Shown here: piece after piece, positions 1-64,000 of the stretch
How the letters are laid out: each line of letters begins with the position of its first letter
Position numbering within the stretch: the first letter of the stretch is position 1
From: Promethearchaeota archaeon
GTDB taxonomy: Archaea > Asgardarchaeota > Lokiarchaeia > Sigyniarchaeales > SOKP01
Reading direction: 5' to 3'
NCBI GenBank assembly: GCA_048939995.1
Contig: JBHLOY010000004.1
Span: 1-64,000, forward strand
DNA: 64,000 nt
Made by a program: the position numbers and the translations under genes
Notes under the pieces: model-generated
Database searches by the model: none
What the model was told of the DNA's origin: nothing
The model's input: only the letters and a program-made list of their open reading frames with translations

Positions 1-2
1 CT

Positions 3-941
3 ATTGTTGAGCATATAGAAAATGCTGGAATTCATAGTGGTGATGCAACAATGGCAATTCCTCCACAAACTCTTTCTTATGATATAATATCAAAAATTGA
101 ACAATATACTCAAGAAATTGCTTTAGCTCTAAAAATAAAAGGTCCATTTAATATCCAATATCTTGTTAAAAATGGTGAGCTTTATGTTATTGAATGCAAT
201 TTGCGATCAAGTCGTAGTATGCCATATGTGTCGAAAACACGAGGAATAAATCTGATGAAGTTAGCTGCCGAAGTAATTATGGACAAAAAAATATCAAAAA
301 GGTTAATGCAATTACCAAAGGGAAATTATGTAGCTATTAAGGCGCCTATGTTCTCTTTTATGAGATTAGATAAAGCAGATCCCATTCTGGGTGTAGAAAT
401 GAGCTCTACAGGAGAAGTAGCTTGTATAGGGAACGATTTTCCTGATGCCTTAATGAAGTCCCTCGAGGCAACTGAAATGAATATCCCTATTAATGAAGGA
501 AATGTTTTAATTTCTGTAGGAGGGGAACATTTAAAACAAAAAACAATACCATTAGCCAAAAAGCTAAAAGAACTAGGATTTACAATATTTGCCACTGAGG
601 ATACAAAAAGGGTTTTAAGCGAAAATGACATCGATGCAGTTCGATTATATAAAGTTCATGAGTATGGAATGGAACCTAATATTATAAGCTGTTTACAAAA
701 TGGGCGGATTGATATGGTTATTAATATCCCCTTACCAACAACAATCGAAGAAAAATTCAAGAAAATCATGGAGGATGAATATGCAATTCGGAGGATGGCA
801 GTTGATTTTAACATCCCAGTGATTATAAATTTGCAATTAGCTGAAGCAATTGTTAACGCTATTGAAAATGTTCGCAGAAAAAATATTGAAATTAAATCTT
901 TAAATGAGTATCATAAAACACTAAAAGAGATTTATTGGTAA
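3..941 (+). CDS. carB: Carbamoyl-phosphate synthase large subunit, C-terminal part (gene begins before the window)
   Basis: Frame is open from base 3 (IVEHIENAGIHSGDAT). Has VIECNLRSSRS, GVEMSSTGEV and an MGS domain (FATEDT, IDMVINIP). Confidence 0.95.
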   Translation: MVEHIENAGIHSGDATMAIPPQTLSYDIISKIEQYTQEIALALKIKGPFNIQYLVKNGELYVIECNLRSSRSMPYVSKTRGINLMKLAAEVIMDKKISKRLMQLPKGNYVAIKAPMFSFMRLDKADPILGVEMSSTGEVACIGNDFPDALMKSLEATEMNIPINEGNVLISVGGEHLKQKTIPLAKKLKELGFTIFATEDTKRVLSENDIDAVRLYKVHEYGMEPNIISCLQNGRIDMVINIPLPTTIEEKFKKIMEDEYAIRRMAVDFNIPVIINLQLAEAIVNAIENVRRKNIEIKSLNEYHKTLKEIYW

Positions 942-969
942 AAATAAAAAATGATTAATTATAATTAAT

Positions 970-1920
970 TTAACGTTGAATTTTGGTAAATATCCAAGGA
1001 ACTAGTGTTGTTAATATCATTGCTAAGATAAAATATCTGGTAAATTCCCACATCTGGCCATTTAATGGAATATAACGCAATCCTAAGTAAAGTACTAAAC
1101 TAACAATTATACCGATTATAAAGTTTAATACTTTTTGTTTTGTAGTGATTTGTGTTGGGTCATAACCTATATATTCCTTGTTTATAACATATCCTAAAGA
1201 TAGTCCCATAATACCCCCTGTTATTAAACCATAGTCGGATTCAGATGTAGGGAAGATTAATATCGCAATTATGAATAACACTATAGGTATTATAATCGAG
1301 ATTAGAATTTTTGTTATAAAGTTAAATTTACTTACGATCTCTGAGACTTTTGGCTCTAATAATATGAAAAAGATTAACCATACTATTCCTATTAGTAGTC
1401 CGCCCCAAATATCTTGAATATCATGAACTCCTAAAATTACCCGAGAAATAGCTATTAAGTATACAAGAATCATGAAAATCCAAGACAAATATTTCTTCCC
1501 CTTTCGATAAGATTCATATCCTAAATATGCATAACCTGCGACACTTTGTTGTGCATGTCCTGAAGGAAAGCCTGGATCAGTGTATCGATTATCATTTGTC
1601 CATGGTCTTTGGTCTTGGATTATATCCTTTAATAATGAATTAAGGTAATAGGATCCTAAAAGACTCAAAGCAAAGTTTTTAGCAAATCTAACGTCATAAA
1701 CATACCAGATTGTAACCATTACCAAAATTAAAAAGGTTGTATCTCCCAAAAAGCTTATTGCACCAAAAATCTTATCAACTATATAATTTGCATAGAAAAA
1801 TTCACAGATGGAAATGTTATATCCAGTAAGTATTAATAATAAGCCAACAACGAAAATAACTGCAATAGTTATAAGAATAAATATGAAGAATTTTTTTGTT
1901 AGAATTTCAGTTTCACTCAA
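970..1920 (-). CDS. PAP2-family membrane phosphatase
   Basis: KxxxxxxRP, FPSGH and SRVILGVH motifs; several TM segments. Confidence 0.9.
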   Translation of the reverse strand: MSETEILTKKFFIFILITIAVIFVVGLLLILTGYNISICEFFYANYIVDKIFGAISFLGDTTFLILVMVTIWYVYDVRFAKNFALSLLGSYYLNSLLKDIIQDQRPWTNDNRYTDPGFPSGHAQQSVAGYAYLGYESYRKGKKYLSWIFMILVYLIAISRVILGVHDIQDIWGGLLIGIVWLIFFILLEPKVSEIVSKFNFITKILISIIIPIVLFIIAILIFPTSESDYGLITGGIMGLSLGYVINKEYIGYDPTQITTKQKVLNFIIGIIVSLVLYLGLRYIPLNGQMWEFTRYFILAMILTTLVPWIFTKIQR

Positions 1921-2099
1921 ATAATATCCCCTTTTTCTCTAAAATTGTTAATAAAGGTTTAACATATGATATTCTTGCTACCTTTATATAAAAAAATTGG
2001 GTATCCTAAGAAAATAATTTGATTATAATAGAAAGTTTGAAAAATTTTAAAATACTTAATAATTTTTAGATAAACTTACAGATTTAGCAAAGAAAAGAA

Positions 2100-2414
2100 G
2101 TGAAACTAAAGGATTCGGGTGTTAAATTAATTTATTATCGTGGATATATTTTGATTCGGCTTAAGATTATCGACACCCAATGGGATATTGTTAAAAAGTT
2201 AGAAGAGTTTAACTTAAAAAACAAAACTAAAGATTGGGAAATCACATACGTAACTCCAACATATGGTGGATGGGATTTATTAATTGAATGCATTTTTAGT
2301 AGTTTAAGTGATTTGGAGAAAATTATATCCTTTTGCCGATTAGATAAGGACTTGAAAAGCTGGATTGAGACAACAACCACTCTAATTAGTGTCAGAGATA
2401 ACTTTCAAACTTAA
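2100..2414 (+). CDS. Stand-alone Lrp/AsnC-type ligand-binding (ferredoxin-like fold) protein
   Basis: YILI...TYGGWDLLIE...TTTLI pattern resembles the AsnC C-terminal domain; no HTH. Confidence 0.55.
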   Translation: MKLKDSGVKLIYYRGYILIRLKIIDTQWDIVKKLEEFNLKNKTKDWEITYVTPTYGGWDLLIECIFSSLSDLEKIISFCRLDKDLKSWIETTTTLISVRDNFQT

Positions 2415-2426
2415 AAGAACCTTAAC

Positions 2427-3434
2427 TTAGATAAGATTATTTATGATAATTTCTGAAATATCTGATGAATATTCTCCAGTTCTCCTAATACTTTCTATAA
2501 TATTTCCGATTTCAATAGCAAATTGACCTGCATTTTCTGAATTAAATATTATTTTTTCACAGGCATTTAACAACTTATCAATCGATTCAATATTTTCATT
2601 TGCTAATTTAAGGTCTTTTCTTAACCATGCATCAAGACTAATGTTTAGTAGATCTAAAGAAATTTTACTTACATCAGTAATACTTTTGAATAGCTTTTTA
2701 TCAATTTTTTCATAATCGATTTTTAATACATTTCTAGCAATCTTTACAGCATGATCCCCTATTCGTTCCAAAAACTTACTTATAAATTGAAAATTACTTG
2801 CATCTTCCAATGTTATATTCATTTTTTGGCATAATATGATATCTCTAAGGACAATATGGGATTGACGTTCAACCAACCAATTAAGCTTATCAACCTGATC
2901 GTCTCTTACTATAACTTTCATTGCTAATTTTTTATCCCCGGTTTCTAAGGCCATAACTGCATCCTCGTGCATAGACTGAGCTAATATATACATACGTTTA
3001 ATAGTTTTCTCAAAGGGCATCTCTCTAGGGTTTATCAAGTCTTTAATGAATATAAACTGGCTAGTCTCTTCTATAATTTCAGGTCCCATTGCTATATTAA
3101 TAAAACTTTCTATACATTCTCTTATTTCTGACTTAAATTTACTTTTGCTTGTTTTAATCTTAATAATCGTATATCCCATAACGTATGCTCCAATGAGTAA
3201 TCGAAATAAATATGTTGGATTATTAATCCCATCAACATCAAAAACTTTCTCTTTTACATATTCTTGAGAATTTATATAGGGTGTTATTAATAAGTTCCCA
3301 TCAGGCTGAGAGAGGATTCCTATCGTATCTTTTGCCACAATTCCATGTTTTTCAATCCATTCTTTTGGAAGACTGATTATAAATGAAGAGCCCCCCGTTT
3401 GCTGGACTCTTCTTGTATCGATATTATATTCCAT
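2427..3434 (-). CDS. phoU: Archaeal phosphate uptake regulator, AbrB-like N-terminus plus PhoU domains
   Basis: RRVQQTGGSSFIISLPKEW (AbrB-like); RDDQVD and LERIGDHA (PhoU). Confidence 0.92.
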   Translation of the reverse strand: MEYNIDTRRVQQTGGSSFIISLPKEWIEKHGIVAKDTIGILSQPDGNLLITPYINSQEYVKEKVFDVDGINNPTYLFRLLIGAYVMGYTIIKIKTSKSKFKSEIRECIESFINIAMGPEIIEETSQFIFIKDLINPREMPFEKTIKRMYILAQSMHEDAVMALETGDKKLAMKVIVRDDQVDKLNWLVERQSHIVLRDIILCQKMNITLEDASNFQFISKFLERIGDHAVKIARNVLKIDYEKIDKKLFKSITDVSKISLDLLNISLDAWLRKDLKLANENIESIDKLLNACEKIIFNSENAGQFAIEIGNIIESIRRTGEYSSDISEIIINNLI

Positions 3435-3496
3435 ATATATACCTTTGTGGTTTTCTATTAATTTTTATTACTTCCTATTTAGAATAATTATATCTT

Positions 3497-3517
3497 TATA
3501 GAAAAGGATTTTCTATA
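3497..3517. promoter_or_regulatory. Inverted repeat upstream of phoU, candidate operator
   Basis: TATAGAAAA-GGA-TTTTCTATA, perfect 9-bp arms, about 60 bp upstream of the phoU start. Confidence 0.45.
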
Positions 3518-3700
3518 TATTTTATATATTATCTCTATTAAAAATCTAAAAATCTAAACTAAGAAACTATAGTTCTAAAAATATGCATATATAGATGAGT
3601 TAGAAAATATATAAACAAATTAGATCTTTAAGTTAGATCGATTGCATTGATTAAATTACTGGTAGGTTTAAAAAGTTTAACCTAAAATAAAATTATTGAG

Positions 3701-4528
3701 ATGAACAAAACACAAGAAAGTAGTTCAGAATCAATTGAGCATATTAGGATTAAAAGGTTTCTGTATGATAATCTCCCACTTCATAATCAAATAGTATTTA
3801 TTAAACAAGAGTATAGGACAGCCGATCAGATTGCAGATCTATATATTGAATTAATAAACGGTATAAAGATTGCCATAGAGATTCAGCATTCAAAAATAAC
3901 TAAAAAGGATTTAATAGTTCGAACAAAAAATTATAATCAGGAAGGAATCTGGGTTTTATGGATATTAAATGGCAATGGACCGTATTATTATAGAATACCC
4001 AAGAATGAGCAAGGCGTGATAGTATCTTCCTCAGAAAAAGTATTACATAATCTATATCAAGGTAGAGTATACTATATGAATATGGCAAAGGATAAAGTGG
4101 TTGCTCCGATTTATTCTGTTCATTTTTCCTCCTATTACAGGAAAAAACTTTCTTCATACGAATCAATTCACTATAAGAAATCAACAATGAAAAGATCCCT
4201 AGTATATAGTTTAATTTCTTCATTGAATCTCAAAGTATTCAGTAATTCAGGATTAAAATTAGCACGATTTAGCGATAAAAACATAAAGAAACAATGCAAA
4301 AATGACGTAGTGCACCTAATGAATGCGTTCATAATATACCAATCTAAAAACGCTCCCTCTTCAGAAGCGCAAGGGTTACCATTAGGCTATATTATTCGGA
4401 GATTCTCTAAGCTTTATGGCAAATTCCTATTATTTGATGTTTTAAAGGAATTGAGATTTTTAAAAAATCAAGATATTAAATACTTTCTTAATGAAGAATT
4501 ACATTTTAAAAAGCATTTACTTAGCTAA
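3701..4528 (+). CDS. CoiA-like PD-(D/E)XK nuclease family protein
   Basis: ESxEH, EY...IADLY...IAIEIQHS, RTxxYxxxGIWVLWI. Confidence 0.75.
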   Translation: MNKTQESSSESIEHIRIKRFLYDNLPLHNQIVFIKQEYRTADQIADLYIELINGIKIAIEIQHSKITKKDLIVRTKNYNQEGIWVLWILNGNGPYYYRIPKNEQGVIVSSSEKVLHNLYQGRVYYMNMAKDKVVAPIYSVHFSSYYRKKLSSYESIHYKKSTMKRSLVYSLISSLNLKVFSNSGLKLARFSDKNIKKQCKNDVVHLMNAFIIYQSKNAPSSEAQGLPLGYIIRRFSKLYGKFLLFDVLKELRFLKNQDIKYFLNEELHFKKHLLS

Positions 4529-4607
4529 AGATGTTTTTTAATAATCAATAAATATACTTATTATTACTAATAGTATGAATTGTAAAGATAAAATTCAATG
4601 AGTATCA

Positions 4608-6749
4608 ATGGTTTCGGAAAAAACTAAATCCACGGAAGAATATGTCTTTGAATTTTATGATGAAGATTATGCTAAAACTCTCGAAGAAGAAATTTTAGAA
4701 AAGAAAGAGAGCTATAACGAAATTGATTTCGAAAATGACCTAAACGAGGAACAACTCGAAGTAGTAAACAATATCCACGGTCCAATGCTAGTTATTGCTG
4801 GAGCAGGCTCAGGAAAAACGAGAACGATTGTATACTCAGTTGCTAAACTACTTCTTACTGGAGTAAAACCAAGTGAAATCATGTTAGTAACCTTCACTAA
4901 TAAAGCTGCGAATGAAATGATTAAGAGGGTAGAACAGCTTCTTGGCAAAAGACCAAAAGGGATATGGGCAGGAACTTTTCACTCACTAGCTAATCGATTT
5001 TTAAGGATGTATGCAAAGACTATGGGTTTAAAACCAAATTATATTATCATGGATGAGACTGACTCAAGAGGATTAATGAAGCTTGCTATTAATGAAGCTA
5101 ACGTAAAAGAGGAGATTGAAGAAAGATTCCCAACAGCAGCAATGTGTAAAGATATACTTTCTTTTTCGATAAATTGTAATAAAGAAATCAATGAAGTTAT
5201 TCAGTGGAAATATAGCCAATTTGATAGTGAGCCAGTTTTCCAAAAATTAAAACAAGTTTTTGAGATTTATAGAAAAAAGAAGGCAAAAGACAATCTGGTT
5301 GATTTTGATGATCTTTTGGTATTTTGGAACAAGTTATTAGATGAGAGATTTGTGGCAAGGCTTGTAGCCAAACGAATTAAGTATATTCTAGTAGATGAAT
5401 ATCAAGATACAAATTATATCCAAGATGAAATTATCTATAAAATAGCTCAACAAAATACAGAACATAATGTTATGGCTGTTGGGGACGACGCTCAAAGCAT
5501 CTATGCATTTAGAGGGGCAAATTATGAAAATATTTTAAATTTTGAAGCAAAATATAAGGATTGCAAGCGATATACTATTACTTTTAATTACCGAAGTATT
5601 CCTCAAATTTTAGAATTGGCAAACGATTCAATTAGATACAATAAGCGGCAATACCATAAGAATATGAAACCCACGAGGCAAATAGGAATCAAGCCATATC
5701 AAGTGAATGTTGGTGATGACTGGGATCAAGCACGCTTTATAGCAAATCAAATCTTAAAATTACGATCAGATGGGTTTGAATTATCTGAAATGGCAATATT
5801 AATTAGAGCTGGATCTCATTCTCTAAGAATTGAGATGGAACTAAAAGCTAAAAATATTCCATATGAAGTACGAGCTGGAGTAGCATTTTTTGAAAAGGCC
5901 CATATTAAAGATATGTTAGCTCATTTAAAAATAATTGAAAATCCATATGATGAGATTTCTTGGATGAGAATATTCTCAATAATCCAAGGAATTGGTACTA
6001 AATCGGGCCTTAAATTGTTCGATGCGATTTCTAAAACTGACAATCCCATTCAAAGTATATCCAGTAAGATGTTCCTTGAAGAAAATTTGAAAAGATCAAG
6101 GATATCTAAACTAGGAAAGAAAAAACTTATTAACCACATAAAACAACTCATTCCTTTTACATCTGAAGATAATGCCGATGAAGTCATCCAAAATTTAATC
6201 CCATTACTTGAAGATCATATAAAAACTAAATATGAAAATTGGCAAGATCGACTAGAGGATTTGGTGCAATTAAGTATTTATGCTAAAAATTTTCCATCGG
6301 TGCAAAAGTTCTTAGAAAATTTAAGTTTGAATTATTCTAATTTGGAATCAAAAACAGTCATCATGGGAGATCAAAAATTAGAAGAGAATCCAATAATTTT
6401 ATCTACAATACATCGAGCTAAGGGACTTGAATGGAGAGTTGTATTTATTCCTATGTTATGTGAAAATTTCTTTCCTTCAAGCAGAACAATAGGCGATATC
6501 GACGCTTTTGAAGAAGAACGAAGAGTATTTTATGTTGCAGTAACAAGAGCAAAAGATCAACTTTATTTGATATCCCCCTCTATTATTCAAACCTTTAGGG
6601 ATAATCAACTAACAAAAATCTCCCAATTTATCTCGGAACTAAATCAGAAGCTATATCGAAAATCGTCTGTAGAATTCAAATCGGAAAAAAAGAAATCAAA
6701 AAAGTCATTATTCACTTCAGCATTTGATTTAGTTGATAAAAGCAATTAA
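4608..6749 (+). CDS. uvrD: UvrD/PcrA superfamily 1 DNA helicase
   Basis: AGAGSGKT, VTFTNKAA, DEYQD, VGDDAQSIY, NYRS, TIHRAKGLE, EEERRVFYVAVTRAK. Confidence 0.95.
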   Translation: MVSEKTKSTEEYVFEFYDEDYAKTLEEEILEKKESYNEIDFENDLNEEQLEVVNNIHGPMLVIAGAGSGKTRTIVYSVAKLLLTGVKPSEIMLVTFTNKAANEMIKRVEQLLGKRPKGIWAGTFHSLANRFLRMYAKTMGLKPNYIIMDETDSRGLMKLAINEANVKEEIEERFPTAAMCKDILSFSINCNKEINEVIQWKYSQFDSEPVFQKLKQVFEIYRKKKAKDNLVDFDDLLVFWNKLLDERFVARLVAKRIKYILVDEYQDTNYIQDEIIYKIAQQNTEHNVMAVGDDAQSIYAFRGANYENILNFEAKYKDCKRYTITFNYRSIPQILELANDSIRYNKRQYHKNMKPTRQIGIKPYQVNVGDDWDQARFIANQILKLRSDGFELSEMAILIRAGSHSLRIEMELKAKNIPYEVRAGVAFFEKAHIKDMLAHLKIIENPYDEISWMRIFSIIQGIGTKSGLKLFDAISKTDNPIQSISSKMFLEENLKRSRISKLGKKKLINHIKQLIPFTSEDNADEVIQNLIPLLEDHIKTKYENWQDRLEDLVQLSIYAKNFPSVQKFLENLSLNYSNLESKTVIMGDQKLEENPIILSTIHRAKGLEWRVVFIPMLCENFFPSSRTIGDIDAFEEERRVFYVAVTRAKDQLYLISPSIIQTFRDNQLTKISQFISELNQKLYRKSSVEFKSEKKKSKKSLFTSAFDLVDKSN

Positions 6750-6856
6750 AAATATATCGCTTGTATTTAGAGCCATTATTATCTTAATCTACAAAACTTT
6801 CTGAAACGTTTATATTCAATAAATTCTATAATAGGATAGCAAAGAAAGATTGAGCT

Positions 6857-7381
6857 ATGAAAAAATTCCTAAGTTTTAAATTCATCATTCTGGGAGATGG
6901 GGGAGTAGGTAAAACTACACTTTTACGTAGATATGTGGAAGGAAGATTTTTGGATACAACCACTATGACTATTGGAGTCGAATTTCTAACAAAACAAATC
7001 GAAATAGATTCTAATATGTGCCAATTGATTTTATGGGACATTTCTGGCCAGGAAAGATTCCGATTTATGATAGATAAATATATTAAGGGCGCAAGTGGGG
7101 CTTTAGTTCTGTTTGATATCACTAACATGACTAGTTTTGTAAATATTGGAAAATGGGTTCAACTTGTTAAAAAGTACTATCAAAACCTGCCAATTGCTTT
7201 AATTGCTGCTAAATGTGACTTGGAAGAATTTTCGATGGTAGCAGATATTTACGCGAAGAGAACTCAAAAACGTTTTGAAATGGTCGATTATATAAAAACT
7301 TCTGCGAAAAATGGATTAAATGTGGAACTTGCTTTTGAATGCTTAGTGAATTTTGCAATCAAAACTGACAATTCTATTTAA
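6857..7381 (+). CDS. Rab/Ras-like small GTPase
   Basis: GDGGVGKT, TIGVEF, WDISGQERF, AKCD, TSAK; no C-terminal Cys prenylation motif. Confidence 0.93.
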   Translation: MKKFLSFKFIILGDGGVGKTTLLRRYVEGRFLDTTTMTIGVEFLTKQIEIDSNMCQLILWDISGQERFRFMIDKYIKGASGALVLFDITNMTSFVNIGKWVQLVKKYYQNLPIALIAAKCDLEEFSMVADIYAKRTQKRFEMVDYIKTSAKNGLNVELAFECLVNFAIKTDNSI

Positions 7382-7398
7382 AGCTTTTAAAGTTTAAT

Positions 7399-7503
7399 AT
7401 GGAGAGAAAAGGAATACTTATCATTTGCATACATAATGCTGTTCGTTCACAGATGGCAGAAGGGTTAATCAATGCGTTATATAATGATAAATTTGAGGAT
7501 TAA
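7399..7503 (+). pseudogene. Truncated arsenate reductase / LMW-PTP N-terminal fragment (34 aa)
   Basis: My translation MERKGILIICIHNAVRSQMAEGLINALYNDKFED* carries the CX5R loop and RSQMAEG, then stops. Confidence 0.8.
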
Positions 7504-7626
7504 AGAAGACTTAATTCCAAATTTTAACAGTTTATAATCTAAAGTTAAATCCTACTTTCTATTCAATTAGATTTAATAATAAGTTCTTTTATCATAAATA
7601 TACTATAAATAATGCTTGATTGAAAA

Positions 7627-8184
7627 ATGTCAGAAAAAGCTAAACTCAAACTTTGTATTTTTGGAGATGGAGGGGTCGGGAAAACATCTTTAACTCAACG
7701 CTATTTAACCCAAGTTTTTGATGAAGATCTCAAAATGACTATTGGGACTGATCTTTGTGTAAAAGATGTAAATATCGATAACTTGAATGCTAGACTACAA
7801 ATTTGGGATTTTGCTGGAGAAGAACGCTACAAAGTACTTTTTCCAAGTTTTGTAAAAGGTGCCCACGGGGGAATATTCATGTTTGATGTCACAAGACATA
7901 CCACTTTAAAAAATCTGGATGGTTGGCTCTCATTTTTCAAAGAAGAAATGGAAGCAACTAATAAACATATTCCCATTATAATGGTAGGAAGTAAATTAGA
8001 TCTAGGCGATAATAGATCTATATCTACAGAAGACGGAATTGAAATTGCAAGATCAAGCAATCTACAAGGATATTTCGAATGCTCAGCTAAAACAGGAGAA
8101 AATATTGATAATATTTTCGAAAATATTACACGATTGATGCTAATGGAAGAAGGACTAATAGAAAAAAATGATATTATAGGTTAA
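7627..8184 (+). CDS. Rab/Ras-like small GTPase
   Basis: GDGGVGKT, TIGTDL, WDFAGEERY, SKLD, CSAK. Confidence 0.93.
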   Translation: MSEKAKLKLCIFGDGGVGKTSLTQRYLTQVFDEDLKMTIGTDLCVKDVNIDNLNARLQIWDFAGEERYKVLFPSFVKGAHGGIFMFDVTRHTTLKNLDGWLSFFKEEMEATNKHIPIIMVGSKLDLGDNRSISTEDGIEIARSSNLQGYFECSAKTGENIDNIFENITRLMLMEEGLIEKNDIIG

Positions 8185-8325
8185 ATCTAATTCTCTTTAA
8201 TATTTCAGAAAGTTAAAGTTTTATAATAAAAACTAAATTACAATTAATTTCCATTTAATTTAATTTGGTAAAATTCATTAAATATTGATTTTTATTACTC
8301 TTATCTTGTATAATTAGGAGCAAAA

Positions 8326-10164
8326 TTGAATATGGAAACTAATCTAGAAACAATTCCAGAATCGCAGTATTCAGAGTTTTCACCAGGCAAAGATCCTTTT
8401 GAAAAGGCTCGAAAAAAGGGTCTTCGAAGATGGATATTATCTCATATTTTTTATGGGAGTAATAAATTATTTATTTTTATCGTTCTATTTACAACCATTT
8501 TTGCTTCAGTTTTAGCATCAATTACATCTATAACTATTGGGCTTGCAGTTGAGGAATTTTTAATGGCTAATATTGATAGCCTTATAACTTACACAATTCT
8601 AATTTTAATACTTGGTCTTTTTACTCCGATATTTAGGCTAATAAATTATTTACAAAGAGAATTATTAGCTCAAAGATTAGAAAGAGATACTCGCCAAGAG
8701 TTTTTTACTAACTTATTAGGTAAAAGTCAGTCATTTCATGATATTCAAAAAATAGGAGATTTAATGGCACGTGCAACAGATGATGTTCGGATGTTAAACT
8801 TTCTCATGAGTCCTGCAATCTCATTGATTTTTGAATCTTTTACATCGTTGATTATCCCAATATTTTTTATTATTTTTTATTATCCCATTGAATTGGTTTT
8901 AGAACCTATTGTCTATACATTAATTTTCTTAATTACTTTAAGATCCTACAATCGCAAGTTATCCCCGGTAACTGGGAAGCTAAGGATGAATTATGGAATG
9001 CTTAATGCTACTCTAAATGAAACTTTATCAGGTATTCAAGTTGTAAAAGGATCTACTAAAGAAATTTACGAGTTAGATAAGTATGCCACCTACGCAAAAA
9101 ATTATAGTGATGCGTTTATCGAACAAGGAAAAATTCAAGCAAAATATCTTCCCATTCTATTTTTAGCATTAACTATTACTATAGGGTTTACTCACTCTCT
9201 AATTTTATTTTTAAATGGAGTAATAAATGTAGGTCAAATAATCTCTTACTTAGCCCTATTAGGATTACTAAGATTTCCAACGTTTATTTCAATATTTGTG
9301 TTTGCTATTGTTAGGTTAGCTAGTTCTAGTGCTCAAAGATTACTTGAATTAATGAATAAAACAACAGAAATCAATGAAAATCCTAAAGGGGTACAGAGAG
9401 AACTCAAGGCAGCTATAAAATTTGATAATGTTTCATTTAAATATCCTGGTAGCGATAAATATGTTTTAAGGAATATATCATTTGAAATAAAACCAGGACA
9501 AACAGTAGCAATTGTTGGTACGACAGGTTCTGGAAAAACCACGTTAACAAAATTGCTATCAAGATTATATGATGTCTCAGAAGGCAAGATTTTAATTGAT
9601 AATATTGATATTAGAGATTACGCATTGAAGTCTTTGAGAAAACAAATTTCCTATATTGAACAAGATGTATTTTTATTTTCTTTTTCTGTATTTGAAAATA
9701 TAACTTTTGGAAGAACAGGAAATTTAGAACAAGTAGTTAATGCTGCTAAACAAGCTCAAGCTCATGAATTTATCTTAAATCTACCAGAAGGTTACGAATC
9801 TAAAATAGGAGAGCGAGGAGTGCAATTAAGTGGAGGAGAAAGACAAAGAATTGCAATTGCAAGAGCATTTCTATCTAATCCAAAGATTCTTATTTTAGAT
9901 GATTCTACTTCAGCAATAGATTCTAATACAGAAGATAAAATACAATATGCAATTAAAAATATTCTAAAAAACCGTAGTACTTTCCTCATAACTCATCGTT
10001 TAAGTCAAATTAGATGGGCAGATCTTATTATCGTGTTAAAAGACGGAAAGATTGAAGCGAAAGGAGAACACAGTGAATTACTCAGAACCTCAGAAGAGTA
10101 CAGAAAAATTTTTGTTAAGAAATTTGATTTAGATGAAGAGCAATTAATGAAAGGAGTGATTTAA
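8326..10164 (+). CDS. Heterodimeric ABC exporter subunit A (TMD+NBD)
   Basis: TM domain, GTTGSGKT, LSGGE, degenerate Walker B ILILDD. Confidence 0.93.
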   Translation: MNMETNLETIPESQYSEFSPGKDPFEKARKKGLRRWILSHIFYGSNKLFIFIVLFTTIFASVLASITSITIGLAVEEFLMANIDSLITYTILILILGLFTPIFRLINYLQRELLAQRLERDTRQEFFTNLLGKSQSFHDIQKIGDLMARATDDVRMLNFLMSPAISLIFESFTSLIIPIFFIIFYYPIELVLEPIVYTLIFLITLRSYNRKLSPVTGKLRMNYGMLNATLNETLSGIQVVKGSTKEIYELDKYATYAKNYSDAFIEQGKIQAKYLPILFLALTITIGFTHSLILFLNGVINVGQIISYLALLGLLRFPTFISIFVFAIVRLASSSAQRLLELMNKTTEINENPKGVQRELKAAIKFDNVSFKYPGSDKYVLRNISFEIKPGQTVAIVGTTGSGKTTLTKLLSRLYDVSEGKILIDNIDIRDYALKSLRKQISYIEQDVFLFSFSVFENITFGRTGNLEQVVNAAKQAQAHEFILNLPEGYESKIGERGVQLSGGERQRIAIARAFLSNPKILILDDSTSAIDSNTEDKIQYAIKNILKNRSTFLITHRLSQIRWADLIIVLKDGKIEAKGEHSELLRTSEEYRKIFVKKFDLDEEQLMKGVI

Positions 10165-10165
10165 T

Positions 10166-11974
10166 ATGGTTTGGGTTGGCTTAGATGCTGAGGAATATGA
10201 TAGAACGTATAAAGATAGAACATTACTTAAAAGGATTTTTACTTATTTCTCACCTTATAAACGATATTTAGGGATTGTGATCTTTTTTCTAATTATCTCA
10301 TCTCTAACAACTTCATTTGTGCCGCTTATTACTTCCATTGCGATTAATAGCATACAATATGTAACAGACCCTCTTTACTTTCTTCTTTTAATTTTATTGA
10401 TTTTAAGTTTAAACGTATTAAGCTTTATATTTAATTATTTTAGGCAAAAAAATGCTGCAAAAGCAATTGGATTGGTCGTGTTTGATATGCAAAAAGATGC
10501 CACCAAATCAGTTTTAGATCATGATCTCTCATTTTTTGATAAAAATCCAATTGGAAAGATCGTAAGTAGGATAAATTCAGACAGCCGTGAATTTGGAAAT
10601 ATGATAGAATTATCTGTTGATGTAATATCATCTATTTTTGTAATGATCCTTCTAATAATACTTCTTGTTATAATTAATTCTTTCCTTGCAATTTTAATGT
10701 TGATTGGAATCCCGCTTTTCTTTATTGTAGCATTATCCTACAGAAAGTTAGCTAGAAAAATGACATTATTAGGCCAAAGAGCTTTAGCATCTGTTAATGC
10801 GTTTGTTAAAGAAAGCTTTTCAGGGATTCAAATCGCCAAAACATTTGGCCAGGAGCTAAAACTTTATGATCAATTTAATGACGTAAACAAACAATCCTAT
10901 AAGGTAAATTTAAAAAGAGCTTTTACCTTAAATGCTATATTTCCCTCTTTAGGGATTGTTCAAGGACTTGTACTTACAATCTTAGTCTATTATGGAGGGA
11001 ATTTTCTCATTTTTGGCTCTATAAACGCAGGAGACTTCAACATGTTTTTACAAAGTCTGACCTTGTTATTTTTTCCCTTATTAACAATTGCTTCATTTTG
11101 GCCTCAATTTCAGGCAGGATTGTCTGCATCAGAAAGAATTTTTGCCTTAATTGATACTCCACCAATCGTTATACAAAAGAATAATATCATACCTGGAAGA
11201 TTGAGAGGAGAAATTGAATTTAAAAATTTAGTTTTCCAGTACGAAGAAGGAAAGAAGGTTTTTGATAATTTTTCTCTGAAGATCAAACCTGGAGAATCAC
11301 TTGCTATAGTGGGACATACAGGTGCAGGCAAGTCAAGTTTAGCTAGCCTTATAGCAAGATTTTACGAATTTCAAGATGGAGATATTTTGGTGGATGGAGT
11401 TAGTATAAGAAATTATGATCTGACAGAATATAGAAAACAAATTGGGATCATACCACAAGTACCTTTCTTATGGGCAGATACTGTTGAAAATAATATTAAT
11501 TATGGATGCAGTTCGAGGAAGTGTGAAGATGTTCTTAGCGCATTAGATAAAGCAGGTGGTTCGGAGTGGATAGATAGCCTTCCAGATGGATTAAATACAA
11601 ATGTGGGTGAGAGAGGAAACCTCCTTTCTATGGGACAGAGACAATTAGTAGCTTTCGCGAGAGTCCTATTAGAAGATCCTTCAATTTTAATTCTAGATGA
11701 AGCAACCGCCTCAGTGGATCCCTTTACGGAAACTAGAATTCAAGATGCTTTAGAAAAGACTCTAGAAGATAGAACTTCTATCGTTATAGCACACCGCCTT
11801 TGGACGGTACGTCATGTAGACAGAATAATTGTTATAGAAAAAGGAAAAATCATTGAAGAGGGTAATCATATACAGCTAATGAAACGCGGTGGATATTATG
11901 CTCAGCTCTATAATACATATTTTAGACATCAATCACTCAAATATATTGAAGAAATAGGTAAAATGAAAGTATAA
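10166..11974 (+). CDS. Heterodimeric ABC exporter subunit B (TMD+NBD)
   Basis: GHTGAGKS, degenerate signature LSMGQ, ILILDEAT; starts 1 bp after its partner. Confidence 0.93.
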   Translation: MVWVGLDAEEYDRTYKDRTLLKRIFTYFSPYKRYLGIVIFFLIISSLTTSFVPLITSIAINSIQYVTDPLYFLLLILLILSLNVLSFIFNYFRQKNAAKAIGLVVFDMQKDATKSVLDHDLSFFDKNPIGKIVSRINSDSREFGNMIELSVDVISSIFVMILLIILLVIINSFLAILMLIGIPLFFIVALSYRKLARKMTLLGQRALASVNAFVKESFSGIQIAKTFGQELKLYDQFNDVNKQSYKVNLKRAFTLNAIFPSLGIVQGLVLTILVYYGGNFLIFGSINAGDFNMFLQSLTLLFFPLLTIASFWPQFQAGLSASERIFALIDTPPIVIQKNNIIPGRLRGEIEFKNLVFQYEEGKKVFDNFSLKIKPGESLAIVGHTGAGKSSLASLIARFYEFQDGDILVDGVSIRNYDLTEYRKQIGIIPQVPFLWADTVENNINYGCSSRKCEDVLSALDKAGGSEWIDSLPDGLNTNVGERGNLLSMGQRQLVAFARVLLEDPSILILDEATASVDPFTETRIQDALEKTLEDRTSIVIAHRLWTVRHVDRIIVIEKGKIIEEGNHIQLMKRGGYYAQLYNTYFRHQSLKYIEEIGKMKV

Positions 11975-11987
11975 TTTTTAATATTAA

Positions 11988-13340
11988 TTATAACCGAGTT
12001 ATATATCTATCTCTTTCCCATTCACTTACGATTACACGATATTTGTCATATTCCTCAAGCTTGGCATAATAGTAGTTTTTAAACGCAAGTTCACCAAATA
12101 CCTCTTTCATGAATTCCGATTCTTTAAATTCATCTAAAGCTCGTCGTAAACTGCCCGGTAATGCAACAATTCCTTCTTTTTCCATTTCTTTAGATGTTAA
12201 ATGATACACATTTCTATCAGTTGGTTCATACAGTTCAATATCATCTGCAAGAATTCCATCCAATCCTGCTGAAAGTAATACGGCAAATTGAAGGTAAGGA
12301 TTGCCTGCTGGATCAGGACATCTAATTTCACATCGCGCTGCGTTTGGCCTCCCATGAAAATCTGGAACTCTAATTAAAGGAGATCTATTTCTAAAACCCC
12401 ATGCTAAATATACTGGGGCCTCATAGCCAGGAACTAACCTTTTATATGAGTTAGGCCAACTACTTAAAACTGCACACATAGAAATTGCATGTTTTAATTG
12501 ACCTGCAATCCATTTTTTCATTATTGGAGATATATTATCCCTATCCTCCTCATCATAAAACGCATTAGTTCCATTCTGCCAAAGGGATTGATGGACATGC
12601 ATTCCAGATCCGTTAATTCCTTCAAAGGGTTTTGGCATAAAAGTTCCTATTAAATTTTGTTGAGCTGAAACCGTTTTAACTATTGACTTAATCGTAATTG
12701 TATTATCTGCGGAATTCACAGCTTCATCATACCTAAAATCTATCTCGTGTTGCCCAAATGCAACCTCATGATGCACACACTCAACAGAGATACCCATTGC
12801 ATCACAATATTCCGCGATTCTATATCTTATCATTTCGCTAATATCATACGGATCATAATCAAAATAGCCTCTCATATCGGAAGGCTTAACTGCTTGTTCA
12901 GTATCTGGAGTTAAAATGAAAAATTCCATTTCTGGAGCACAATAATATGTATAACCTAACTCTTTTGCCTTATTAACTGCCCTTTGTAGAATCCCTCGAG
13001 GATCGCCTTCATAACGATTTCCATCCGGCTTATAAATATCACAGATTACCCGTGCAACTTTATTCTGTTTCCTCCATGGTAAGAGATGAAATGTACTGGG
13101 ATCTGGAAGAGCAACCTTATCACTCTCCTCAATTGCTCCATAACCTGTTACTGAGCTTCCATCAAAACTTTCGCCAACATCGAAAATATCTTCAATACGC
13201 TTGGAATTTATTTCAAACGACTTAATAATCCCATGAATATCAGTAAATTGAAGATAAATAAATTTAATATCCTCTTCCTTTATTTTCTCTATAACATTAT
13301 CACATAACTCCTTTCGCTTTGGATCATCCTTCTTAATCAT
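11988..13340 (-). CDS. glnA: Glutamine synthetase type I
   Basis: FDGSS, HHEVAFGQHEI, FMPKP, NGSGMHVHQS, KRLVPGYEAP, EIRCPD. Confidence 0.96.
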   Translation of the reverse strand: MIKKDDPKRKELCDNVIEKIKEEDIKFIYLQFTDIHGIIKSFEINSKRIEDIFDVGESFDGSSVTGYGAIEESDKVALPDPSTFHLLPWRKQNKVARVICDIYKPDGNRYEGDPRGILQRAVNKAKELGYTYYCAPEMEFFILTPDTEQAVKPSDMRGYFDYDPYDISEMIRYRIAEYCDAMGISVECVHHEVAFGQHEIDFRYDEAVNSADNTITIKSIVKTVSAQQNLIGTFMPKPFEGINGSGMHVHQSLWQNGTNAFYDEEDRDNISPIMKKWIAGQLKHAISMCAVLSSWPNSYKRLVPGYEAPVYLAWGFRNRSPLIRVPDFHGRPNAARCEIRCPDPAGNPYLQFAVLLSAGLDGILADDIELYEPTDRNVYHLTSKEMEKEGIVALPGSLRRALDEFKESEFMKEVFGELAFKNYYYAKLEEYDKYRVIVSEWERDRYITRL

Positions 13341-13376
13341 ATACTTTCAACTTTTTTTTCTTATTCGATAAATAAT

Positions 13377-13784
13377 TTACTCATATATTAGCAAAGAATC
13401 ACTTTTTTTCGAGACAAAATCAACAATTTCATCTACTAATTTTGGATTGATTACTAGATGTGATTCTTCAAGTGATTTTTCTATGGTAGCACGAAATCTC
13501 TCAATAGTCTCACAATTCCACCCATAATTCCTCGCTGATGCGATCCTCAAGCTAGAAGGCTCAGTTGTTATCTCCATATATTTCTTAGGTAATCGTTTAC
13601 TCGCAAATACATAATTATCATTACTTAAAAAGACTGCACAGTTCCATTTATAAAATTCACTGCTCCTGAATTTAACTCCTTCCATGGAATTCGATAAACC
13701 ACTATACTTTAAGTAATCCTCACACTCTAAGCATATCTTACTCTCGTAGGAATACTTTCTACCACAGATTGGACATTTTAACAT
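13377..13784 (-). CDS. Hypothetical Zn-ribbon protein with two WNC motifs and a C-terminal IYE; paralog of 31704..32015
   Basis: KCPxCGxxYSYxxxICxxCE, YKWNC and YGWNC are shared with the paralog. Confidence 0.8.
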   Translation of the reverse strand: MLKCPICGRKYSYESKICLECEDYLKYSGLSNSMEGVKFRSSEFYKWNCAVFLSNDNYVFASKRLPKKYMEITTEPSSLRIASARNYGWNCETIERFRATIEKSLEESHLVINPKLVDEIVDFVSKKSDSLLIYE

Positions 13785-13831
13785 ATCTAAATTTCCTTTT
13801 CAATAATATCCTTATATTTAAATTTTTAAAA

Positions 13832-13850
13832 TATGGATATAAAATCCATA
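13832..13850. promoter_or_regulatory. Palindrome TATGGAT-N5-ATCCATA upstream of the Zn-ribbon gene and glnA
   Basis: Perfect 7-bp arms, just upstream of a minus-strand TTTAAATATA TATA-like box. Confidence 0.5.
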
Positions 13851-14049
13851 CTTTTTATTTTATAATATTATTTGTGCGATCTAAAATAAAAATGTTTTGA
13901 TTAAGTAGCGATATGTGTTAAAAAAAAGAGCAAAAAATAGCGATCAGTAAATAAGTTTGCTGAATAAAAAGGTGATTAAAATAATTTAACTGATTAAGGA
14001 ATTAACTAAAGCACCCTTATTCAAAAATTTAGATGAAAATCAAGATGAT

Positions 14050-14349
14050 ATGCATTTTATGTGCGATTATAAGATTGATAATGAGGGTAATATAATAGAA
14101 CTTCATATGCATCAGGCTGAATTAATATTTATGGCAATTTTTCCTGAACAATTATGTCTTCTTAAGAGTTTAGAAGTTATTAGATTTCCTAATAATGTCA
14201 TAGAATTTATTCCTGAGTGTATTATGAATCTGAAATTTTTAAGAGTTTTGGATGTAAGTAATTTCGAAGGTCCAACTGCTTTGATTCCTGATTCAATTAG
14301 ATCTTTTATAGAGTCATTAGAGAGTTATAATGAATTTTATGGACATTAA
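14050..14349 (+). CDS. Short leucine-rich-repeat protein, possibly N-terminally truncated
   Basis: FPEQLCLLKSLEVIRFPNNVIEFIPECIMNLKFLRVLDVSN fits LRR periodicity. The frame is open back to 13990, with a TAA at 13987. Confidence 0.7.
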   Translation: MHFMCDYKIDNEGNIIELHMHQAELIFMAIFPEQLCLLKSLEVIRFPNNVIEFIPECIMNLKFLRVLDVSNFEGPTALIPDSIRSFIESLESYNEFYGH

Positions 14350-14371
14350 TGTTATTTTTCTTTTTTTATCT

Positions 14372-14578
14372 TTAAATTTTTCTCCAAGTGATTATTATAT
14401 AGACTTGTGATACTCCAGTCTTTATAAAGTTCAAATTAAATACATCATAATCAGGGTTTTCCTTTCGAAATTCATAGACCTTTTTATTTAATTCTTTTTT
14501 CAATCCAATCTCATCATTGGTATTCAAAAATCCGGTTTGAGATACCTTAAATTCTTCTGGGTATATTTCATTTTTCAT
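14372..14578 (-). CDS. Hypothetical protein
   Basis: 68-aa ATG ORF with a plausible RBS; no motif recognised. Confidence 0.55.
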   Translation of the reverse strand: MKNEIYPEEFKVSQTGFLNTNDEIGLKKELNKKVYEFRKENPDYDVFNLNFIKTGVSQVYIIITWRKI

Positions 14579-14648
14579 ATTATACCAAATTCACTTCATT
14601 TTATTAATTCTTATGACTTTAAATTCTTTTTAAAATACAATTTTATAT

Positions 14649-15098
14649 TTAATCTCCCCCTCTAGATTCTAGTTTAAGAAGATTGATTAATTTATTAAGT
14701 GCGATACGATTGTGCTTCCATTTTAAGAAAATTTTAGCTTCGTTTTCAGTGCACCACTTATATTCTTCATGTTCACTACTTAATTGAATTGCATTTTCTT
14801 CTTTTATTTCAGCTGCATAACAATACTCTTTCATTTTTGCAAGCTTACCGCCCCACGTCGTCTTAAAGATAAAATTATATTCCAAATTAATGATTCTTTC
14901 GAGTTTTTTTAATCCAGTTTCTTCATATACCTCTCGTTTTATCGTTTCAAGCGGTTTTTCTCCCGCCTCAATTCCACCGCTTATTGGTTGCCAATAACCA
15001 CTTCGTTCTAGAATTCTTTTTAATATCAATATCTTAAATTTTGGATTTCTAGTAAATACAAAAACTTGGACATTAATCCGATCGAACATCATAATCAC
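14649..15098 (-). CDS. NUDIX hydrolase (NudB-like)
   Basis: WQPISGGIEAGE...REVYEETG Nudix box; LSSEH. Confidence 0.9.
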   Translation of the reverse strand: MIMMFDRINVQVFVFTRNPKFKILILKRILERSGYWQPISGGIEAGEKPLETIKREVYEETGLKKLERIINLEYNFIFKTTWGGKLAKMKEYCYAAEIKEENAIQLSSEHEEYKWCTENEAKIFLKWKHNRIALNKLINLLKLESRGGD

Positions 15099-15216
15099 TT
15101 ATCTTTAAGGTGTTCTTGGTATAATTCAAGGTTAATTCCACTCACATATTTCTTTCTCCCTATCTTGAAGAGTTGAAAATAGAATTAAATTTTATGTAAA
15201 TAATTATTGTTCAACA

Positions 15217-16338
15217 ATGCCATCAATTGCACATTTTGTATTGGGAGGGATTTTAGGATTAACTTTCTATTCTATTAGTGCTAGGAAGTTTTCCAAAACG
15301 CATGTTTTTGTCTTATTTATGAATAATGTTTGGGGTCCAGATATTATCGCAACATTCGGATTTCCAGTTTCCCATTCATTATTACTTTGGCCTCTTTGTG
15401 CATTCTTTTTAGCATTTCCATATCATTATTTCACCAAATTTTCAATTAGCCTAGAAAAATGGAAAAAACTTGAAATTATTGAGCTTAAACGAAGGAAATT
15501 ATCCTTTTCGCAAACTTTCTTCTTAGTTTTAGCTGGTGGGATTTTGCATCTCTATTTAGATTTTATGATAAATAATGTAGGTTATATTATTTTAATACCA
15601 GGTTTCGCAAATTTTGAGGGAGTATTTTTCACTCTTTTTGACTTAAATTTATTATTTAAGTATGAATTATTCCCAATAAATCCGATTTTATCAACTTTTA
15701 TTGGAGGGTTATTTATTTTAGGTTTTGTTTTTCTCTTTATTCGATTTCTTAAGATTAATTCAAGAAAAGAAGGATTTCTACTAATTTTATATATAATTTT
15801 ATTTTCAGTTATTTTTTCTATACTTGGTCAAACCTTCACATTATCTCATCCCGATTTAGGAGCTATAATCTACATTATACTGTTCTGGGGCATGCCGATG
15901 ATTCTCATTGTTTTATCGACTAAAAAGAAAAAAATTATGGCGCAAAATAGCCAAATAAAAGAAATAAAGGAACACCAAAGGGACCAATTAAAAACAATTA
16001 GTGTAATTTTATTTTTTTCAGGATTACTGATTTTAGGTATATCATTAATATGTATGATATTTAATAGCGAAATTATTAATTATTTGATATCTTTAGACAG
16101 TGAAATTGGCAGATATATTAATTTTGAGAGTGGAATGGCTTTAGCGTTCTTTTTAGAACTATCTGGAATATTATTTACTATCATGCTAGTTATTTCTTCA
16201 ATTGGATTTTTCTATAGAATTGAAAAAGTTAGGCGTTTGAATATTATTATTGGAATCCTTTTCATTTGGACTATTGTAGGTTTAGTTTTAGCATGTAAAT
16301 TGAGTGAAGATTCTATAAAAAAAGAATTCTCAAAATAA
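15217..16338 (+). CDS. Membrane protein with a YdjM-like metal-dependent hydrolase N-terminus
   Basis: MPSxAH, GPD, HSLL and HLYLD motifs; many TM helices. Confidence 0.65.
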   Translation: MPSIAHFVLGGILGLTFYSISARKFSKTHVFVLFMNNVWGPDIIATFGFPVSHSLLLWPLCAFFLAFPYHYFTKFSISLEKWKKLEIIELKRRKLSFSQTFFLVLAGGILHLYLDFMINNVGYIILIPGFANFEGVFFTLFDLNLLFKYELFPINPILSTFIGGLFILGFVFLFIRFLKINSRKEGFLLILYIILFSVIFSILGQTFTLSHPDLGAIIYIILFWGMPMILIVLSTKKKKIMAQNSQIKEIKEHQRDQLKTISVILFFSGLLILGISLICMIFNSEIINYLISLDSEIGRYINFESGMALAFFLELSGILFTIMLVISSIGFFYRIEKVRRLNIIIGILFIWTIVGLVLACKLSEDSIKKEFSK

Positions 16339-16487
16339 GCATCATAATGAGGTTTATTTTAAGTAATTATAAACTAAACTAACTTTTTTTATAGATTATA
16401 GTGATAAGATTTAGAACTTCATAATTCTCAACTTAATTAATTATGAGATTAGTATCTTATAAAATTAGTATTTTGAGGTTATAATAA

Positions 16488-16862
16488 TTGTCAGTTGAAA
16501 AAAATATAGATTTAGTAAAAAAAATGATTGCTGCGTATGAAAGTCGTGATATTGAAAAATTTATTGAATTTTTTGACGAAGATGCTCTAGACTACACACC
16601 AGCGAGAGAGGAACCACTCAAGGGTCGTGATGAAATTCGAAAAGATAACGAAGAATTCATTTCTTCAATACCAAATGTACAATTTGAGATATTAAATGCA
16701 TTTGGTCAGGCTAATTGGGTCTGTGTAGAGGGTATTGTCTCTGGGACATATAAAGGTCAAAATAGGAAATTTAAAGTTCATGTGTGCAATGTCGTCAAAA
16801 TCGGGGGGAATAAGGTAAGTGAAGTTCATGAATATTTTGATCAGCTTGCTTTTCAAACCTGA
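16488..16862 (+). CDS. NTF2/SnoaL-like protein
   Basis: FDEDA, LKGRDEI, GNKVSEVHEYFD. Confidence 0.85.
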   Translation: MSVEKNIDLVKKMIAAYESRDIEKFIEFFDEDALDYTPAREEPLKGRDEIRKDNEEFISSIPNVQFEILNAFGQANWVCVEGIVSGTYKGQNRKFKVHVCNVVKIGGNKVSEVHEYFDQLAFQT

Positions 16863-17010
16863 TATGATTTATTCTTATATTGATTTACAAAGATTAGATC
16901 TTTATAAAATGTAGAAGCTTTTTTTTATATCTATAAATATTTAAAGTTTAAAAAGATGAATGATAGTAAACCAACTTGTTTCCTCTTTATTGACTTTGGA
17001 ATCAAAAAAA

Positions 17011-17496
17011 TTATTTTTGACCATTTTTTGCCTTTTTTAATTCTTCAACAACACTTTCGACTTTTTCTCCGCAGAAATGGCAAATTTCTTCATACCAGGT
17101 AAAAATATTACCACACTTCTTACAAGTAAAGCGGTCTTTTTGATACGCCAACCATTCCGTTATCTTGTTCTCTTTTAACAAATCTCGATGTTGTAAAGCG
17201 AGTGTAAAGTGGGGATGATGGTCAGAAGGATCTTTTTCAGGAATTTTTTCACACGGATAATCCTCACACGTAAAACAATAATCTACGTGTTTTTCTTTGG
17301 CACATGTGCGAATTTCACATTCTGCACAATTCGGATACACGTGATCTGATTTACAGCCGTGACATTCCAAATCCATGCCTTTACTCATCGTTTTCCATGG
17401 TTCTGGAATTGATTCTGGACGGTTTTGTATATACGCTAATCGAATTATGCAACTTCCACAATAAATTCCACAATATGCATCAAAGATATCTTTCAT
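17011..17496 (-). CDS. DUF3795-type Cys-rich protein with C-terminal Zn ribbon
   Basis: YCGIYCGSC, CHGC, CEIRTC, CFTCEDYPC, CKKCG...CHFCG. Confidence 0.85.
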   Translation of the reverse strand: MKDIFDAYCGIYCGSCIIRLAYIQNRPESIPEPWKTMSKGMDLECHGCKSDHVYPNCAECEIRTCAKEKHVDYCFTCEDYPCEKIPEKDPSDHHPHFTLALQHRDLLKENKITEWLAYQKDRFTCKKCGNIFTWYEEICHFCGEKVESVVEELKKAKNGQK

Positions 17497-17691
17497 TTTG
17501 GGTTCCCTTTTTAATATTTAGTATTCAACAAAGAATACTATCTAATTAAGAGGATTTTACTTATTTACTTTTTTAATCTGCATCAATATAATGGAAATTT
17601 CCCGCATCCAATTATGTGTTTGTGAGTTTGACTAAAAAAATTCCTTCTTTTTTTCAAATATTTATTTAATTATTAAAAATAATATAATTTT

Positions 17692-18828
17692 ATGACTAAA
17701 AATGAAGATGAGACATATCGAAAGCTTCAGAATTATTTAGATTCACTTCCAATTGATTATCCTGAAACTAGATCTGGAGTAGAAATTAGAATACTAAAGC
17801 GCCTATTTACTCCTCAAGAAGCAGAAATAGCATTAAATTTAAAAATAATTCCTCAAGAGCCTAAAGCACTATATAGACCTTTTAAGAAGAAAGGATGGAC
17901 TCTAGAACAATTTTCTGATGCTCTTTTAACAATGGCTAAAAAGGGATCAATAAATTGGATTCGAAGAAGGGATGGCACAAATTATTATGCGATTGCTTTT
18001 CTAGCAGTAGGCTTTATGGATTATCAAATAGACAAACTCACTAAAGATTCTGCTGCAGAATATGATCAATATATGGATGAAGGTTTCATATCTGCGATGT
18101 TAGAAAATGGAATTTTACAAATGAGAACAATTCCTATAGAAAAAAGTCTAACTTTTGAACATAATATTTCTAATTTCGATGAAATTAGAGAAATTATACA
18201 GAATACTGAAAAAACATTTTATTTAAGCCCGTGTATATGTAGGCAATCAAAAGTGGTTCAAGGAAAAGGGTGTGATCATCCAATGGAAACTTGTATTTCA
18301 ATTGGGGTCTCCCCACGGATATTTCTTGAACAAGGACGAGAAATTACAAAAGAAGAGGCATTAGAAGTATTAAGAATGACTCAAGAAAACGGAATGGTTA
18401 TTTGCCCTACTAATACACAGAATCCATTTGTAATATGTTCTTGTTGCGGATGTTCCTGTATATTTCTTAGTAATCTCAAAAAATATCCTAATCCAGCACA
18501 ATATGTTAACTCAAATTATTTTGTTGAAGTTGATGAAGACCTATGTACGGGATGCTCAAGCTGTATCACTAGTTGCCACATGGAAGCAAACAAAATTAAT
18601 GAGAATGGAATTAGTAAATTAGATTTAGGTTATTGTATAGGATGTGGTGTTTGTATCCCGCAATGTCCCGAAAGTGCGCGTCATTTAGTAAAAAAGTCAA
18701 CTGAATCAATACCACCCGAAAGTTTTACAGAGCTATATCAAGCTATAGCTAGAAGAAAAGCATTTCTTCGGGAAAAAAGAGAAATAGAAAAAGATTATGG
18801 AAGAATAGGAATTATTAAGAAGAAGTAA
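17692..18828 (+). CDS. 4Fe-4S dicluster protein with N-terminal wHTH-like region
   Basis: GVEIRILKRLFT, CICR, CSCCGCSC, two CxxCxxCxxxC motifs; paralog of 53515..54615. Confidence 0.88.
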   Translation: MTKNEDETYRKLQNYLDSLPIDYPETRSGVEIRILKRLFTPQEAEIALNLKIIPQEPKALYRPFKKKGWTLEQFSDALLTMAKKGSINWIRRRDGTNYYAIAFLAVGFMDYQIDKLTKDSAAEYDQYMDEGFISAMLENGILQMRTIPIEKSLTFEHNISNFDEIREIIQNTEKTFYLSPCICRQSKVVQGKGCDHPMETCISIGVSPRIFLEQGREITKEEALEVLRMTQENGMVICPTNTQNPFVICSCCGCSCIFLSNLKKYPNPAQYVNSNYFVEVDEDLCTGCSSCITSCHMEANKINENGISKLDLGYCIGCGVCIPQCPESARHLVKKSTESIPPESFTELYQAIARRKAFLREKREIEKDYGRIGIIKKK

Positions 18829-18874
18829 GAAATTTTCTGATTTAATGAAGCTTTAAGAGGAGGTGAGAGTCTAA

Positions 18875-19513
18875 ATGCCAGTTTCCTATATTTATAAAAG
18901 GATGATTCGTGAAGAGATTAAGAAACTTAATAAACCAATAACATTGAAGGTATTTACCTCAACAGATAATCTCCAAGAATCAGTATATATGATGGATACA
19001 TTAGATATATATGTAAAAGGTTCTGATAGACTGCTTAGAATCGAAGAATATAAACTTGAATCTAACTCTGAAATTGCCGAAGAATATGATATCCAGCGAG
19101 GACCAGCGATTTTACTTATAAATGATCGAGGAGTAGAAATTATACGTTATTTAGCGGTTCCTATGGCAGCAGAAATAGAACCATTTGTACAAGCGTTAAT
19201 GATATTTACTGGGACTCCCAATTATTATGAAGCCGCAATAAAACAAAACCTCAGTAAATTTGGTTCAATAATTATTAAAGTATTGATTACTGACTCTTGT
19301 GTTTATTGCCCAAATATTTTATCAATATGTAGTCAGTTTGCGTTAGCCTCAGAAGGTAAAATAAAGGTTATTATAATAGATATTATGGCTCATCCTAATA
19401 TTGCGGAACAGTATCATATATCGACTGTTCCATATTTAATTATAAATGAAGAAAAAAAGTTAAATGGGATAATTAGTGCTGAAGATCTTTTGAAAGAGCT
19501 TATAAACGAATAA
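18875..19513 (+). CDS. Protein-disulfide oxidoreductase (PDO / AhpF-N-like, double thioredoxin fold)
   Basis: CVYCP in the second fold, cis-Pro TVP; the first-fold CxxC is absent. Confidence 0.8.
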   Translation: MPVSYIYKRMIREEIKKLNKPITLKVFTSTDNLQESVYMMDTLDIYVKGSDRLLRIEEYKLESNSEIAEEYDIQRGPAILLINDRGVEIIRYLAVPMAAEIEPFVQALMIFTGTPNYYEAAIKQNLSKFGSIIIKVLITDSCVYCPNILSICSQFALASEGKIKVIIIDIMAHPNIAEQYHISTVPYLIINEEKKLNGIISAEDLLKELINE

Positions 19514-19518
19514 AATTA

Positions 19519-20001
19519 TTATTGATTTTCTATAATTTGTTTTCCAAACTTTGCAGCATTTTTTATTCCAAGTCGGAAAAAACCTTTAAAATTAGTACTA
19601 ACTATTACTTGGCCACCTGCTTCTTCAACTTTATTCCTCATATAATCATGTGCTTTGCTACCAGTAAGTCGAGCCGTATTAAATACAACTATGTGTTTTC
19701 CATGTATATTTCCCATTCTAGTTAGGATCTCATCAAAAACTTTAGGGGGAAAACCACCATGATTGGGCATGCCAATAATAATCAATTCATAGCCTTCAAG
19801 ATCTAACCTGTTCAATTCAGGTTCTATCAAAGAGAAATCTCCTTTATTGAAATTGCGTAACTCTTTTAATCTCTGACTAAATTTTCCCGTCAATTCAAGA
19901 GAAACATAATCTATCTCATAATCAATTAAAACACTTGCAATAGCTTCAGCTATTTTCTTTGCTCTTCTTCCCATAGTAAAATAACTAATTAATGCTTTCA
20001 T
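19519..20001 (-). CDS. Flavodoxin-like protein
   Basis: LISYFTMG..KKIAEAIA, IIIGMP, VVFNT. Confidence 0.8.
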   Translation of the reverse strand: MKALISYFTMGRRAKKIAEAIASVLIDYEIDYVSLELTGKFSQRLKELRNFNKGDFSLIEPELNRLDLEGYELIIIGMPNHGGFPPKVFDEILTRMGNIHGKHIVVFNTARLTGSKAHDYMRNKVEEAGGQVIVSTNFKGFFRLGIKNAAKFGKQIIENQ

Positions 20002-20156
20002 AATTTTGAAATAACCTTAATTAATAAAAAAACTTCTAAATATTTTTTCAAGTAGATTAATGATTTTATAATCCAGATTTGGTTATAGATAAATATAAAT
20101 ATTTATTAATTGGTTTTAAGATATATCTTCCACCAAAAAAAAAAAAAAAATAACAC

Positions 20157-21125
20157 ATGGAAAATTCAGAGTTTCTATCTTTCAATGGAATTTCACTATT
20201 ATCTCATTGTAGAATATACGAAAATGATTTAAACCAAAAAGTACACTTAATCCCGGTATGCCATTTCGGAACTGTGAAATATTTTTATAATCTCTTATTA
20301 TATATAGGGGATGTTCCTTGTATTTTTGAAAACTTGAATTTAAACGCTGACGATAAAAGTGTTTATGAAGCTATAAGAGATATAGATGACTATATTGAGG
20401 TTTATAGTATTGAGTGCGAACAAATTTGGCAGAAATATAATAAACTTCTCAAAAATTTTTATAAAAAATTTTTAACTAAAGAATTAAAAAAATTGCGGAA
20501 ATATATAAAAAAGGAACTAAAACAATCAAATGAAAAAATAAAAAAAATATATGATTTAAGTGAGAAAACCAGATTTAGTTTTCCTAATTTAATAATGATT
20601 CAACTTTATTGGTGTGAATTGGTAAATTTAGTTCATCAATTCATTGCTATTGATTATAAAAATGACATAATGCATCGCCCAAACTGGATTCATACAGATC
20701 TGAATTTAGGTGAGTTAAAAGAACAAGTTGATATATCTGAATTTTTAATAGAATTATTAACATCCCCAACACCAGAACAACTTGCAGAACTTCAAAAAGA
20801 AATGCACTTAGTTATGCTCTCTATTTTAGAGTTATTGCAAATTGAAAGAATTGCAGATGTTTCACAAAGAAGACAAGAGTTAGCTGTAAGACTTACTAAT
20901 GTCATGAGTCAAAATTATGAGAAGTTTGAAAGTTTGAACCCTGAGATTTTGTTAAAAACAAGAAATACTCTTATCGAGGACTCTATCTTAAATTTAATTG
21001 AAAATAATAATGAATTAATGGTTTTTTATGGAGCAACTCATATGATTGGGATAGAAAAGTTTCTTTTTGCTGAAGGATTTAAATATAAAGCAGATAAAAC
21101 CTTTGAAGTATTCAAAATCCATTAG
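20157..21125 (+). CDS. Hypothetical protein, TraB/GumN-like metal-binding fold
   Basis: N-terminal HLIPVCH; C-terminal RN...VFYGATHM resembles the TraB GxxH motif. Confidence 0.55.
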   Translation: MENSEFLSFNGISLLSHCRIYENDLNQKVHLIPVCHFGTVKYFYNLLLYIGDVPCIFENLNLNADDKSVYEAIRDIDDYIEVYSIECEQIWQKYNKLLKNFYKKFLTKELKKLRKYIKKELKQSNEKIKKIYDLSEKTRFSFPNLIMIQLYWCELVNLVHQFIAIDYKNDIMHRPNWIHTDLNLGELKEQVDISEFLIELLTSPTPEQLAELQKEMHLVMLSILELLQIERIADVSQRRQELAVRLTNVMSQNYEKFESLNPEILLKTRNTLIEDSILNLIENNNELMVFYGATHMIGIEKFLFAEGFKYKADKTFEVFKIH

Positions 21126-21155
21126 TAAGTAGGTTAAATTCAAATGGGCAGTATT

Positions 21156-21380
21156 TTAATCAAATAGATCTAGTTGATAATAATAACCCTCATTTTTTAT
21201 AATCTTCAACATCCCATTTTTTGTATATAAATAAATTAGTGCCTTTATTTCAGCAGGTGGTATTTCATAATTTTCAGCTATAATTTCAATCATAAACTTT
21301 GGAAATTTCTTGTAAGTGTTATGTAAATATTTTAATGCTTCCAAGAACCTTTCTGAATAATCTATTTCAGTGATCACCAT
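21156..21380 (-). CDS. Small hypothetical protein, winged-helix-like
   Basis: GGTG-type RBS upstream; helices followed by a GML...GYYY wing pattern. Confidence 0.6.
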   Translation of the reverse strand: MVITEIDYSERFLEALKYLHNTYKKFPKFMIEIIAENYEIPPAEIKALIYLYTKNGMLKIIKNEGYYYQLDLFD

Positions 21381-21588
21381 AATTCACACCTTAGAAACAA
21401 ATTTTTTTAATTACTTATAAATAAAAAATTAATACTCTTAATATTCTTAATTCTATTAATACGATGAAAAATCGTATATTTAAATGTTATTGAGACTGAT
21501 TATTGATGTAGGAATAATATGACAGTTTACATTTTATCAATTATTAGCTATAAGGGCTAGAAAATATTAATATTAATATTTAAGGAAG

Positions 21589-21756
21589 TTATGAAATCCT
21601 GGACCATTGTCCTTTGTCTATCTCTTCCTCGTTTACAATTTGAGTAGGATGACCAGAGTGTTTTGAATCAAAAATTTTAAGTTGTTCAATATTTTCATAT
21701 TCAGTTTCATGAATATACACATATTCATGGCATTTGAAACAAACTTTTATTTTAAT
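21589..21756 (-). CDS. Unannotated 55-aa Zn-finger-like protein (CxxC...HxxH), probable ATT/ATA start
   Basis: IKIKVCFKCHEYVYIHETEYENIEQLKIFDSKHSGHPTQIVNEEEIDKGQWSRIS*, with GGAAGTGA upstream. Confidence 0.65.
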   Translation of the reverse strand: MKIKVCFKCHEYVYIHETEYENIEQLKIFDSKHSGHPTQIVNEEEIDKGQWSRIS

Positions 21757-21907
21757 TTAATTCACTTCCTTTCTTCCATTTTAATCCTATAAAGAAGATT
21801 GTGTACAAATTTTATTAATGAAATTACCATATTTAAACTTAATTTTAATAAATTAATTAATCTCTTTCTTAACATGAATAAAAATTTTTTCACTTCTACC
21901 AAAAAAC

Positions 21908-22615
21908 TTACAATGTATATCTATTAATTTCATTTCGAATCTCTTCTGCTATTCGAATGGGGTTTTTTGAACGAGTAATTGCTCCACCCACAATAATAAT
22001 CTCTATTGGGTAAGATATTAATTTTTGAATATCGTTAACTTGAATCCCACCAGCAACAGCCAATTTCGGATGACTACGTATGCGAGCTACAGATTCTATT
22101 TCAAAAAATGGAGCTTGGCGAGAGGCTTGGCGATCCAGCCCACTATGTACAGCAGCATAATGTAATGCAGTTTCTTTATAATGAATGTTTATTATCTCTG
22201 CTAATCTAATAGCCGGAGATCGTGAAACAATAAGATCAGCCATAATCTCAACATGAAACTCATTTGCAGCGCGTAAAGCTTCTTGAATAGTCATGTTATA
22301 CGCATCAGCAAGGATAGTTATAATATCTGCTTTTGATTTAGCTGCCATTTTTACTTCTAAGTACCCTGCATCTGCCGTTTTTAAATCAGCACATACCAGT
22401 TTATCGGGATGGGCTTCTTTTAATTCTTTAATAACACGAATTCCTTCAGACTTTATTAATGGAGTCCCTGCCTCTAAAATATCAACAAAGGGAGCTATTT
22501 TATGCGCTAGATCTAAAGCTTCTTCCAATATCTCCAGATCAAGAGCTATTTGCAATTTTGGAATTATTTTCCCTTTTTTCAAAGGCTTTGTTGAACTCAT
22601 TTTAGTTCCATTCAC
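21908..22615 (-). CDS. hxlA: 3-hexulose-6-phosphate synthase (OMPDC/HUMPS family)
   Basis: LQIALD, EAGTPLIKSEG, DLKTADAG, HSGLD, AVAGGI, IVGGAIT. Confidence 0.88.
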   Translation of the reverse strand: MNGTKMSSTKPLKKGKIIPKLQIALDLEILEEALDLAHKIAPFVDILEAGTPLIKSEGIRVIKELKEAHPDKLVCADLKTADAGYLEVKMAAKSKADIITILADAYNMTIQEALRAANEFHVEIMADLIVSRSPAIRLAEIINIHYKETALHYAAVHSGLDRQASRQAPFFEIESVARIRSHPKLAVAGGIQVNDIQKLISYPIEIIIVGGAITRSKNPIRIAEEIRNEINRYTL

Positions 22616-22815
22616 TATTTTTCATTTCGATTTTCTTTTAAATCTATTTTATTTATTAAAGCCATGCTAATTAAAAAAATTACTAATGTATCAAAAATTT
22701 CAATGAGAAGCATATCAGATGGAATCAAATCCATTCGTACCATAAACGAAGTACAGCTTGCATATATAATAAAAAGAAATATCACTAGAAATCTAACTTT
22801 AAATATAAATGTCAT
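22615..22815 (-). CDS. Small two-TM membrane protein
   Basis: Two hydrophobic segments; stop overlaps the annotated hps start. Confidence 0.5.
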   Translation of the reverse strand: MTFIFKVRFLVIFLFIIYASCTSFMVRMDLIPSDMLLIEIFDTLVIFLISMALINKIDLKENRNEK

Positions 22816-22968
22816 GTATATTACCTTAATTACATTCGTTCCATTTAATAATATCTATCGTCTTTTTATATTTAACTAGAAATTATTTAATCTTTCCAAT
22901 TTTAGTAAAGGAAGAATAAGAAATATATTTTAATAGAACCTTATTATGATTATATCTCATTGTATTGA

Positions 22969-23343
22969 GTGATCACTATTAGATATGATGATTGGTATTG
23001 CGAAGAATTATTTTATGCTTATATTAATAAGTATATCAATCTCCATGAGCTATTAACTAAGTTAGATTATGACCAAGTAGAAAAGCAAAGAGAATTATTT
23101 AATCTTTTAAACTTAATCTTGACTAATAATTTCCCTCATTATTGTTTTAATATGAGTTGTAAAGAGAAATTATATTTTTCGAATACCTATGATTATACTA
23201 AGAGGGAATTTAATTTTAACTTAAAAAAGTTTATAAAAATATGGATTGCTCCATTGAATCTACATAGATTTTCAGATTGGCATATAAAGATTCCTTTTTA
23301 CTGCTGTGATTGCTTTAAATCAAAAACTAAAAGTACCTTGTAA
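22969..23343 (+). CDS. Hypothetical Cys-containing (Zn-binding?) protein
   Basis: CFNMSC...FYCCDCF. Confidence 0.65.
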   Translation: MITIRYDDWYCEELFYAYINKYINLHELLTKLDYDQVEKQRELFNLLNLILTNNFPHYCFNMSCKEKLYFSNTYDYTKREFNFNLKKFIKIWIAPLNLHRFSDWHIKIPFYCCDCFKSKTKSTL

Positions 23344-23768
23344 AAATTAAGTTTTAAAATGTATTTATAAAAAAATATGAAAAAATTTAGAGCTTAAACT
23401 CATCTACCTCAGAATTAATACTATTTGCACAGTGAGGTTCAAGATTTAGAACCATCGTAAATGAAATCGAAAATTACTTTCTGAAGTTCATTTTTCTAGA
23501 AGCTATATGTTCCTTGCATAATTCAACTTTATTAGTCTAAAAATATTAAATCTGTTGAGGTTATAATCATTAAACGATTTATAAATAAACCTTTAACATT
23601 TCAATTAGATAATTCAACTATTATACGAATTAAGGAATTGTGTAATGAAGTAAACTCCATTTATCATCCTGGTTTTCCTATTAAAAAATTTAAAAAAAAT
23701 TGCAAAAGAGACAAACACATTAATATAATAATTTCTTATATTATACTAAACTAGGAATTTTTATTATC

Positions 23769-23912
23769 ATGAATAAAAAATTATATAGAAAAACATACCC
23801 ATTTATTTGTTCTGATTGTGGGGAATTTTCTCATACGTTATTTGATTATTGTGAAAAATGTGGCTCCAAAAGTACGCTCCGCAACGCCTCAAGGCGAGAT
23901 TATAAAGTATAA
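23769..23912 (+). CDS. Unannotated 47-aa Zn-ribbon protein
   Basis: MNKKLYRKTYPFICSDCGEFSHTLFDYCEKCGSKSTLRNASRRDYKV*, with two CxxCG knuckles. Confidence 0.75.
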   Translation: MNKKLYRKTYPFICSDCGEFSHTLFDYCEKCGSKSTLRNASRRDYKV

Positions 23913-24193
23913 GATTAAACAATTATAATCTAAATTTTTGTGCTTATTTTGAAGTTAATGAAGGATTTTTTGTTGCTTAAACAACAATATTTAATTTTAT
24001 GTATAGAAACTAGAAAAACTTACCCATAATTCATTACAATTAACTCCTAGGAAAAAATAGGATAAGTTAGTTCAAAAAAGAAAAAGTTCCATTATCTAGA
24101 TTTACTGATAGTTTAAACTTAATTATAAATAGTATACCAACGCTTTAAATCGCCTCCTCTTATACTCTAGAGATTTTCTTATATTAGAAGAAA

Positions 24194-25741
24194 TTAGAAC
24201 CATTCACCCCGTTCAGCATATCTTATATCTAAATAATCCATTCGTTTTCGAAATTTATTTAACTTTATCTTAAAGTATATAAAATTTTTCCTTTCTTTTA
24301 GACTCCAAGCATTTTCTGAAATAGCCATTAATCTTGGAAATAATTTGTTTTCTAAATCTTTAATATTTAAAATCAATTCAGTCCAAAGACAAGCCTCGAT
24401 GCCGAGGATATTTTTATAGTATTTTTTATCAACTAAATCTGAAATTGGTTCATAGTTATAACTTTTTGAAAGGGACGTTCTATTATACCCATGATCAAAA
24501 TAAACAGATTCCATCTCTGACATTATCATCTCTCTGTTATTATTTATATTTGCTAAATCTTGCTTAAAATCTTCGATCCAATATTGCCCTATTATCTTTT
24601 TATTTATATTATTATCTAATATATCGTTCCATATAATCACGCGTTTGCCATTTTTCTCTAGGAATTTTGAAATTCTATTTGTAAAATATACTTGTAATTC
24701 TCTTTCAGATTTCAAATTTTCAGTAATCATTCTTTTCTGACATAATTCACATTTTTTCCATCTTTTTGTCAGAACCTCATCACCCCCGATATGGATTGAA
24801 TCTGATGGAAATATCTCACATACCTCTTTAAGAATATTCTCAATAATATTGAACATAGATTCTTTACCTATACATAGTACCTCTGGGAATATTCCAATAC
24901 GAATGCTAACTTCAAAAGATTCGTCGGTACATGCTAGTTCGGGGTAAGCTGCCAAAGCTGCGGTAATATGACCAGGCATATCAATTTCAGGAACAATCTT
25001 TATGTACCTTTCTTTAGCATAATTAACAATTTCCCTCAAATCCTCTTGCGAATAATATCCTGAATGGTACTTTCCATTTGATTTGTTACGACTTAAATAT
25101 AGGGAAGTTGATTTTCTTTTTGAGCCAACTTCAGTTAAACGAGGGAACCTTTTTATCTCAATTCTCCACCCTTGATAATCAGTTAAATGCCAATGAAAGA
25201 TATTAAGCTTTAGAAAAGCCATTATATCGAGAATTTTTTTCACTTCTTGTTTTCCAGAAAAATGACGGGCTTCATCTAACATAAAACCTCTCCATGAAAA
25301 CCGAGGAGAGTCTTCAATTTTAACACATGGTATCTCCCATTCTATATCTTCCTTGTGGGAAGATTCTATTTCTGGAGGAAAAAGTTGTCTTAATGTTTGA
25401 ATCCCATAAAATAATCCCTCTTGGTCATTAGATTCTAATTCAACTCTATCAGGAGAAATAATCAGTTCATATCCTTCCCTTGAAGACTCCCTGCTCTTAC
25501 TCATCAGTTTTAGAGTTATTGAGTTATTTGTACTTTCTTTCTCGGTAAACTGTTTCGTAATTAAATGAAAACCTGTAGCGGGTTTAATGAAATCTCTCAA
25601 ATAGTGACCCAAATTCATTACGGAATTACAATATATAATAGTTTTAGCATTTAATTTAAAAAAACCTTCTTTCGGAGTTACTTTTATGGGCTCTGGGATT
25701 ATAGAAATATCAGATAAATTATGATAAGCATTATTCACCAT
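24194..25741 (-). CDS. Beta-N-acetylhexosaminidase (GH20)
   Basis: RGFMLDEARHF, FHWHLTD, PEIDMPGH, catalytic HIGGDE, EACLWTE. Confidence 0.95.
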   Translation of the reverse strand: MVNNAYHNLSDISIIPEPIKVTPKEGFFKLNAKTIIYCNSVMNLGHYLRDFIKPATGFHLITKQFTEKESTNNSITLKLMSKSRESSREGYELIISPDRVELESNDQEGLFYGIQTLRQLFPPEIESSHKEDIEWEIPCVKIEDSPRFSWRGFMLDEARHFSGKQEVKKILDIMAFLKLNIFHWHLTDYQGWRIEIKRFPRLTEVGSKRKSTSLYLSRNKSNGKYHSGYYSQEDLREIVNYAKERYIKIVPEIDMPGHITAALAAYPELACTDESFEVSIRIGIFPEVLCIGKESMFNIIENILKEVCEIFPSDSIHIGGDEVLTKRWKKCELCQKRMITENLKSERELQVYFTNRISKFLEKNGKRVIIWNDILDNNINKKIIGQYWIEDFKQDLANINNNREMIMSEMESVYFDHGYNRTSLSKSYNYEPISDLVDKKYYKNILGIEACLWTELILNIKDLENKLFPRLMAISENAWSLKERKNFIYFKIKLNKFRKRMDYLDIRYAERGEWF

Positions 25742-25862
25742 TTTTGATAACTAACCATAACATTCTTTCAAGCAATAATAAATCTAACTTTTAAAAGCAA
25801 ACAATAAATTTTAAAGATATTATTAAGAAAAACTAATAAATCATTATAACATTTATCTTTTT

Positions 25863-26345
25863 ATGAGCGAATCTAACAAACCGAATATTGAGGATGTTGA
25901 TTTAGAAATTTTAAAAATCCTAAGTCAAGATGGGCGTACAACTTATCATAAAATTGCTTCGGAACTGAAAAAATCACCAGTAACTATTAAAAACCATATT
26001 GAGGAACTGATTAAAAATGGGATTATTAAAAATTATGGCGTACAAATTGATTTTGAGAAACTTGGCTACAATATCATCGCCATTATCGAAGTGACTATTT
26101 CTAAAGGGAAGATGCTTGAAGTTGAGGAAAAAATCTCTCAACATCCAAATACTTTTGCTGTTTATGATATAACAGGAACTTATGATGCATTGATATTTGC
26201 TAGATTCAAATCAAGGGATGATCTGAGTGCAATGATTAAAAAATTTCATTTATCTCCTTACGTTGAGAGAACAAATACTCATATTGTATTGAACGTTATT
26301 AAAGAAGAAAATTCTCTCGTAAAACTAATTGAAAAGAAGCAATAG
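25863..26345 (+). CDS. Lrp/AsnC family transcriptional regulator
   Basis: N-terminal HTH (ILKILSQDGR); YDITGTYD. Confidence 0.92.
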   Translation: MSESNKPNIEDVDLEILKILSQDGRTTYHKIASELKKSPVTIKNHIEELIKNGIIKNYGVQIDFEKLGYNIIAIIEVTISKGKMLEVEEKISQHPNTFAVYDITGTYDALIFARFKSRDDLSAMIKKFHLSPYVERTNTHIVLNVIKEENSLVKLIEKKQ

Positions 26346-26404
26346 AAGATTCGTATTGTAATTATCACTTCTATTACTAAATTTGTCGAGACTATTGTTT
26401 TTTA

Positions 26405-26626
26405 TTGATAAGATTAAATCTATTCTTTATGAGTATAGGAATAATTAAAGTGAATAATAAGGACTTTTATGACAGAATGTTTCCCGATATTTCTGAATTA
26501 ATCATTCCTTTCTCAGAGTTCTTCAAGAATCATAACTCCCACTATATCTATACAGGAAAAGAAAGAATTCCATTTACGAAACGAGATCCTGAGTTTATTG
26601 AGACAATGAAAAAAGAATTTCTATAA
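26405..26626 (+). CDS. Hypothetical protein, possibly a fragment
   Basis: Short ORF; no motif recognised. Confidence 0.35.
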   Translation: MIRLNLFFMSIGIIKVNNKDFYDRMFPDISELIIPFSEFFKNHNSHYIYTGKERIPFTKRDPEFIETMKKEFL

Positions 26627-26651
26627 TAACTTTTCCAATTTTTAACACTAA

Positions 26652-26945
26652 CTATTTTAAACTGCTAAGCAATCCTAAAAAGTCTGAGTAAGGAATTGCT
26701 GTCCAACTTTCAGCGAACATAGCTCCTGCGGCACGAGATAACAACGAAACTTTAGCAGCCTCTTGTTCATTTTCAACTTCAAAAATATCAATAAAATCAT
26801 AGGGACCAAGAATAGCATAATGAGCTATCCATTTAATCCCCGGAACTTTCTCTCTCACTAACTTTAAGAACTTCTCTCCCTGTTCTTTCCTCTTCTCTAC
26901 TAAATCAGGGTTTTGCAATTTAGTTGCAAGTATATATATTGGCAT
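26652..26945 (-). CDS. GYD-domain protein (likely start MPIY at 26945)
   Basis: HYAILGPYDFIDIFE, ESWTAIP. Confidence 0.85.
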   Translation of the reverse strand: MPIYILATKLQNPDLVEKRKEQGEKFLKLVREKVPGIKWIAHYAILGPYDFIDIFEVENEQEAAKVSLLSRAAGAMFAESWTAIPYSDFLGLLSSLK

Positions 26946-27020
26946 AAAGAACTTTATTATTTTCATAAATAAAAGCTTTACCTTTAACAAATTCTTTCTG
27001 GCTAAAACTACTTGAAAAGG

Positions 27021-27509
27021 TTAATTTTTTTTGTTATCTTCGGTATATTTCGTCAAATTTTCTAGGATTCTTCTTAAATAGTTTTCAAAATTATCAATCT
27101 CCTCTTCAGAAAAGCCATTATAATAAATATTTTTCATTTGATTAGAAACTTGAAGAAATTTATCTTGTAATGCTTTATTCTTTTTAGTTAACTTTATGTT
27201 AATAGTTCTTTTATCATTTGCAACAGGAATTCTTTTTATGTGGTTCGATTTTTCAAGATTATCCAACATATGAGACAGAGTAGCTTTACTTAACGAAGTT
27301 TTCTTTTTAAGTTCTTGAAAGGATATATTATCTTTTTGCCAAAGTGGAAACATTACTCTACCTTGAGCAGAAGTTATTTCAGTGACATTAAAATCTCGGA
27401 GTATTTTTGCAAAAATCCGCTCTGAAAGTTTGCGGATCTTTCCAATCAAAAATCCTCCTTCTCTCAACTTTTCCTTTTTCTCTACATTATTTTCAAGCAT
27501 TTCTTTCAA
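27021..27509 (-). CDS. MarR family regulator
   Basis: ITSAQGRVM, LSKATLS..LDNLE, DKR...LT. Confidence 0.9.
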   Translation of the reverse strand: MKEMLENNVEKKEKLREGGFLIGKIRKLSERIFAKILRDFNVTEITSAQGRVMFPLWQKDNISFQELKKKTSLSKATLSHMLDNLEKSNHIKRIPVANDKRTINIKLTKKNKALQDKFLQVSNQMKNIYYNGFSEEEIDNFENYLRRILENLTKYTEDNKKN

Positions 27510-27528
27510 TTATAAATTATTATAACAT

Positions 27529-28350
27529 CTATAAATTCATGAGAAAATTAGTTACTGCAACTTTGTATAATTCAGGTTGATCATCATGCACTACATGTCC
27601 AGCATCAGGAATTTCAATAAGTTGACAGTTTTTTATTACTTTTGACATTTTTTCAGCATGTTCGCGGTTAAATTGACTCGATCCCCCTTTAATTATCAGT
27701 GTAGGACATTTTATTTGTTCTAGTTCTTCCCATTTTGATTTTCCAAAACTTAAACTTAAGATTTTAAGGAGATGCTTAAATTTAAAAATAGGATAGTATC
27801 CCAATTCTTTTTCTTCAAGTAGTTCTATAAAGTGATCAGCATAGGTGGGATGTAGATTTCCAAAAAAAATCCCTGCTTCTTTTAGGCAACTGAATGGAAC
27901 TGGCCATGACATAAAAAATTTTTCCCATTCATCAAGAGCTTCCATTGGGGCTGCTTGAGCACTTTTATCTTCAATAATTAGAGCCTTAACTAGTTGTGGG
28001 TATAAGACAGCTAAGCCCCAAGCTATCGAGCCCCCCATAGAATGTCCAATCACAATACTATCATGTATGCCTAGCTCATTCATGGCAATTGCAATATCTT
28101 GAATCATTATATCACGTGAGTAATCTGAATCTGGTTTTTCACTTCTTCCATGCCCTCTTTGATCAAATGCAATAACATGATAACTTTCTCTTAACCAAAG
28201 TGCCGCCTCATACCAACTGGTTGCTCTAGACATAAGTCCATGTAATAGGACAACAGTGTCTCCCGATCCCCCAAAATCTATATAAACTAATCGGATATCT
28301 CTTCCATTGACATATCCTCTTTCAATTTTTCCCATTTCAAAAACTGCCAA
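27529..28350 (-). CDS. Alpha/beta hydrolase
   Basis: LHGL, DQRGHGRS, GHSMGG, AGHVVH. Confidence 0.92.
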   Translation of the reverse strand: MAVFEMGKIERGYVNGRDIRLVYIDFGGSGDTVVLLHGLMSRATSWYEAALWLRESYHVIAFDQRGHGRSEKPDSDYSRDIMIQDIAIAMNELGIHDSIVIGHSMGGSIAWGLAVLYPQLVKALIIEDKSAQAAPMEALDEWEKFFMSWPVPFSCLKEAGIFFGNLHPTYADHFIELLEEKELGYYPIFKFKHLLKILSLSFGKSKWEELEQIKCPTLIIKGGSSQFNREHAEKMSKVIKNCQLIEIPDAGHVVHDDQPELYKVAVTNFLMNL

Positions 28351-28355
28351 ATTAA

Positions 28356-28817
28356 TTAAATTTTAAATTCAACTTGTTCTAATTTGTAGTAGAAACGTCC
28401 TTCATTAGGTTTGAATCGAAGTATGGTATAATCAGGATCTTCCAATCCCTTTGGATAATACCTAATAGATCTATCTAACCAGAATTGGCGCTTTAGTTCC
28501 ATATCTTCAATTATTTCTACCTCACCACCAAACATCACTCCTTTAAATTGTTCAGTGTCACAAAAATAAACAGCAACTCTAGGGTTTTCCTTTATATGGG
28601 CTATTTTAGAAGAGCTAGTATTTGTTGAGAAGTAAATTACGTACTTATCTTTCAGATTATCATAAAATTCAGAAAATTCAGGATATCGTTCCTTATATCG
28701 TGTGTTTAATAATGCTCTTGTGATAGGAAAGCCCTCAGAATCAATTGTTGAAAAATATGCAACAAGAGAATTTTCTATTAATTCTATACTTGATCTCTTT
28801 ACTTCATTTAAATCCAT
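28356..28817 (-). CDS. Pyridoxamine 5'-phosphate oxidase-like / general stress protein 26
   Basis: STIDSEGFP, STNTSSSK, YYPKGLEDPDY. Confidence 0.88.
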   Translation of the reverse strand: MDLNEVKRSSIELIENSLVAYFSTIDSEGFPITRALLNTRYKERYPEFSEFYDNLKDKYVIYFSTNTSSSKIAHIKENPRVAVYFCDTEQFKGVMFGGEVEIIEDMELKRQFWLDRSIRYYPKGLEDPDYTILRFKPNEGRFYYKLEQVEFKI

Positions 28818-28857
28818 TTATAATCTACCTTATATAATTTTAAGTGAACTCGATTGA

Positions 28858-29337
28858 TTATTCTTCTCCGGGCTTGAATTGAACTTTTTGTAATTTATAA
28901 TAAAATCGTGCTGTTTTTGGCCTCAAACGGAGTAATGTGTAATCTGGATCCTCTAAACCTTTTAAGTAATATCTTGTCCACCAATCTAGCCAAATTTTTC
29001 GCTTGACATTCATATCATCTATAATCTCTACTTCCCCCCCAAACATTACTCCTTTAAAGGCTTCGGGATCACAAAAATACACAGAAATTTTAGGATTTTT
29101 CTTGATATGTTCAGTTTTAGATGATGCCGTATTAGTTGAGATATATATCTCAAATTTATTGTCCAACTCGGAGAAGAATTTAGAAAATTCTGGAAACTGT
29201 TCCTTATTTCTTAAGTTAAACATTGCTCTTGTTATTGGATATCCTTTTGAATCAATAGTTGTTAAATATGCTGCTTTCGAGGTCGCTATTAATTCCATAC
29301 TTAATTTTGTTGCTTCTTCCTTATCCATTTTACTCAT
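28858..29337 (-). CDS. Pyridoxamine 5'-phosphate oxidase-like protein, tandem duplicate
   Basis: Highly similar to the adjacent ORF (FKGVMFGGEVEII, KGLEDPDYT). Confidence 0.88.
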   Translation of the reverse strand: MSKMDKEEATKLSMELIATSKAAYLTTIDSKGYPITRAMFNLRNKEQFPEFSKFFSELDNKFEIYISTNTASSKTEHIKKNPKISVYFCDPEAFKGVMFGGEVEIIDDMNVKRKIWLDWWTRYYLKGLEDPDYTLLRLRPKTARFYYKLQKVQFKPGEE

Positions 29338-29342
29338 CTTGT

Positions 29343-30122
29343 TTACTTCTTATTTATATGCTTAGTAATATCTTCTTTATAATAGGGCATTCGAGTAATA
29401 AAATCTCCATTGAAATATACACAAAAAGTCGCATAAGGATGTAAACTGTTTTCTTGGGCGCTTTTAGAATCTTTCAAATCTTCTATTACCAATTCCATCT
29501 TCAGCTCTTTAGCTAAGACCTCAAGTAAACCAGTCATATGTGCAACATAAGGACATTGTTGTGTTTTAATTCCAAGAAGTTTTACCCCAAGCTCTTTATA
29601 ATTTCGTTTTGGAGGTCGATTAAATTTTGGAAGAAGTGCATCTTCAATAAATTTTTTGGCATAAAGTTCGAAAGGTGGAATTTCATCAACTTTCTGAAAG
29701 CCATGTTTTAAAAAAAGCGAATTTGTGGGTTCCCAACCCCCCTCATGGGATGTTAAAATTACTGCACCATTCATTCCCTTAGCATCTTTATAACATTCTT
29801 GTAACAATTTTGTACCAAATTCAAGATTATGGTATTTATTGTTAACTAATATGCAATGAATGGCCATCCAACCAGGAGCATGAATACCTCGCCAAACTGA
29901 TTCACCAGGAATGTATTCTATAAAACCTCCTGACACATAATTATTTCCCTCCTCTTGGATCATTAGCAACTTAAAATGTAACCCTTCTTTAAAACGTTCT
30001 TTTAACCAGTTAACTTTATTTTTATAACCTTCTTTATCTTTTTCTTTTAAGCAAAAAAGGTCGTATTCATCAATATTCTTTTCATTTAATTCTACAATTC
30101 GATAAGATGGTATTCTTGAAAT
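29343..30122 (-). CDS. YoaP-domain GNAT acetyltransferase; N-terminus extends to about 30113-30122 without ATG/GTG/TTG
   Basis: FIEYIPGE, IHCI, QCPY, SKSAQ. The upstream in-frame sequence reads IVELNEKNIDEYDLFC...KVNWLKERFKEGL. Confidence 0.85.
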   Translation of the reverse strand: MSRIPSYRIVELNEKNIDEYDLFCLKEKDKEGYKNKVNWLKERFKEGLHFKLLMIQEEGNNYVSGGFIEYIPGESVWRGIHAPGWMAIHCILVNNKYHNLEFGTKLLQECYKDAKGMNGAVILTSHEGGWEPTNSLFLKHGFQKVDEIPPFELYAKKFIEDALLPKFNRPPKRNYKELGVKLLGIKTQQCPYVAHMTGLLEVLAKELKMELVIEDLKDSKSAQENSLHPYATFCVYFNGDFITRMPYYKEDITKHINKK

Positions 30123-30182
30123 TTTAACTTCACCTCTACTTAATTGTTTATAATTTAATTTTAATTTAATTCAGAAAATTTT

Positions 30183-30752
30183 TTATTTTTTAGGTTTATA
30201 AGTTGTACCTACTTCATACGCTTCTCCTAAATAATCCCCTATTTTTCGATATGGACCGTTAGGCATAAGACAGATAAATGAGTCAAAGTTTTCAACGACG
30301 GGATTATCATCTTTTACATATTTTTCATCAATATATATTTCGATAATTTCTCCTATAAAAAAATCAGTGTTCTTGAATTCTTTAATATTAATGAGTTTAC
30401 ATTCAATATTGACTCCACATTCTTTAATCATTGGGGCTGTTCCAAGCTCCCCATAAAAAAGATCGAATTCCTTGGATTTATCAACTCTAGCCCCAGAATG
30501 TAGACCACAATAATCAGTAACTATAACCATTTCACGAGTAGGAATATTAATACTAAATGATCTATTTTCCTTTATTCCTGAATTCGTATAATGTTTTTTT
30601 GACATAGCCACACCAATCAATGGAGGATTATCGTGAATCATGTTAAACCATATAACTGTATTAAAATTTGGCTTGCCATTTACATGGGCTCCTATAAGAC
30701 ATACTGGTAAGGGCAGTATGGGTAATTTCCATCCAGTTTTTACTTTACTCAT
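30183..30752 (-). CDS. Flavin reductase-like protein (likely start MSKVK at 30752)
   Basis: PLPVCLIG, GKPN, FSINIP, DYCGLHSG, APMIKEC..NIEC. Confidence 0.9.
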   Translation of the reverse strand: MSKVKTGWKLPILPLPVCLIGAHVNGKPNFNTVIWFNMIHDNPPLIGVAMSKKHYTNSGIKENRSFSINIPTREMVIVTDYCGLHSGARVDKSKEFDLFYGELGTAPMIKECGVNIECKLINIKEFKNTDFFIGEIIEIYIDEKYVKDDNPVVENFDSFICLMPNGPYRKIGDYLGEAYEVGTTYKPKK

Positions 30753-30909
30753 ATTTTTTAACTTTATTATATATTTTTGATTGAAGTATCTCAGTAATAG
30801 ATAATACTGCATTAGAATTGCATTTCTTTCGGTAAATTTGATTATACTGATATCGAAAAGACATAGTTTCCATATTTTTTCTAATACTTCTATAATTTTT
30901 TTTATCGAT

Positions 30910-30939
30910 TGTTCTATTTCGAACGTTCGATATAGAACA
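30910..30939. repeat. 30-bp palindrome with one mismatched pair
   Basis: TGTTCTATTTCGAACGTTCGATATAGAACA. Confidence 0.8.
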
Positions 30940-31331
30940 GATATTCACTTTCATATATAAACCTTATGCAAATAAAGGAAATTTTTTAACAAATTGGAGC
31001 ATAATGACTATAGTTTCTTAATAAATTATTTAAATAAATTAATTTAAAAACTTTCAAATTCAAAATTTTATAAATAGAAATTATTTAAATCGGGAATTGA
31101 AAAATAATAAGTTTCTTTTTTATATGATGGCTAAATTTTCAGAAGATTTTTTGTAATACAGCCTTTATGTAATAGGAATTTGTTCAACCTAAAACAAAAG
31201 GTTTAAATATATTTTTAGAACGTATTAAAAATATTATAACAATCATCAATTCAAGTAAAATATTTTCACTATTTTCAATATTTCGATAAACTTAAATATT
31301 TTCTATTTATATTTTATATTAAAAGAATTTC

Positions 31332-31351
31332 AGTGGGAAGCAAGTCCCACT
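31332..31351 (+). promoter_or_regulatory. GC-rich hairpin or inverted repeat in the leader of the wHTH gene
   Basis: AGTGGGA-AGCAAG-TCCCACT, lying between a TTAAATA TATA-like box and the GGTGA RBS. Confidence 0.55.
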
Positions 31352-31388
31352 AAAATGAAAAAAAAAAACCCTAGCAGGTGAATAAAGT

Positions 31389-31643
31389 ATGGCATTAGAA
31401 AAAATAAAATCAAGTATGGATAGTATTATAAAACCCAAGAAAGCCGTTTATAGGACATATGAATTAATGTGTCTCGAGAAACTTAAGGAATTAGGAAAAT
31501 CAACAGCAGCACAATGGTCTGCTGCGATGGGATATGAACATAGAAGCTCACTTGCTAAAGTTATAAAAAGGATCAAAATGAAATATCCTGATAAGCTAAA
31601 GATTTATTATGACAGGACACCTCGGCAATATGAAGCTTTATAA
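31389..31643 (+). CDS. Small basic winged-helix DNA-binding protein
   Basis: LKELGKSTAAQWSAAMGY..RSSLAKVI HTH-like pattern with a PRQY wing; GGTGA RBS. Confidence 0.75.
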   Translation: MALEKIKSSMDSIIKPKKAVYRTYELMCLEKLKELGKSTAAQWSAAMGYEHRSSLAKVIKRIKMKYPDKLKIYYDRTPRQYEAL

Positions 31644-31703
31644 ATTATAGGAATTGCATAGAAATCCTTTTAATTTTCATTATATAGTAAGTGTGTCAAA
31701 AAA

Positions 31704-32015
31704 ATGATGATTAAATGCCCATCGTGTGGAATTGAATATTCTTATGGTAGGAATATATGTCATACGTGTGAAAAGTACTGTATATTCTTTGGTTCAATCT
31801 TCAATTTAGGACGAACAGAGCGTGATTGGAATTGTAATACAAAGAAGACTTTAGCAAGTTTAGACAACTTTCCGCATAAATCAAAAATTGTCAGAGAATT
31901 GGATGATTATGAATTAATTTTAGAAAAAACAAAGCCTTACCAGTGGAATTGCGATCCAGCATTGAAAATTTCAATTCAGGATAAAGGCATGAGCTATTAT
32001 CATCTATATGAATGA
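31704..32015 (+). CDS. Hypothetical Zn-ribbon protein with two WNC motifs and a C-terminal LYE; paralog of 13377..13784
   Basis: KCPSCGIEYSY...ICHTCE, DWNC, YQWNC, HLYE. Confidence 0.8.
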   Translation: MMIKCPSCGIEYSYGRNICHTCEKYCIFFGSIFNLGRTERDWNCNTKKTLASLDNFPHKSKIVRELDDYELILEKTKPYQWNCDPALKISIQDKGMSYYHLYE

Positions 32016-32052
32016 TGAGAATTAAAATAGATAATAAATAATAAAAAGAGAT

Positions 32053-33849
32053 TTAGATTAATTTTTCTAATTGGTTTACAAATTCTTCATATTGCTTAAT
32101 ACCAAGCTCCCAAAATTCTGCTTTTGTGATATCTAGCCCAACAATTTTTCCTAAATCTACAGAGGACAAGCTACCACCTGCACTTAATAACTTTTTAAAC
32201 TTCGGAATAAAGGCTTTTCCTTCTGCTTTATATTTTTGATAGAGCGCATACACAAATAGTTGAGCGTAGACATACGGATAATTATAAAACCTGAGTCCTA
32301 TTCTAAAATAGTGTGGTTTCATTGTCCATTCCCAAATAAGTTCATCGAAAAAATCAACAGCCTCTCCATATATCATATCTCGCCCGGCAACCCAGTGTTT
32401 AGCTATAGTTTGGCCATCTAAATATTCATTTTTTTTGATTGCATCATATAGATTTTGTTCGAACCAATATCTTGCGCTTACTTGAAAGACTGCCATGCCT
32501 GCCTCATCAAGTACGTTTGCCAAAATCGTTCGCTTAATGACATCCGATTCAGATTTTTCTAATAATAAATCTGTTAATAATAATTCACCAAAAATGGATG
32601 CACACTCAGCAACAGTATATCCCGGATGAATATTGAAATAAGTTTGAGCTTTCATAGCTAGATAATCATGAATTGCATGGCCTAACTCATGAGCTAATGT
32701 GAAAATTTCCCTTAATTGACCAGTATAGTTCATAAGAATAAATGCGGATTTCCCATTAAACCATGAAGTACAATATGCTCCGTTTCTCTTTCCATCTCGA
32801 GTACTAGCATCAATATGGTTCATGTTAAACATATCCCTAACATAACCAGCAAACTCTTCATCAAACTTATTATAAGCTTCAATTACTAGATTTTTAGTTT
32901 CTTGCCAGCTATATTTCTTTTCTGGTGCTTCTAGTAATGGTGCTAAAACATCAGCATAGTTTAGTTTTGGTAATTTAAGGAGTTTAGCCTTTAATTTCAT
33001 ATATCTTCTATATACATTTGCGTTCTTTTCAATAGTTTTCATTAAATTTTCTATTATTTCTTGGGATGTGTCGTTTGTAATAAGGCTATCGTGTAAAGCA
33101 TTATCGTACTTTCTTCTATTAACGATTTTCATCCAATCTCCACATATATTTCTCAAAGCTGTTGAAAATATATATTCATCCTTCCCTAGCTTGCTATAGA
33201 TTGATCTCTGAGCAGATATTCTCGTATCTCGGTCTGGATGGCTTAATAAACTATTTGCATCATTATATGATAATATTTTGGCTTCTCCCATTACCTTTAC
33301 TTTAAATTTTCTCGTATTCAACCATTTAGCTTGCAATTGACTCCATTGAATAATACCAAATTGATCCTTTTCTAAAATTAATTGTTCTTCTATTTCTGAT
33401 AATTGATGTGGTTGCTTTCTCCTAATTTTCTCCAAATAGTGTTTATAATTCTTTAATAGGTCATCATCAATTAAATCTTCATTCTGAAATACATATTTTC
33501 CTATATCTAGTTCAAGAAAAGCTAGTTTTTGAGCAAGTTCAGTACTGAATTGAACGACTTTATTTTTTAAAATTTCGGACTCTGGGATTTTCATGTTTGC
33601 ATCATATAAAATATATGAATATGTAGCTAATTCATCTAAATTTGCTTCAAACTCTTCTTGTCTTTTAAATAACGTTAGTAAATCTTTATTTGTAAATTCT
33701 GGTTTCTTTATTTTCCCTCTATAGTTTTGAACAAAACCCTCAGCTTCCTTATTTAGATTTTTTATAACGCTACCTATTTTGGTGTCATTATGACTTCTAA
33801 ATAAGCCCGTTAAATCCCATGCGATTTCTTCATTTGTCATATAAATCAA
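32053..33849 (-). CDS. pepF: Oligoendopeptidase F (M3B)
   Basis: WDL N-terminus, GKRNGAY, HELGH, AECAS, FYNYPY. Confidence 0.93.
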   Translation of the reverse strand: MIYMTNEEIAWDLTGLFRSHNDTKIGSVIKNLNKEAEGFVQNYRGKIKKPEFTNKDLLTLFKRQEEFEANLDELATYSYILYDANMKIPESEILKNKVVQFSTELAQKLAFLELDIGKYVFQNEDLIDDDLLKNYKHYLEKIRRKQPHQLSEIEEQLILEKDQFGIIQWSQLQAKWLNTRKFKVKVMGEAKILSYNDANSLLSHPDRDTRISAQRSIYSKLGKDEYIFSTALRNICGDWMKIVNRRKYDNALHDSLITNDTSQEIIENLMKTIEKNANVYRRYMKLKAKLLKLPKLNYADVLAPLLEAPEKKYSWQETKNLVIEAYNKFDEEFAGYVRDMFNMNHIDASTRDGKRNGAYCTSWFNGKSAFILMNYTGQLREIFTLAHELGHAIHDYLAMKAQTYFNIHPGYTVAECASIFGELLLTDLLLEKSESDVIKRTILANVLDEAGMAVFQVSARYWFEQNLYDAIKKNEYLDGQTIAKHWVAGRDMIYGEAVDFFDELIWEWTMKPHYFRIGLRFYNYPYVYAQLFVYALYQKYKAEGKAFIPKFKKLLSAGGSLSSVDLGKIVGLDITKAEFWELGIKQYEEFVNQLEKLI

Positions 33850-33910
33850 ATTAATATTTTGTACTTAATCAAATTAAAAAAGAAATTAAAATCTGCTAGA
33901 AAAAATTAAA

Positions 33911-35485
33911 TTATTCATATTCAATTGTACTTGGGGGTTTGTTTGAAATATCATAAACAACCCTGTTAAAGCCTTTAACTTCATTGATAATTCGTGTGCC
34001 TATTTTTTCTAATAAATTCCAATCTAATTTCGCAAAGTTTGCGGTCATTGCATCAATAGATTCTACAGCTCTTATAGAACATATGTATTCATATGTTCGA
34101 TAATCCCCCATAATGCCAACTGTTTTAATTGGCAGTAATACACAAAAAACCTGCCAGAGTTTTTCATAGAGCGATGCTTTTTCGATTTCCTCCAATAGAA
34201 TCGCATCAGCTTCCTTTAACATTTCTAACTTTTCTTTATCTATCGGTCCAAGGCATCTAACTGCGAGTCCAGGTCCAGGAAATGGATGTCTATAGATCAA
34301 TTCTTTTGGTAATCCTAGTTCTAATCCAATTTTCCTAACCTCGTCCTTATATAAGTCCTTTAATGGTTCGATCAATTCTAATTTCATATTTTTAGGTAAT
34401 GTGACATTATGATGTGATTTAATTTTAGCAGCCGATTTACTAGTAGCAGCAGTCTCAACTCGATCGGGATAAATTGTCCCTTGAGCAAGATATTTTATAT
34501 TTGGAAAGTGCTTTTCTAATTCTAATGTTTTCTTTTCAAATACTTCTATAAATTTATGCCCTATAATTTGACGTTTTTCTTCAGGATCTTCAACATCCTT
34601 TAAATTTTCTAAAAAAATCTCTTCAGCATTTACAAAATGAAAATTTTTGAATTGTAATTGTCCTTGAAAAAGCTCTTGAACTTCTATTTCTTCATTTTTA
34701 CGTAAAAGACCATTATTTACAAAAATACAATGAAGTCTATCACCTATTGCTCTATGAATTAATGCAGCAGTAACAGACGAATCGACTCCTCCACTAAGCC
34801 CTAAAATTACCCTATATTCTTTACCTGCTTTTTTTTGAATATTTTTTATAGTTTTTGTTATCCAATCGCTTAATTCCCATTCTTTATTACATTCAGCGAC
34901 TCTAAATAAAAAATTTTCTAAAATTAATTGTCCATTAAGAGTGTGTTTCACTTCTGGATGAAATTGAAGTCCAAAAATCTTTTTTTCGTGGTTCGCATAA
35001 GCTGCGATGGGGCATGTATCTGTTTTAGCCAACACTTTAAAATTAACTGGTAACTTTATTACTTGATCTCCATGAGACATCCACACAATTTGGACATTTT
35101 TATCCAACTCACTAAAGATAAGATCATTTTCTAGAATTTCTAAGTTAGTTTTACCGTATTCTTTTTTTTCTTTAGCAATTATAGTTCCTCCTGAATTCAA
35201 TGCTATAAGATGAAATCCATAACATATACCTAATAATGGAATTTTTTTTCTTAGGATATATTGAAATACATCCTTTGAAAGCTGAGGGCTTCCTTTTTCA
35301 TAAACAGATTGAGGACCTCCAGATAAAATAATCGCATTAGGATTTATCTTTTTTATACTTTCTACATTAATATAAAAAGGATAGATCTCAGAATATACCC
35401 CCAATTCTCTTATCCTCCTAGCAATTAAATGGGTGTATTGACTTCCAAAATCTAATACGATTATCATTTTTGTAAATTCACACAA
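33911..35485 (-). CDS. guaA: GMP synthase (fused glutaminase and ATPPase domains)
   Basis: DFGSQY, GICYG, QFHPEV, SGGVDS, HPFPGPGL, KPPSTIE. Confidence 0.97.
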   Translation of the reverse strand: MCEFTKMIIVLDFGSQYTHLIARRIRELGVYSEIYPFYINVESIKKINPNAIILSGGPQSVYEKGSPQLSKDVFQYILRKKIPLLGICYGFHLIALNSGGTIIAKEKKEYGKTNLEILENDLIFSELDKNVQIVWMSHGDQVIKLPVNFKVLAKTDTCPIAAYANHEKKIFGLQFHPEVKHTLNGQLILENFLFRVAECNKEWELSDWITKTIKNIQKKAGKEYRVILGLSGGVDSSVTAALIHRAIGDRLHCIFVNNGLLRKNEEIEVQELFQGQLQFKNFHFVNAEEIFLENLKDVEDPEEKRQIIGHKFIEVFEKKTLELEKHFPNIKYLAQGTIYPDRVETAATSKSAAKIKSHHNVTLPKNMKLELIEPLKDLYKDEVRKIGLELGLPKELIYRHPFPGPGLAVRCLGPIDKEKLEMLKEADAILLEEIEKASLYEKLWQVFCVLLPIKTVGIMGDYRTYEYICSIRAVESIDAMTANFAKLDWNLLEKIGTRIINEVKGFNRVVYDISNKPPSTIEYE

Positions 35486-35596
35486 TGTTGCAGTTAATTA
35501 TAAAAAGTAATTGCTTGAATTAAAATAAGTTTAGTCTATATAGATTATTATCTTCTGATAAAAAAGAGAAAATAAAAATAAAGTAAAATTAAAATA

Positions 35597-36856
35597 TCAA
35601 ATCCATCCTCGTAATTTCATGGCTTCGATAACCCTATCGATTGAAATCATATAGGCTCCCATTCGATTATGGGTGTTATATTGCTTAGCATGCTCTACAG
35701 TCGCTCTATAAGCATTTGTCATTATTCTATCTAAAGCAGCGAATACTTCTTTTTCGGTCCAAAAATACATATAATAACCTTGTACCATTTCGAAATATGA
35801 AACAGTTACCCCACCAGCATTACATAAAAAGTCAGGAATTAATAGTACGCCATTATTAAATAGAATTCTATCAGCATCGGGTGTGGTAGGGCCATTTGCT
35901 AATTCAGCTAAGATTTTAGCTTTAACATTCTTCGCATTCTTCTCAGTAATTTCGTTTTCAAGAGCTGCTGGAACTAAAATATCACATTCCAATTCAAGGA
36001 GTTCTTCATTAGTAATTTTTTTTGTTCCTTCTAGACCGACAACAGTTCTCGTCTTTTCTTTATGATTTGCAGCCATATAAGGATCGATCCCATTTTCATT
36101 ATATATTCCACCTTTGGAATCGGATACAGAAATGATTTTGCATCCAAAATCATCGTGTAGAATTTTAGCCGCCCAAGAACCTGCATTTCCATATCCCTGT
36201 ATAGCTACGCTTGCTCCATTTAACTCCAATCCAATGTCTTTAGCTGCTTCTCTAATAGTAAATACTCCTCCTTTAGCCGTTGCTATTGACCTTCCAGCAC
36301 TCCCCCCTAATGGTAAAGGTTTCCCTGTGATTACAGAAGGTGAATGTTTACGTATTATCTTTTCATACTCATCCATCATCCATGCCATAATTTGAGGATT
36401 TGTATAAACATCTGGAGCAGGTACATCAATATTAGGTCCAATAAAGTCTGCCAATTGCCTGATGTAGCTCCTAGCTAGAACTTCTAATTCCCTATTGCTC
36501 ATTCCTTTCGGATCACAAATGATGCCACCCTTAGCTCCACCAAGTGGAATATCTACACATGCTGTTTTCCACGTCATCCACGCGCTAAGAGCCTTAACCA
36601 AGGATGCACTCTCTTCAGGGTGCCATCGTATCCCTCCTTTCATTGGACCTCTTGCGGAATTATACTGACTTCGGAATCCCTTAAATGTTTTTATAGTCCC
36701 ATCGTCCATCTTAATGGTAATTTTTACTTGAACAAACCTTTCGGGTTCACTTAAAGTCTGATAGATATCGTTGCCAATCTCCTTTAATTCACATGCTTCC
36801 CTTAATTGCTTTTGAGATATAAGAAACGGGTCGAGTGTCTCACTCATTAATCTCAC
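35597..36856 (-). CDS. gdhA: Glutamate dehydrogenase
   Basis: KGGIRW, GGAKGG, VPAPDV, QGYGNAG, ANGPTT, NAGGV. Confidence 0.95.
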
Positions 36857-37199
36857 ATGTTTTTGAAATTTTATATTATGACGTATTTTTCAATAGTTCT
36901 ATATAATGGGGACAATTATTTAAACAATTTTCATTTAAAAGGGAAAAAGTTGGGATTTTTTTAATAATACAATTTTATCTAAAAAATAAGGAAAAGGTTT
37001 ATGATATGACTTTTATAGTGATAACAAACAGAATTAACCAAATGAGTTATAATACACTTTGTCGAGATCATCGTAATCTTTACGGCTGATTCCTTTTTCC
37101 TTTCGTTCTTTCTTCACGATTAATCTCATCTTTGGACAGAATACTTTCGAAATATGAATAACTCCACGCGTCGATAAGGAAGGTAATAACTTCAACTAG

Positions 37200-37234
37200 A
37201 AAAAAGAAAAAAAAAGATGTGACTTAGTCACATC
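37200..37234 (-). terminator. Hairpin plus U-tract directly after the stop of 37233..38444
   Basis: GATGTGACT-T-AGTCACATC (37216-37234), followed on the minus strand by a ~15-nt T-rich run. Confidence 0.6.
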
Positions 37235-38444
37235 AACGTGGTATGCCGCCATGAGGGCGTAAATAATATATTCTTGTATATGCCGCATCAAGATTCCAAA
37301 GTATTATTTCTGTTTCTAAGAAGCTAAAATCCCAATTCAAAAAATGAATCCTGTATACTTGTTCCAAAGCGACACACATTCTCACTTCCCAAATATCTCT
37401 TCTATAGGATGTTGAGGTAATAGCATATTTAGGGGAATAAAGGGTAAATCGAGTAATACTTGCAACTAGAAGATAATATATGATTCTTGAGTTTTCAGAA
37501 TATGGCCAGTCATAGATCATTAAGTAATCAACATGAGTGCCTCTATCATAACCATAATCAAAAATCCAGTTGCCAACTGTATTTTGGAAAAAGTCAATAA
37601 AATGATTTAGATTCACATAATACATATATAATTCAAAAAGAAAATTTAGAACAGCGCCAATGGGGGGATGTCCAAGTAGAATCTCCATTGCAGCATGTAT
37701 AGCAAGCCTTGCTGAAGATTCTAATAGAAATTCTTCATTATAATATTGATTTAGAAAGACATTGTAAATATCAATATATCCTTTACCGGGTTCATCATAA
37801 GATCCTATAGCAGCAAGAGTGAGAAATAGAGAATGTTGAGGATTAGTTAATAGTTTACTATTTTTCTCTATTAGCGTTAAAGAATCTTCAAAGAGCTTCT
37901 CTTCATTTAAATAAAGAGATAGTGTCAATAAAGTGAAATCTACTCCAATGCGATAATCTGCTTTACTAATGAACGGAGCAATAATATTGTCTAACGCTCG
38001 GACATCATGTTGGTAAATTGATAGACCTGAGCATGTAGGTAGAATTATTAACTTATCATTGTATTTTGATGTTACATCAACTAGGTTATTCCAAGAAATT
38101 GCTGCATTATGAATTAGAAGAGATTCTTCATTACTGTGTCCAAAGAGGATAATATAGTTATGTGGATTGCAATCCAAAAGTACATCAAGAGAATTTAAAT
38201 CATCAATGACCTTGGTTTCGACATCTGCGTAATCTTGTAGCTTATTCTCCAATAAATTAATGCCACTTTTAATGATATTATCATCATCCAGAGCATAGAT
38301 TGTTATTCCAGTATCTAATAGCTCTTCAGTGTTATTTTTGGGATTATATATTTGTACACTACAAAAAGTTACAAAGCTAAAAGAAGAACATAGAAAAACG
38401 ACAAAAAAGATCAAAATTTGCTTTTTATAATGATACATTTTCAT
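37233..38444 (-). CDS. Secreted or membrane-anchored hypothetical protein with a putative caspase/CHAT-like His-Cys dyad
   Basis: Signal-like N-terminus; YIILFGHS...LIILPTCS. Confidence 0.7.
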   Translation of the reverse strand: MKMYHYKKQILIFFVVFLCSSFSFVTFCSVQIYNPKNNTEELLDTGITIYALDDDNIIKSGINLLENKLQDYADVETKVIDDLNSLDVLLDCNPHNYIILFGHSNEESLLIHNAAISWNNLVDVTSKYNDKLIILPTCSGLSIYQHDVRALDNIIAPFISKADYRIGVDFTLLTLSLYLNEEKLFEDSLTLIEKNSKLLTNPQHSLFLTLAAIGSYDEPGKGYIDIYNVFLNQYYNEEFLLESSARLAIHAAMEILLGHPPIGAVLNFLFELYMYYVNLNHFIDFFQNTVGNWIFDYGYDRGTHVDYLMIYDWPYSENSRIIYYLLVASITRFTLYSPKYAITSTSYRRDIWEVRMCVALEQVYRIHFLNWDFSFLETEIILWNLDAAYTRIYYLRPHGGIPR

Positions 38445-38692
38445 TTTAATCAGATTTCTTTTTGTATTATATTAAGTGAATCACCCATTTATATGTAATC
38501 CCTATCAATAAATTTCGGGATTAGAGCCCATATGAAACAGAGTATCCACTGGTAATTTTACTTGCTCAATATTTTTATGAAATTTAGAATCCGTAACTTT
38601 TATATTCTATGCTTTTCTTAAATTTAAATTATACTTTCTTTAATTATTTTCAATAAAAATATATCACGTAATTTTTAAACAATTGGTTATTA

Positions 38693-39949
38693 ATGCCAGA
38701 TGAGATAAACCCTTTTGATGTAGCTAAAAAACAAATTGATATTGTTGCTAAGGAAATGGGATTACACCCGAATATTGCCGAATATCTTAAGAGAGTTGAG
38801 CGCTCTTTAATTGTTTCAATTCCAATCATAATGGATGATGGTTCATTGAAAATCTTTGAAGGTTACCGAGTACATCATTCTACTGTTCGAGGTCCTGGAA
38901 AAGGAGGAATTAGATATTCACCAAATGTTTATCTAGATGAAGTCAAAGCACTAGCTACCTGGATGACATTTAAAACTAGCCTATTAAATTTACCACTTGG
39001 AGGAGCTAAAGGAGGTGTTTGTGTAGATTCACGGAAGTTATCACCAATAGAATTAGAAAGGTTAACCCGAAGATATACTGCAGAAATAATAAACATGATA
39101 GGCCCTGATATGGATATCCCTGCTCCAGATATAGCGACAGATCGCAGAATAATGGCATGGATTATGGATACTTATTCAATGCAGAAAGGCAGATCAATAC
39201 CTGGTGTAGTAACAGGGAAACCGATCGAAATTGGAGGATCTGTGGGGAGGGAATCCGCAACCGGTATGGGTCTTTATTTTGTGTTGCATGGAATATGCGA
39301 AAAATTACACTATGATCACAAACAATTAAGCTATATTGTGCAAGGATTTGGAAACGTGGGGGGCACGATTGCAAAATTACTTTATGATGATGGGTGTAAA
39401 GTTTTAGCTGTATCAGATGTTTCAACTGGCTTATATTATGAAGAGGGGTTAGAAATCCCTAAACTTTTAGAATGGGTGAATCATGGTAACTATTTAGAGA
39501 ATTATAAAGATAGCAAATATAAATTCATTACAAATGAAGAACTTCTTACTAGTAAATGTGATGTGTTAATCCCTGCAGCTATTGAGAATCAAATAACTGA
39601 AATAAATGCTGATAAATTAAACTGTAAAATAATTTTGGAAGGGGCAAATGGTCCTACTACCCCAGAAGCTGATAAAATCCTATTCAAAAAAGGAATCCAT
39701 GTATTACCCGATATTTTAGCTAATAGCGGAGGCGTTTGTGTTTCATACTTTGAATATTTACAGGATATCCACTCCTACTTCTGGAAATTAGATCGCATTA
39801 ATAAGGAATTAAAGAGAATTATATTAGATGCTTTTGAGGAAACTTATAAAATTTCTCAAGAAAGGAAGATTCAACTTCGCACAGCAGCTTATATTATAGC
39901 TGTGGGTAGGCTTGCTAAAGCCATAGAGCTAAGAGGCTTCTTCCCATAA
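38693..39949 (+). CDS. gdhA: Glutamate dehydrogenase (second paralog)
   Basis: KGGIRY, GGAKGG, IPAPDI, QGFGNVG, GANGPTT, NSGGV. Confidence 0.95.
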   Translation: MPDEINPFDVAKKQIDIVAKEMGLHPNIAEYLKRVERSLIVSIPIIMDDGSLKIFEGYRVHHSTVRGPGKGGIRYSPNVYLDEVKALATWMTFKTSLLNLPLGGAKGGVCVDSRKLSPIELERLTRRYTAEIINMIGPDMDIPAPDIATDRRIMAWIMDTYSMQKGRSIPGVVTGKPIEIGGSVGRESATGMGLYFVLHGICEKLHYDHKQLSYIVQGFGNVGGTIAKLLYDDGCKVLAVSDVSTGLYYEEGLEIPKLLEWVNHGNYLENYKDSKYKFITNEELLTSKCDVLIPAAIENQITEINADKLNCKIILEGANGPTTPEADKILFKKGIHVLPDILANSGGVCVSYFEYLQDIHSYFWKLDRINKELKRIILDAFEETYKISQERKIQLRTAAYIIAVGRLAKAIELRGFFP

Positions 39950-39953
39950 CAAG

Positions 39954-41273
39954 TTATCCTGAAAAGGGAATCAGTATCACCAGATACAACATTGCGATTA
40001 TTAAATGGATTGTAGCAAAAATTGCCCCCATTTTTAGTAATCGTTTATAATTAAGATTTTCCACACCACTGTCTCTAGCTACCTTTAGAGTCATCATATC
40101 TGCTGCGGCTCCTTGTGGAATAAAATTTCCTCCAAGATTGATTGCAACAATTAATGAAAATATGAGAGGAATAAATGGGAAAGAAAAGTCGCTTATTAAG
40201 GTATTCACGATGGGAATAAAAATTAAGGCTGTAGGGGTATTAGCTACAAATCCCGAGATTAAGCTAATTCCAATAAGCAGTAAAAATGACAATAGTATTG
40301 GATTTACAACCGCAAAAGGAATTAATTGAAAAATTTCGCCAAATCCCGCTTCTATAAGAGAACCAACGATGATATATAAAGAAATGAAGAAAAAAATAAT
40401 TTCCCACTCGATATCTCTAAGTAGTTCTCCCATTGGTTTTTTTGTGAACTTTTTGTTTACAATCACAAGTATTAATGCCGCAGTTATAGCTGTTAAATAG
40501 AGGAGAGGTAAAATAGCAAATAAGGATATTGTTACAATTATTGCAATACTATTAAAATAAAAATATTTTTTATTTTTTATCATAATATCAGCATCTACTA
40601 ATTCTAATACAAATTGCTTCTGTTGTTCTTCGATTTTTGGCTCTTTAGATAGTAGAAACCGGTCAATTAGAAAGATGGTTAAAAATAATAATAAAAAAGA
40701 AAATATCCAATAATATTGAATAAAGTATAAAGTGTTCAATTCAGGCACTATTGAAGCCCAATCTCCATAGGTGGTTATAATGATATTTTCTCCACTTGAA
40801 AAGGGAGTAATCATCGAGCCAATATTTATGCATATAGTCATCCCCAATAAATAAGTTCCTGCTCTTATTTTTAGAAAATGACATAACCTGACTACAACTG
40901 GAGCTAAAATTAAAACTACAACCACATCAGTGATAATAGCTGCTAATAAAGTAGTTATAACACAAAGAAGATATAAGAATATTCTCTGGTTTCCTTTAGA
41001 AAGTTTAAATAATTTTACCGCTACAAATTCTAGAATATTTGAATCTTGAGCGACTTTAGTAATTAAACTCATACTGAGAATAATAATAATGGCTTCCCAT
41101 TCGATCATCTGAATAAATTCTGTAAATTGAATCTTTAGAGCTACAAAAGTAATTGTTGCACCAGTGAACATGCATAATAAAGAAATAGCAACAAAATCAG
41201 CATTTTTAATTGAGTAACTTAAGATGATTAAGATAAAAAGTACAAATAGAATAATTAGAACTGGAATATTCAT
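39954..41273 (-). CDS. ArsB/NhaD/SLC13 (P-protein-like) permease
   Basis: About 11 TM segments; NIGSMITP, ISGFVANTP, NLGGNFIP. Confidence 0.85.
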   Translation of the reverse strand: MNIPVLIILFVLFILIILSYSIKNADFVAISLLCMFTGATITFVALKIQFTEFIQMIEWEAIIIILSMSLITKVAQDSNILEFVAVKLFKLSKGNQRIFLYLLCVITTLLAAIITDVVVVLILAPVVVRLCHFLKIRAGTYLLGMTICINIGSMITPFSSGENIIITTYGDWASIVPELNTLYFIQYYWIFSFLLLFLTIFLIDRFLLSKEPKIEEQQKQFVLELVDADIMIKNKKYFYFNSIAIIVTISLFAILPLLYLTAITAALILVIVNKKFTKKPMGELLRDIEWEIIFFFISLYIIVGSLIEAGFGEIFQLIPFAVVNPILLSFLLLIGISLISGFVANTPTALIFIPIVNTLISDFSFPFIPLIFSLIVAINLGGNFIPQGAAADMMTLKVARDSGVENLNYKRLLKMGAIFATIHLIIAMLYLVILIPFSG

Positions 41274-41348
41274 CTAAACAACTACAATAGAGATGAGATC
41301 ACTAATAATAATGTAAATAAATTGTTTTTAATAAATCTTGATAAATTC

Positions 41349-42197
41349 TTATTTATTTAATAAAAACAGTTGCAAAAGAAATTTAAACAGATTTAATTCG
41401 TTCAGTAATGATAAATTTGATACTAAATATTCAAAAATGTTTTCCTCTATAAAATAATTTAAGCATTTTTGGTAGCCTACCTCAGATTTAATCATATCTA
41501 TAATTCTTCTGATTAAATTCACAATCTGCTTCTCAACTATAATCATATCCACATTTTTTGGATCTATACTAATAATATTAATCCCCGTAGCTCTGTTAAA
41601 TGAAAATTTACTTAATTCTGGGTGCTGTTGTACATAATCATGACTTAAATAATTGTTGAACATACTTTCGATACGTTCATAAACCCTTTCTTTACTGTCA
41701 TGTTGAAAATGTCCTTCAATAACATTAATTAATAAATTTAAAATTTGTTGGAATACACCCAGTATATCAAAATACTCTGCCAAAGTGCTAATGTTTTCAG
41801 CTGTCAGCCATTGGGAGTAGTATTCATCAATTACATCTTTAAAAGGATTAAAAAGATCAGTATTTCCTTTCCATAACCCTTTCCATTCTTCTTTATTTTG
41901 TGCATATTGTTGTATAAAAGTCAACTTAATTATGTTCAATCTTGCTTTCAGAATGTCAGCATTGACATTTTTTTCAGCAGCAGCAATGAACAATAAGTTT
42001 AACTCTTTATCTTCTAAATATACCCATCTTAAACCAGACATATCAATGCTTTCAATATCTTGTTTTAATTCAAATACGGTAAATTGATTGATTGCTGTCA
42101 ATAAACCTGAAATCAAATCTTCGTTTAGAGCTAAATCTAAATAAGGTTTATATAACAAAGTTATTCCAGAATGCGAATCTAAAATCCAGATATTCAT
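41349..42197 (-). CDS. Longin-like domain protein with helical C-terminus
   Basis: IWILDSHSGITLLY...DLISGLLTAINQF...IESIDM...LLFIAA matches the beta-beta-alpha-beta-beta-beta-alpha longin pattern. Confidence 0.7.
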   Translation of the reverse strand: MNIWILDSHSGITLLYKPYLDLALNEDLISGLLTAINQFTVFELKQDIESIDMSGLRWVYLEDKELNLLFIAAAEKNVNADILKARLNIIKLTFIQQYAQNKEEWKGLWKGNTDLFNPFKDVIDEYYSQWLTAENISTLAEYFDILGVFQQILNLLINVIEGHFQHDSKERVYERIESMFNNYLSHDYVQQHPELSKFSFNRATGINIISIDPKNVDMIIVEKQIVNLIRRIIDMIKSEVGYQKCLNYFIEENIFEYLVSNLSLLNELNLFKFLLQLFLLNK

Positions 42198-42287
42198 TTT
42201 GTTTTAACCCAAAATTATTAGATCATATTTCTAAGTAAAATATAAACGTTCTTTAATAAATTTCTTTGGTAAATGCAAATTTTCTCA

Positions 42288-42773
42288 TCATAATAGTTCT
42301 TCTAGATTTTTAGTTTTACAAAATTTCTCCAGATTTCTTAACATGTCTGTTAATTTCATCTGTAAAATAAGATCAGCAGCTCCACCAATTAAATTAAGGA
42401 AATCACTACTTAAAACGAAGTTTTCGATAAATACTCCCACTTTAGATTTATTAGAATTCAATTCTTTAATTCTTAATCTTCCTTCTAATTCTCTTACGTC
42501 TTTATTATTCCTTACGTTGAATTCAATTAATCTTCCTTTGTCTTTTTCCTCCCCTTTATCAACCAAAACTAATTCTCCTTCCATTTCTATTGGAACTTTA
42601 ATAATGTTAACTTCGTCATATACTTTAGTAAAAAGAACATTAGGAGCGATGAACTGGGCTTCTAACTTTTTGGTGGGTTTAATTTCTTCCCAAAATTTAG
42701 GTGAGTAAATTGCTTTTAATAAACTAGCTTTATTGCAATTGTCAATTTCTAAAATTTTCGAGATTTTAGTCAT
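42288..42773 (-). CDS. Hypothetical protein, SRPBCC/START-like helix-grip fold
   Basis: N-terminal strand, 'PKFWEEIKP' helix-loop, beta-rich core and long C-terminal helix. Confidence 0.5.
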   Translation of the reverse strand: MTKISKILEIDNCNKASLLKAIYSPKFWEEIKPTKKLEAQFIAPNVLFTKVYDEVNIIKVPIEMEGELVLVDKGEEKDKGRLIEFNVRNNKDVRELEGRLRIKELNSNKSKVGVFIENFVLSSDFLNLIGGAADLILQMKLTDMLRNLEKFCKTKNLEELL

Positions 42774-42866
42774 ATTGTCCTATCTCTCTATTTTATATAT
42801 TAAGTAAATAGTAATTTAGAAAGTTTATAATTATTTATCATTATATATCAAGAAAGACTCTAAAAA

Positions 42867-43067
42867 CTAAGAGTCTCGAAATAACCTTGTTTTCTCAATA
42901 GTTTGGCTTTCATGACAATGTGGGCAAATCCAAGTAGTTTCGCTTCTTTTAACTGATTTTATGCAGTCATTACATATGGTAATATCGCAAATACAATAAT
43001 AACACTCATTTAAGAGGTCTTCACAATTTTTTCCACAAATATAACAAAAAGGAGGATTTTTTGACAT
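42867..43067 (-). CDS. Stand-alone C4C4 RING finger protein
   Basis: C-x2-C-x13-C-x-C-x4-C-x2-C-x12-C-P-x-C spacing. Confidence 0.8.
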   Translation of the reverse strand: MSKNPPFCYICGKNCEDLLNECYYCICDITICNDCIKSVKRSETTWICPHCHESQTIEKTRLFRDS

Positions 43068-43163
43068 TTTATCTTACAATTAACACATAATTTGATATTG
43101 TGTATTATACTTTTAATTTTAAAAATTATTTTATTTAATAAAGAATTAAGAATTTAGTTTATT

Positions 43164-43352
43164 ATGAGTAATCAACTACGATCTCGAATAACTCTATTGG
43201 GGCTTTTTAGTATTTTTTTTATCTATAAAGCCATTGAAGCAGTTATTAATCAATCTACTCCTGAATTTGCTTTGTGGTTTATGATAGCCATTGTTTATGT
43301 ACTCTCTCTTATAATTATGTACTTTGTGATAAAGAGGAAGCAAAAAGTTTAA
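43164..43352 (+). CDS. Small two-TM membrane protein
   Basis: Two hydrophobic helices and a basic C-terminal tail. Confidence 0.65.
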   Translation: MSNQLRSRITLLGLFSIFFIYKAIEAVINQSTPEFALWFMIAIVYVLSLIIMYFVIKRKQKV

Positions 43353-43368
43353 AAGTTTTATGCGCTCT

Positions 43369-43632
43369 CTATTTTCTTTTCAAAAAATCAGCTAATAATC
43401 CATCTATTCCAAGAGTTTTAAATATAGTATCTTTAATATCCATCTGAATTTTCATATCCCGCATAATCTTAAGAGATTCTTCTAGTGTTTTTGAAAAATT
43501 CTCACTCATCTGCTTAATTGTATCAGAAGTTAGTTTTAACGATTCTCTGATTGCTTTATTTGTCTCATGTAACTCCTCAGCCATTCTATCCATACTTTTT
43601 CTCAATTCAGAAAGTTCCTCTTTTATACCCAT
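43369..43632 (-). CDS. Small coiled-coil protein
   Basis: Heptad periodicity over about 65 aa; amphipathic C-terminal end. Confidence 0.7.
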   Translation of the reverse strand: MGIKEELSELRKSMDRMAEELHETNKAIRESLKLTSDTIKQMSENFSKTLEESLKIMRDMKIQMDIKDTIFKTLGIDGLLADFLKRK

Positions 43633-43781
43633 AACTGCGTCATACTTTTATTGTTTTTCTTCTATTATTTTTGAAAATATTTCAAATTTTTAGTATCTTT
43701 CTAAAATTATTAAATATAATAAATATTCTTTAATATTTTCTATTTTATATTCAATATAATAAATTAAAAATTAATGGGATT

Positions 43782-43937
43782 ATGTCTGAGTGGAAATATA
43801 GACTTGATGAATCAGAATCCGATGATCCTTTTTGTTCAGGATGAGGAATAATTGATGGTGTGATTGCCTGTTTCCGATCTCTCAAGAAAAGACGTATGCA
43901 AACAAAAATAAACTCAAAAAAGAATCTCACAGATTAA
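43782..43937 (+). CDS. Candidate micro-ORF with in-frame TGA (CSG-U), possible selenoprotein
   Basis: MSEWKYRLDESESDDPFCSG[TGA]GIIDGVIACFRSLKKRRMQTKINSKKNLTD*. Confidence 0.3.
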
Positions 43938-44003
43938 ATCAAAAATATTAGGATCTAATCTTCAAAGCGATGTGAAAGCTCGAGATTAACGATAAATAAG
44001 TTC

Positions 44004-45389
44004 TTAAAATGGGTTATTAACCCCTTCTCCAACTTTTCTATAAATAAATCCTTTACTCTCAACTATTTTCTTCTCAAAGATATTTCTACCATCAATAATA
44101 ATTGGAGTTCTTACTCGTTTCTTTAAATCATCCAAATCTATATTGTAGTATTCCTTATGATTAGTTGTAAAGATTAAAACATCTGAATCAGATACACATT
44201 CATTAAAATCGTTTGTAAAGCCAGTTAAATTATAATTTTTTGATTTTACATATGGATCATGAGCTACGTAGAAAATATTATGTGAGTGATATTTCATTGT
44301 TAAGGTTTTGATAATATGTTCTGAAGGGGTATTTCGAGTATCATCTGTATTCGCTTTGTAAGACACTCCTAAAAGGCAAACCTTTATATTGTCTACTGGT
44401 TTTTTACTTTCATTCAAAGCATCTTCCATCAATTCTACCATGTGCTTAGGCATGTAATCATTTAGATTTCTGGAATCTGGCATAATTTTTATCATTGCTT
44501 TATTTTTTTTCTGAGTATATTGATTATACCCATATAAAAGTAGCCATGGATCCTTCGATAAACAATGACCTCCAACCCCAGATCCAGGAAAATGCATCAT
44601 CCTATCATCTCTTTGGTTAATTAGCGCGATAATCTCAAAAATATTTCGTCCAAAATCTTCACATAATAATGCCATCTCATTTGCAAATGCGATGTTTATG
44701 TCCCTGTATGCGTTCTCTATACATTTGGTTAGTTCTGCTGTCAAAGTATCAGTGATTTGTAAATCCCTCTTAACTACCTTTCTATATAAGAACTTGGCTT
44801 TTTCATTTGCTTCTTTACAACCCCCTCCAATTACACGTGGAATATCAGTAATAAATTCTATTAATTTCCCAGGCATGCCTCGTTCAAATGAAAATACAAG
44901 ATAAAAACCCTCACTTCTCTTTAATCCACTAACTTCTTCTAATATGGGTTGAACTATATTATCTGTTGTTCCCGGGGCAACTGTGGACTCGATAATGATA
45001 GTGACTCCATTTTTCATATGTTTAGAGATTTTTTCAGAAACTTCTATAAGTGATTCATATCTTGGTATTTTATCTTCAATCTCAACTGGAGTTTGAACAT
45101 CAATTAGAATATAGTCTGCTTCTGAACAGACATCAAATTTATCAGTTACATAGAATTTTTTGTCTCTCACTACTCTACTAATTAAATCATTTAACCCCGG
45201 TTCCTCACCTTCAAAGGGGTTTTTTCCTTCATTAAGCCAATCAATTTTCCATCCTGATCTCATTGACCTTCGTTGAATTCCAACAACATAAAAATCCTCT
45301 ACATCAGCTAACATAACTGCCATAGGGATCCCAACATACCCCATTCCAATAACTACAATTTTAGTGGGCACTTTATGTTCTAACCTCAA
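44004..45389 (-). CDS. Nucleotide-sugar dehydrogenase (UDP-ManNAc/UDP-GlcNAc dehydrogenase family)
   Basis: GMGYVG, ESTVAPGTT, ENAYRDINIAFANE, GVGGHC, DTRNTP, DGRN. Confidence 0.92.
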   Translation of the reverse strand: MRLEHKVPTKIVVIGMGYVGIPMAVMLADVEDFYVVGIQRRSMRSGWKIDWLNEGKNPFEGEEPGLNDLISRVVRDKKFYVTDKFDVCSEADYILIDVQTPVEIEDKIPRYESLIEVSEKISKHMKNGVTIIIESTVAPGTTDNIVQPILEEVSGLKRSEGFYLVFSFERGMPGKLIEFITDIPRVIGGGCKEANEKAKFLYRKVVKRDLQITDTLTAELTKCIENAYRDINIAFANEMALLCEDFGRNIFEIIALINQRDDRMMHFPGSGVGGHCLSKDPWLLLYGYNQYTQKKNKAMIKIMPDSRNLNDYMPKHMVELMEDALNESKKPVDNIKVCLLGVSYKANTDDTRNTPSEHIIKTLTMKYHSHNIFYVAHDPYVKSKNYNLTGFTNDFNECVSDSDVLIFTTNHKEYYNIDLDDLKKRVRTPIIIDGRNIFEKKIVESKGFIYRKVGEGVNNPF

Positions 45390-45628
45390 TTAAATTTATA
45401 TCTAGCTATATTCTATAAAGCTCTATAATTGAAAAACATTTATTAAAAGAAGTAAGAAAAAAAGATTTATAGTTTCTTTTTCTTGTATGAAGTACCTTTT
45501 GATGGGCAATAATAGCTACAATGCTTAGTGATACAGAATGCAATTAAATCACCATTTTTTAAAATTTGATATATTTTATTATGTCATAAAACAATTTTAT
45601 TAATATTTAAAAATTTAAATGAATATAT

Positions 45629-46825
45629 ATGAAAATTGGTAGATTAAGTTTACATGATATTGCGAAAATTAGGCCAGATTCCTTAAAACGAAGAAGAATA
45701 TCAAGTTCTGATAAAACAGGAGGAAATATCGATTCAGTAACTATAAAACCTGGAGAAAAAAGAGTTATAGCTACTGATGAAGGAGCGGGATGCATTACCC
45801 ATATTTGGTGTACATTGGCTTGTAGGGCAAGATATTATTTACGTAATGTAATAATCAGAATGTACTGGGATGGTGAACCTGATGATAAACCAAGTGTGGA
45901 GGTCCCAATTGGAGATTTTTTCGGGATGGGACATGCAAAACATAAAAGTTTTGTCTCACTTCCATTACAGATGAATCCGAGGAATGGAAGAGGATTTAAT
46001 TGTTGGTGGCCTATGCCCTATTCTAAAGGATTTAAAATGACTATTGAAAATGATAGTACAAAGAAAGTTATAATATATTATTATATTGATTATGAGATTT
46101 ATGAAGAAGGTTTTGATAATGATAGCGATTATGGAAGATTTCATGCACAATGGCATCGAGAAAATCCACCGAATGTAAAGCAAGTAGATACCGAATCAGG
46201 AAAGAAGTTTAAAACTACAAAACCAATTAAATTTATGTTCTCTGGAAAGAATCAAGAGCCTTTAAAATACAATTATAAAATCCTTGAAGCAAGAGGAAAA
46301 GGGCATTATGTTGGGTGTCATTTGGATATTGATAATATAACTTTTATGCCTTGGTTTTTGAATTGGCCGGGTGAAGGTGATGACATGATATTTATTGATG
46401 AAGATATCGAGAAAAAAGTCCCTACATTATACGGAACAGGGACCGAGGATTATGTTAATCAAGCGTGGAGTCAGAGCACAAAGTATCATGCCCCATACCA
46501 TGGTACTATTCTACCTGGTGGATTTAACTGGTGGGGGAAAATTACTTATTATCGTTATCATATCGAAGATCCAATATATTTTAATAAAGAAATAATCGTT
46601 TCCATTGAACATGGTCATGATAATCATAGAAAAGATGATTGGTCTTCAACATCATATTGGTACCAAATTGAACCGCATGATCACAACTTGTATCCAAAAT
46701 TACTAAACCGAGAAGAGAGGAAACCAAGATCTCATGCAAATCACATGATTAGAAAACTACTGTGCATTATATCATCACTTTCGATTCTAATTTTGATTTT
46801 GGTATATTACTTCTGGTTAATATGA
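45629..46825 (+). CDS. DUF2961 / GH172 glycoside hydrolase with C-terminal TM helix
   Basis: SSSDKTGGN, GAGCITHIW, PIGDFF, GEGDD, GTGTEDY, EHGH. Confidence 0.9.
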   Translation: MKIGRLSLHDIAKIRPDSLKRRRISSSDKTGGNIDSVTIKPGEKRVIATDEGAGCITHIWCTLACRARYYLRNVIIRMYWDGEPDDKPSVEVPIGDFFGMGHAKHKSFVSLPLQMNPRNGRGFNCWWPMPYSKGFKMTIENDSTKKVIIYYYIDYEIYEEGFDNDSDYGRFHAQWHRENPPNVKQVDTESGKKFKTTKPIKFMFSGKNQEPLKYNYKILEARGKGHYVGCHLDIDNITFMPWFLNWPGEGDDMIFIDEDIEKKVPTLYGTGTEDYVNQAWSQSTKYHAPYHGTILPGGFNWWGKITYYRYHIEDPIYFNKEIIVSIEHGHDNHRKDDWSSTSYWYQIEPHDHNLYPKLLNREERKPRSHANHMIRKLLCIISSLSILILILVYYFWLI

Positions 46826-46878
46826 AATACCATATTCCTCTTAAATAGAGAACAAGAAATAGATAAAAAATCTCAAGG

Positions 46879-47265
46879 TTATCCTTTTTCTTCTAAAAGG
46901 TTTTTAACATATTTTAATAGATCTTTGCCCGAAAAGGGTTTTGTAATATACCCATCTGCTCCTAATGCCTTACCTTTTTGAATGTCTTCGTTAAAACTTT
47001 TAACGGTAAAAATTACTACTAATATATCTTTATAAAGGTCGTTAGATTTTATGTTTCGTAACACATCATAGCCACTTACACCAGGCATCATTAGATCAAG
47101 TAAGATTAAAACGATTTCATTGAACTTTTCTTCCACAATCTTTAAAGCTTCTTTCCCATTACTGCAAGTTATAGTATGATATTCATCTAATTCTAAAAAT
47201 TTCTGGGTAAGGTTTACAATATCAGGTTCATCATCAACAACAAGAATAGTTTTCTTTTCAGCCAT
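46879..47265 (-). CDS. Stand-alone response regulator receiver
   Basis: VVDDE, LDLMMP, GADGYITKPF. Confidence 0.93.
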   Translation of the reverse strand: MAEKKTILVVDDEPDIVNLTQKFLELDEYHTITCSNGKEALKIVEEKFNEIVLILLDLMMPGVSGYDVLRNIKSNDLYKDILVVIFTVKSFNEDIQKGKALGADGYITKPFSGKDLLKYVKNLLEEKG

Positions 47266-47359
47266 TTTACTCTCTATTTGATTTTAATCTTGATTGTTGT
47301 ATATTTTTAACAAATATATATTCGTTTACCTATTTAAATAGTTTATCTGATTTTTATAT

Positions 47360-48034
47360 ATGTTATTCTGTATGACGCGAAAAAATAAGCTTCCAGAATT
47401 TCCGGACTCCTATGTAGGTGAAAAATCATCAGAGTATGATAATTCTAAATGGATGGAAAGGAATCAAAAACGAACAACTCTGAGTTGTATCCAATATTTA
47501 TTTGACAAAAAATTGGATTTAGTTGGAAAGAAGGATTTTCTGGATAAAAAACCCTACTTAATCCTTGATTTAGGTTGTGGAACTGGATTTTCTTCAGAAA
47601 TATTAATAGATTCAGGATTTAGAGTTATAGGAATAGATATTTTATTAGACATGATCTTTAAAGCGAAAACTAAAATTGATTATTTAGAAAAAGGTTTCAA
47701 CCTAAATCTTATTCTTGCGGATATTAGGCATTTACCTTTGAGAACAGAATCAATTGATCATGTAATTTCGATTTCGGCATACAATTTTATTTTACATGGT
47801 GCAAAATATCGTAAGGAAAAAAGTAGAATAGTAAATAATGCTGTAAAGTTGCTTAAAGATATATTAAAGAAAAATGGAAGATTAATTATAGAATTATATC
47901 CAAATAGTGAAGAAGATTTAATTCTTTTTCAATCATCATTTATTAATAATGGATTTAATGGATTTGTGATTAAAAAAAATCCAAAACAAACTAAGGGACA
48001 AACCTTTCTTTTGCTTAAAAAAGTGGTGATATAA
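47360..48034 (+). CDS. SAM-dependent methyltransferase, Bud23/WBSCR22-like
   Basis: ILDLGCGTG, VISISA, ELYP, GFNG...P..TK. Confidence 0.8.
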   Translation: MLFCMTRKNKLPEFPDSYVGEKSSEYDNSKWMERNQKRTTLSCIQYLFDKKLDLVGKKDFLDKKPYLILDLGCGTGFSSEILIDSGFRVIGIDILLDMIFKAKTKIDYLEKGFNLNLILADIRHLPLRTESIDHVISISAYNFILHGAKYRKEKSRIVNNAVKLLKDILKKNGRLIIELYPNSEEDLILFQSSFINNGFNGFVIKKNPKQTKGQTFLLLKKVVI

Positions 48035-48035
48035 A

Positions 48036-49178
48036 GTAGGTCATTGTGAATTCTGTGGAAAGAAAGATAAAATCATTTCAGAAGTTCTTTCTGTATGTCG
48101 TGATTGTATTTTAAATAAAGATTGGGAAATTATTAAGCCCCATATTCTTTCAATACATAGCCAAGTAAGAAATTTGGTTGATTTACCCCGAAAACCTCCT
48201 AAGACAGAAGATTTAGATATCCAATTAAAATGTAATTTTTGTATTAATGAATGTATCCTATCTACTGGAGATATCAGCTACTGCGGATTAAGAAATGAAT
48301 CAAAAAATAAAAATGGCACACAACCTTTTCCCTCAAGCTCTAAAGGCTATATTCATGGTTATCTTGATCCAAATCCTACTAATTGTTGCAATGTCTGGTT
48401 TTGCCCAGCAGGTACATCTTCAGGATATCCTATTTATTCTAATTATGAAGGTCCCGAATTTGGCACATATTCTTATGCTGCATTCCTATATGGATGCTCC
48501 TTTAATTGTCTTTTCTGTCAAAATTCTTCTCATAAATACATCTCAGAAAGATATTTGTATGATGTTGAATCTCTAGCAGATCAGATAGTTAAAAATAAAA
48601 AGATTACATGTCTATGTTATTTTGGAGGCACTCCAGAACCCCAATTACCCTTCACGATTAATTTAGCTAATAAGATTTTAGAGCAAATTAAGAAAGAAAA
48701 TTCAGAGAGGAAATTTAGAATATGTTGGGAATGGAATGGAAGTGGAAGACGAGACCTAACTGAGAAATGTATGCAAATTGCCTTAACTTCTGGAGGAAAC
48801 ATTAAGTTTGATTTAAAGGCTTTTAATGAGAAACTGAATCTATCCTTATGTGGTATTAGCAATAAACGAACATTAAAAAATTTTCAATATTTAGCAGAAA
48901 AATATTTCGGTACTAGAGGAGAAACTATGCCAGAAATAAGTGCTTGTACATTGATGGTACCTGGATATGTTAACTATGAAGAAGTGGAACAGATTGCAAA
49001 ATTCTTGAGTGAAATCAACAAAAAAATACCATACAGTCTATTAATATTTCACGGAGCTTATCAAATGAAAGATCTACCCATCACTCCAAAGGAACAGGCA
49101 TTAAAATGCTTGAAAGTGGCCAAGAAATATTTGGAAAATGTGAATTTAGGAAATAAATTTCTATTGGGATTTTCTTGA
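48036..49178 (+). CDS. Radical SAM protein (PFL-activase-like) with N-terminal Zn-binding region; start about 48036
   Basis: CSFNCLFC motif. The upstream in-frame sequence VGHCEFCG...VCRDCI is absent from the ORF track. Confidence 0.85.
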   Translation, partial: VGHCEFCGKKDKIISEVLSVCRDCILNKDWEIIKPHILSIHSQVRNLVDLPRKPPKTEDLDIQLKCNFCINECILSTGDISYCGLRNESKNKNGTQPFPSSSKGYIHGYLDPNPTNCCNVWFCPAGTSSGYPIYSNYEGPEFGTYSYAAFLYGCSFNCLFCQNSSHKYISERYLYDVESLADQIVKNKKITCLCYFGGTPEPQLPFTINLANKILEQIKKENSERKFRICWEWNGSGRRDLTEKCMQIALTSGGNIKFDLKAFNEKLNLSLCGISNKRTLKNFQYLAEKYFGTRGETMPEISACTLMVPGYVNYEEVEQIAKFLSEINKKIPYSLLIFHGAYQMKDLPITPKEQALKCLKVAKKYLENVNLGNKFLLGFS

Positions 49179-49298
49179 GTTTTAATGGAGTGTTAATATG
49201 ATAAAATATTTATTTTACAAATTATTATCGTTCTTACTATTTACAAGGAAAAATTATTAAAATTTTTAATAATCATTATAAGCTAAAGGTACAGAAGT

Positions 49299-49604
49299 TT
49301 GCAGGCTGCAAGAATCCGTTTAAGCTCAACACAACTAGACTCTCTAAATTCCGTGTGCGAACAAATTGAGAGTGTATGTAAAAGTCAAGGAATAAAAAAG
49401 CATGGTCCCATCCCTTTACCTACTAAACACTTAAAAGTTCCAGTTTTAAAGAATGTATCTGGACAAGGAACTAACAATTGGGCTAAATATGAAATGAGAA
49501 TCCATAAGAGACTCTTTGAAATCATTGCAAATGAACGTAGCATGCATTTAATAATGAAAATACAGATTCCTGAATCGGTGCTTGTAGAAATAGAATTAAT
49601 GTAA
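49299..49604 (+). CDS. rpsJ: 30S ribosomal protein uS10 (archaeal type)
   Basis: ARIRL, GPIPLPTK, YEMRIHKRL, IPESV.VEI. Confidence 0.92.
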   Translation: MQAARIRLSSTQLDSLNSVCEQIESVCKSQGIKKHGPIPLPTKHLKVPVLKNVSGQGTNNWAKYEMRIHKRLFEIIANERSMHLIMKIQIPESVLVEIELM

Positions 49605-49691
49605 ATAGCTGATTTTTAATCATAAACACATTTAAATCAGAGAATTAGTTTTATTAAATAGCAAACTTTTGCATTCATAATTCAAACTAGA

Positions 49692-50423
49692 TTGATTCAA
49701 ATGGCAGATTTTCATACTAAAACATTCTATGGACAAAAATCAAGTATGACTCTTACTAGTCCTACAAAAATGGTACCCTACATCTTTTTAAGTTGCATTA
49801 ATAGAAAAAGTGATGGAACATGGGAAAGTTCAAGCAAAGGAGAAGGAAAAACAGTCAAAATCTCCATTGAAGAAATTATATGTATATTAGAAGTGCTTAA
49901 TAGGAGAAGCGCAAACTGGAGAGGCTACCATGTCTTTAAGGATCGCCAAACTGAAATTTATGTTGGTTGGGAAGATGAGACTCGTCAAATATTGACAATT
50001 AAGGTTGGTCATTATACTAAAAAGTTACGATTTCCAAATTTAAATTTAATGACATTGCTTTTAGAGCATTTATTATCAGAAAAAATTGAATTTGCCACAA
50101 GTGGGACATTCGAATCCAAAGAAAAAGAAGAAAAAATTGATGCAGAATCTGAATATAGCTTATTTTCGGAACATATTACCGCGAGAGATGGCCTACAAGT
50201 TGTCGAAACAACAGAATACGGAGTTTCCGTTGAGACTGTAGAAGTTAACGCAAAATTGAAGGTAGAAAGTCCAAAAGCTCTTTTAATTACTTTTGAAACT
50301 GGAGAAGAATTTTGGATTCCTAAATCAACAATTCATTCTGATTATGATGTCGAAAGTAAAGAAAAGTATCAAACTTTCATTGTAGATAAATGGATTATTG
50401 AGAAAAACAAGATAATAAAATGA
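49692..50423 (+). CDS. Two-domain hypothetical protein (Whirly/PC4-like N-terminus, small beta C-terminal domain)
   Basis: IFL...W...KISIEEI...YH pattern; ESPKALL...FWIPKS...KW tail. Confidence 0.6.
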   Translation: MIQMADFHTKTFYGQKSSMTLTSPTKMVPYIFLSCINRKSDGTWESSSKGEGKTVKISIEEIICILEVLNRRSANWRGYHVFKDRQTEIYVGWEDETRQILTIKVGHYTKKLRFPNLNLMTLLLEHLLSEKIEFATSGTFESKEKEEKIDAESEYSLFSEHITARDGLQVVETTEYGVSVETVEVNAKLKVESPKALLITFETGEEFWIPKSTIHSDYDVESKEKYQTFIVDKWIIEKNKIIK

Positions 50424-50543
50424 TCTTAAAAGTGCAGAGAATTGTTTAATAATAATAGCTTATTAAATCTTATTTATCGTCTTAATGCGATTTATTGAGA
50501 AACTAACATATTCTAATTTTAAAATTTTAAGTTTTGTTATTAA

Positions 50544-51149
50544 ATGAGTGAATTGAAAAGACTAAGTAGGAATTTTTTTAACAGGCCTACAAAAGAAGTT
50601 GCTAAAGAATTAATAGGTAAATATATTGTGAGAAAGACAAAAAAAGGAACTATTGTAGGAAAGATTATTGAAGTGGAGGCTTATATCGGTCCTAGTGATA
50701 AAGCCTGTCATAGTTATAATTATAAAAGAACAGAAAGAACTGAAGTAATGTATATGAAACCAGGAACTTTATATGTTTACTTTATATATGGGATGTATTA
50801 TTGCTTAAATATAGTTACTGAACCAGAAGGTATACCTTGTGCTGTTTTGATAAGAAAACTATATCCAATTGAAGGGATTGAAATAATGAAAGAAAATAGA
50901 GGGATAAAGGTAAGCAAAAATTATCAAAATTTAGTTGATGGTCCAGGTAAGTTATGCATAGCTTTAAATATTACAAAAAAAAAATTCAACGGCTTGGATG
51001 CATGTTCGCCAAGATCTATCCTATTTTTTAACAATGGGGAGTTAGTTAATCCAAGAAATATTATTCTTGGGAAGAGAATTGGAATCGATTATGCTCAAGA
51101 GGATAAAGATAAGCTCTTAAGATATACCCTGAAAGAAGAGCTAAGATAA
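50544..51149 (+). CDS. mpg: 3-methyladenine DNA glycosylase (AAG/MPG)
   Basis: IIEVEAY, YVYFIYGMYYCLNIV, AVLIR, GPGKLC, RIGI. Confidence 0.95.
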   Translation: MSELKRLSRNFFNRPTKEVAKELIGKYIVRKTKKGTIVGKIIEVEAYIGPSDKACHSYNYKRTERTEVMYMKPGTLYVYFIYGMYYCLNIVTEPEGIPCAVLIRKLYPIEGIEIMKENRGIKVSKNYQNLVDGPGKLCIALNITKKKFNGLDACSPRSILFFNNGELVNPRNIILGKRIGIDYAQEDKDKLLRYTLKEELR

Positions 51150-51305
51150 CTTTTTAATAAACTGACCTAGTTCATTTTAATTGAATTAGCTTCTTTCAAG
51201 CTTAATTATTTAAGAAAAACAAATAAATTTAAATAAGAATAATTTGACTTTTCATGTAAGTTTAAGGATAAGATTAACTTCTCAGAAATTAGCGGGATAT
51301 TAATT

Positions 51306-51752
51306 ATGGTAAAAGATGCGCTTAAATTTTTCCATGCATATATTAATGAAATGATCGATCTTGGTGGAGAAAATCTTCCTAGAGCTGTTTCTACCAAATT
51401 AGGTTCCAAACTAGCCGATATAATTAAAGCAAAAGGATATATAGGTTTAGAGCCAGCTTTGAAACAAATCTATAAAGTTTTAGGGGCAAAAACTTCAATA
51501 AAGAAGATTGATGACCATTCATATGATATAGTTCTTAGATATTCTAAGAGATTCTGCCCAATTGGTGGAAAAAGAAATCCAAAACAAGCAAAAATTATTC
51601 AAAATAATCTTTGTATTCCATACACTAGAAGTTTTTTGAGTTCACTTCTTCCAAATTTCCTTTTTGAAGCTCATATTAAAGAGTGCATTCTTGATGAACA
51701 TAGTAATAGACATTGTAACTATCTTTTAGAAACAAAATTAAAAAATGAATAG
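51306..51752 (+). CDS. V4R / methanogen-output-domain-like protein
   Basis: LG..LA helix, CPIG, LCIPY, C...C. Confidence 0.55.
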   Translation: MVKDALKFFHAYINEMIDLGGENLPRAVSTKLGSKLADIIKAKGYIGLEPALKQIYKVLGAKTSIKKIDDHSYDIVLRYSKRFCPIGGKRNPKQAKIIQNNLCIPYTRSFLSSLLPNFLFEAHIKECILDEHSNRHCNYLLETKLKNE

Positions 51753-51792
51753 AAATCATTAATCTTTTATTTCTTGCTTTTTTATTCTAAAT

Positions 51793-52095
51793 GGGCAACT
51801 GGGGCATGCCTGAAGTCTCATGCTAGACGGACCGCAAAACGCTCCTAGCGGACATTGCCCGATTTAAGGTTCCATGAGTTTTTATTAGCCTGTATTGTAT
51901 TCCGGAGAAACTCTCCCCATGATGGCGGGTAACTAGGTGGTATCTTTTGTAGGAAAGGTATAAGCCTGCAATAACAAACCCGGCCAGGCCAGGGATGGAG
52001 CAGCCGTAAGTTGAGTTGTTCGCGCTTTATGGTAAGGGAGCGGAGGGATATGATATTTATGGTCCTAATAATTTGATTGGAGAGCAAGAATCGGG
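51793..52095 (+). ncRNA. ffs: Signal recognition particle (SRP/7S) RNA
   Basis: GC-rich ~300-nt island. Helix 8 CGGCCAGGCCA-GGGA-TGGAGCAGCCG; helix 6 with GTAG (GNAR) loop; CCCGATTT/GAATCGGG helix 5; Alu-like 5' domain. Confidence 0.9.
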
Positions 52096-52103
52096 TTTTA
52101 AAT

Positions 52104-52274
52104 TCAAATCTTTTCTGCTTTTATCAAATCTTTTGTTAATTTTCTTTTAAGTATAGCAATGAATTCACTAGTATCAGGAAACACATAAGTAATACTATCG
52201 TCATCATCATCGTCTATCGATACGTCTTTAAAAAATCTACCTTTTACTTTTACATTCATATCATTTACAATCAT
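52104..52274 (-). CDS. Small hypothetical protein with poly-Asp run
   Basis: MIVNDMNVKVKGRFFKDVSIDDDDDDSITYVFPDTSEFIAILKRKLTKDLIKAEKI*; fills the gap after the SRP RNA. Confidence 0.45.
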   Translation of the reverse strand: MIVNDMNVKVKGRFFKDVSIDDDDDDSITYVFPDTSEFIAILKRKLTKDLIKAEKI

Positions 52275-52395
52275 AGATCATAAGAAAAGGACCTCACTAC
52301 AAAAAATTGCATGATATGCTTATAATATAATAATAAAATTGAAATGAAGAAGATTCTAGAATTTAGTATTAACTAAAAAATTTAAGTAATAAAAA

Positions 52396-53499
52396 ATGTC
52401 TGAGGAAATAGTATACCTTAATCCTGAAACTCTTGAAAATTTCATGAGAGATGTCTTTATTGGGCTTGGTGTGCCCAAAGAGGATGCTAAAATAATCGCA
52501 GAAGTATTAATTACTTCTGACTTGCGCGGGATTGAGTCTCATGGAATTCAAAGATGTAAAATGTATTATGATCGAATAAAACAAGGAATATATGAGGTAA
52601 ATACTAAAATAGATATAATCAAAGATGGTCCAACAACTGCTTTATGGGATGGAAATAATGGGATGGGTCATGTAATCGCTTATAAAGCAATGAAGACGGC
52701 AATTACAAAGGCGAAGGAATATGGTTTGGGTGCTGTTGCTGTTAAGAATTCTAGCCACTTTGGCATAGCAGGGTTCTATAGCTTAATGGCTATTAAAGAG
52801 GGAATGATTGGATTAGCTGTAACTAATGCAAGACCATCAATTCCTCCTACATTTGGAGTAGAACCGATGTTAGGCACCAACCCCTTAACAGTGGGAGCTC
52901 CAACTGATGAGAATTTTCCATTTTTAATTGACTGTGCTACTTCTATAATACAGCGTGGAAAAGTTGAAGTTTATGCTAGAATTAATAAACCACTCCCAGA
53001 AAACACTGTAATAAATGATGAAGGAGAAATTATGACAGACCCAAATGAAGTATTAGAAGGAATGCTTCATAAGAAAGCCGCTTTATTACCTTTAGGTGGA
53101 AAGGGTGAAGAAACTGCAGGATATAAGGGATATGGATATGCAACTTTAGTGGAGTTACTATCAGCTGCATTACAAGAAGGAATTTTTCTAAGAGATACTT
53201 TAGGTATCGAAGTTGAGGGACAAAAGAGATTAAAAGTTGGTCATTTTTTTTTAGCAATTAATATATATAATTTTGCAGGTTTAGATTCCTTTAAAAAGAC
53301 GGCAGGTAAGATTATGCGAGACTTAAGGAGTGCTAAAAAAGATCCGGAAGCTAAAAGGATTTATACAGCGGGGGAAAAGGAATATAACAAAGAAATAGAA
53401 AGGAGAAAGACTGGAATACCTTTAAATAAAAGTCTTCAAGACGATATCAAAATCATGCAACAAGAGCAAGCTTTATACCAATATAAGTTTCCATTCTAA
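52396..53499 (+). CDS. Ldh_2 family (type 2 malate/L-lactate) oxidoreductase
   Basis: DLRGIESHG, NSSHFG, GTNP, DCATS, YKGYG. Confidence 0.93.
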   Translation: MSEEIVYLNPETLENFMRDVFIGLGVPKEDAKIIAEVLITSDLRGIESHGIQRCKMYYDRIKQGIYEVNTKIDIIKDGPTTALWDGNNGMGHVIAYKAMKTAITKAKEYGLGAVAVKNSSHFGIAGFYSLMAIKEGMIGLAVTNARPSIPPTFGVEPMLGTNPLTVGAPTDENFPFLIDCATSIIQRGKVEVYARINKPLPENTVINDEGEIMTDPNEVLEGMLHKKAALLPLGGKGEETAGYKGYGYATLVELLSAALQEGIFLRDTLGIEVEGQKRLKVGHFFLAINIYNFAGLDSFKKTAGKIMRDLRSAKKDPEAKRIYTAGEKEYNKEIERRKTGIPLNKSLQDDIKIMQQEQALYQYKFPF

Positions 53500-53514
53500 T
53501 TTCTTTTATTCCCT

Positions 53515-54615
53515 TTATTTTACTTTCTTTTTCTCCTGCCATATATTTTCAATTAAATCTTCAACATTTAGAGGGGGAATATTTTGTTGCTCCTTCTTAC
53601 GTAAAGTGATAGCATCTGAAAGACATTCTAAAGTGCAGTTACCACACCCTATACATCTTTTTAGTTCTATTGATGAAATATTATTGACAAGAGTTATCGC
53701 ATCCATTTGACATCGATTTATGCAATTTCCACATCCAGTACATAAATCTTCATCAATTTCAGCATAATAGTTGCTAGTAGCGAAATCTGCTGGATTAGGA
53801 AGTTTTTTAAGACCTGCTATACCCCCACAACAGCAATAACAACAACTGCATACAAAATCCATGCGTTGGGAATTACCAGGTTGAAATATCAACCCCTCTT
53901 GTTCATTTTTTATCAAGAATTCAAGTGCTTCATCTTTATTAATTTCTCTATCCCAACCTTGTTCAATATACATCCGAGCTAAATCACCAAATCCCATACA
54001 CACTTCTCTACGTTGGGTCATTTGACATGGTTCATTTAGAAGATCTTGTTTTTGACGACACACACAGTTGATTATAACAAAAGGACCCTGTTCTTTTTCG
54101 AATAAGTTTTTTATATCATCAAATTTTGCAATCTTCTTTCCGAGATTTACATCTACTCCTATTGGTATTATACGCATTTGAGGAGTTTCTATCTTACTAT
54201 TTTCTGGACCCCATGCTTCTTGCAAATATTGATTTAAATCTTCAATAAATCCTTTAGTTAATTTATTGACTTGAAATTCATAAATGCCTAAAATCAAAAG
54301 AGCATTAGCATAAGATTTCACACCATCTTTAGTAACACCCATGATAGCACCTTTTCTTGCCATATTATCTAATAATTTCTCTATATCTTCAATAGAATGT
54401 TTCACACGTTCATATATGCTGTCTAAAGATTCAAAATCTCTTGCTGAACCAAAATGCCCAAACTTTAGTAAAGAAGCAACTTCTGCCTCTTCAGGTGTAA
54501 ATAAGCGTTTTAATAAACGAATTTCCACGCTTGATTCAGTAGCTGGAAATCCTATTGGAAATTGATCAAAATGCTTCTGTAATCGTCTAAACACATCTTC
54601 AGTCATTTTTATCAC
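53515..54615 (-). CDS. 4Fe-4S dicluster protein, paralog of 17692..18828
   Basis: VEIRLLKRLFT, CVCR, CSCCYCCC, two ferredoxin motifs. Confidence 0.88.
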   Translation of the reverse strand: MIKMTEDVFRRLQKHFDQFPIGFPATESSVEIRLLKRLFTPEEAEVASLLKFGHFGSARDFESLDSIYERVKHSIEDIEKLLDNMARKGAIMGVTKDGVKSYANALLILGIYEFQVNKLTKGFIEDLNQYLQEAWGPENSKIETPQMRIIPIGVDVNLGKKIAKFDDIKNLFEKEQGPFVIINCVCRQKQDLLNEPCQMTQRREVCMGFGDLARMYIEQGWDREINKDEALEFLIKNEQEGLIFQPGNSQRMDFVCSCCYCCCGGIAGLKKLPNPADFATSNYYAEIDEDLCTGCGNCINRCQMDAITLVNNISSIELKRCIGCGNCTLECLSDAITLRKKEQQNIPPLNVEDLIENIWQEKKKVK

Positions 54616-54749
54616 AATTTTATTATTTTTTTAAGATCAAAAAGTATTTTAAACTTGTCTAATCCTAATTCTCACCTTATCTTAAATAGGATTTTAATTA
54701 AATAGAAAGAATATAAAATAAATATCATCACCAAATTTTTGATGATCAG

Positions 54750-55892
54750 ATGTATACTACTGACGCCAGTGAAAACGATTCGAAAATTGACTTTGATGGT
54801 ACAGTCTATATAAATCACAAATTATTGAAACATTTCATCAGAGATGTATTTTTTAAGTTAGGAGCTCCTAAAAAACATGCTGAAATTGTATCTGATGTTT
54901 TAATCGCTTCTGATCTACGAGGTATTGAGTCTCATGGTATTCAGAGATTAAGGACTTATTATGAGAGGATTAAACAGGGCATTTATAAAACAAAAACCAA
55001 AATAAAATTAATTAAAAACACTCCAACCACAGCAGTTATTGATGGAGGATTTGGATTAGGACCAGTAATTGCATACAAATCAATGAAAATAGCAATAAAA
55101 AAAGCTAAAAAGTATGGTCTAGGGGCTGTTGCCGTACGTAACTCTAGTCACTTCGGGATTGCTGGATACTATTCCCTTATGGCAATAAAAGAAGGGATGA
55201 TTGGAATTACAACGACAAATACCAGACCAATGGTTCCTCCAACGTTTGGAGTCGAACCCTTATTAGGTACAAATCCTCTAACTATGGGTGCTCCAACTGA
55301 TGAAAAAATCCCTTTTGTGATTGATTGTGCTACTTCAATCATACAAAGAGGAAAGGTTGAGGTATATAATAGACTACATAAATCACTTCCAACTGGATTG
55401 ATAATTACTAAAAATGGGCGAATTGAGGATAATCCGGAAGAAGTTCTGCATGATTTAGATGAAGCTTCAGCAGCCTTATTACCATTGGGAGGAAAGGGAG
55501 AAAGTACTTCTGGACATAAAGGATACGGCTATGCCACATTTGTTGAAATTCTCTCATCTGCATTACAAGAGGGCAACTTTTTAAAAGAAAATGCTGGAAT
55601 TTATAAAGATAACCAAAAAAGATTGCCAGTAGGACACTTCTTTTTAGCAATTAATATTGAGAATTTTATGGGGTTAAACTCTTTTAATAAAACAACTGGT
55701 GATATTATGAGGACTTTAAGAAATTCCAAAAAAGAACCTGGAGCCGATAAAATTTATACTGCTGGTGAAAAAGAATATAATAATGAAGTTAGGATAACAA
55801 AGACTGGAATCTCACTGAATAAAAGCCTTCAGGAGGATGTTAAATATATAAAGAACGAATTAGGATTAGAAAAATATGAGTTTAATTTTTAA
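54750..55892 (+). CDS. Ldh_2 family oxidoreductase (second paralog)
   Basis: Same motifs as 52396..53499 (HKGYG variant). Confidence 0.93.
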   Translation: MYTTDASENDSKIDFDGTVYINHKLLKHFIRDVFFKLGAPKKHAEIVSDVLIASDLRGIESHGIQRLRTYYERIKQGIYKTKTKIKLIKNTPTTAVIDGGFGLGPVIAYKSMKIAIKKAKKYGLGAVAVRNSSHFGIAGYYSLMAIKEGMIGITTTNTRPMVPPTFGVEPLLGTNPLTMGAPTDEKIPFVIDCATSIIQRGKVEVYNRLHKSLPTGLIITKNGRIEDNPEEVLHDLDEASAALLPLGGKGESTSGHKGYGYATFVEILSSALQEGNFLKENAGIYKDNQKRLPVGHFFLAINIENFMGLNSFNKTTGDIMRTLRNSKKEPGADKIYTAGEKEYNNEVRITKTGISLNKSLQEDVKYIKNELGLEKYEFNF

Positions 55893-57328
55893 AATATAAT
55901 TCCGTCTTTACGACCTTTTAAAGGCTCTGAATGAAAAACAATTTCATTCAAATTTTTAATTTTAATGGTTTTAATAACCTTTTTCTCTAGTTTAGTAATA
56001 ATTTTATGAACCATAGAAATATTTAAATTTCCATCAAAAAAAATATGCAACTCGAGAATGCAAAAATCTGGGGTTGACCACAATTCAAATCCGTGATAAC
56101 CCTTAACTTCTGGTTGAGTCTTTAAAATTGCCTCAATTTTCTCTTGAATAACTTGTAATTCGTCTTGACTAAATCTTTTACATACCAATTGTTTGGTGGA
56201 TAAGCCAGCTAATTCCCTTGATTCAATATGCGTAATTACTCGAGAAATAAGAGGTTCTTCTCTTTTCAATTCCTTTTCAAAATTATTACAAATTTCATGG
56301 GCAGCATTAAGAGATAAATCCTGATTGATTACAATGGTTATTGAAAGGAAATATACGTCTTCGATGCTAAAAACGTTTAAATCTTTAAATTCGAGAATTT
56401 CATGAAATTCACTTTTCATTGAAGGAAGTAAATTAATAATCTTTTCACCCATTGATATTTCCCCTCCAAGTGGATTCATTTCTATAATACTTTCAACCTT
56501 ATAAGGAGGAAAATAGGACTTACACATTGAACTTATTGCTTTAGTAATTTCATTAGCATGGACTATCGAAATATGATCTTCAACAGAAAGCCGAACATCG
56601 ATAAAAAGCTGATTCCCACTAGCACGTACCTTTAAATCCTCAACAGCATTAACGTGTTCTAGCTTAAATATTTTCTCTCTTATTTCTTCTATAATGTGAG
56701 AGCTAACAGGGTTAACATCAGCAAGATCTATTATTCCCTTTCTTAAGAGTATGATTGCACTCAAAATAATCCATATTGATAGTACTATACTAAAAACAGG
56801 ATCTAGGAATGTAATATTCAAAAATAATACTAAGATAAAACTTATGATTACTATTATAGCTCTTAAGGAATCTTGAAATAAATTTAATCCTTGTACTTGC
56901 AGAGATAGGCTCTTTCTTTTCCTTCCTTGCCAGATTAAAATTCTAGAATAAACAATGTTAATTAAAAAGGAAATAACAAGAATTTGGAAACCAAAACCTG
57001 GATTGTTGACGCTATAAGATTGTTCTATAATTACTTGAATTGCATTAATTATTAAAAAAAAATATGTTGTTATGAGGAAGACCCCTTGGATCATTGCCCC
57101 AATTGAATCCAACTTAGAGTGTCCATACATGTGTTCATAATCTGGTGGACGTTGACTAAAATAAATAGAAAAAATCGTCAAAAAGACAAAAAAGATATCA
57201 GATAAGGTATCTACAGTTTCGGATAAAAAGCTCAAACTCCCAGTAATTATTACACCTAATATCTTCAAGCTAGATTGGAGTAAAATAATTAAGAAAGCAC
57301 TTATTCCAAATTTTAGTTTTATATCCAT
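55889..57328 (-). CDS. Cation diffusion facilitator with three C-terminal dimerisation domains
   Basis: TGSLS..SE..D, PPD.EH.YGH.K; three '(L/I)S...H.I' repeats ending EMNP, HIE and HSEP. Confidence 0.9.
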   Translation of the reverse strand: MDIKLKFGISAFLIILLQSSLKILGVIITGSLSFLSETVDTLSDIFFVFLTIFSIYFSQRPPDYEHMYGHSKLDSIGAMIQGVFLITTYFFLIINAIQVIIEQSYSVNNPGFGFQILVISFLINIVYSRILIWQGRKRKSLSLQVQGLNLFQDSLRAIIVIISFILVLFLNITFLDPVFSIVLSIWIILSAIILLRKGIIDLADVNPVSSHIIEEIREKIFKLEHVNAVEDLKVRASGNQLFIDVRLSVEDHISIVHANEITKAISSMCKSYFPPYKVESIIEMNPLGGEISMGEKIINLLPSMKSEFHEILEFKDLNVFSIEDVYFLSITIVINQDLSLNAAHEICNNFEKELKREEPLISRVITHIESRELAGLSTKQLVCKRFSQDELQVIQEKIEAILKTQPEVKGYHGFELWSTPDFCILELHIFFDGNLNISMVHKIITKLEKKVIKTIKIKNLNEIVFHSEPLKGRKDGIIF

Positions 57329-57572
57329 TGTTGAAATGACTTTCTTTAGGTTGGAAGATTAAAACTATTGAATTAAGTATTTAAAATAAATTTTACTTAA
57401 TAAATGAAAAGATTAGGGTGGTCATAGATTAAATTTTACCTTTACAATTGCCTTGGCACTACTATTTTGAGGCCAGAGATTGGATAAGGAGAACAAGGAT
57501 GGAAAAATTTGAACTTTTTATCTGCATTTCGCCTCCAATCTGATACTGGAACAATATAGATATTCCCCTTGA

Positions 57573-57677
57573 TTAGGAGGGATCGACAGAAACCGCATTC
57601 TCCTGGACTAATAAACCTCCATTACCTGCCCCAATTATCACCACATCATAACTATCATCAATAATTTGCTTGTTCAT
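57573..57677 (-). pseudogene. N-terminal fragment of an FAD-dependent oxidoreductase
   Basis: MNKQIIDDSYDVVIIGAGNGGLL (Rossmann GxGxxG), then unrelated sequence and a stop after 34 aa. Confidence 0.75.
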
Positions 57678-57755
57678 TCAGTCATCCCAATTCCTATTAA
57701 TTGATCTTAAAAGTAAAGCACATTATAATAAATTAATTCAAAACATAAAATAAGA

Positions 57756-58211
57756 TTGAAAATGGATACATTAGAAGAAATTGGGAGAAAATGGTTTGAA
57801 GTTGTATGGAGTAATCCTGATTTTGATTTAGCTGATGAAATTGTAGACTCAAAATATAATCCCAGTTGGATTCATATAGATAAAGTAGGGCCATCTCAAG
57901 TAAAGCATGAAATAAAATATTTTAGATCAATTTTTCCAGACTTAAATTATAAAATAGTTGAAATGGTTACTCAAAAAGATAAGGTTTGGGTTCGATATCA
58001 AGGTCATGGAACACACAAGGGAACTGGATGGGGCTTTAAACCTACTAATAAAAAAGTTCAATTTGAAGGGGCAACGATTTTATATGTAAACTCAGAAGGA
58101 AAAATATATGATCGATGGGGTGCATTTTGTTTTTACGATATTTTTGAAGAATTAGGTGTTATTCCCCCTTTTTATGAATTACATAAATACTTTGTAGATT
58201 ATAATCGATAA
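57756..58211 (+). CDS. SnoaL-like ester cyclase
   Basis: FPDL, DKVWVRY..HGTHKG, PTNKKV, GKI. Confidence 0.88.
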   Translation: MKMDTLEEIGRKWFEVVWSNPDFDLADEIVDSKYNPSWIHIDKVGPSQVKHEIKYFRSIFPDLNYKIVEMVTQKDKVWVRYQGHGTHKGTGWGFKPTNKKVQFEGATILYVNSEGKIYDRWGAFCFYDIFEELGVIPPFYELHKYFVDYNR

Positions 58212-58222
58212 AAATAACATCT

Positions 58223-59083
58223 TTATTTCTTAGCTGGCGAAGCATAGCAATAGTGGCAATTATGAATACAACGAAAAATTCCTGTATAACCGCCGATATC
58301 TTTTGATTTATAACATCCACAACTTTTCCTTTGGCCTGAATCCTTTATTTTTGGAGTGATCTCTCCTACAATTTTATCAATTTTATAAGCATCGATACAA
58401 TGTGCTTGTTCAATTCCGTTTATGTCAAGCAAATCTGGTTGACAGCATGCTAGCATTTTTACCTCATATTTATGACAGATATCTAATAATTCATGTAATA
58501 TTTGTATTTTCTTTTTAATTGGAGGATCGATTGGAATAAAACCTCTTGACATCATCCTATATTTTACTTTTGAATAGATTGTTGCAAAAGAAAAAATCAT
58601 TTCATCAAGCCCTATAGATGAAATACTTTTGATAATATATTCAAACTTATCTAGATTGTTTTTAAGAGGTTCTGACCCTTTTTTTTTATAAAATATTATT
58701 GGATCAAATCTAAAATTTACTGCTATCTTTCCAAAATTCTCTAACAGCCACTTTAATTGGTTAAATCTCTCTTCTAAAGAAATTTTAATATTACCTTCTA
58801 ATTCGGATGGTGAATTGATTGTAAATTGAAAAGAATGTCCTTTATATAACTTAAAAAGATGTAGGTATTTTTTGTATACTTTGATCCAACTATAGAAGTT
58901 TTTACTCCACCAAACCCAACACTTTACATGCTCTGGTTTCAAGGATACACGATATATTTGACTTCTATTGAAGGGATTTATAACATCAACATATCCAGCT
59001 TTTATTTTTCCAATGACCCAATCCATCAAAAATGCTGGAACATCTGTTCTTCTCGAGCAGGATATGATTGGTGACTTAACAAT
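58223..59083 (-). CDS. DUF1848 family protein; N-terminus extends to about 59083
   Basis: Upstream in-frame IISCSRRTDVPAF; WSKN, RFDPI, QRKSCGC..SKDIG, C.H.C.YCYA. Confidence 0.9.
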   Translation of the reverse strand: MVKSPIISCSRRTDVPAFLMDWVIGKIKAGYVDVINPFNRSQIYRVSLKPEHVKCWVWWSKNFYSWIKVYKKYLHLFKLYKGHSFQFTINSPSELEGNIKISLEERFNQLKWLLENFGKIAVNFRFDPIIFYKKKGSEPLKNNLDKFEYIIKSISSIGLDEMIFSFATIYSKVKYRMMSRGFIPIDPPIKKKIQILHELLDICHKYEVKMLACCQPDLLDINGIEQAHCIDAYKIDKIVGEITPKIKDSGQRKSCGCYKSKDIGGYTGIFRCIHNCHYCYASPAKK

Positions 59084-59156
59084 TTTGAGTTCATCTACTT
59101 GAGCCTTAACCTTCCGTCACTCTTTGCATAATTAATAATAATAATTCAAATGTTAT

Positions 59157-59489
59157 TTACCAACCTCCTAAACTAAAAAAAATAAATAATCCAATAATTG
59201 GTAAAAATGATACAAATAACAAGAAGAAGCCAAATCCAATTAGAATCTTAAAAATCGACTGCAATGCTTGAGGTTTTAATGTATGTCCTATTGATACCCC
59301 AATATAACTAAATATCATCCCAATAACAGCGAAAGGAGCAATATATAATAAGCCTTGGCCGTTAGGGGTATTATAATTAACAATAATAAACGTTATCCCG
59401 ATTACGTAAAGGCTAAATGCGATTATACACAAAATAAAGGTCCTTTTATATTGACTCAGTTTTGGGACTGAATCTTCTTTTTCAATCAT
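59157..59489 (-). CDS. Small three-TM membrane protein
   Basis: Three hydrophobic helices. Confidence 0.65.
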   Translation of the reverse strand: MIEKEDSVPKLSQYKRTFILCIIAFSLYVIGITFIIVNYNTPNGQGLLYIAPFAVIGMIFSYIGVSIGHTLKPQALQSIFKILIGFGFFLLFVSFLPIIGLFIFFSLGGW

Positions 59490-59615
59490 TAGCTATTAAA
59501 TAGGTCAAGGATATATTTAAAATTTTAATATTATAGTTTACTTTTGGATACTAATTATTAAATTTAGGTAGAAAATACATCTAAAGTTTAAAAGCAATTG
59601 AAATAGATGGCAAAT

Positions 59616-61499
59616 TTAGTATATATCTTTTAAAACAAATTCTAAATCTAAGCTTTTTAAAGTTTCTTTTAGAGGATAACCATTCTCGGGATTCCATCCT
59701 ATTACTTCACAAAAATTTTTATAATCTTCTCTGAAATCAACTGTTTTTCCTTTATGTGGTCCAGTTTCGAAAGGAGGGTCACCTACTGCTCGTCCCGGAA
59801 GGTTGTTATTTACCATAATTACACCCTCTCGGATTGTAAATGCTTGACGTAAGGAGTGGATACGATATCCAACTTCTAGGATTTCCTCAATTGAGAGATC
59901 CCAACCAACTACAGAACTTATTGCTTCCTTTAATGGATATTTTTGATAAAAATTTAAGAATTCACATAGTCCTAAGGCATTTGTAGCTTGTTTTAACCCA
60001 ACAGCCATTTTTTGAGCAACAGCCCTATCCTCACTACCAACTCGTTTCCATCTTTTAGGTAAACTTAAACCGTCAATCAATCCATTAGGTTTAATCAATG
60101 GTCCAATAGCCATTAGATCGATACTGGGAGAAGTATGCTTACCTGGAGTTGGGTCAAAAGCATAACTAATACCCATTGATTTAAAGAATTTTGGATCATG
60201 CATACCTAGTTCCTGACCCATGGAATGTATGGCGTATTTTTCACTTTCCTTGCCTAAACGTTTAGAAGCTCTGTAGCAACCATCAGCTAAAAGATCGCCA
60301 AATCCTTCTCTCTTTATTATTTTCTTACTTAATTCTATTATTGCTTTAGAATTTCCCCAATTCAATTCCAGACCGTCAGTTTGACTTTTGTTAATAATCC
60401 CATTTTCATAGCATTCAATTGCGAATGCAATAGTACCACCAATCGAGATAGTGTCTATTCCTGCTCTATTGCATAAATCATTAATTTGAAAAATCGATAA
60501 TTTATCATCATTAAGCAAAAGAACTCCCAATGAAGCACAAGTCTCATATTCAGGTATATGGCTTTCTTCAAGGTTAAGTTCTGGCACTTTAACAATACCT
60601 CCACATTGAACAGAACAGGAAAAACAACCATATTCTCTGATCTTATACTTATTTAATTCTATGCCCCCTATTTTTCTTACTCTCTCTATTTGAAAGTCAT
60701 CATTAGTATTTCCCCCCCAATTTTTAACTGGAGCGTCACCTGATTGAGTAGAAGCTTCAGTTAAACCACTTGTACCCAATGTTTTATAAACAGTTATAGT
60801 GCCAAGTCCAGAATTATTTATTCCCTCATTATATTTTTGAGTAATAGATATTAAAGGCTCTCTATTTGCAACTGGAACTTTATTATTCCCTTTAAGAACT
60901 ATAGCTTTCAAATTTTTAGCCCCCATAATAGCTCCTAATCCACATCTTGCTGCAATTCTTCCTTTATCAGTCACAATTCCTGAGATTAAGGATTGCTTTT
61001 CACCAGCTAACCCAATACATGATATTTGAACACTTCCATGTTTATCTTTTAGCTTTTTGTCAGTTTCCACTGTATCTAAACCCCAGATACCATTAGCATC
61101 TTGAATCTCTTTTTGATCATTTATGATTGAGATATACTTTGGTGTGTTAGAAGCACCTGTTATTAATATTCCATCGTACCCACACTTTTTTATCTCTGGA
61201 CCAAAGAACCCCCCTGAATTAGCATCTCCCCAGGTTCCTGTTAGTGGTGACTTACCTGCAGTCATATATCTCCCACTTAAAGGTGTTATCGTACCTGTAA
61301 GCAAGCCTGGAAAAAAGCCTAGAATTGATTTAGGAGATAGAGGATCTATTTTTGGAGGAAGATGGTCGTATATTAATTTGCATGCTAACCCATATCCACC
61401 AAAAAATTGTCTATATATATCCTCTCCAAGTTTTTCTTCATTAAAGGAATCATTATCCAGATCAATCCATAAAATCTTACCAAAGAATCCATTTGACAT
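59616..61499 (-). CDS. aor: Aldehyde:ferredoxin oxidoreductase (tungsten AOR family)
   Basis: KSPLTG, GAIMGAKNLK, CFSCSVQC, EYET, DTIS, GLCEF. Confidence 0.93.
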   Translation of the reverse strand: MSNGFFGKILWIDLDNDSFNEEKLGEDIYRQFFGGYGLACKLIYDHLPPKIDPLSPKSILGFFPGLLTGTITPLSGRYMTAGKSPLTGTWGDANSGGFFGPEIKKCGYDGILITGASNTPKYISIINDQKEIQDANGIWGLDTVETDKKLKDKHGSVQISCIGLAGEKQSLISGIVTDKGRIAARCGLGAIMGAKNLKAIVLKGNNKVPVANREPLISITQKYNEGINNSGLGTITVYKTLGTSGLTEASTQSGDAPVKNWGGNTNDDFQIERVRKIGGIELNKYKIREYGCFSCSVQCGGIVKVPELNLEESHIPEYETCASLGVLLLNDDKLSIFQINDLCNRAGIDTISIGGTIAFAIECYENGIINKSQTDGLELNWGNSKAIIELSKKIIKREGFGDLLADGCYRASKRLGKESEKYAIHSMGQELGMHDPKFFKSMGISYAFDPTPGKHTSPSIDLMAIGPLIKPNGLIDGLSLPKRWKRVGSEDRAVAQKMAVGLKQATNALGLCEFLNFYQKYPLKEAISSVVGWDLSIEEILEVGYRIHSLRQAFTIREGVIMVNNNLPGRAVGDPPFETGPHKGKTVDFREDYKNFCEVIGWNPENGYPLKETLKSLDLEFVLKDIY

Positions 61500-61616
61500 T
61501 TATGTAAACGCTCTTTAATTATAATTATATAAATAATAATTATTCTCTGATTTAATTTATAAATGTTTATGAGGCAAAACCAACGCTTCTAATCTAAGTG
61601 GAAAAAGTTGCTTTAA

Positions 61617-63206
61617 TCAGAACTTTGAAAGATAAAGATTCATAGCTTCCAGGAATAATTCTTTTTGCATATCTTTAGAATCAATTCCATATCTTTTTTG
61701 AAGTTCTTCATAAATTTTTAAATGCGGATTCTCAAAAGCGTGGTTAATTTCAATCTCTCCTCGTAAGAACTTTCGATATTCATTATCCAACCAAACCATA
61801 AATGGTCCCGGACTATGTTCTGCTTTATGTTTAACTTTATATTTTTCTCTAAGTGTCGTTATGACATGATAGACAGTTTCACACACTTTTTTCAAGTTAT
61901 CATTATTCTCCTTATAAAAATATTCAATGGGTACTGGCAAACGCATGTGTAGTAATATTCCTTGGCCTTGACGGAAATTAATATGACCATAGCCAAAAAT
62001 TATTTTATGAAATCCATGGTTTACAAAAATACTATTAATTATATTGATTATTTTGGGTAAATTTTTAGGCTCACTCAAGATATCTTCAAATCCAGGAAAA
62101 GCGATATAATCTGTAGATGAATCTGTAGTTTGTATCAAAAGGGCAAAGGCAGACCTTTCTTGAAGATAATCTTGAAACTCATCTTCTCCTAGAAAGGTGA
62201 ATTTAAGTTTTACGTTTTCTTTCATAACACTAATGAAGTTTTCGACCTCCTTTGAAGTCCCCTTTATTAATACAGCCCATTTGATATTTAATTCCTCTAC
62301 ATATTTCAAATCATCAAATTTACCAGGTAATTTTTCATTTGAAACCACAAATTCACTAATCAGAGGGAAAATTTTGCAATCGAGAACAGATTGAAGACCA
62401 TCAAATGCTAATTCAATATTGTTTCCATAAAGTATTGCTCGTTTTAATTCTAATGAGGGTTTATATAATTTGAATTTAGCCGATAAGATCACCCCAAAGC
62501 ATCCGTTACCTCCAACAATCCTTTTGAAAAGGGGATTATTTCTTTCTACCTTGATTATCGCGCCTTTAGGATTCATGATTCGCATACTTTTAATCCAATC
62601 CTCTGCCGAACCTAATTTTCCCGATGTAACTCCACTAGCGTTTGAAGAGATAATTCCTCCTACCCTTACAGGGAGCTTTAGAGCACTTGCAGGTTGAATC
62701 GGAAAAATAAATTTACCATTACTAAGAAATTGAACATATTTAATTAAATCAGATATGAGGGCACTCTGTTCTACTACTATTTCCTCCCTCTTAAAGTCTA
62801 TTTTAAAAGGATCTTCAAAGGAATGTAAATCTGCAAGGTCTACTGTTATACCATAATTTGAATAACCTCCCGATAATCCTGTTTTTCCACCAGCAAAAGT
62901 TATAGGGATTTTTAGCTCTTGCGAATGAGAAATAATCGCTTTTAATTGATCCTCAGTTCTAGGTCTAAAAATTACATATGGAGTTAAATTAAGATGTGAA
63001 GGGTCATTAAGACCTGCAGATTGAACTTTAGAGTTAACAATTAATGCCTTTCCCGATAAAAATGCTTCTTTATATACTTCTATATTAGTTAATTGAAAAA
63101 AATTAGGAGATCTTGTTTTTATAAAACCTTCCTCCTCCATGATTGATAAAAATTTATCCCATGGTAATTTTTTTTGAAGAGATTTAATGATATTATCTTT
63201 TTCCAT
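61617..63206 (-). CDS. FAD-linked oxidase (GlcD / D-lactate dehydrogenase-like)
   Basis: GGKTGLSGG, VGGIISSNASG, GCFGVI, FGYGH, AEH. Confidence 0.85.
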   Translation of the reverse strand: MEKDNIIKSLQKKLPWDKFLSIMEEEGFIKTRSPNFFQLTNIEVYKEAFLSGKALIVNSKVQSAGLNDPSHLNLTPYVIFRPRTEDQLKAIISHSQELKIPITFAGGKTGLSGGYSNYGITVDLADLHSFEDPFKIDFKREEIVVEQSALISDLIKYVQFLSNGKFIFPIQPASALKLPVRVGGIISSNASGVTSGKLGSAEDWIKSMRIMNPKGAIIKVERNNPLFKRIVGGNGCFGVILSAKFKLYKPSLELKRAILYGNNIELAFDGLQSVLDCKIFPLISEFVVSNEKLPGKFDDLKYVEELNIKWAVLIKGTSKEVENFISVMKENVKLKFTFLGEDEFQDYLQERSAFALLIQTTDSSTDYIAFPGFEDILSEPKNLPKIINIINSIFVNHGFHKIIFGYGHINFRQGQGILLHMRLPVPIEYFYKENNDNLKKVCETVYHVITTLREKYKVKHKAEHSPGPFMVWLDNEYRKFLRGEIEINHAFENPHLKIYEELQKRYGIDSKDMQKELFLEAMNLYLSKF

Positions 63207-63241
63207 TGTTTATTATAAGAAATTCATTAAATAGTTAAATC

Positions 63242-64000
63242 TTATTCTTCTAATGAACTGATCTGTTTTATCTTATCTAACTCCGCTTGTCGTTTTGCTA
63301 ATATAAATGAACTCGCTATAATTAACATAATGGCTAGAATGAAAAATATTATAGATAATGTACTTGGTGGAAGTAAAAGAAATACTAAAAAATATATTAC
63401 TGATGGTGTAGTTTGAGTAGGAAGGTTTTGTATTGGAACTAATTTACTTGCATCGCCATATCTTAAAGCGGCAGCCATCTTTGTCACTCCTAATAAATTA
63501 ACTGCAACAAGAACTATTACTGAGACTATAAAAAGGACTAATTCTCCGATATTAAATATTCCACTAAATACTTTAGTGATTACACCCATTAAAATTCCAG
63601 TCCAAAAATTCGATAATGAAAACATGGAACCTGAAAGGAGCGCTAGCAAAATTCCTCTAAATTTTCCATATTTAGCTTGAATAAAGTGAAATATTAAAGC
63701 AATTATAGCTAAAGCTAATGTAAAAACAGTCATTCGAACTATAAATTCAAGTTGCAATAAATTATATTCAGATAATTCAATTGACAATTCGCTTAATCCA
63801 AGGAAAGAAATAGCTCCAACCATCATAAAAATTGCCAAAATTTCTGGCAATGTTAATTTCTCTCCGATTACCTTCACAGAGCCGATTGCTAATACTATAA
63901 GTCCAGATGCCATTAAACCTGGAATGATTGCGGGACCAATAAAGACTTGAGCCATCAAGAAAAAGATTGTGCCCAATCCAAAACGAAGAAATAATGCAAA
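63242..64000 (-). CDS. DMT-superfamily (NIPA-like) membrane transporter, partial (starts beyond the window)
   Basis: Multi-TM; GP..I.GL...L..GEKL pattern; frame is open to base 64000. Confidence 0.75.
   Translation of the reverse strand, partial: FALFLRFGLGTIFFLMAQVFIGPAIIPGLMASGLIVLAIGSVKVIGEKLTLPEILAIFMMVGAISFLGLSELSIELSEYNLLQLEFIVRMTVFTLALAIIALIFHFIQAKYGKFRGILLALLSGSMFSLSNFWTGILMGVITKVFSGIFNIGELVLFIVSVIVLVAVNLLGVTKMAAALRYGDASKLVPIQNLPTQTTPSVIYFLVFLLLPPSTLSIIFFILAIMLIIASSFILAKRQAELDKIKQISSLEE

Follow-up and report, generated by a model that had tools for sequence, protein, structure and literature searches.

A lineage-specific family of small zinc-ribbon proteins with an invariant C-terminal glutamate, encoded beside glutamate and glutamine metabolism genes in Asgard archaea: candidate nitrogen regulators

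The window analyzed here, a 64,000-nucleotide stretch of a Promethearchaeota contig, contains two small ORFs for which a common architecture had been described in a first-pass annotation. ORF A (positions 13377..13784, minus strand) encodes a 135-aa protein, the glnA-linked member of a family defined by a zinc ribbon, WNC motifs, and a C-terminal L-x-Y-E tail. On the same strand, its CPxCG...CxxC ribbon occupies residues 1-24 (13713..13784), its two WNC motifs occupy residues 47-49 (13638..13646) and 89-91 (13512..13520), and its sequence ends in SDSLLIYE, with the final L-I-Y-E (residues 132-135; 13380..13391) located directly before the stop codon. ORF B (31704..32015, plus strand) encodes a 103-aa, B-type paralog ending in YYHLYE, with H-L-Y-E as the corresponding tail. 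Both ORFs were present exactly as first described, and both N-termini conform to the pattern (M)xKCPxCGxxYSYxxxICxxCExY. With a pairwise BLASTP E-value of 8e-10, and with ORF B scored at 1.5e-25 by the family HMM, the similarity lies above chance and identifies ORF A and ORF B as true paralogs at the sequence level. Two separated WNC motifs had been reported as well, and these occur in each protein (YKWNC and YGWNC in ORF A; RDWNC and YQWNC in ORF B), but the Cys of the second motif proved to be variable in orthologs, which carry WNT, WNS, or WNY there. The further observation that the linkers do not align, yet both proteins end in hydrophobic-Tyr-Glu, was borne out by the LIYE and HLYE termini and holds alike for the wider family.

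Orthologs of ORF A sharing 53-81% identity are, without exception, exactly 135 aa long and end in SDSLL[IV]YE, the only departures being two single substitutions just before the L-I-Y-E tail. Compared with orthologs of 77% and 57% identity, ORF A shows dN/dS ratios of 0.22 and 0.14, respectively; together with the constant length of the orthologs, these values indicate that ORF A is a real gene under purifying selection. The ribbon cysteines C4, C7, C18, and C21 are invariant in an alignment of 26 sequences, and C18 falls below invariance in an alignment of 82, so that the invariant columns comprise three or four ribbon cysteines, depending on the alignment, plus the terminal Glu. In the first WNC motif, 90% or more of the members keep W47 and N48, and C49 comes close to invariance; in the second, W89 and N90 are likewise kept in at least 90%. 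AlphaFold2 models of ORF A built from the 26- and 82-sequence alignments have pLDDT values of 67 and 63, respectively. The ribbon is the confident part (pLDDT 72-89), two C-terminal helices are the only other part modeled with any confidence, and residues 31-90, which include the WNC-bearing middle of the protein, as well as the tail, are modeled as disordered. The placement of the WNC motifs and the tail in regions predicted to be disordered would fit motifs that fold on a partner.

An exhaustive phmmer search recovered 28 cluster representatives, reaching down to approximately 31% identity. Nearly all full-length representatives end in L-x-[YF]-E, and the 20-40 residues preceding the tail cannot be aligned. 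The source organisms are labeled Promethearchaeota or Promethearchaeia, corresponding to the Loki-type Asgard lineage. Across the phylum, the family HMM matches 94 of 400 genomes, 87 of which belong to the GTDB family of the window itself (87 of its 134 genomes); two genera are rich in the family, namely the host genus (32 of 41 genomes) and one other (44 of 54), and the few matches outside that GTDB family are marginal, with E-values near 1e-4. The family is thus narrow, being nearly confined to one GTDB family rather than Asgard-wide. No curated Pfam family covers these proteins: among 82 members scanned, only sub-threshold matches to generic ribbons (DZR_2, Zn_ribbon_3, and others) were obtained, including DZR_2 in 48 of the 82, and the best match of ORF A reached 19.5 bits against a gathering cut-off of 23.4. 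The same Pfam scan of 82 members detected no HTH domain in stand-alone proteins. A profile search of the PDB returned no relative of the family, a search of the ESM Atlas returned only generic zinc ribbons with scores at chance level, and no fused forms of at least 259 aa were found. As no curated family, structure, or literature was found for it, this is a new protein family.

The C-terminal tail was analyzed in 113 unique sequences, 94 of which end in [YF]E. The other 19 comprise 10 fusions to Lrp, five fragments from short contigs, one false positive, and three genuinely tail-less proteins, so that the tail lies at the exact C-terminus in 94 of 97 stand-alone, full-length members. In the 94 tailed members, position -3 is Leu in 87%, position -2 is I, V, L, M, or F in 90% (the remainder being K, T, S, R, or Y), position -1 is either Tyr (88%) or Phe (12%), and Glu closes every tail (100%). 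A penultimate aromatic preceded by a hydrophobic residue therefore stays at the exact C-terminus across homologs, as the first-pass annotation had expected of a functional tail. As a background, only 24 of 3493 long ORFs in the host genome end in [YF]E, and four of these are family members, one of them a 70-aa copy (C6:72583-72795) that was missed by the HMM.

The first-pass annotation interpreted the tail as an HbYX motif, that is, hydrophobic-Tyr-almost any residue (PMC11142061, PMC10349882), which would dock in the pockets of the 20S proteasome alpha ring and make the family ATP-independent proteasome regulators or adaptors that deliver glutamine synthetase (GS) or glutamate synthase (GOGAT). 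In form, the tail resembles those of PAN, Cdc48, PbaB, Blm10/PA200, and PI31: it consists of a hydrophobic residue, Tyr or Phe, and one final residue at a flexible extreme C-terminus, with Y/F in 100% and a hydrophobic residue in 90% of the 94 tailed members, and AlphaFold2 models it as disordered. The receptor side is available in the host, which encodes two 20S alpha subunits, two PAN proteins, and three Cdc48-like ATPases with Hb-[YF]-X tails, and small HbYX proteins such as archaeal PbaB are able to activate the 20S particle (PMC3605417). However, an invariant terminal Glu and an 87% Leu at position -3 are not HbYX requirements (PMC11142061), and docking of this kind leaves the observed tail conservation unexplained for that reason. 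One tailed member in ten has K, R, S, T, or Y at position -2 (10%), and the host's own PAN and Cdc48-like tails end in LYS, LFS, LFV, FYK, and LYR, never in Glu. Furthermore, the conserved neighborhoods of the family contain no proteasome, AAA, ubiquitin-like, or chaperone gene, and the family is limited to one GTDB family, whereas proteasomes occur throughout the archaea. Through just one tail, a small protein that is probably monomeric would dock only weakly, and folded, dodecameric GS is not degradable by the 20S particle alone. Proteasome docking thus gained nothing beyond the formal motif match and is considered very unlikely, and nitrogen-controlled proteolysis by ORF A is speculation.

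Directly downstream of ORF A, on the same strand, lies glnA (11988..13340, minus strand), encoding a 450-aa type I-alpha GS with Pfam domains Gln-synt_N and Gln-synt_C (E 1e-120). The adjacency noted at the outset was confirmed: a spacer of 36 nt (13341..13376, minus strand) separates the stop codon of ORF A from the start of glnA, and no terminator-like hairpin was found in it. Synteny with glnA, proposed as a check on the association, is kept in 27 of the 29 best orthologous loci from other species, in which a GS gene is located immediately downstream on the same strand; the linkage persists down to approximately 31% protein identity and despite rearranged flanks. In most of these loci, the spacer measures about 25-99 nt, and in two there is an apparent 8-nt overlap with glnA, for which the start call is uncertain. 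Co-transcription of ORF A and glnA is plausible on the basis of this arrangement. Among solved structures, the linked GS is closest to 8ufj_A and to the entries 8s59/8tfb (E about 1e-133), presumably GS of Methanosarcina mazei, and next to 7tfa and 4lnf, presumably Gram-positive GS. By sequence, then, the linked GS is an ordinary I-alpha enzyme, nearest to characterized housekeeping GS. A second, more divergent GS in the host genome (C23) has no family member as a partner.

ORF B is located in a different neighborhood, with pepF (32053..33849), guaA (33911..35485), and gdh (35597..36856) downstream of it, all on the minus strand; the first two names derive from the Pfam M3 and GMP-synthase domains, respectively, of orthologs, and the third from a match to NCBIfam GdhA_Arch (E 5e-173). 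B-type relatives of ORF B were identified 20 times in other species (97-120 aa), with 18 of the 20 ending in [YF]E, mostly L-[IVL]-Y-E. In those species, a 548-aa Glu_synthase-like gene directly follows the B-type member, and pepF and guaA recur beyond it; the Glu_synthase-like neighbor is missing from the host genome. When 40 further loci were fetched and their neighbors clustered and annotated, three more subfamilies emerged, the B-type among them. The second, a tandem form with two modules (165-174 aa) that ends in LIYE or LKFE, immediately precedes an operon encoding an HdrB/C-like FeS protein, a class-II glutamine amidotransferase (GATase_2), and Glu_synthase (PF01645, E 4e-127), which looks like an archaeal split GOGAT. 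The host genome has no true GOGAT, and its lack of the tandem subfamily matches this absence. In a 197-aa form, the ribbon and first WNC motif (residues 1-47) are fused to a complete Lrp/AsnC protein, comprising HTH_24 (E 1.5e-16) and the RAM/AsnC ligand domain; this fusion has no tail and adjoins a two-component system and gdh. As for the other copies in the host genome, one is found beside carbamate kinase and another beside a PepQ-like peptidase that adjoins a putative gdh, read from its N-terminal sequence only. Several host paralogs, the C6 copy among them, lie beside genes that are not obviously nitrogen-related. Overall, the neighborhoods at GS, GOGAT, and glutamate dehydrogenase (GDH) genes substantiate the nitrogen link at which the first-pass annotation had hinted, and they make nitrogen regulation more likely than proteasome docking.

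Support for nitrogen regulation comes from gene association among related, non-independent genomes. Every genome that carries the family falls within one GTDB family, and most fall within two genera, so that the loci are not independent; structure models of the family are poor, and no homolog has a known function. These points would suit a generic set of small zinc-finger proteins lacking nitrogen specificity, for which the neighborhoods would reflect inherited synteny and the tail would serve stability or self-association. Against such an explanation, four sequence-distinct subfamilies are each found beside a different enzyme of one pathway, with the flanks past the partner gene differing between genera, and the tail is kept across approximately 30% identity while the linker is not. 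In addition, the Lrp fusion provides, as a Rosetta-stone protein, an independent link to amino-acid regulation. A generic set of zinc fingers is, on this evidence, fairly unlikely.

PII/GlnK and NrpR are the classical archaeal nitrogen-control devices, and to our knowledge nothing is known of how nitrogen assimilation is controlled in Asgard archaea. In the host genome, which is 98% complete, both the PII protein and the NrpR domain are absent according to searches whose controls detect them in model archaea. PII was found in none of the 41 genomes of the host genus and in 6 of the 54 genomes of the other family-rich genus, as compared with 3 of 4, 5 of 7, and 4 of 6 genomes in sister genera that lack the family or match it marginally. 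This comparison, drawn across a few related genera, hints at a complementary distribution of PII and the zinc-ribbon family. Where PII is present in the family-rich genus, it sits in the same glnA locus, suggesting that this locus is the nitrogen control island of the lineage.

Candidate DNA-binding partners are encoded next to many family members. A stand-alone Lrp/AsnC gene is divergent from the ORF A ortholog in 19 of 29 loci, and in sister genera without the family the same Lrp gene lies directly against glnA; from this adjacency, insertion of the family into a control region between Lrp and glnA seems likely. In the host genome, no Lrp gene was found next to either ORF A or ORF B, which, like the missing Glu_synthase-like neighbor of ORF B and the host paralogs with no obvious nitrogen gene beside them, speaks against the regulatory interpretation given below. 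Immediately upstream of ORF B and forming a conserved pair with it lies a gene for an 84-aa HTH-like protein (31389..31643, plus strand). The same small gene (about 70-89 aa; 101 aa in one ORF call) always precedes B-type and tandem members. Seven of 15 members of this small HTH-like set give weak, below-threshold matches to HTH_18 (AraC-type), and a profile search of the PDB returned no match for the 84-aa protein. Upstream of its gene is an operator-like palindrome, GTGGGA-N6-TCCCAC (31333..31350), which recurs at the same place in 16 of 17 orthologous loci with the N6 spacing fixed and the central sequence variable, suggesting a protein operator rather than an RNA hairpin. A looser GGGA...TCCC pattern was also scanned across the host genome, and 72 sites were among the matches listed, most of them inside ORFs; these are mostly attributable to intragenic chance, and the few intergenic copies define no regulon. 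For ORF A, the candidate element is the palindrome ATGGAT-N5-ATCCAT (13833..13849), located 49 nt upstream of the start codon. Many A-type orthologs have related GGGA...TCCC palindromes with GGG-N6..8-CCC spacing upstream and, because this spacing varies, they are not claimed to be the same operator as the palindrome of the HTH-like gene.

Taken together, these observations are interpreted, with slightly better than even confidence, as evidence that ORF A and ORF B are lineage-specific, small zinc-ribbon regulators of the glutamate/glutamine node (GS, GOGAT, and GDH) in Asgard archaea, the majority of which have no PII. Each paralog would be encoded directly upstream of the gene or operon that it serves, which for ORF A would be glnA. 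The N-terminal Zn-ribbon/WNC module would work with a DNA-binding partner, either the adjacent Lrp/AsnC protein or the HTH-like protein of 84 aa; one subfamily carries this module covalently fused to an Lrp. A point against this interpretation is that ORF A itself contains no recognizable DNA-binding domain. The flexible L-hydrophobic-Y/F-E-COOH tail, in turn, would dock all tailed paralogs on a single shared receptor through which nitrogen status is reported. By analogy with the tails of TnrA and GlnR, the receptor would most likely be the type I-alpha GS itself; the ligand pocket of the Lrp RAM domain may be proposed as a less likely one. The Bacillus analogy leaves the invariant Glu unexplained, because TnrA and GlnR use helical tails to bind GS and need no terminal Glu for it.

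This residue could be accounted for if the C-terminal Glu were a tethered glutamate that enters an enzyme active site, either as a plug inhibiting GS or GOGAT or as the substrate of a carboxylate-amine ligase, in the manner of the Pup-PafA and LysW-LysX pairs. LysW, a small Zn-ribbon protein, ends in EDWGE, and its C-terminal Glu is the functional group; PafA activates the C-terminal Glu of Pup and has a GS-like fold. In agreement with such a role, Glu is kept in every one of the 94 tails while the neighboring positions are tolerant, and glutamate is bound by each of the enzymes encoded alongside, namely GS, GOGAT, and the GOGAT-like protein. A shuttle carrier, however, is expected to be single and shared by successive enzymes, whereas here there is one paralog per enzyme. 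None of the 82 members scanned against Pfam matches its LysW ribbon model, ORF A is not strongly acidic (pI 7.5), no ATP-grasp or LysX-like gene was found among the neighbors, and the GS next to ORF A is of the ordinary I-alpha kind. The carbamate kinase and peptidases encoded beside other paralogs, moreover, bind no Glu in such a manner. A tethered glutamate is therefore regarded as quite unlikely. By extension of the same analogies, the zinc-ribbon tail family might have taken over nitrogen sensing in PII-less Asgard archaea, with its Tyr-Glu-COOH terminus entering the glutamate site of GS or GOGAT as a pseudo-substrate or substrate; this version is likewise improbable.

The candidate system described here combines a family with a four-residue tail, paralogs at GS, GOGAT, and GDH genes, an Lrp/AsnC fusion, and an HTH-like partner with its associated palindrome. 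If the tail docks on GS, the system would represent an independent archaeal reinvention of the GS-as-sensor logic of Bacillus. If the tail instead enters the active site, it would constitute a new way to control a central enzyme, and as a tethered glutamate it would act as a ligand carried on a protein that reads out or throttles the GS-GOGAT cycle; should the terminal Glu prove to be the functional group, the chance that the mechanism is new would be real. Docking on the 20S particle, if true, would tie nitrogen status to proteolysis. What is new here is the family, as small regulators encoded at glnA and a docking tail common to paralogs are already known.

Several characterized systems resemble the family in part. 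Some archaeal CPxCG small zinc-finger proteins, including haloarchaeal micro-proteins and Brz, act as transcription co-regulators. These proteins likewise carry a CPxCG...CxxC ribbon within approximately 60-140 aa, but only the present family has the WNC motifs and the L-x-Y-E tail, and the likeness recognized lies in the generic ribbon. The amino-group carrier proteins LysW/ArgW of the AmCP pathway (PMC12998189) are also small and contain a zinc ribbon; their flexible C-terminal extension likewise finishes with a conserved Glu, and their genes are located among those of amino-acid metabolism. In contrast to them, the proteins described here match no LysW ribbon model, differ in the tail motif, have no LysX-type ATP-grasp ligase or Lys/Arg biosynthesis genes as conserved neighbors, and occur as one paralog per enzyme, and ORF A is not acidic; these features of ribbon, charge, neighbors, and paralog pattern make a LysW-type carrier unlikely. 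Small proteins acting on type I GS in a nitrogen-responsive manner are known from Methanosarcina mazei, namely sP26 and GlnK1 (PMC10651883), and from cyanobacteria, namely IF7 and IF17. All of these are unrelated to the present family in sequence and fold and have neither a zinc ribbon nor a conserved C-terminal tetrapeptide.

The closest functional parallel is provided by Bacillus, whose regulators TnrA and GlnR are paralogs with a common C-terminal tail for binding the feedback-inhibited GS of type I-alpha; the glnR gene immediately precedes glnA, and GOGAT is part of the regulon (PMC4335299). The Asgard system is alike in having a small gene directly upstream of a type I-alpha glnA, as indicated by the synteny in 27 of 29 loci and by the structure match of the GS. 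It is alike also in its paralogs with a conserved flexible tail, in a putative regulon covering GS and GOGAT, and in a core switch that would function without PII. Unlike the MerR-type winged-HTH proteins GlnR and TnrA, however, the family has a zinc ribbon, no HTH, and no sequence similarity to them. Moreover, the GlnR and TnrA tails form helices on GS and have no invariant terminal Glu, whereas the GS docking proposed here is putative and would involve a tail in which that Glu is invariant.

The 84-aa HTH-like gene directly upstream of ORF B (31389-31643 in the window) and B-type or tandem members of the zinc-ribbon family constitute a conserved gene pair. Its product, which shows weak similarity to AraC-type HTH domains and ends in PRxYEA[LV], has no family in Pfam and no relative in PDB. 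Approximately 40 nt upstream of this gene lies a GTGGGA-N6-TCCCAC palindrome (31333-31350). Of 17 orthologous loci in other species, 16 carry the same GTGGGA/TCCCAC arms at fixed spacing around a variable center. Two additional intergenic copies of GTGGGA-N6-TCCCAC occur in the host genome (C13:97577 and C15:6247).

Upstream of ORF A (13377-13784, minus strand), a different palindrome, ATGGAT-N5-ATCCAT (13833-13849), is located at a distance of 49 nt, and many A-type orthologs carry GGGA...TCCC palindromes at the corresponding site, spaced there as GGG-N6..8-CCC. A conserved TATA-like element and, after it, a GATCAT motif precede the latter palindromes. A 99-aa ORF at 14050-14349, with weak leucine-rich-repeat similarity, stands where the compared genus g12 carries an Lrp/AsnC gene, and may be a gene fragment.

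The host genome encodes three more short paralogs of the zinc-ribbon family (70-74 aa), at C6:72583-72795, C17:128056-128280, and C26:74897-75121, all on the minus strand. Two of them have degenerate ribbons and end in SLIYE and TLYE; one of these two, the C17 paralog, precedes a carbamate kinase gene. The remaining paralog, with NSY at its C-terminus, is similar to the N-terminal part of the Lrp fusion and is encoded upstream of a PepQ-like peptidase gene. A 987-aa protein (C11:360222-363185, minus strand) ends in ...LIYVYE, and its gene is convergent with that of a 20S alpha subunit; this ending beside the alpha-subunit gene is probably a coincidence. The Lrp fusion itself is a natural 197-aa protein combining a Zn-ribbon/WNC module with a full Lrp/AsnC regulator (loci L071-L080, e.g., L072:4038-4631), and its gene has a CheY-like response regulator, a histidine kinase, and gdh as neighbors.

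A divergent second member of the glutamine synthetase family (428 aa; C23:156465-157751, equivalent to L040:1216-2502) has no zinc-ribbon partner in this genome, and may be a glutamate-amine ligase of other specificity. It lies directly downstream of a thiamine-diphosphate-enzyme-like gene. Neither PII (PF00543), the NrpR domain (PF01995), nor a true GOGAT was found in the whole host genome. In a survey of 400 genomes of the phylum, PII was present in none of the 41 genomes of the host's genus and was common in sister genera without the zinc-ribbon family.
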